DNA of 25,610 nucleotides from Bugula neritina (lineage: Eukaryota > Animalia > Bryozoa), in NCBI GenBank assembly GCA_964035545.1, contig CAXIUT010000124.1:59701-85310 (forward strand). The letters are read 5' to 3'. Position 1 is the stretch's first letter, and each line of letters opens with the position of its first letter. The notes beneath the pieces are model-generated. The model ran no database searches. It was given only the letters and a program-made list of their open reading frames with translations, and was not told the origin of the DNA. A program made the position numbers and the translations under genes. Shown piece after piece: positions 1-25,610 of this stretch.

Positions 1-93
1 CCCAACCCCAACCCCAACCCCAACCCCAACCCCAACCCCAACCCCAACCCCAACCCCAACCCCAACCCCAACCCCAACCCCAACCCCAACCCC
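1..93 (+). repeat. Left telomere (CCCCAA)n
   Basis: Perfect C4A2 tandem repeats at the sequence start; the Tetrahymena-type TTGGGG telomere on its C-strand. Confidence 0.99.
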
Positions 94-221
94 TTAAACT
101 AGTTTAATAAAGTAGTAATAAATATTTTAAATAAATGTTTATCTTTAATATGATTATGATATGAACTATTAGCAAAATAAGATCAAAATATGATATTTAA
201 AAGTAATAGCTTGTCATAGAA

Positions 222-1756
222 ATGGCTATGTAAAATTGCCGCCAGTATTGCTATTTTAATCGCTTTAAATTAACTTGCTATATATCAATTCTCACTTGCT
301 ATATGACATCCTATTCCAAAAAATAGCCCATGATTAATGAAAACGAATCTTTCGTCAATGATACCTAGTACAAAAAACTTATCTCATAATCTCTATACAT
401 CCAAGAAATGCTTTTCGATTAAAAGTACAAAGGAAGTTAGCAACCACTCAAATTTGCCCTCCTTAATGAAGAACTACAAAACTTTAATATCAAAGTTGTT
501 TAATCAGGTAACTAGTAAGATTAGCCTTCTGAAGGAGAATAATAAAGAGACTAAGAGCTGAGAAGAAGAATTGCCGAATTTAACAGAGTATCGAAACAGG
601 GAAGAATCAAAGATAAAAAGGGAAGAAGTAAAAGACAATAAGGAAAAACAGTCAGAAAAATAAGAACCACTATCACTCCTGTAAAACTATAAGAAATGAA
701 TATCATCTTCAAAGAATATCTCTAGAATCAAGAAGTAAATATTTCTTAAAGTAGAAATTAAAAGGTTAACCTAAACTTGAATCATCAGAACTTGAAAAAA
801 CAATAGAAATGTAAAGTTTAAAATCGATTGGAGAAAGGTTAGGACTGGGCTACTCTACTATTTTACATAAATTTAGAGAATTTAGAGCAACTAAAAAAGT
901 CAAAGGAGGAGCTCTAATTGCCGCCATCAATCAAAAGCGCAAGTACAAGAAATCTAAAGATATTGAAGAAATTATTACTAAAGCTCTAAACGATGGAACT
1001 TTCTATACTGCAGTTTAATTGGCTAGTTACATAAAAAAACATTATGGAAAAACTCTCTCACGTTCCATTATATCTCGTCACCTTGGATAGATGGGATACT
1101 CATACAAAAATGTTAAACCCAAATCAGTCAACAAAAACACTCCCAGAATAAAATAATATCGAAAACAATATGCTGCAGCCTTATCTCTACTCGTTTATCG
1201 ATAAAACTATTCAGTTTCTTATCTCGATTAATATGCTTTTTCATTTAGTGAAATGCCCAGAAAAAATAACTCTTATCCTTAAGAATCATGGAAGAATAGT
1301 GGAGATGTCTATATTACTCTTTTAGTTTCAGCCTAAGGAGTAGTTGAGTATCAATTATCACATTAAAGTCTACAAAATTAAGAATTCTATTACTTCCTTC
1401 AACGTTCAGAAGATGCACTATTAAAGACAAACTTAAACAGTAAAAATATCATAGTTATGGACATTGATAATCCAGTTCATGTTTGTGATGAAGTTAGTTT
1501 TGATACAAGAGAAAGAATGAAAAAGAAAGACATCAAACTATTTTATTTGCCACCACATTCTCCCCAACTAAATGCCCACTTCTGGCTATTCCAAAGCTTC
1601 AAAGAACTACTTAGTCATCATGAATACTAGAATTTTGAAGATTTCAAAAGATATATTGAAATGCAACTCAATCAATTGTCAAAGAGTAGTCTAGATTGTT
1701 ATTTTTCTGATACAACTATCCACATCAACAAATGCTTAAATATGCAAAACCTTTGA
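222..1756 (+). CDS. IS630/Tc1-mariner (DDE) transposase-like protein, ~504 aa, catalytic site degenerate; intron 735-754
   Basis: Under UAR=Glu: HTH (SLKSIGERLGLGYSTILHKF), second HTH (KHYGKTLSRSIISRHLGEMGYSYK), YLDE (1220-1231), IIVMDIDNPVH, and LFYLPPHSPQLNAHFWLFQSFK (family motif LPPYSPELNPIE). Open to TGA 1754-1756. Start codon uncertain. Confidence 0.82.
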
Positions 1757-1857
1757 TTGTCTGACTTCATTATTTTATCTAAATAAAAATCAATATCAAA
1801 CCAAGTATGATGGTTAATCATTGTATTTATTTTGTACCTATTAAAATTATATTAACA

Positions 1858-2229
1858 ATGAAACGGAAGTTCGAACTATTTTCATCAAAAGATAAAAACA
1901 GAAGTTATTAGAGATCTCAATCTAAAAGAAAAATATCAATTGTTAGCTAATCTAGCACTCTTCATATATAAAAAAATACTCCTTCCAATAAATCCTTCAT
2001 TAACACAATCATGTGTATGCAATTCTAAAACCCAGAAAAGACATAGTTATAAAATTTAGTTGAATATCGTACAAAAACTTCAAGAAGTAAAAGATATAGT
2101 TCTACAATAACATAAAGCATCAATAGCACAAGATAAATTCCTTAATTAATAGTAGAAAATGATAGATTTAGTCAAAGTCTTTTATGGAACAACAATTCAC
2201 CAATCAACGGCCTAAAAGGTCTTCTTTGA
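1858..2229 (+). CDS. Hypothetical Ser/Lys-rich protein, 123 aa
   Basis: ATG to TGA open frame under UAR=Glu, flanked by AT-rich spacers; no recognisable domain. Confidence 0.5.
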
Positions 2230-2393
2230 TTTAGTTATACTTATTTTTTGATTTTTATTAAAGAATATTTCCTTTAACAATTTAACTATGATCGTATTTA
2301 GATAGCTATGAGGTTTTTTAATATTTTTATTGATGATTATCTAAGTTAATTAAAGATAAAATCATTCCATTTATAATTTTAAGATATTAAATA

Positions 2394-2612
2394 ATGAGTG
2401 TCTTGATCAGGATTTTATTGGGCATGACTGCAGGTACCTACTTCGCATAAAAAAATGTTCCTTTTCCAATAAAATATAATAAAAGAGATAATGGGAAAAC
2501 AGGATCTCTCGAGTTGGATCTGCAAATAGTAGATACCATTATCTATGACATAAGAAGTACAATCGGCTACGGCTCAAATCAATAAATAAATTATAAAGCA
2601 AAAGAAACTTGA
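2394..2612 (+). CDS. Small protein (72 aa) with N-terminal hydrophobic segment
   Basis: MSVLIRILLGMTAGTYFAEKNVPFPIK...; locally higher GC than flanks; ends in TGA. Confidence 0.5.
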
Positions 2613-3105
2613 TTATTAAATATACCAATAAGTTTATCAAAGTCTTTTTTAAAATCTTGAAGAAAAATTCAATGTAAATATTGTATTAAACATCAATATA
2701 ATTAAAAAAAGATGACTAATACTCAAACATTATTTTTAGAGATTCTATTAAAGCTTCTTTATTTTTTTATTAATAAATATCATTCGAACAATCATCATAA
2801 CTCTATCTTACTAAAGGTTCGTCATAACAATATTTTTCTAAACAAAAGAAGTTTTTTAGTGATAGATTATTAGCATATATATATTTATCGATCTTTTTCT
2901 TCTTGAAAAATCAATTTTATTTTTGGGCTTTATCTTCTAGTTGAACTTTTTTGATCGTTTTTCGTCATAAAAAAAAGTTCAATAGCAAAAACAAATTACC
3001 AATCTCTTAATTGGTTATATTTGAGCCTTCTATTCCCAAAACCAAGTTAAAAAATATGAAAAATCTAGGAAAAATAAGTTTATTGATGAAGTTTGATTAT
3101 AAAAA

Positions 3106-3854
3106 TCATACTAAATAAGTATAAACTTATTGTTTGATAGATTATCCTTCCTGTTTCTCCTGTTTTTTAGCTTGTAGTCGAAGAATCTTTCCAAAGAATC
3201 TGTTTTTAATCTGATTCCTACTTCTTGAGCTTAATCTTTATTGAATAAGTTTCCAATTTCTTCCATGCTAATTAACCATCTCTATCAATAATAAATCTTC
3301 ATCAACAGTCCACTCTTCTTTGTTGAGATTGGGTCGTAGATAGTTTTAATAATGATCTTTGAGCTGTTTATGGTTTCTTTCTAAATTACGTTGAAGTTAC
3401 TTACAAAACTCTTTGCGAGGAATTACCATCTGTTAGAGCCATATTCTTGGACTAATTTTGTTAATTTTTAGTCTTAAGCATTGCTCCAACTCTATTTTGA
3501 TTGATTTGATAGTCTTCGGAATCTACTATAGCACATTTTAGCATTTCTTCCTGGAAGAAATTTTGAAATTTCTTAGAACTTAACATCTTAATTCTGACAA
3601 TGCTGAAGCAAAATACAGTCCTATTCTTCAGTCCAAGCTTTTTTGGTTTGTTTATACCCTTCTCGAATTAAATCTTACCTTGTTACAATGACCTTCTATC
3701 CCTCTTCAGGTAAATCATTAGAATTTTCAGCGCTCTTGAACTAAGAGATTTCTGGTGTAGTAGTACTCAGAGGAGCTGTAGTTAGGATAGAACTTGGATC
3801 TGGCAAAAGCACATAGAATAAGGGCTGATAGATATTGTTTCCAAAGTAGTTCAT
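3106..3854 (-). CDS. Myb-family (three-repeat) DNA-binding protein; intron 3381-3400
   Basis: Repeats KAWTEEED...LPGRNAKMCYSRF, SWSNAED...YGSNRW...RNHKQLKDHYENYLRPNLNKEEWTVDED...HGRNWK...RSRNQIKNRF. Confidence 0.92.
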
Positions 3855-4170
3855 GGTTTTCAAAAAATATGATATAATTATATAACAAATATTAGTGTTT
3901 ATATGCTATTCAGTCGAATACTGACTTTTACATTTTGCCATATTTTTAGCTTAATAAAGACTAACTTGCTCTCCAAATATTCAAAATTTCTAACTTTTAT
4001 CTAATCATGATTTTTTTTCTCTAAAAAAAGTCAAATAGTAATTTATTTTATAAAGCATATATTTTAGAGCATTCTATTTAGTTTTAAACACTTATTTTTA
4101 CCTGTTTAGAAGCTAATTTGAAAGAATTAAGGATTTAGTTACTCAATTTATTTATTTTATTTATTTTATT

Positions 4171-5198
4171 ATGAAAGGTTAATTAAAAACAATATTAATT
4201 AGAACAAGAAAGTGGCTTTTTAGAAGAGATTTCTATAAATTAATATAGTTAACTAAAAATGGATTGATATTGCATAAAAAAGAAGAATGTAGATCAAAAG
4301 AAAATAATATCTGGATCTTAATTTTACCATTTAAAGCTGGGATGATGTTGAAGATAAAGTTTTGTTCGAATAATTAAACGATTTAACTACATTATACTAT
4401 CGAATCTAGAATGTATTAAAGATAGATAAAAGGACTCCTTAATAAAAAAGAAATAAATGGTAAAAATTCTAAAGCTAAATGACAAAATAATTTTTAAAGA
4501 ATTAATTCTATGAAAAACTAAGATGTATCGCTTTTTAAAAACTATTTCTCAATTAACTGAACATGAAAAAAATAATAACTCACATTAATTTATGCTGTAA
4601 AACTTTAATTTCTATCAGTTTAAGTCGAAATAATGTTGGAAATGAAGGAGTATCAATGTTAACTAAACTACAAGGAAATTATCTGAGAAAAATATGTTTA
4701 AATTATTGTAACTTAACTTCATAAAGTGGCTTTTAGCTAACAAAATGGTAACTTCCAGAACTCAGAGACTTAGCAATTTCCAATAATTTAATACGAAACA
4801 AAGGATTAAAATATCTACAAAAAGGAAAATGGCCCAATCTTTCATAGTTATATCTTGTAAATATTGGAATTTCAGCTGATGTATTGAAACAGCTAATCAG
4901 ACATAACTGGCACAAAATGATGAGGATTACTTTAAGTCATATAGGTTGGATCAGCTCATAAAATTTAAAGATCTTCACAAAATCTAAATATTAATTAAAA
5001 ATTTTTACTAAAAAAGATTAATTAGACATGACTTTAACTTGTGAGGAAAATGATAATTTGAAAAAAGAATTTATTGAGGCGTACTTTCTTATTCTACCAA
5101 TTAAAGATTAAAATTGGATCAGAAAAGAGTATAAAAACATCATCAGTAAACCACTCTAGGTTCCATATAAATCTCGAAGGGATAACATGATTTTATGA
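4171..5198 (+). CDS. Leucine-rich repeat protein; probable intron 4413-4432
   Basis: LRR units LISISLSRNNVGNEG, LRKICLNYCNLT, LPELRDLAISNNLIRNKG, WPNLSELYLVNIGI. The 5' exon is less certain. Confidence 0.75.
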
Positions 5199-5679
5199 TT
5201 TTTCTTTTCTTTTCAATTCTAAAAGTTACTTCATTGCAAAAAATCTTTAGAAATTTTACCACATAGATAAAGTAATAATATATTTTAATATTTATCTTTA
5301 TGATCATATTTTAAAATTACTATCAAATGAATCTGCATATTAAATAACCTAAAAATTCCAGCTTTTAGAACTCAACTAAAATAGTATTAAATAATCGATT
5401 AGAACATTAATATTGAAACTATATAATATAATTCTTTAAATAGTCTTACAACCTATATATTATGAACACACTTCTACTATCGTTTCAGAATAAATAATAT
5501 TATAGATATATTTTTAGTAAAAATTATCTCGTGTAACTAATAAATACTTATTTTTTATGAATCCTCAAAAATGAAAGAAAGCATAAATCAGTTATTAAAC
5601 AAAGAAATGAAGTCTACTTATATTAATATTATTTTATTTAAAGCAAAATTGTTAAATATCGTATCTTGACAAGTAAAAA

Positions 5680-5768
5680 CCCAACCCCAACCCCAACCCC
5701 AACCCCAACCCCAACCCCAACCCCAACCCCAACCCCAACCCCAACCCCAACCCCAACCCCAACCCCAA
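5680..5768 (+). repeat. Internal telomeric tract (CCCCAA)n, 89 nt
   Basis: Perfect C4A2 repeats in left-end orientation inside an AT-rich intergenic region. Confidence 0.98.
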
Positions 5769-6124
5769 TGGAGAAAAAATATATATCAAATATGCCAATT
5801 GACTTGTATTTGTATTAAAAAAATATTTTAAGATAATCAGGATAATAATAAATAGAATAGTTATCTGTCGTTATCTTTTTTAATAATTTTACTGCCTTTA
5901 TCAAACAAAAATAGTAGTTTTCAGATATTTTTTGGCATAATATTCTCTAATATTGACAAAACTTCATGATAAATTATTTATTGATACTTAATATCTAGCA
6001 AATCCATGATAAAAATCAAAAGAACAAAAATCAATTTTGCATTAATCATTTTCTAAATGTTCTACTTTTTATTTTACTATTTTAATTTTCTCAAATAAAT
6101 ATAAATAAATTATCATTTTAATCA

Positions 6125-7064
6125 ATGGGTGTAATTTTATTAGAGAATTATATTTAATTTAATTTGGAGGGATAATCTAAAGAAATGAAATAAGAAGAAG
6201 GCATCTAAATTGTTCGCAGTTATAAAAGCGAAGCCATCTCCTAAGTTCGACTTAATAGCTAAAAGACATTTACCTGGGAACAAATAAGGAATAAGCTTAC
6301 TAAATATATTTTTACTCATCAAAAACTAAGGATTCATCCTCATTTGCTAATTGCCAACATCTCTTAAGACTCTACTTTGAGATAAATTCTTGTGTATCTC
6401 CTTAAAGATAATGAAAAAATATTAAAATCATTAACTTTAATACGATCGTCTGGACCAAAATCCTATCAAATATTAGAAACAGGTCTTGTTAACTTGAAAG
6501 AGCTTAGTCTAAGAGAATAAATCTTCAAAAATAGAGATTTCAAAGCTCTTGCTCAGCTAAATCTGACAAGTTTAAAAAAAATAGACCTCGGATAAAATTT
6601 GATCTTATCATATGATGCCCTTAAATTACTTCCAAAAATGATTTTTTTTAAGCAAAGTTAGAAAATTGACTCTAAACATCAATCAACTTTAATAAAACAT
6701 AAATATAATTTCTTCTTCAAATAGAAATACTCACTAATCTTCTTCTAGAAACAGAAATGGTAATAGACTTTCCTCAGCAGATAAATCACTTAAACTATTG
6801 GAAACTTTGAGAAAAATTTCATTTCACAGTGAATGCCAAATTACCTTTTCTCACCATTTTTTCGCCAGCTACTATTTGATATACTATGTCTATTTCCAAA
6901 ACCTTAAATTTTGTATGTAGCCAGGAGCAAGAGTAAATTCATTATCACAAAAGTTCAGGATAGTTTTTGATAATAGAAGGAGTAAAGAATAGGATAGAGT
7001 TGATCATACAATACCATAGATATAGTTTACCAACTCTTACCGATTATTAAGGTAAAATATATGA
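6125..7064 (+). CDS. LRR-like protein with an apparent +1 frameshift at T8 run 6642-6649
   Basis: LRR-like units LVNLKELSLRE, LTSLKKIDLGENLI. The next unit (LSKVRKLTLNINQL) is in a frame that opens right at the T run and ends at TGA 7062-7064. Confidence 0.55.
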
Positions 7065-7248
7065 TTTGTGATTCATCTAAATACTATTAAATGACAAGTA
7101 ATAGATAATATATCTTCTTCTTCAAACAAAAAATATCAATAACAATATTATAAAACAATAATATAAACATAAGTTGAGATTAATTTAATTGATATTTATG
7201 CTTCTTTAGAAGGGATTAATAAAATATAAGATAATAAAAATATCGTCA

Positions 7249-9182
7249 ATGTTAACTAATATTCAAACAACTAGAAAATCTTGGAATTAATCTAGAAACA
7301 ACGGAATACAACCTAAACTCAGTCTTGAAGGTCACAACCTTTTTCCTCAAATATCTTATGCAAGAACATATCAATCTATTCGATAGCAACCTTTTCTTAA
7401 TATTCTTAAAAAACCCATCATGACTCTCTATGATCGAGCCCAGCTGCGTTCATCGTCAAAACCAGTTTGTATCGTTGGGATGCAAAAATAAGTTGAAACT
7501 CGACATATCAGGACAGGATATATGAAAAAGACGAGACATTAAATCAAAGAAACCAGTTTCAAAAAAGACAATTCTATCATATTTACACCATCTTTTTCAA
7601 AAACCTAAATTTAAAGCATTTGCAATACTTCTAATAATCTTACATCTGCTAGCAAAAATCTTCCTGAAGATAGTAATTTTTATATTATTGGTCCTGGAAA
7701 TAACAAAGATATTGTTGAAGAAGTAATTAAAAGAAGAAATGGTTGGGTGTCTTCAAGTAGTTATCTTTTAATATAGAAAATTCTATTTTTCATTTTCGAT
7801 GGGAACAAGCAAGACCTAAATTTCAAAACCTATCAGCTCCTCATAAACAAGTTTTAAATCACTTACCAGGTCATGAAGTCATCAGTGATAAAGGAAATCT
7901 TTTGTTTAATCTCAAAATATACTGTTAAAAACATGAATAAACATTATACAAGATAGTACCAGCATCATTTATCCTCGATTTCAAAGCTTAAGATATTGAA
8001 TAATAAATGAAAAGGTTTATTATCTTCTTTTCACACTGTTTCAAAGAAGATATCATCATAGAATAGTTTGATTAATCAAAATAATTTAAAAATAATTCAC
8101 CTAAAAAAATTAATAATGAAGCATCAAATATAAATTCTCCTAAGAAAATATTTGATAAAAATAATAATTTAAGAAATTCTCAAATAAAAACAACATCAAA
8201 ATCATTAAATGATAGTAATATTTACTAAAATAAGAAGAAATAATAAAAAAATCTCTATAAACACTTTATAAACCAATTAAAACCACATTATATCTTCAAA
8301 GATATGTCAGTTGTTAAAAAATAAAGTTCATGGGTCTCAATCTAAGTTGATCCTGTCTATGGATAAAATTCTCTTTGGCTCTTAAAACCAAGTGATCTCA
8401 ATAGAGGAAGAGGCATCAAACTCTTTAGAACTGTCTAATAACTAGGATAATTATTGAGAAATTAACTTAATAAAAATGGTTAAGGAAGTTTTATTGTTCA
8501 GAAATATATCTAAAAACCTTTGTTAATCAATTAAAGAAAGTTTGATATTAGAGTATGGGCATTGGTTACTCACACAAAATAACTTTACTTTTTCCAATAA
8601 GGATACATCCGTTTAGCAAGTTAAACTTTTACATTAGACTCTTCAAGTTTATTTACTCATCTGACTAATAATGCAGTTCAAAAACATTCAACTAACTATG
8701 GTTGCTTTGAGTAAGGCAATATTTTACCAATATCTTATCTCTATGATGAAAATTATATCTAAAAAAATGACCTTTTTTCACAAATAAAACGTATTATCAT
8801 CTTATCAATTAAAGCTGCAGGACCTAAACTTTATTAAGCCTCAGAAAAGCATCAAAGTATATCAGTAGGAAATAGATAATCAAAGAAAGTGCAATCAAAA
8901 ATGAAGTATTTTGAAATATTTGGATATGATTTCATGCTTGACAGTAATAAACATGCCTGGCTTATTTAAGTAAATACTAATCCTTGTCTTTAGATAAGTA
9001 ATAAATGGCTTTCTACAATCGTTCCTAGAATGCTTGATGATGCCTTTAAGTTGACTCTTGATAAAATCTTCCCTCCTAAAAAAATATCTATGGAATAAGT
9101 TGTAAAATACAAAGTTTAAGGATATCAGGATGAAGTCAATATGTGGGAATTCCTTGAACTTCAATAAAATAATTTAAATTGA
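7249..9182 (+). CDS. Tubulin-tyrosine ligase-like (TTLL) family protein; intron 7757-7776
   Basis: Motifs IIGPGNN, WLLKPSDLNRGRGI, VQKYIEKPLLI, RKFDIRVWALV, HLTNNAVQK, FEIFGYDFMLD, WLIEVNTNPCLE. Alternative in-frame ATG at 7198. Confidence 0.95.
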
Positions 9183-9286
9183 TCAAAGGCTTGATAACTT
9201 TATAATATTAATAAGCAACATATAGCCTTTATTTATCAACTAATTTATTCTTATCTTATAGATGAAATATAAGAGTTTAGATATTT

Positions 9287-9297
9287 AAAACCCATAA
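9287..9297 (+). promoter_or_regulatory. Upstream/proximal sequence element (AAAACCCATAA) of the telomerase RNA gene
   Basis: CCCATAA core ~55 nt upstream of the predicted RNA 5' end, matching in sequence and position the element known upstream of Tetrahymena telomerase RNA and snRNA genes. Confidence 0.8.
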
Positions 9298-9346
9298 GGT
9301 AATATTTAAAATATTTTTGGATATTTATTCAGATGGATAATATAAG

Positions 9347-9522
9347 AGTGGAAGTATCAATACATTCTGACTCTTGTCAGTCACTCAACCCCAAAAAAAT
9401 CCCAAATTTGAGGAGTTTTCCCTTTCACCTTAGTAAATAAAAAGGGGATGCTACTTCCTGCAGCGTTAAAATCTTGTATGTTCCTCACCACTCAACATCC
9501 AAGATCGACTGCCACAATTTTT
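9347..9522 (+). ncRNA. TER: Telomerase RNA (ciliate type, ~175 nt, Pol III)
   Basis: Template CAACCCCAA 9386-9394, preceded by GTCA plus 2 nt. CATT 9363-9366 then stem II CTGAC/GTCAG (9367-9380). Stem I GGAAGTA 9350-9356 / TACTTCC 9452-9458. Pseudoknot TTGAGG 9408-9413 / CCTTAG 9428-9433 and TTCCCTTT 9418-9425 / AAAGGGGA 9441-9448. Stem IV 9460-9512. T5 at 9518-9522. The 5' end is approximate. Confidence 0.93.
9518..9522 (+). terminator. Pol III oligo-T terminator of telomerase RNA
   Basis: TTTTT just 3' of stem IV. Confidence 0.7.
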
Positions 9523-9672
9523 ATTGATTTTATTGAAAATAATCTTTTACTATTACCATCATCAATTATAGCTAAAAGGAAGTTAATCAATCATTAGTAG
9601 TTCTTGATAGTTAAAGTTTTATTTAATTATAAACATTTGAGTAGGTTTTGATATTATTGACGTTAGGTTATA

Positions 9673-11121
9673 ATGAGTTCAGACAGCGAAGACAGCTTTG
9701 TAGAACCCCGCCAGGCATCACATCTCAACAGTATCTGGAATAGTATACAAAAAACTAAACAACTCAGTCATTTACTCGATCACAGAACAAATCTACCTCA
9801 TCAATATTAAGCTCAATCCCTAAGAAAAGACAATGATTGCTAAGTTAGATAGTATAAATAAAATCTAACTCATTTACTAAAGAAGATTAAAATGCTATAA
9901 GAACAAAATAGACAGTTAGTTGCTAAACTAGAAGAATAAAAATAAACACAAGAAATAGGAATGTCTCGTTTGAAGAAAAACTATGAATAAAAGTTGAATA
10001 GTCAAATGAAAAGATTAAAAACAGCTGAAAAATAAAATTTAACAGCTAACAAAGACAATAGTTCTATGTAATCTTTAATTAGAGATAATTAAAAATTAGT
10101 TTTAAGAATCAAAGCAATGTAGCTTTAAAAGAAACATTATTAAATGGAAAAAATAAAATTATCATAAGTCAATGAAATATATTTATCATAACTATAAAAA
10201 GGAAACAACCCTCAATCGAATATCATTGGAAAAGGCTAACAATTGCTATAGTTATAATAAGCAAATCAAACTATTTGTCGTCTTGTTTAACTGTTAAGAA
10301 GAACTGAATAATATCGTTAATATGCTCCTATGATGCAAGAAATCGGTAATATGCATTATTTGAAGAATTTACTAAAAAGATTAAGAGCAAATCAACTGAA
10401 TTTCAAACCAATACAAAAGAAAGTATGTAGTTGTAGAGAAGTAAAATTGAACTAGAAGCTATTATGGACACCAGTTGAATGCTACAAAATAATGCTAGCA
10501 ATGAAGATGAAATATGACTATTTGAATGAAGATTGTATTGAGTAAGTTTTATTCTAAATAAATAAAATATATAAAGCTAAAGAATAAAAATCTATATTAA
10601 AAATAAAACAAACATATGAACAAGAAATACTAAAACTTAAAAAGCAAATTTAATATGGATATGATTAGATTTTAACTAAAAAACAAATAACAAGACTTAA
10701 AAAATAACTAAGAGTTGTAAAAAGTATACAAAAATCAAAAGCACCACCTAAAGTAGATTATCTTATGAATAATGGACAACTAACTGATCAACTAAAACTT
10801 AAATAAAAATAAATCAAATTGTTAAATTAAAGAATACATCTATTCTAAACTTAAAATGGATTTCAAGATAAATCACTTTATTATTAAGGCACTTTAGCTG
10901 CCTTAGATAGAGTTCTTTCATAGCTATAAAATAATTAAGCCAGTTTGAAAGAATTCTAAGTCAGATTTAGAGACAGAGTAGAAGATAACACTGAACCTTA
11001 AGATTGGCTATCAAGTTATAAAGAATTTTTCTAAATAATAGGATAAATCAGTGCAAGTTTAGCCTAAAGAGTACTTACTTTGAAATAATCTGTTCTAAAA
11101 AAGATGAGCAAAGCAGAATGA
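9673..11121 (+). CDS. Coiled-coil protein, 482 aa, unknown function
   Basis: Intronless ATG to TGA frame of 1449 nt under UAR=Glu; E/K/L-rich heptads. Confidence 0.85.
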
Positions 11122-11208
11122 TATGATTAATGTATTATATTAATGAAACGTTTCTTTTTTTTATGATGTAATAGTAAGATAATCGATATTACCGAATTAA
11201 TTATATTA

Positions 11209-13208
<2,000 letters not shown>

Positions 13209-13429
13209 TTATATCTTTTTATCAAATTTTTATTATATCTAATTTTATTATCCATACTTAATATTCTAAGTCTTAAGTCTTAAATAATAGTTTTATAATC
13301 AAGAATTACTGAACAAAAAGGATAAAGAATTGACGTAAAGAAGACTAAATTTTGATTATTTTGATAGAAAAAGTAATATTAGTTAAATAGCTTAAGCTTG
13401 ATACGTTTGTATAATAAATATATTTTTTT

Positions 13430-14704
13430 ATGTAATCAAGAAAGAATCGTATTACAAATATAAAAGATTCTTTGAAAAAGATGACTATTTTATCTAAAAA
13501 TAGCATTAAAGTATAGGCAAAAGAATAAAAAAATAGACATCGACGACAAAGTTTGCAATTAGCTTTTGATGAAGTTTAGTCGGAAAAATTATTAAGAAAA
13601 TTTTCAGAATAAGATTAAGAATAAGAAAAAAGCATGACTAACAGCTTTGAATAAAAATACATTTTACATGAAAAAGTAGGAGAAGGAGGTAATGCTTTAG
13701 TTTGCACATGCTAACATAGGAAAACCAATAAAATTTATGCTGTAAAGAAAGTAAAAATGGATTAATAGCATTACCAAGAATTAAAGAAGAACTTCATTAA
13801 TATCAAAGTACTAAAACATCCGAATCTAATCAAGTATTGTGCACTTTACTTTGATCTTTAAAAACACTTAGCATACCTTATAATGTAGTATTTTCCTTTT
13901 CAAAACCTTCTATAATTAAACCTTAAAGATGAAAGCTAGTTCCAAATAATCATAACAGAAGTACTTACAGCCATTGTATATCTCCATTAAAATAATATAT
14001 GCCATCGAGATATAAAACCCTAAAATATTCTATACGACCCATTTTCTAAAAGAATTAAAATAATTGCCCAACCCCAACCCCAACCCCAACCCCAACCCCA
14101 ACCCCAACCCCAACCCCAACCCCAACCCCAACCCCAACCCCATATTGCACCAGAAATACTTATGGGAGGAGGCTATGATGAACAAGTAGACCTTTGGTCA
14201 GTTGGAATTACACTGTATAAACTAGTAACAGGATATACACCTTTTGAATGTGAGTATCATGGTGAAACAATCAATAGTATTATAAAAAGTTAACCTAATT
14301 TTGATAGATCTATTTGGCAAAACTACAGTTTTTTCATCAAAGACCTTACTCATCGTCTTCTCAAACATAAAAAATAAAGGTTGTCGGCAAAAGAAGCTTT
14401 GAAACATCTCTGGATTACTCAAGCGAGTGAAGGGAAACAGCTCAGAAGAGGATCATAAAATAACCATGAAATCAAAATGACAAAGCACTAGTCAGGAAAT
14501 TTGAAATTCTACCCATTTGAAGGGCAATAGTAAAGTGTTCATAGAAAAAATGCATCATCTAAGGAATAAGGATAAAAAAGTAATGAAAAGACAAATGATG
14601 GATAACCTCCAAAATTAAAAATAACAAAGCTAACTCTTTTATAAAACAAATAGTTTGATTTAAGTGATAGTTAAGAGTAAACATCACCTGGTACTTCAAA
14701 ATGA
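13430..14704 (+). CDS. Ser/Thr protein kinase (CAMK-like) whose DFG/activation segment is replaced by a telomeric tract
   Basis: VGEGGNALV, YAVKK, HPNLIK, IMEY, CHRDIKPENIL, RIKII-[tract]-IAPEIL, VDLWSVG; both halves in one frame. Start codon uncertain. Confidence 0.9.
14067..14142 (+). repeat. Internal telomeric tract (CCCCAA)n, 76 nt, within kinase CDS
   Basis: Perfect C4A2 repeats in left-end orientation. Confidence 0.98.
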
Positions 14705-14807
14705 AATGATCAATTCTAGAATTTATAGTATTCTTTTCAATTATTAACTATATTAATGATAATTATGTCAATTATATGATCATTATAATCAATTAAACAG
14801 TTAGATA

Positions 14808-15771
14808 ATGATTCACATATAAAAAAAGAAACGCAATCACTCAGGATCAAGATCAGTAATTATTTAGTAAGTTAAGAAATCAAAAAAGTATCGAGGAAAT
14901 GAATATTCAGTTGATGTAAGAGTAAAACATAGTGGAGAAGGCACTAAAGTTAAAACATAAAATAGTTGTAGTTTAAATAAATCAAGGCCTAGTAGAAAAA
15001 ATTCATCCAAACAACAAAAGAAACATACGTATAATATTCAATATCAAGTAAATCCAATAACAAAGAATCCAAAGTATTTGCTCTTATATGCAGGATCAAG
15101 CCAGTCACTCCATTTCAGCAGATAGACGAAGATCAATCATCAAACTTAATCATACCTAAGCCAACTTTTAAAACGAATAATTCTAACAAATGATAGATCA
15201 AGTTATTATGAACCTGAGAAGCATACCTCAACCACCCTGTCTCAATTCTAATTTGTTTAAACAATATTTCAATAACATCAAAAGATACTATAATCATCTT
15301 GAAGGTCCTTTTCATCGATTATGTCTAGAACTACATACTGTGTATATGAATCCCATACAAAAGTTTTTATAACTACTTACACCTATGGAAGATGCTATCA
15401 GAAAAAAAGAATAAATAGCTACGTAAATCGATAGACAAATCGTTCAAAATGAAGAACTGTATTAGAAACTATAGCCAATCGATATTTAAATATTCAAACT
15501 AAAAGAAAAAATAGAATAAAATAGAATGATTATCTAGTAAAAAAGACAACTAAAATAACTTAAACTAAAAGAAAAATAAACATCATCTTAAAATATACCT
15601 AGTTAATAATCTAAATAAGCAAAAGCATAACCAATAGGTAAAGGCTTTAAGCTAGACCTGAATAGTATCGGGCAACTAGGGCATATGGATTATCATGAAG
15701 AGTTCTATTCTAAAATAGATTAATTTAGCTAGTCTTGGAGATAACTAGCTCTCAAATAAAAACGTTATTGA
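14808..15771 (+). CDS. Hypothetical coiled-coil protein; introns 15029-15048, 15074-15093
   Basis: Two 20-nt GT-AG introns join the frames. Includes ORF-track fragment 15190-15372. Ends DYHEEFYSKIDEFSESWRELALKEKRY-TGA. Confidence 0.75.
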
Positions 15772-15811
15772 ATGATATGTTAATTTATAAATCTCAAAAA
15801 CAATGAATTTA

Positions 15812-18121
<2,310 letters not shown>

Positions 18122-18188
18122 TGTAACGACTATAATATCATCATATTAAATAAATATCTCAGAAGTATTCACTCATGTTGAAACAATA

Positions 18189-19099
18189 TCATTAGATTTG
18201 ATCATCCTACCGAATCAATGTTAAATTTATGTTATAAATATGCTATTGCTCGATATCCTTCATACTAAACCAAACCTTTGATTCTATCTAACTCCCAAAA
18301 TAGTTTATCTCCTCCTCATTCTACACTTATTGTTCGATATTCTTATCATTCATCAATGTAAAATGGTCTGATTATGTTGATTATATATCTACTATGTTTG
18401 CCTAGTTTGTATTATTCTAGCTTTTCTTACTTTAGATATTTTGGCTTTTTTTTCTAAATAAGATTAAATATACTCATAGCTTGTTATTAGTCTTAAAATT
18501 TACTAGTATAGCTATCTTGTTTCCCCTTTTAAAGCTTGTTTGTTTTGTCTTGTAGGTTTCCATTCAGCGAACTAAAGAACCAACTTCATAATATCTTTCT
18601 AATTTATAAAATACCTTCATAAATTGGTAGATTCTGTGCTGCTTCTAGAAAATAAGTCAAAGCAGCAGGTTTTAAATTTCTCATTCTTCTAGTACTATCT
18701 TTGTATCCAAAATGTTTATCCATTCTTCTCAATGATCTTCTCACAGTCGAATAAAAGTGATTTTTTACAGAATTGTCTGTTCTTCCTGAAAGCAACTGAG
18801 CGATTTCTTTCCATTTATTTCCAAGTCGAGAGTGTGCTTAAAATAAATCTGCTTCTTCTTGAAGATTCCAAGGTGCTTTAGTGATATTTGGTGATAGTTG
18901 ATTATACCATCTTGGTTATAAGATTGATACCTTTATCGAATTTGTTTAGAAGTTCTATTGGTAGATAAAGAATTTTTGACTTCGCTAGCAATAGTGGTCC
19001 ATTGGTTGTTTCCATATTTTTGGATCAAGGCAAGGATGACTGTATCTTCCTAGATTCACTTATGAGTACCTATGGAGTCCATAATTTTCGATTTGCCAT
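18189..19099 (-). CDS. R2R3-type Myb transcription factor; introns 19050-19069, 18911-18930, 18595-18614, 18454-18473
   Basis: WTPEED...YGNNQW...[23 protein letters not shown]...[27 protein letters not shown]. 3' exon structure less certain. Confidence 0.92.
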
Positions 19100-19252
19100 T
19101 TCTTGTTTTATAAACGACTGTTAAGATATCAACGAGTATCACATCTATCATAATCATAAAATTTACAAATAAGAAAACTATTTCTTTAATATCAATTAAA
19201 AAAAGCAACTTATTTAGTTCTTAATATCCCCGTTAAAATTTAATAGTAAATA

Positions 19253-19936
19253 ATGAAGGTTTATTCCAGTGCTCGCAATCAAAGAAAATCAATTATCCTT
19301 AATTAATCGCTTAAAGCTAACTTAGAATCTCTTGCTCTTATGTTCAAAAATCAAAACTCTCAAACCTTATCTCTCACCCCATCTATTCAATCTCTTGATG
19401 CATAATCATAGGCATTAAGTCTGGCCCGATAATTTGTCGGAGCTTTAAATGACCCATATCGAGCTATGCTTATTTATCCTCTTATCTTAGATACACACTT
19501 TACATACCCCACTGATCTTCTCTTTAATCAAACCACATTCTCATCAGAACTTCATCCTCTTCTGAGTCTCTATCTTCATAAAGCATCCGGCTATGAGCAA
19601 CTAGAAAGGAATGGAAGACGAATTATCGATGTTTTTTATCACTATATTGCTATAGAAGCACCAGAGGTTATCGATGAATGGTTGAATAGAAATTAAAATA
19701 AATCTTTAGGATAATGGTTCTTTAGTTAATGCATTGCTGGATTTTTTCAACTGATCTATAAAGATAAAAAAGATTTCACTGTTTTTATCACCCATTTCCT
19801 TAGATAAGGAATCGCATATTTATTATTGGCTGGAGTAAATGCCTTGAAAAATACTGGACCTCCCTAAGTTGATGAAATAGTAATATAAAGAGTCAGACTT
19901 TCATTTGTACTAAAATATAAATTGGAATATCATTGA
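19253..19936 (+). CDS. Hypothetical protein, 227 aa
   Basis: Open ATG to TGA frame under UAR=Glu containing ORF-track fragment 19466-19696; no domain recognised with confidence. Confidence 0.75.
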
Positions 19937-19980
19937 TTCATCGTATTTATTTTGAGTTATCAATCAATTAATAAATATTA

Positions 19981-20880
19981 ATGAGTATTGAAGATTAATT
20001 TGAGTCCCAGTTGGAAGGAGTTATTTCGAGAGTACATCAGTTTCTTTCAAGCAATTTTACTCTTATCTCTTAAACTCGAGACCTCAATTCGAACTAAAAC
20101 TCACTTCTACTCGAACTTGATAAAAATTCACCAAAATATCGGCAATTAGCAGGAGCTTTAGCAATCGAATCCTACACTCAATATATAGTTCAACTTCTAT
20201 CAGGTTGCTAGCCTTTACTAGAAATCACTGCTTTAATATTTCAAAATCTTTAAGAAGCAAGATCATTTGCTGCTTAAATCTAAACACAAGAATTATCTAA
20301 CATGCTTTAGTAAACATGGCTTAATCTTGGTAAATTATCAGAAGTAACTCATAAACTGTTTCCAAGAAGTCCAATGGTTGCTATCCACAGAAAATATATC
20401 GAATAATCTGGAAGTGATCCTTCTGATACCATTTACGGACGTCTCTATGAATAAAATTTGGAGTTAAAAAGCAAACTTTAACAAAATGACAGACATTTGC
20501 TTGATTTAGAACTTAAACTAACTAAATTACTACAATAACATGACGGATGTGATGGAACTGTTAACTCTTCTTTGAAATTTTTATAAATAAGAGAACAACT
20601 ATCAATTAAAAATGAAGAAATTGAAAGAATGAACGAATAATTTGCAACCTAAATTTAAAAATATAACACTGTATACGAAGCAATGAAAAGATAAATATAA
20701 GATCTAAAAGATTTCAAAGAGGCAGATTTAGTAGAGTTAGTTGAAAGACTATAAACTGAGATAGTGAAGCTAAGAGAAGAAAAGGAAAGAGATGAATCAA
20801 TTATTCGAGAACTTCGAGAAAGAGGAACATTTACATCCCCACATAAAAAACCAATTTCATACTCTAGAGTTTACTATTGA
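19981..20880 (+). CDS. Hypothetical protein with C-terminal coiled coil, 299 aa
   Basis: Intronless 900-nt ATG to TGA frame; E/K/L-rich C-terminal half. Confidence 0.8.
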
Positions 20881-20936
20881 CCTGATTATATCGCACAATT
20901 GATATTATTATTATCTATTATTATTCTTTGTCTAGA

Positions 20937-22295
20937 ATGATTGTTGACAAGTAGTCAAAACCATCACATAAATTGACCATCCTTTGCCCTCTCTGCGGAA
21001 TAAAATTCACTCCTGTTGATACCAACAATATCTGTCAATCTTGTACCCTTGCTTCAATCTAATAAGAAAAAATACTTACTCCAACAACAGAACAGCTCTT
21101 TTGCAGCTACTGCTAAAGATACTAAAGACCACCTTGGGTTAATTGTTAAAGAGAAAGTCCATAATTGCTTGGAATTTTATTAAAAAAAATAAAAGGATTA
21201 GCAAAGCTATAAATAAAGTCAGCCAAATTTGTTTGGACATAACCTCACAGCAAAAGAATTAAAATAAAGATATAATTTATCAGAAATATTAACTAAACAA
21301 TAAAAGTTCAACAAACTTAAATAGTTGAGTTTATTTAGAGATACACTCAATGCAATGACTGCAAAAAACAATTTACTCCTCATGATTGGGGAACTCTCAT
21401 TCAAATCAGACAACATTCTAATCGAAAAAGAACCCTCTAAGCTTTATAACAAAATTTACTGAGACAAAAATGGATCAGTAAAGCATTGAAAGTATAAACT
21501 GTCGAAGGAGGTTTCGATTTACACTACAAAAATGAGCATGAAGCAAGTACTTGTATATCATATATAAAAAATCACGTTCCAGCAACCTATAAATCAAGTA
21601 GTCAAATGATATCTCATAATGAAAAAGATAATACAAGCCATGTCAAAACAACTCATGTTTTTGTAATACCTAATATCAACAAAGATGATCTCCTACTTAT
21701 GCATCCTAAATATTGTAAACAACTGGGAAACTGTTCACCTCTTCTGTTGTGTATCAAAGTCAGCTCGCAACTTTATTTCCTTGATCCCACCTGCAATAGA
21801 AAATTAACTATCAGTCCTTTTGATTTCTTTAGTCTCTTACCCTATGCTGATATCTACAACTTCCAACATTTTGGAAGGAAGTTTATCATTCTGGATAATT
21901 AAGGAATCAGGAATTAATAAAGTCATAATACAGTTGCGACTTGGGGAATTGTCTTAACTAGATAAGAATAAATGAAATAATAATTTGTACGTAGCCACTT
22001 TAATTGCTAGTAAGGTCAATAAGTTCAAGGCTATAGTTTAGAAGAGTGGTCATATATCAAAAATATGCCAAATTATTTGTTAGTTAAAAAAATAAGAACC
22101 TAAGAATAGTTGGCAAAGAAAAAGATGAATAAAGATAAAAAAAAGAAAGAACAAAGAAATTAAAAGAAATAGTAAAAATAGAAATAAAGTAAAGAAGTAT
22201 CAGTTTCTAATATACCTAAATCTGAGTAATTCTAAAAATAAAAGCCATAAGATGAAGAATGGTTCGACCTTGAAGAAGATTAAGATGATCTTTGA
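20937..22295 (+). CDS. NMD3: 60S ribosomal export adaptor NMD3
   Basis: Four CxxC pairs (CPLC, CQSC, CSYC, CNDC), RPPWVNCERESPELL..LLKKIKGL, FVWTEPHSKRIK, W..LIQIRQ. Confidence 0.93.
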
Positions 22296-22359
22296 TTCGC
22301 TATATATCCTTTTTTTAATAATTATTTATCATTGAATTAAATATAAGTAATTTAGACTA

Positions 22360-23928
22360 TCAATTCTATTTTTTACCTTTTTTCTAATAATAATCAAAAG
22401 GTAAAGTCAAAGATTCTGGAATACCATTTACTTTACAATAATAACTATTTAACTAATCAAACTATATAGTTTTTGACCTATCAACATCAATATAATTAAA
22501 TATAGACACAATTTCTTCTTCAGTAAAAGATGTATTCAACCTCTTCATAATTCTCTCAAATTCAGTAATAGTCAATTATCCACTTCTATCAGTATCATAG
22601 GCATTGTATGTAGCATATAAAGATAAATTTTTATTAGTTAAAATTTTGTATAATTTAACAAAACACTTTTTAACCTTTATTTATAAATCTGAAGCCATTG
22701 TGTTCTTTTATTAGCTGCCAACTGAAGGAAATTGCTTCATAAATTTTTAATTTTATTCTTAGTTATTTTTATTAAAAGATATTCTGTGCTTTAACATTTC
22801 TTAAGAAAGTTCTTACATTGAAATTGATCCATCAGCATTCACATCCATCTTTTAGAAAAAAAAATTGACTTATTTTTTTGTTATTTTAGGATGAATATGC
22901 TTTAAAAATAGAGAAAATTCATCATAGTTTAGTTCTTTTTGATTTTTGAAACCTAAACCATCAATCAGTCTATATAAATCTATATTTCTAGAGTTAATTT
23001 GAAATCTTAACTATCCCATTACTCTTTTCAACTGATCTTAAAAATGTTTATTCTATAAAGCATATTGTTCAAAATATCCATCAAAAATAGGATGCAAAAA
23101 GACCTAATCCCATGATATCCTAGAATTTTAATCTAACTTTAATGTTTTTTCAATAAAATCTTTACTTTCAGGTCTTAAACTAGGATCAATAACCAACTAT
23201 TTTTTAGATATATTGTTAATAAGTTCATATTCAGTACTAGCAGTCCAAGGAGTTCTACCATGAATCATCTCATAAAAAATAAAACCAATCGCCCAAATAT
23301 CACACTTAGAAGTATACGGCTAAGATTTAAGTATTTAAAGAGGCCAGTAGAGAGGAGTCCCTACTGCTGAGGCATTTTTTATTCTTTTAGTTACATTCTT
23401 TTTCGCAAAACCAAAATCTCCAATTTTAATACTTCCCTTACTCATCAACAAATTAGCTGGTTTAATATCTCTAAGTGTATAAGATGGTACCGATGCACGA
23501 TTCCCTATTTAGTTAGAACAAGAAATCCACTACAAATTTGTTTAAGAAAGAGAATAGCTTATTCTTCACTGATTTTATGTTTAATTTTAAGATATTTTTA
23601 AAGATCAGAGTCACATATTTCTTGAATTATATAATAATTGTTGCTACTTTCCATCACGTCCATCACCTTAACTATGTTATCTGATTTAAGCATCTGCATT
23701 ATCTGAATCTAAGAAAATAAAGCTGATTTCAAATAATCATCATGATCAACTATATCTAACAACTATTACTTAACTTTTTCTATATCACCTTTACAGCACA
23801 CTCTTTTTTTGTTCCATCCTGCTCGCCCCGAAAAACCTTCATACACTTACAAGTACACAACCATAAGAACCTCGACCCAAGGTCTCTTTCATATATATCA
23901 AGTAACCATTTATTTTTTTTTGACTCAT
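22360..23928 (-). CDS. Ser/Thr kinase with C-terminal EF-hands; introns 23837-23856, 23750-23769, 23471-23490
   Basis: LGRGSYG, CAVK, FSEI, HRDIKPAN, IGDFG, GTPLYWPLEIL, KCDIWAIG; EF loops DVNADGSISMEE, DTDRSGELTITE, DVDRSKTIEFDE. Confidence 0.95.
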
Positions 23929-24080
23929 TCTTATGCTTTTTGAATTATTATAAAACCCTACTTCTAAATAATTAATCAACCACTGAAATAGAATAATAAT
24001 TAATTTGTTCTTTGATTATTAATATTTGATGTAGTTTACGATTATAGTTTTAATATTTTATTAATAGATAAATATCCTAA

Positions 24081-24359
24081 ATGAACACTGAAGAAGTAGT
24101 CGAATATGCTAAAAAATAAATAGCTAAATCTTTTAGAAACTTTGATGCTGATAAGTCTGGAATTCTTTAAAAGAATTAATTCGGTCAACTTATCAAACAA
24201 CTAGCTAAAGCGTTTCATGTTGAGTAGCCTTCCTTTGCAGAAATAGACGCCCTATCAAAGGCTTTAGATGTGAATGGAGATGGCAAAATAACTAGATAAT
24301 AGTTCTAAAAACTAATAGAATAAGTTGTAGAAATCATCAAAGAATCAAAAAGCTAATGA
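24081..24359 (+). CDS. Small two-EF-hand calcium-binding protein, 92 aa
   Basis: Loops DADKSGILEKNE and DVNGDGKITREE; position-12 Glu encoded by TAA and TAG respectively. Confidence 0.92.
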
Positions 24360-24479
24360 CTTGATCTACATATTAAAATATCTAAATCAGTTAATTAGTT
24401 AAAATTAAGTAAATAATCTTTATTTTGACTTAAACTATTAAGTTAATCTATTTTTAATGGAATAATATAATCAGTAATA

Positions 24480-25441
24480 ATGTAGGCGAATTGTTTAATA
24501 TTTCCATCTCCAAACACCCACTCAGTTCATCAAATCAAAGTAATAACTATTATATCCAGGACAAAGTAGTTCTAATTCCCAGAAATTCATAAATCAATCA
24601 CCACACTCAATACAGTACATTATCATCAAAAGAAAAAGTATATAAAAATGATCCTTTCGGATAGTTCCTCAATTGCCTATCGACCAATATCAACTAAAGA
24701 ACAACTAAAATATAAGAAAAAGGAGTATATGTCTAATAGTACAATACTAGACTACCTGAAAACATCAGTTTTTAGGGAAGTATCTCCATTCAGTAAAAAG
24801 TCGATTTTAATCAATAAATACCTTGTCTTTTTTTACCAGGTTCTAAAGATAAACTTCTGATCTTCTTCCATGCAAATGGCTAGGATATATCTTCAGCATA
24901 CTAATTTCTAAAATTAGTTAACTTAGAAACAAAGTATCCTATTCTAGCAATCTAATATAGAGGCTATAGCATATACTAAGGAACAACAACTCCATAAAAC
25001 ATTCAAACAGATGCAATTAGAGTCATTTAATTTCTAGAAATGAATAAATTTCCAACTCAAGATATCATTTTGTTTGGTAGATCTATTGGTTGTGCCATTG
25101 CTTTATCATTAACTAAAAAATATTCAATATATAGTTTAGTATTGCTAAGTCCATTTACTTCATTGAAAAAAATAGCTTCAGATCTTTACTGTAATTGTGC
25201 AGGATCACTTCTAAAATAATCATTTGATAATTAATAAATATGTAAGAATCTATAATGTCCATTATTGATTATTCATGGTGCACAAGATAATTTAGTACCT
25301 TTCTAGCATTCAATAGAATTGATATCAAATTGTCAGGCTTATAGTAGACTAAAGATAGTCTAGAATATGACTCATACCAAATTTAATTTCAAAACAGATT
25401 TTATCAGACATCTATCTCGATTTTTAATAGATATTGAATGA
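24480..25441 (+). CDS. Alpha/beta hydrolase (ABHD17/ABHD13-like); intron 24540-24559
   Basis: LIFPSP, FFHANGEDI, AIEYRGYS, LFGRSIG (nucleophile elbow), LLSPFTS, IIHGAQDNLVP, MTH. Confidence 0.93.
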
Positions 25442-25506
25442 TTTTTTGAAATTATTTTTAATAAGATATCACAATAGTATATTTCAATATTTAAAAAGAA
25501 TAATAA

Positions 25507-25610
25507 GGGGTTGGGGTTGGGGTTGGGGTTGGGGTTGGGGTTGGGGTTGGGGTTGGGGTTGGGGTTGGGGTTGGGGTTGGGGTTGGGGTTGGGGTTGGGG
25601 TTGGGTTGGG
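25507..25610 (+). repeat. Right telomere (TTGGGG)n
   Basis: G4T2 repeats to the end of the sequence, with one TTGGG variant near the tip. Confidence 0.99.

What the first reader, a model, noticed from the sequence alone, without database searches (positions are those of the whole stretch)
9287..9522. Complete telomerase RNA gene hidden between two protein genes, with a template matching this chromosome's own telomeres
Seen: CAACCCCAA (9386-9394) is 1.5 copies of the complement of TTGGGG. It lies 2 nt after GTCA, which follows a hairpin CTGAC-tctt-GTCAG preceded by CATT. A 7-bp long-range helix (GGAAGTA/TACTTCC) encloses the template and an H-type pseudoknot (9408-9413 with 9428-9433; 9418-9425 with 9441-9448; AAATAA linker). 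A long terminal hairpin (9460-9512), a T5 terminator and an upstream AAAACCCATAA at about -55 complete the unit. Known: this is the order and spacing of Tetrahymena TER (CAUU, stem II, UGUCA-NN, CAACCCCAA, pseudoknot, stem I, stem IV, U tail; Pol III with an upstream element). Inference: this is the TER of a UAR=Glu (peritrich-type) ciliate. It is highly diverged outside the motifs and invisible to ORF-based annotation. I do not know of a described TER from this group, but cannot check that here.
Basis: partly seen in the sequence, partly recalled or inferred. Interest (0 to 1): 0.93.

Follow-up and report, generated by a model that had tools for sequence, protein, structure and literature searches.

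The report
Peritrich ciliate telomerase RNA gene
This 490-bp spacer between two protein genes almost certainly holds the single-copy telomerase RNA gene of a ciliate that reads UAA/UAG as glutamate; it is a diverged member of the Tetrahymena-type family that the standard Rfam threshold misses, and RNA evidence is still lacking.

Summary
Window 9347-9522 (+) carries every motif described.

- **Rfam:** the ciliate telomerase RNA model RF00025 aligns end to end at 33.3 bits, below its cut-off of 52.
- **Copy number:** it is the only candidate in the 216-Mb assembly by three separate searches.
- **Homologues:** four metagenomic sequences share the same layout. This includes a ciliate PSE (ACCCATAA) 59-60 nt before stem I, a TATA-like box 24-26 nt after the PSE, GUCA-NN-CAACCCCAA and a T5-6 terminator.
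- **Covariation:** 90% of cells pair, against 37-46% in slid controls. 30 of 44 pairs change on both sides.
- **Genetic code:** tubulin and an orthologue pair show TAA/TAG = Glu, never Gln (the peritrich code).
- **Partner protein:** an intact TERT lies on another ciliate contig.
- **Telomeres:** they are C4A2/G4T2, matching the template.

Caveats:
- No RNA data could be found, so expression is untested.
- Stem II is not conserved in all homologues.
- The ciliate rides in an animal genome assembly and is incompletely assembled.

I found no described peritrich telomerase RNA in the searchable literature. This scan's notes on this genome list no earlier one. Verdict: a well-supported new member of a known family.

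The parts
9287..9297 (+). Proximal/upstream sequence element AAAACCCATAA (core CCCATAA 9291-9297) of a type-3 small-RNA promoter
   Evidence: ACCCATAA is present in all 5 homologues, 59-60 nt before stem I. It matches the ciliate PSE consensus TgACCCATnAA found 50-60 nt upstream of snRNA, RNase P, SRP and telomerase RNA genes (PMC3177221).
9322..9327 (+). TATA-like box TATTTA
   Evidence: A TAT(A/T)(A/T)(A/G) box starts 24-26 nt after the PSE in all 5 homologues. PSE-TATA spacing sets Pol III use in ciliates and plants (PMC8287931).
9347..9522 (+). Predicted telomerase RNA transcript (about 173-177 nt; the 5' end is inferred from promoter geometry, the 3' end from the T5 run)
   Evidence: RF00025 model positions 1-165 align from 9347. 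CM R2 scores 179 bits on 9345-9522 and finds a single copy in the genome.
9350..9356 (+). Stem I, 5' strand (GGAAGUA), pairs with 9452-9458
   Evidence: Helix 1: 7 of 8 pairs change on both sides and 92.5% of cells pair. The helix sequence differs in all 5 homologues.
9363..9367 (+). CAUUC box 5' of stem II (part of the template boundary element)
   Evidence: CATTC in the window, L040 and L119, and CGTTC in L055. It is not recognisable in L066.
9367..9380 (+). Stem-loop II (CUGAC-UCUU-GUCAG)
   Evidence: 5 bp in the window and L040, with one compensatory A-U to G-C change. It is rearranged in L066 and L055 and absent in L119.
9380..9383 (+). GUCA motif 2 nt upstream of the template
   Evidence: Invariant in all 5 homologues. 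It aligns to the GUCA of the RF00025 consensus.
9386..9394 (+). Template CAACCCCAA (1.5 repeats complementary to GGGGTT), followed by an invariant A-run to 9399
   Evidence: Invariant block C42-A55 of the alignment. The window's telomeric tracts are C4A2/G4T2.
9408..9433 (+). Pseudoknot stem IIIa (9408-9413 with 9428-9433; well supported for 9409-9413/9428-9432)
   Evidence: Helix 3: two pairs have double changes (A-U/G-C, G-C/A-U) and two have G-U/G-C changes. The competing local hairpin shows no covariation.
9418..9448 (+). Pseudoknot stem IIIb (9418-9425 with 9441-9448) and the A-rich linker 9434-9440
   Evidence: Helix 4: 6 of 8 pairs change on both sides. It is predicted independently in each homologue's MFE fold. 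The AAAUA(U)AAA linker is conserved.
9452..9458 (+). Stem I, 3' strand (UACUUCC)
   Evidence: See the stem I 5' strand entry.
9460..9512 (+). Stem-loop IV, a long terminal hairpin with a 5'-side internal loop
   Evidence: Helices 5 and 6: 13 of 17 pairs change on both sides and 89-100% of cells pair. All five independent folds predict it.
9518..9522 (+). T5 run, Pol III terminator and 3' oligo-U tail
   Evidence: A T5-T6 run sits at the same aligned position in all 5 homologues.
7719..9182 (+). Upstream neighbour: tubulin-tyrosine-ligase-like gene (3' part), ending at TGA 9180-9182
   Evidence: Two collinear stop-free pieces hit PF03133 at profile positions 153-173 and 227-253. TGA-only ORF.
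9673..11121 (+). Downstream neighbour: conserved coiled-coil-like ORF of unknown family
   Evidence: A 59%-identical orthologue lies downstream of the TER homologue in L066, in the same orientation. No Pfam hit on its stop-free pieces.

Best explanation
Window 9347-9522 (+) is the telomerase RNA (TER) gene of a peritrich-code ciliate whose macronuclear DNA sits inside an animal genome assembly.

Inferred mechanism:
1. RNA polymerase III starts a few nucleotides before stem I. It is directed by a type-3 promoter: PSE ACCCATAA at about -55/-60 and a TATA-like box at about -25.
2. Transcription stops in the T5 run, giving an RNA of about 175 nt with an oligo-U tail.
3. The RNA folds as a Tetrahymena-type TER. 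Stem I closes a core that contains the boundary element (CAUUC, stem II, GUCA), the template CAACCCCAA and an H-type pseudoknot. Stem-loop IV follows.
4. Bound to the ciliate's TERT (gene on contig C313), the template is copied into the GGGGTT repeats seen at this genome's chromosome ends.

Shown here: sequence motifs, single copy, conserved and covarying structure, promoter and terminator geometry, genetic code, presence of TERT, and telomere repeat type.

Inferred only: transcription, the exact RNA ends, TERT binding and template use.
For: - RF00025 aligns over its full length, 1-165, at 33.3 bits with E = 0.0012 on 401 nt. It is the only RF00025 candidate in 216 Mb.
- It is the only GTCANNCAACCCCAAAA in the assembly and the only hit of my own model R2, at 179 bits.
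- Four metagenomic homologues score 48-110 bits, full length, with a model built from the window sequence alone.
- Structure count on the five sequences: 90.2% of cells pair against 37-46% in slid controls, 30 of 44 pairs change on both sides, and 0 of 500 shuffles reach this.
- Each sequence folded alone gives stems I, IIIb and IV.
- The PSE-to-stem I distance is 59-60 nt and the PSE-to-TATA distance is 24-26 nt in all five. All five have T5-6 terminators.
- The PSE matches the published ciliate consensus (PMC3177221). Ciliate TERs are Pol III type-3 genes (PMC8287931).
- Telomeres are C4A2/G4T2.
- The only TERT RBD hit in the assembly is on ciliate contig C313. It has in-frame TAA/TAG and intact T, A, B', C and E motifs.
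- Linkage to the downstream gene is conserved in L066.
Against: - There is no RNA evidence. All four runs laid on the locus are DNA-like contigs, and no RNA run holds it.
- The Rfam score is below the curated gathering threshold (33.3 against 52).
- Stem II and the CAUUC box are not conserved in all homologues.
- The covariation alignment was fitted to the structure by Infernal, which inflates pair counts somewhat.
- There are only five sequences, and the organism is unknown for three of them.
- The ciliate part of the assembly is incomplete, because its U6 gene is missing. A second TER gene cannot be strictly excluded.
Confidence: 0.9

Rival explanations
1. A different small structured RNA, or non-functional intergenic DNA, that resembles TER by chance because it happens to contain CAACCCCAA.
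For: The bare pattern GTCANNCAACCCCAAAA is not specific. More than 110 of the 120 metagenomic pattern hits are unrelated, many of them in bacterial genes. The Rfam score is sub-threshold.
Against: The whole RF00025 architecture is collinear. The 20-nt GUCA-template-A-run block is invariant while the flanking helices covary. The pseudoknot and stem IV are conserved. A PSE/TATA/T-run geometry typical of ciliate TER genes is present in all five homologues. The locus is unique in the genome.
Confidence: 0.04
2. The overlapping ORF 9333-9527 (64 codons under the TGA-only stop code) encodes a small protein, and that explains the conservation.
For: The frame is open in the window, and at least one sense frame is open in each homologue. 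TGA-only ORFs are common in this AT-rich genome.
Against: The equivalent frame carries in-frame TGA codons in L066 (RNA position 97) and L119 (position 4). The homologues differ in length by non-multiples of 3: 178, 176 and 172 nt. Substitutions are paired compensatory changes in helices, not third-position changes. A PSE/TATA/T5 small-RNA gene frame surrounds the locus.
Confidence: 0.02
3. It is a genuine TER-family gene but not the active one. A paralogue or allele elsewhere in the incompletely assembled ciliate genome supplies telomerase, and this copy is silent or specialised.
For: The ciliate fraction of the assembly is incomplete, since no ciliate U6 was found. TER paralogues exist in other lineages, for example beetles and Andrena bees (titles and abstracts listed).
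Against: Only one copy was found by three searches. The promoter, template, terminator and all helices are intact. No variant is listed between 9300 and 9525 in four runs from three studies, while the flanks vary; that table was truncated. Each homologue-bearing metagenomic contig also carries one copy.
Confidence: 0.04

Closest known systems
Tetrahymena-type (oligohymenophorean) telomerase RNA, Rfam RF00025 Telomerase-cil
   Same: The order of elements is the same: 5' tail, stem I, CAUU(C) box, stem II, GUCA-NN, template CAACCCCAA, A-rich 3' flank, pseudoknot with an AAAUAA-like linker, return strand of stem I, stem-loop IV and oligo-U end. It also shares the G4T2 telomere repeat and a Pol III type-3 promoter with a PSE at about -55 (PMC3177221, PMC8287931).
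   Different: It scores only 33 bits against the cut-off of 52, and the homologues score 30-32 bits or nothing. Stem II is a short 5-bp/4-nt hairpin. The 3' A-run has 7 A's. At about 175 nt it is longer than the 165-position model. The host uses UAR=Glu rather than UAR=Gln.
Spirotrich telomerase RNAs (Euplotes, Oxytricha, Stylonychia; Lingner, Hendrick and Cech 1994, as cited in PMC8287931)
   Same: Small Pol III RNAs with the same four-helix plan. The gene has an ACCCATnAA PSE 50-60 nt upstream (PMC3177221).
   Different: By my own knowledge, not tested here, the spirotrich template is a permutation of C4A4 rather than C4A2. No close sequence similarity is expected.
Heterotrich telomerase RNAs (Stentor, Condylostoma; Fajkus et al. 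2021, PMC8287931)
   Same: They were found by the same logic: a USE plus a template within 200 nt, homologues, and a covariance model. They are also Pol III type-3 genes.
   Different: Their telomere motifs differ (CCCTAACA, CCCTTACA) and RF00025 does not detect them at all. The present RNA is detectably RF00025-like.

Membership tests
Ciliate telomerase RNA (Rfam RF00025, Tetrahymena type) | Template of about 1.5 repeats complementary to the organism's own telomere repeat | tested here: met
   CAACCCCAA lies at 9386-9394. Telomeric tracts are C4A2/G4T2. The template is invariant in 5 homologues.
Ciliate telomerase RNA (Rfam RF00025, Tetrahymena type) | Conserved (U)GUCA motif 2 nt 5' of the template, with an upstream boundary hairpin (stem II) | tested here: inconclusive
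   GUCA-NN is invariant in all 5. Stem II is clear in the window and L040, rearranged in L066 and L055, and absent in L119.
Ciliate telomerase RNA (Rfam RF00025, Tetrahymena type) | Long-range stem I enclosing the template and pseudoknot | tested here: met
   7 of 8 pairs show compensatory changes and 92.5% of cells pair. Independent folds agree.
Ciliate telomerase RNA (Rfam RF00025, Tetrahymena type) | H-type pseudoknot 3' of the template | tested here: met
   In stem IIIb, 6 of 8 pairs change on both sides. In stem IIIa, 2 pairs have double changes and 2 have single changes. The competing hairpin shows no covariation. No 3D or chemical probing was possible.
Ciliate telomerase RNA (Rfam RF00025, Tetrahymena type) | Terminal stem-loop IV followed by an oligo-U 3' end | tested here: met
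   In helices 5 and 6, 13 of 17 pairs change on both sides. A T5-6 run is present in all five.
Ciliate telomerase RNA (Rfam RF00025, Tetrahymena type) | Score at or above Rfam's gathering threshold (52 bits) | tested here: not met
   33.3 bits, full-length, E = 0.0012 locally and 0.156 genome-wide. This is a curated detection threshold, not a biological feature.
Ciliate telomerase RNA (Rfam RF00025, Tetrahymena type) | Pol III type-3 promoter: PSE/USE about 50-60 nt upstream plus a TATA box at fixed spacing | tested here: met
   ACCCATAA lies 59-60 nt before stem I and the TATA-like box 24-26 nt after it, in all 5. The consensus is taken from PMC3177221 and PMC8287931. An internal control on this ciliate's own U6 gene was impossible because that gene is not assembled.
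Ciliate telomerase RNA (Rfam RF00025, Tetrahymena type) | Expressed as a discrete small RNA that associates with TERT and templates repeat synthesis | not testable with these tools
   No RNA run holds the locus and all laid runs are DNA contigs. A TERT gene is present and looks intact.
Peritrich nuclear genetic code (UAA/UAG = Glu), as the host's identity | In-frame TAA/TAG align with conserved Glu, not Gln | tested here: met
   Alpha-tubulin: TAA aligns to E 12 times and D once, TAG to E once, and neither to Q. Orthologue pair: window TAR against L066 gives E 22, TAR 14, Q 1; the reverse comparison gives E 7, Q 0. Phylogenetic placement by rRNA was not done.

The most novel reading that the evidence does not exclude
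The window RNA and its four environmental relatives define a separate peritrich-clade TER subfamily. In it the stem II hairpin of the template boundary element is dispensable: 5 bp in two members, rearranged in two, absent in one. The boundary would then be set by the invariant GUCA and its single-stranded flanks, or by stem I. This differs from the stem-II-dependent TERT RBD anchor described for Tetrahymena.
Probability: 0.3. Interest if true: 0.55.

Novelty: new member of a known kind. Interest (0 to 1): 0.45.

Why it matters
Telomerase RNAs evolve so fast that each newly sampled lineage helps separate essential structure from incidental structure. This locus, its four environmental relatives and the covariance model built from them add a branch of Oligohymenophorea that the Rfam threshold does not reach. 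That branch includes at least two UAR=Glu ciliates.

The five sequences confirm that several features persist across it: stem I, both pseudoknot stems, stem IV, the GUCA-template block and the PSE/TATA geometry. They also flag stem II as variable.

In practice, the result gives annotators of peritrich genomes a model to find TER. It also gives experimenters a defined 175-nt target in a lineage that appears to have many short telomere-capped chromosomes, and so presumably a heavy telomerase load. It does not change the picture of how ciliate telomerase works.

Tried and rejected
- **Rfam at gathering threshold:** nothing over the whole window and only a tRNA on the rest of contig C133.
- **RNA evidence:** The look-up of sequencing runs gave five holders, none recorded as RNA. 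The four laid runs are DNA-like contigs crossing the intergenic spacers, so they give no ends, strand or expression.
- **Internal promoter control:** I looked for this ciliate's own U6 gene. The three U6 genes in the assembly are animal-type, sit on contigs of tens of Mb and lack CCCATAA. Patterns for a ciliate U6 found none.
- **MAFFT alignment of the five RNAs:** it misaligned the variable 5' stem. I replaced it with an Infernal alignment to a single-sequence model.
- **More homologues:** Viral contigs gave 0. Genome contigs gave 2 hits on bacterial MAG contigs that score 11-14 bits, so they are chance template matches.
- **Alternative hairpin (columns 56-60/65-70):** it competes with stem IIIa but has no compensatory change, and 437 of 500 shuffles are as good.
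- **Code and telomeres on the homologue contigs from ORF statistics alone:** uninformative for L119 and L055.
- **Pfam on pieces of the downstream gene:** no hit.
- **Hargrove et al. 1999 (PMC148703):** not held in the library. I took the PSE consensus from PMC3177221 instead.
- **One count of structure pairs:** it failed on a string-length slip and was not needed.

Full report
**Observation.**
- AAAACCCATAA 9287-9297
- a TATTTA box 9322-9327
- GGAAGTA 9350-9356 pairing with TACTTCC 9452-9458
- CATTC 9363-9367
- hairpin CTGAC-TCTT-GTCAG 9367-9380
- GTCA 9380-9383, then two bases
- CAACCCCAA 9386-9394, followed by an A-run
- two interleaved helices, 9408-9413/9428-9433 and 9418-9425/9441-9448
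- a long hairpin 9460-9512
- T5 9518-9522

The window carries C4A2 tracts at 1-89, 5679-5768 and 14066-14143, and G4T2 at 25511-25606. The template therefore matches the local telomere repeat. The stretch folds better than shuffles, with z = -3.0.

**Direct family test.** Rfam finds nothing at gathering thresholds. A permissive scan of 9200-9600 puts RF00025 (ciliate telomerase RNA) first. It aligns over all 165 model positions at 33.3 bits against a cut-off of 52, with E = 0.0012. The alignment places stem I, the CAUUC box, stem II, GUCA, the template, one pseudoknot stem, the return strand of stem I, stem IV and the U-tail in the family's order.

Across the whole 216-Mb assembly this is the only candidate by three searches:
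- the only RF00025 candidate with E of 10 or less
- the only GTCANNCAACCCCAAAA, with 0 for the reversed control
- the only hit of my own five-sequence model, at 179 bits

**Homologues and covariation.** One metagenome scan with the GUCA-NN-template pattern returned 120 loci. Most are chance hits in unrelated DNA. Four show the whole architecture:
- L040:2271-2446(-)
- L119:245-416(+)
- L055:6171-6342(+)
- L066:3809-3980(-)

A covariance model built from the window sequence alone recovers them full-length at 110, 55, 48 and 62 bits. Nothing else scores above 18 bits.

On the resulting alignment, 90.2% of cells form standard pairs, against 37-46% when partners are slid by 1-3 columns. 30 of 44 pairs change on both sides, and 0 of 500 shuffles reach any of the five measures. 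By helix:

| Helix | Pairs changing on both sides |
|---|---|
| Stem I | 7 of 8 |
| Stem IIIb | 6 of 8 |
| Stem IV | 13 of 17 |
| Stem IIIa | 2 double and 2 single changes |

A local hairpin that would compete with stem IIIa shows no covariation. This alignment was fitted to the structure, so I also folded each sequence alone. Stem I, stem IIIb and stem IV appear in the window, L040, L119 and L055. In L066 stems I and IV appear, and IIIb appears in an altered register. The 20-nt GUCA-template-A-run block is invariant.

Stem II is the weak point. It is 5 bp in the window and L040, with one compensatory change. It is rearranged in L066 and L055 and absent in L119.

**Promoter and terminator.** In all five sequences:
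- CCCATAA begins 59-60 nt before stem I
- a TATA-like box begins 24-26 nt after that element
- a T5-6 run follows stem IV at the same aligned place

Jung et al. 2011 report the ciliate PSE consensus as TgACCCATnAA. It lies 50-60 nt upstream of snRNA, RNase P, SRP and telomerase RNA genes (PMC3177221). Fajkus et al. 2021 state that ciliate TRs are Pol III genes with type-3 promoters, and that USE-TATA spacing sets polymerase choice. They list ACCCATAA-like USEs in several lineages (PMC8287931). Transcription by Pol III from about 9346-9350 to the T-run is therefore an inference from conserved geometry. It has not been observed.

**Whose gene is it?** The assembly is not a pure ciliate genome.
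- It has contigs longer than 29 Mb with animal-type U6 genes that lack the PSE.
- It also has hundreds of C4A2/G4T2 tracts on many small contigs.
- Contig C133 is 85,310 bp, and the window is its last 25.6 kb.

Only TGA behaves as a stop codon in the window. Two tests show that TAA/TAG encode Glu:
- Alpha-tubulin genes on ciliate contigs, compared with the animal-type alpha-tubulins of the same assembly, place TAA opposite Glu 12 times and Asp once. TAG falls opposite Glu once, and neither codon falls opposite Gln.
- The gene just downstream of the TER (9673-11121) has a 59%-identical orthologue downstream of the TER homologue in L066, in the same orientation. In that pair the window's TAR codons face L066 GAR 22 times, TAR 14 times and Gln once. 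L066's TAR codons face window Glu 7 times and Gln never.

Both organisms therefore use the peritrich-type code, and the TER-to-gene linkage is conserved. Earlier follow-ups of this scan on other pieces reached the same view of the organism. I checked the code myself.

The upstream neighbour is a tubulin-tyrosine-ligase-family gene ending at TGA 9180-9182.

**Protein partner.** The only telomerase RBD hit in the assembly is on small contig C313, with in-frame TAA/TAG. Read with the Glu code, it gives a TERT of about 1,100 residues. The T, A, B', C and E motifs are present, with one frame change that fits a 20-nt intron.

**Rival readings.**
- **Protein-coding ORF 9333-9527.** This fails. The equivalent frame has in-frame TGA codons in L066 and L119, the homologues differ in length by non-multiples of three, and the substitutions are helix-compensating.
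- **Chance.** The combination of full-model collinearity, covariation and promoter geometry excludes it.
- **A silent paralogue.** This cannot be strictly excluded, because the ciliate fraction of the assembly is incomplete: its U6 gene is missing. Nothing points to a second copy.

**What is missing.** Five public runs from three studies hold the locus under three organism labels, as expected for a ciliate riding on animals. The four I laid behave as DNA, and no RNA run holds the locus. In those runs no variant is listed between 9300 and 9525, while the flanks vary by about 2% in one strain. The variant table was truncated, so I give this little weight.

**Novelty.** No paper in the searchable library combines 'telomerase RNA' with peritrich names. 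The 2021 and 2025 surveys list Oligohymenophorea, Spirotrichea and Heterotrichea as the ciliate groups with known TRs and do not mention peritrichs. The peritrich genomics paper does not mention telomeres. This scan's notes on this genome list no earlier TER finding.

**Verdict.** This is a well-supported new member of the Tetrahymena-type TER family. It is useful and clean but not surprising to a specialist, so I score interest at 0.45. 

Noticed in passing
window 5679-5768 and 14066-14143; also G000 contigs C10, C11, C14, C15: Telomeric tracts lie inside contigs and are co-oriented. In the window, C4A2 follows unique sequence with no G4T2 partner. A TGA-only ORF (13334-14704) reads straight through the tract at 14066-14143. 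Simple end-to-end concatenation of chromosomes would give G4T2 next to C4A2, so these are either unusual real molecules or assembly joins.
   Followed up: partly
G000 as a whole (C2, C4, C8 against C10-C313): The assembly mixes chromosome-scale contigs that carry animal-type U6 and intron-containing tubulin genes with many small telomere-bearing ciliate contigs. The ciliate is a passenger, and DNA runs under three organism labels hold its TER locus.
   Followed up: partly
G000:C313:8784-9167 (L158): The only Telomerase_RBD (PF12009) hit in the 216-Mb assembly belongs to the ciliate. No hit was found on the large animal-type contigs, so the host either lacks a recognisable TERT or the exon-wise search missed it.
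   Followed up: no
window 9673-11121 and L066:1382-2839(-): A conserved protein of about 480 aa (59% identity) with coiled-coil-like composition and no Pfam hit lies directly downstream of the TER gene in two UAR=Glu ciliates. This is conserved linkage of unknown meaning.
   Followed up: partly
G000:C10:2209-2835 (L133): The ciliate beta-tubulin gene has no in-frame TAA/TAG within its coding part. The two alpha-tubulin copies have 6 and 14 from the Met onward. TAR-Glu usage therefore differs sharply between genes.
   Followed up: no
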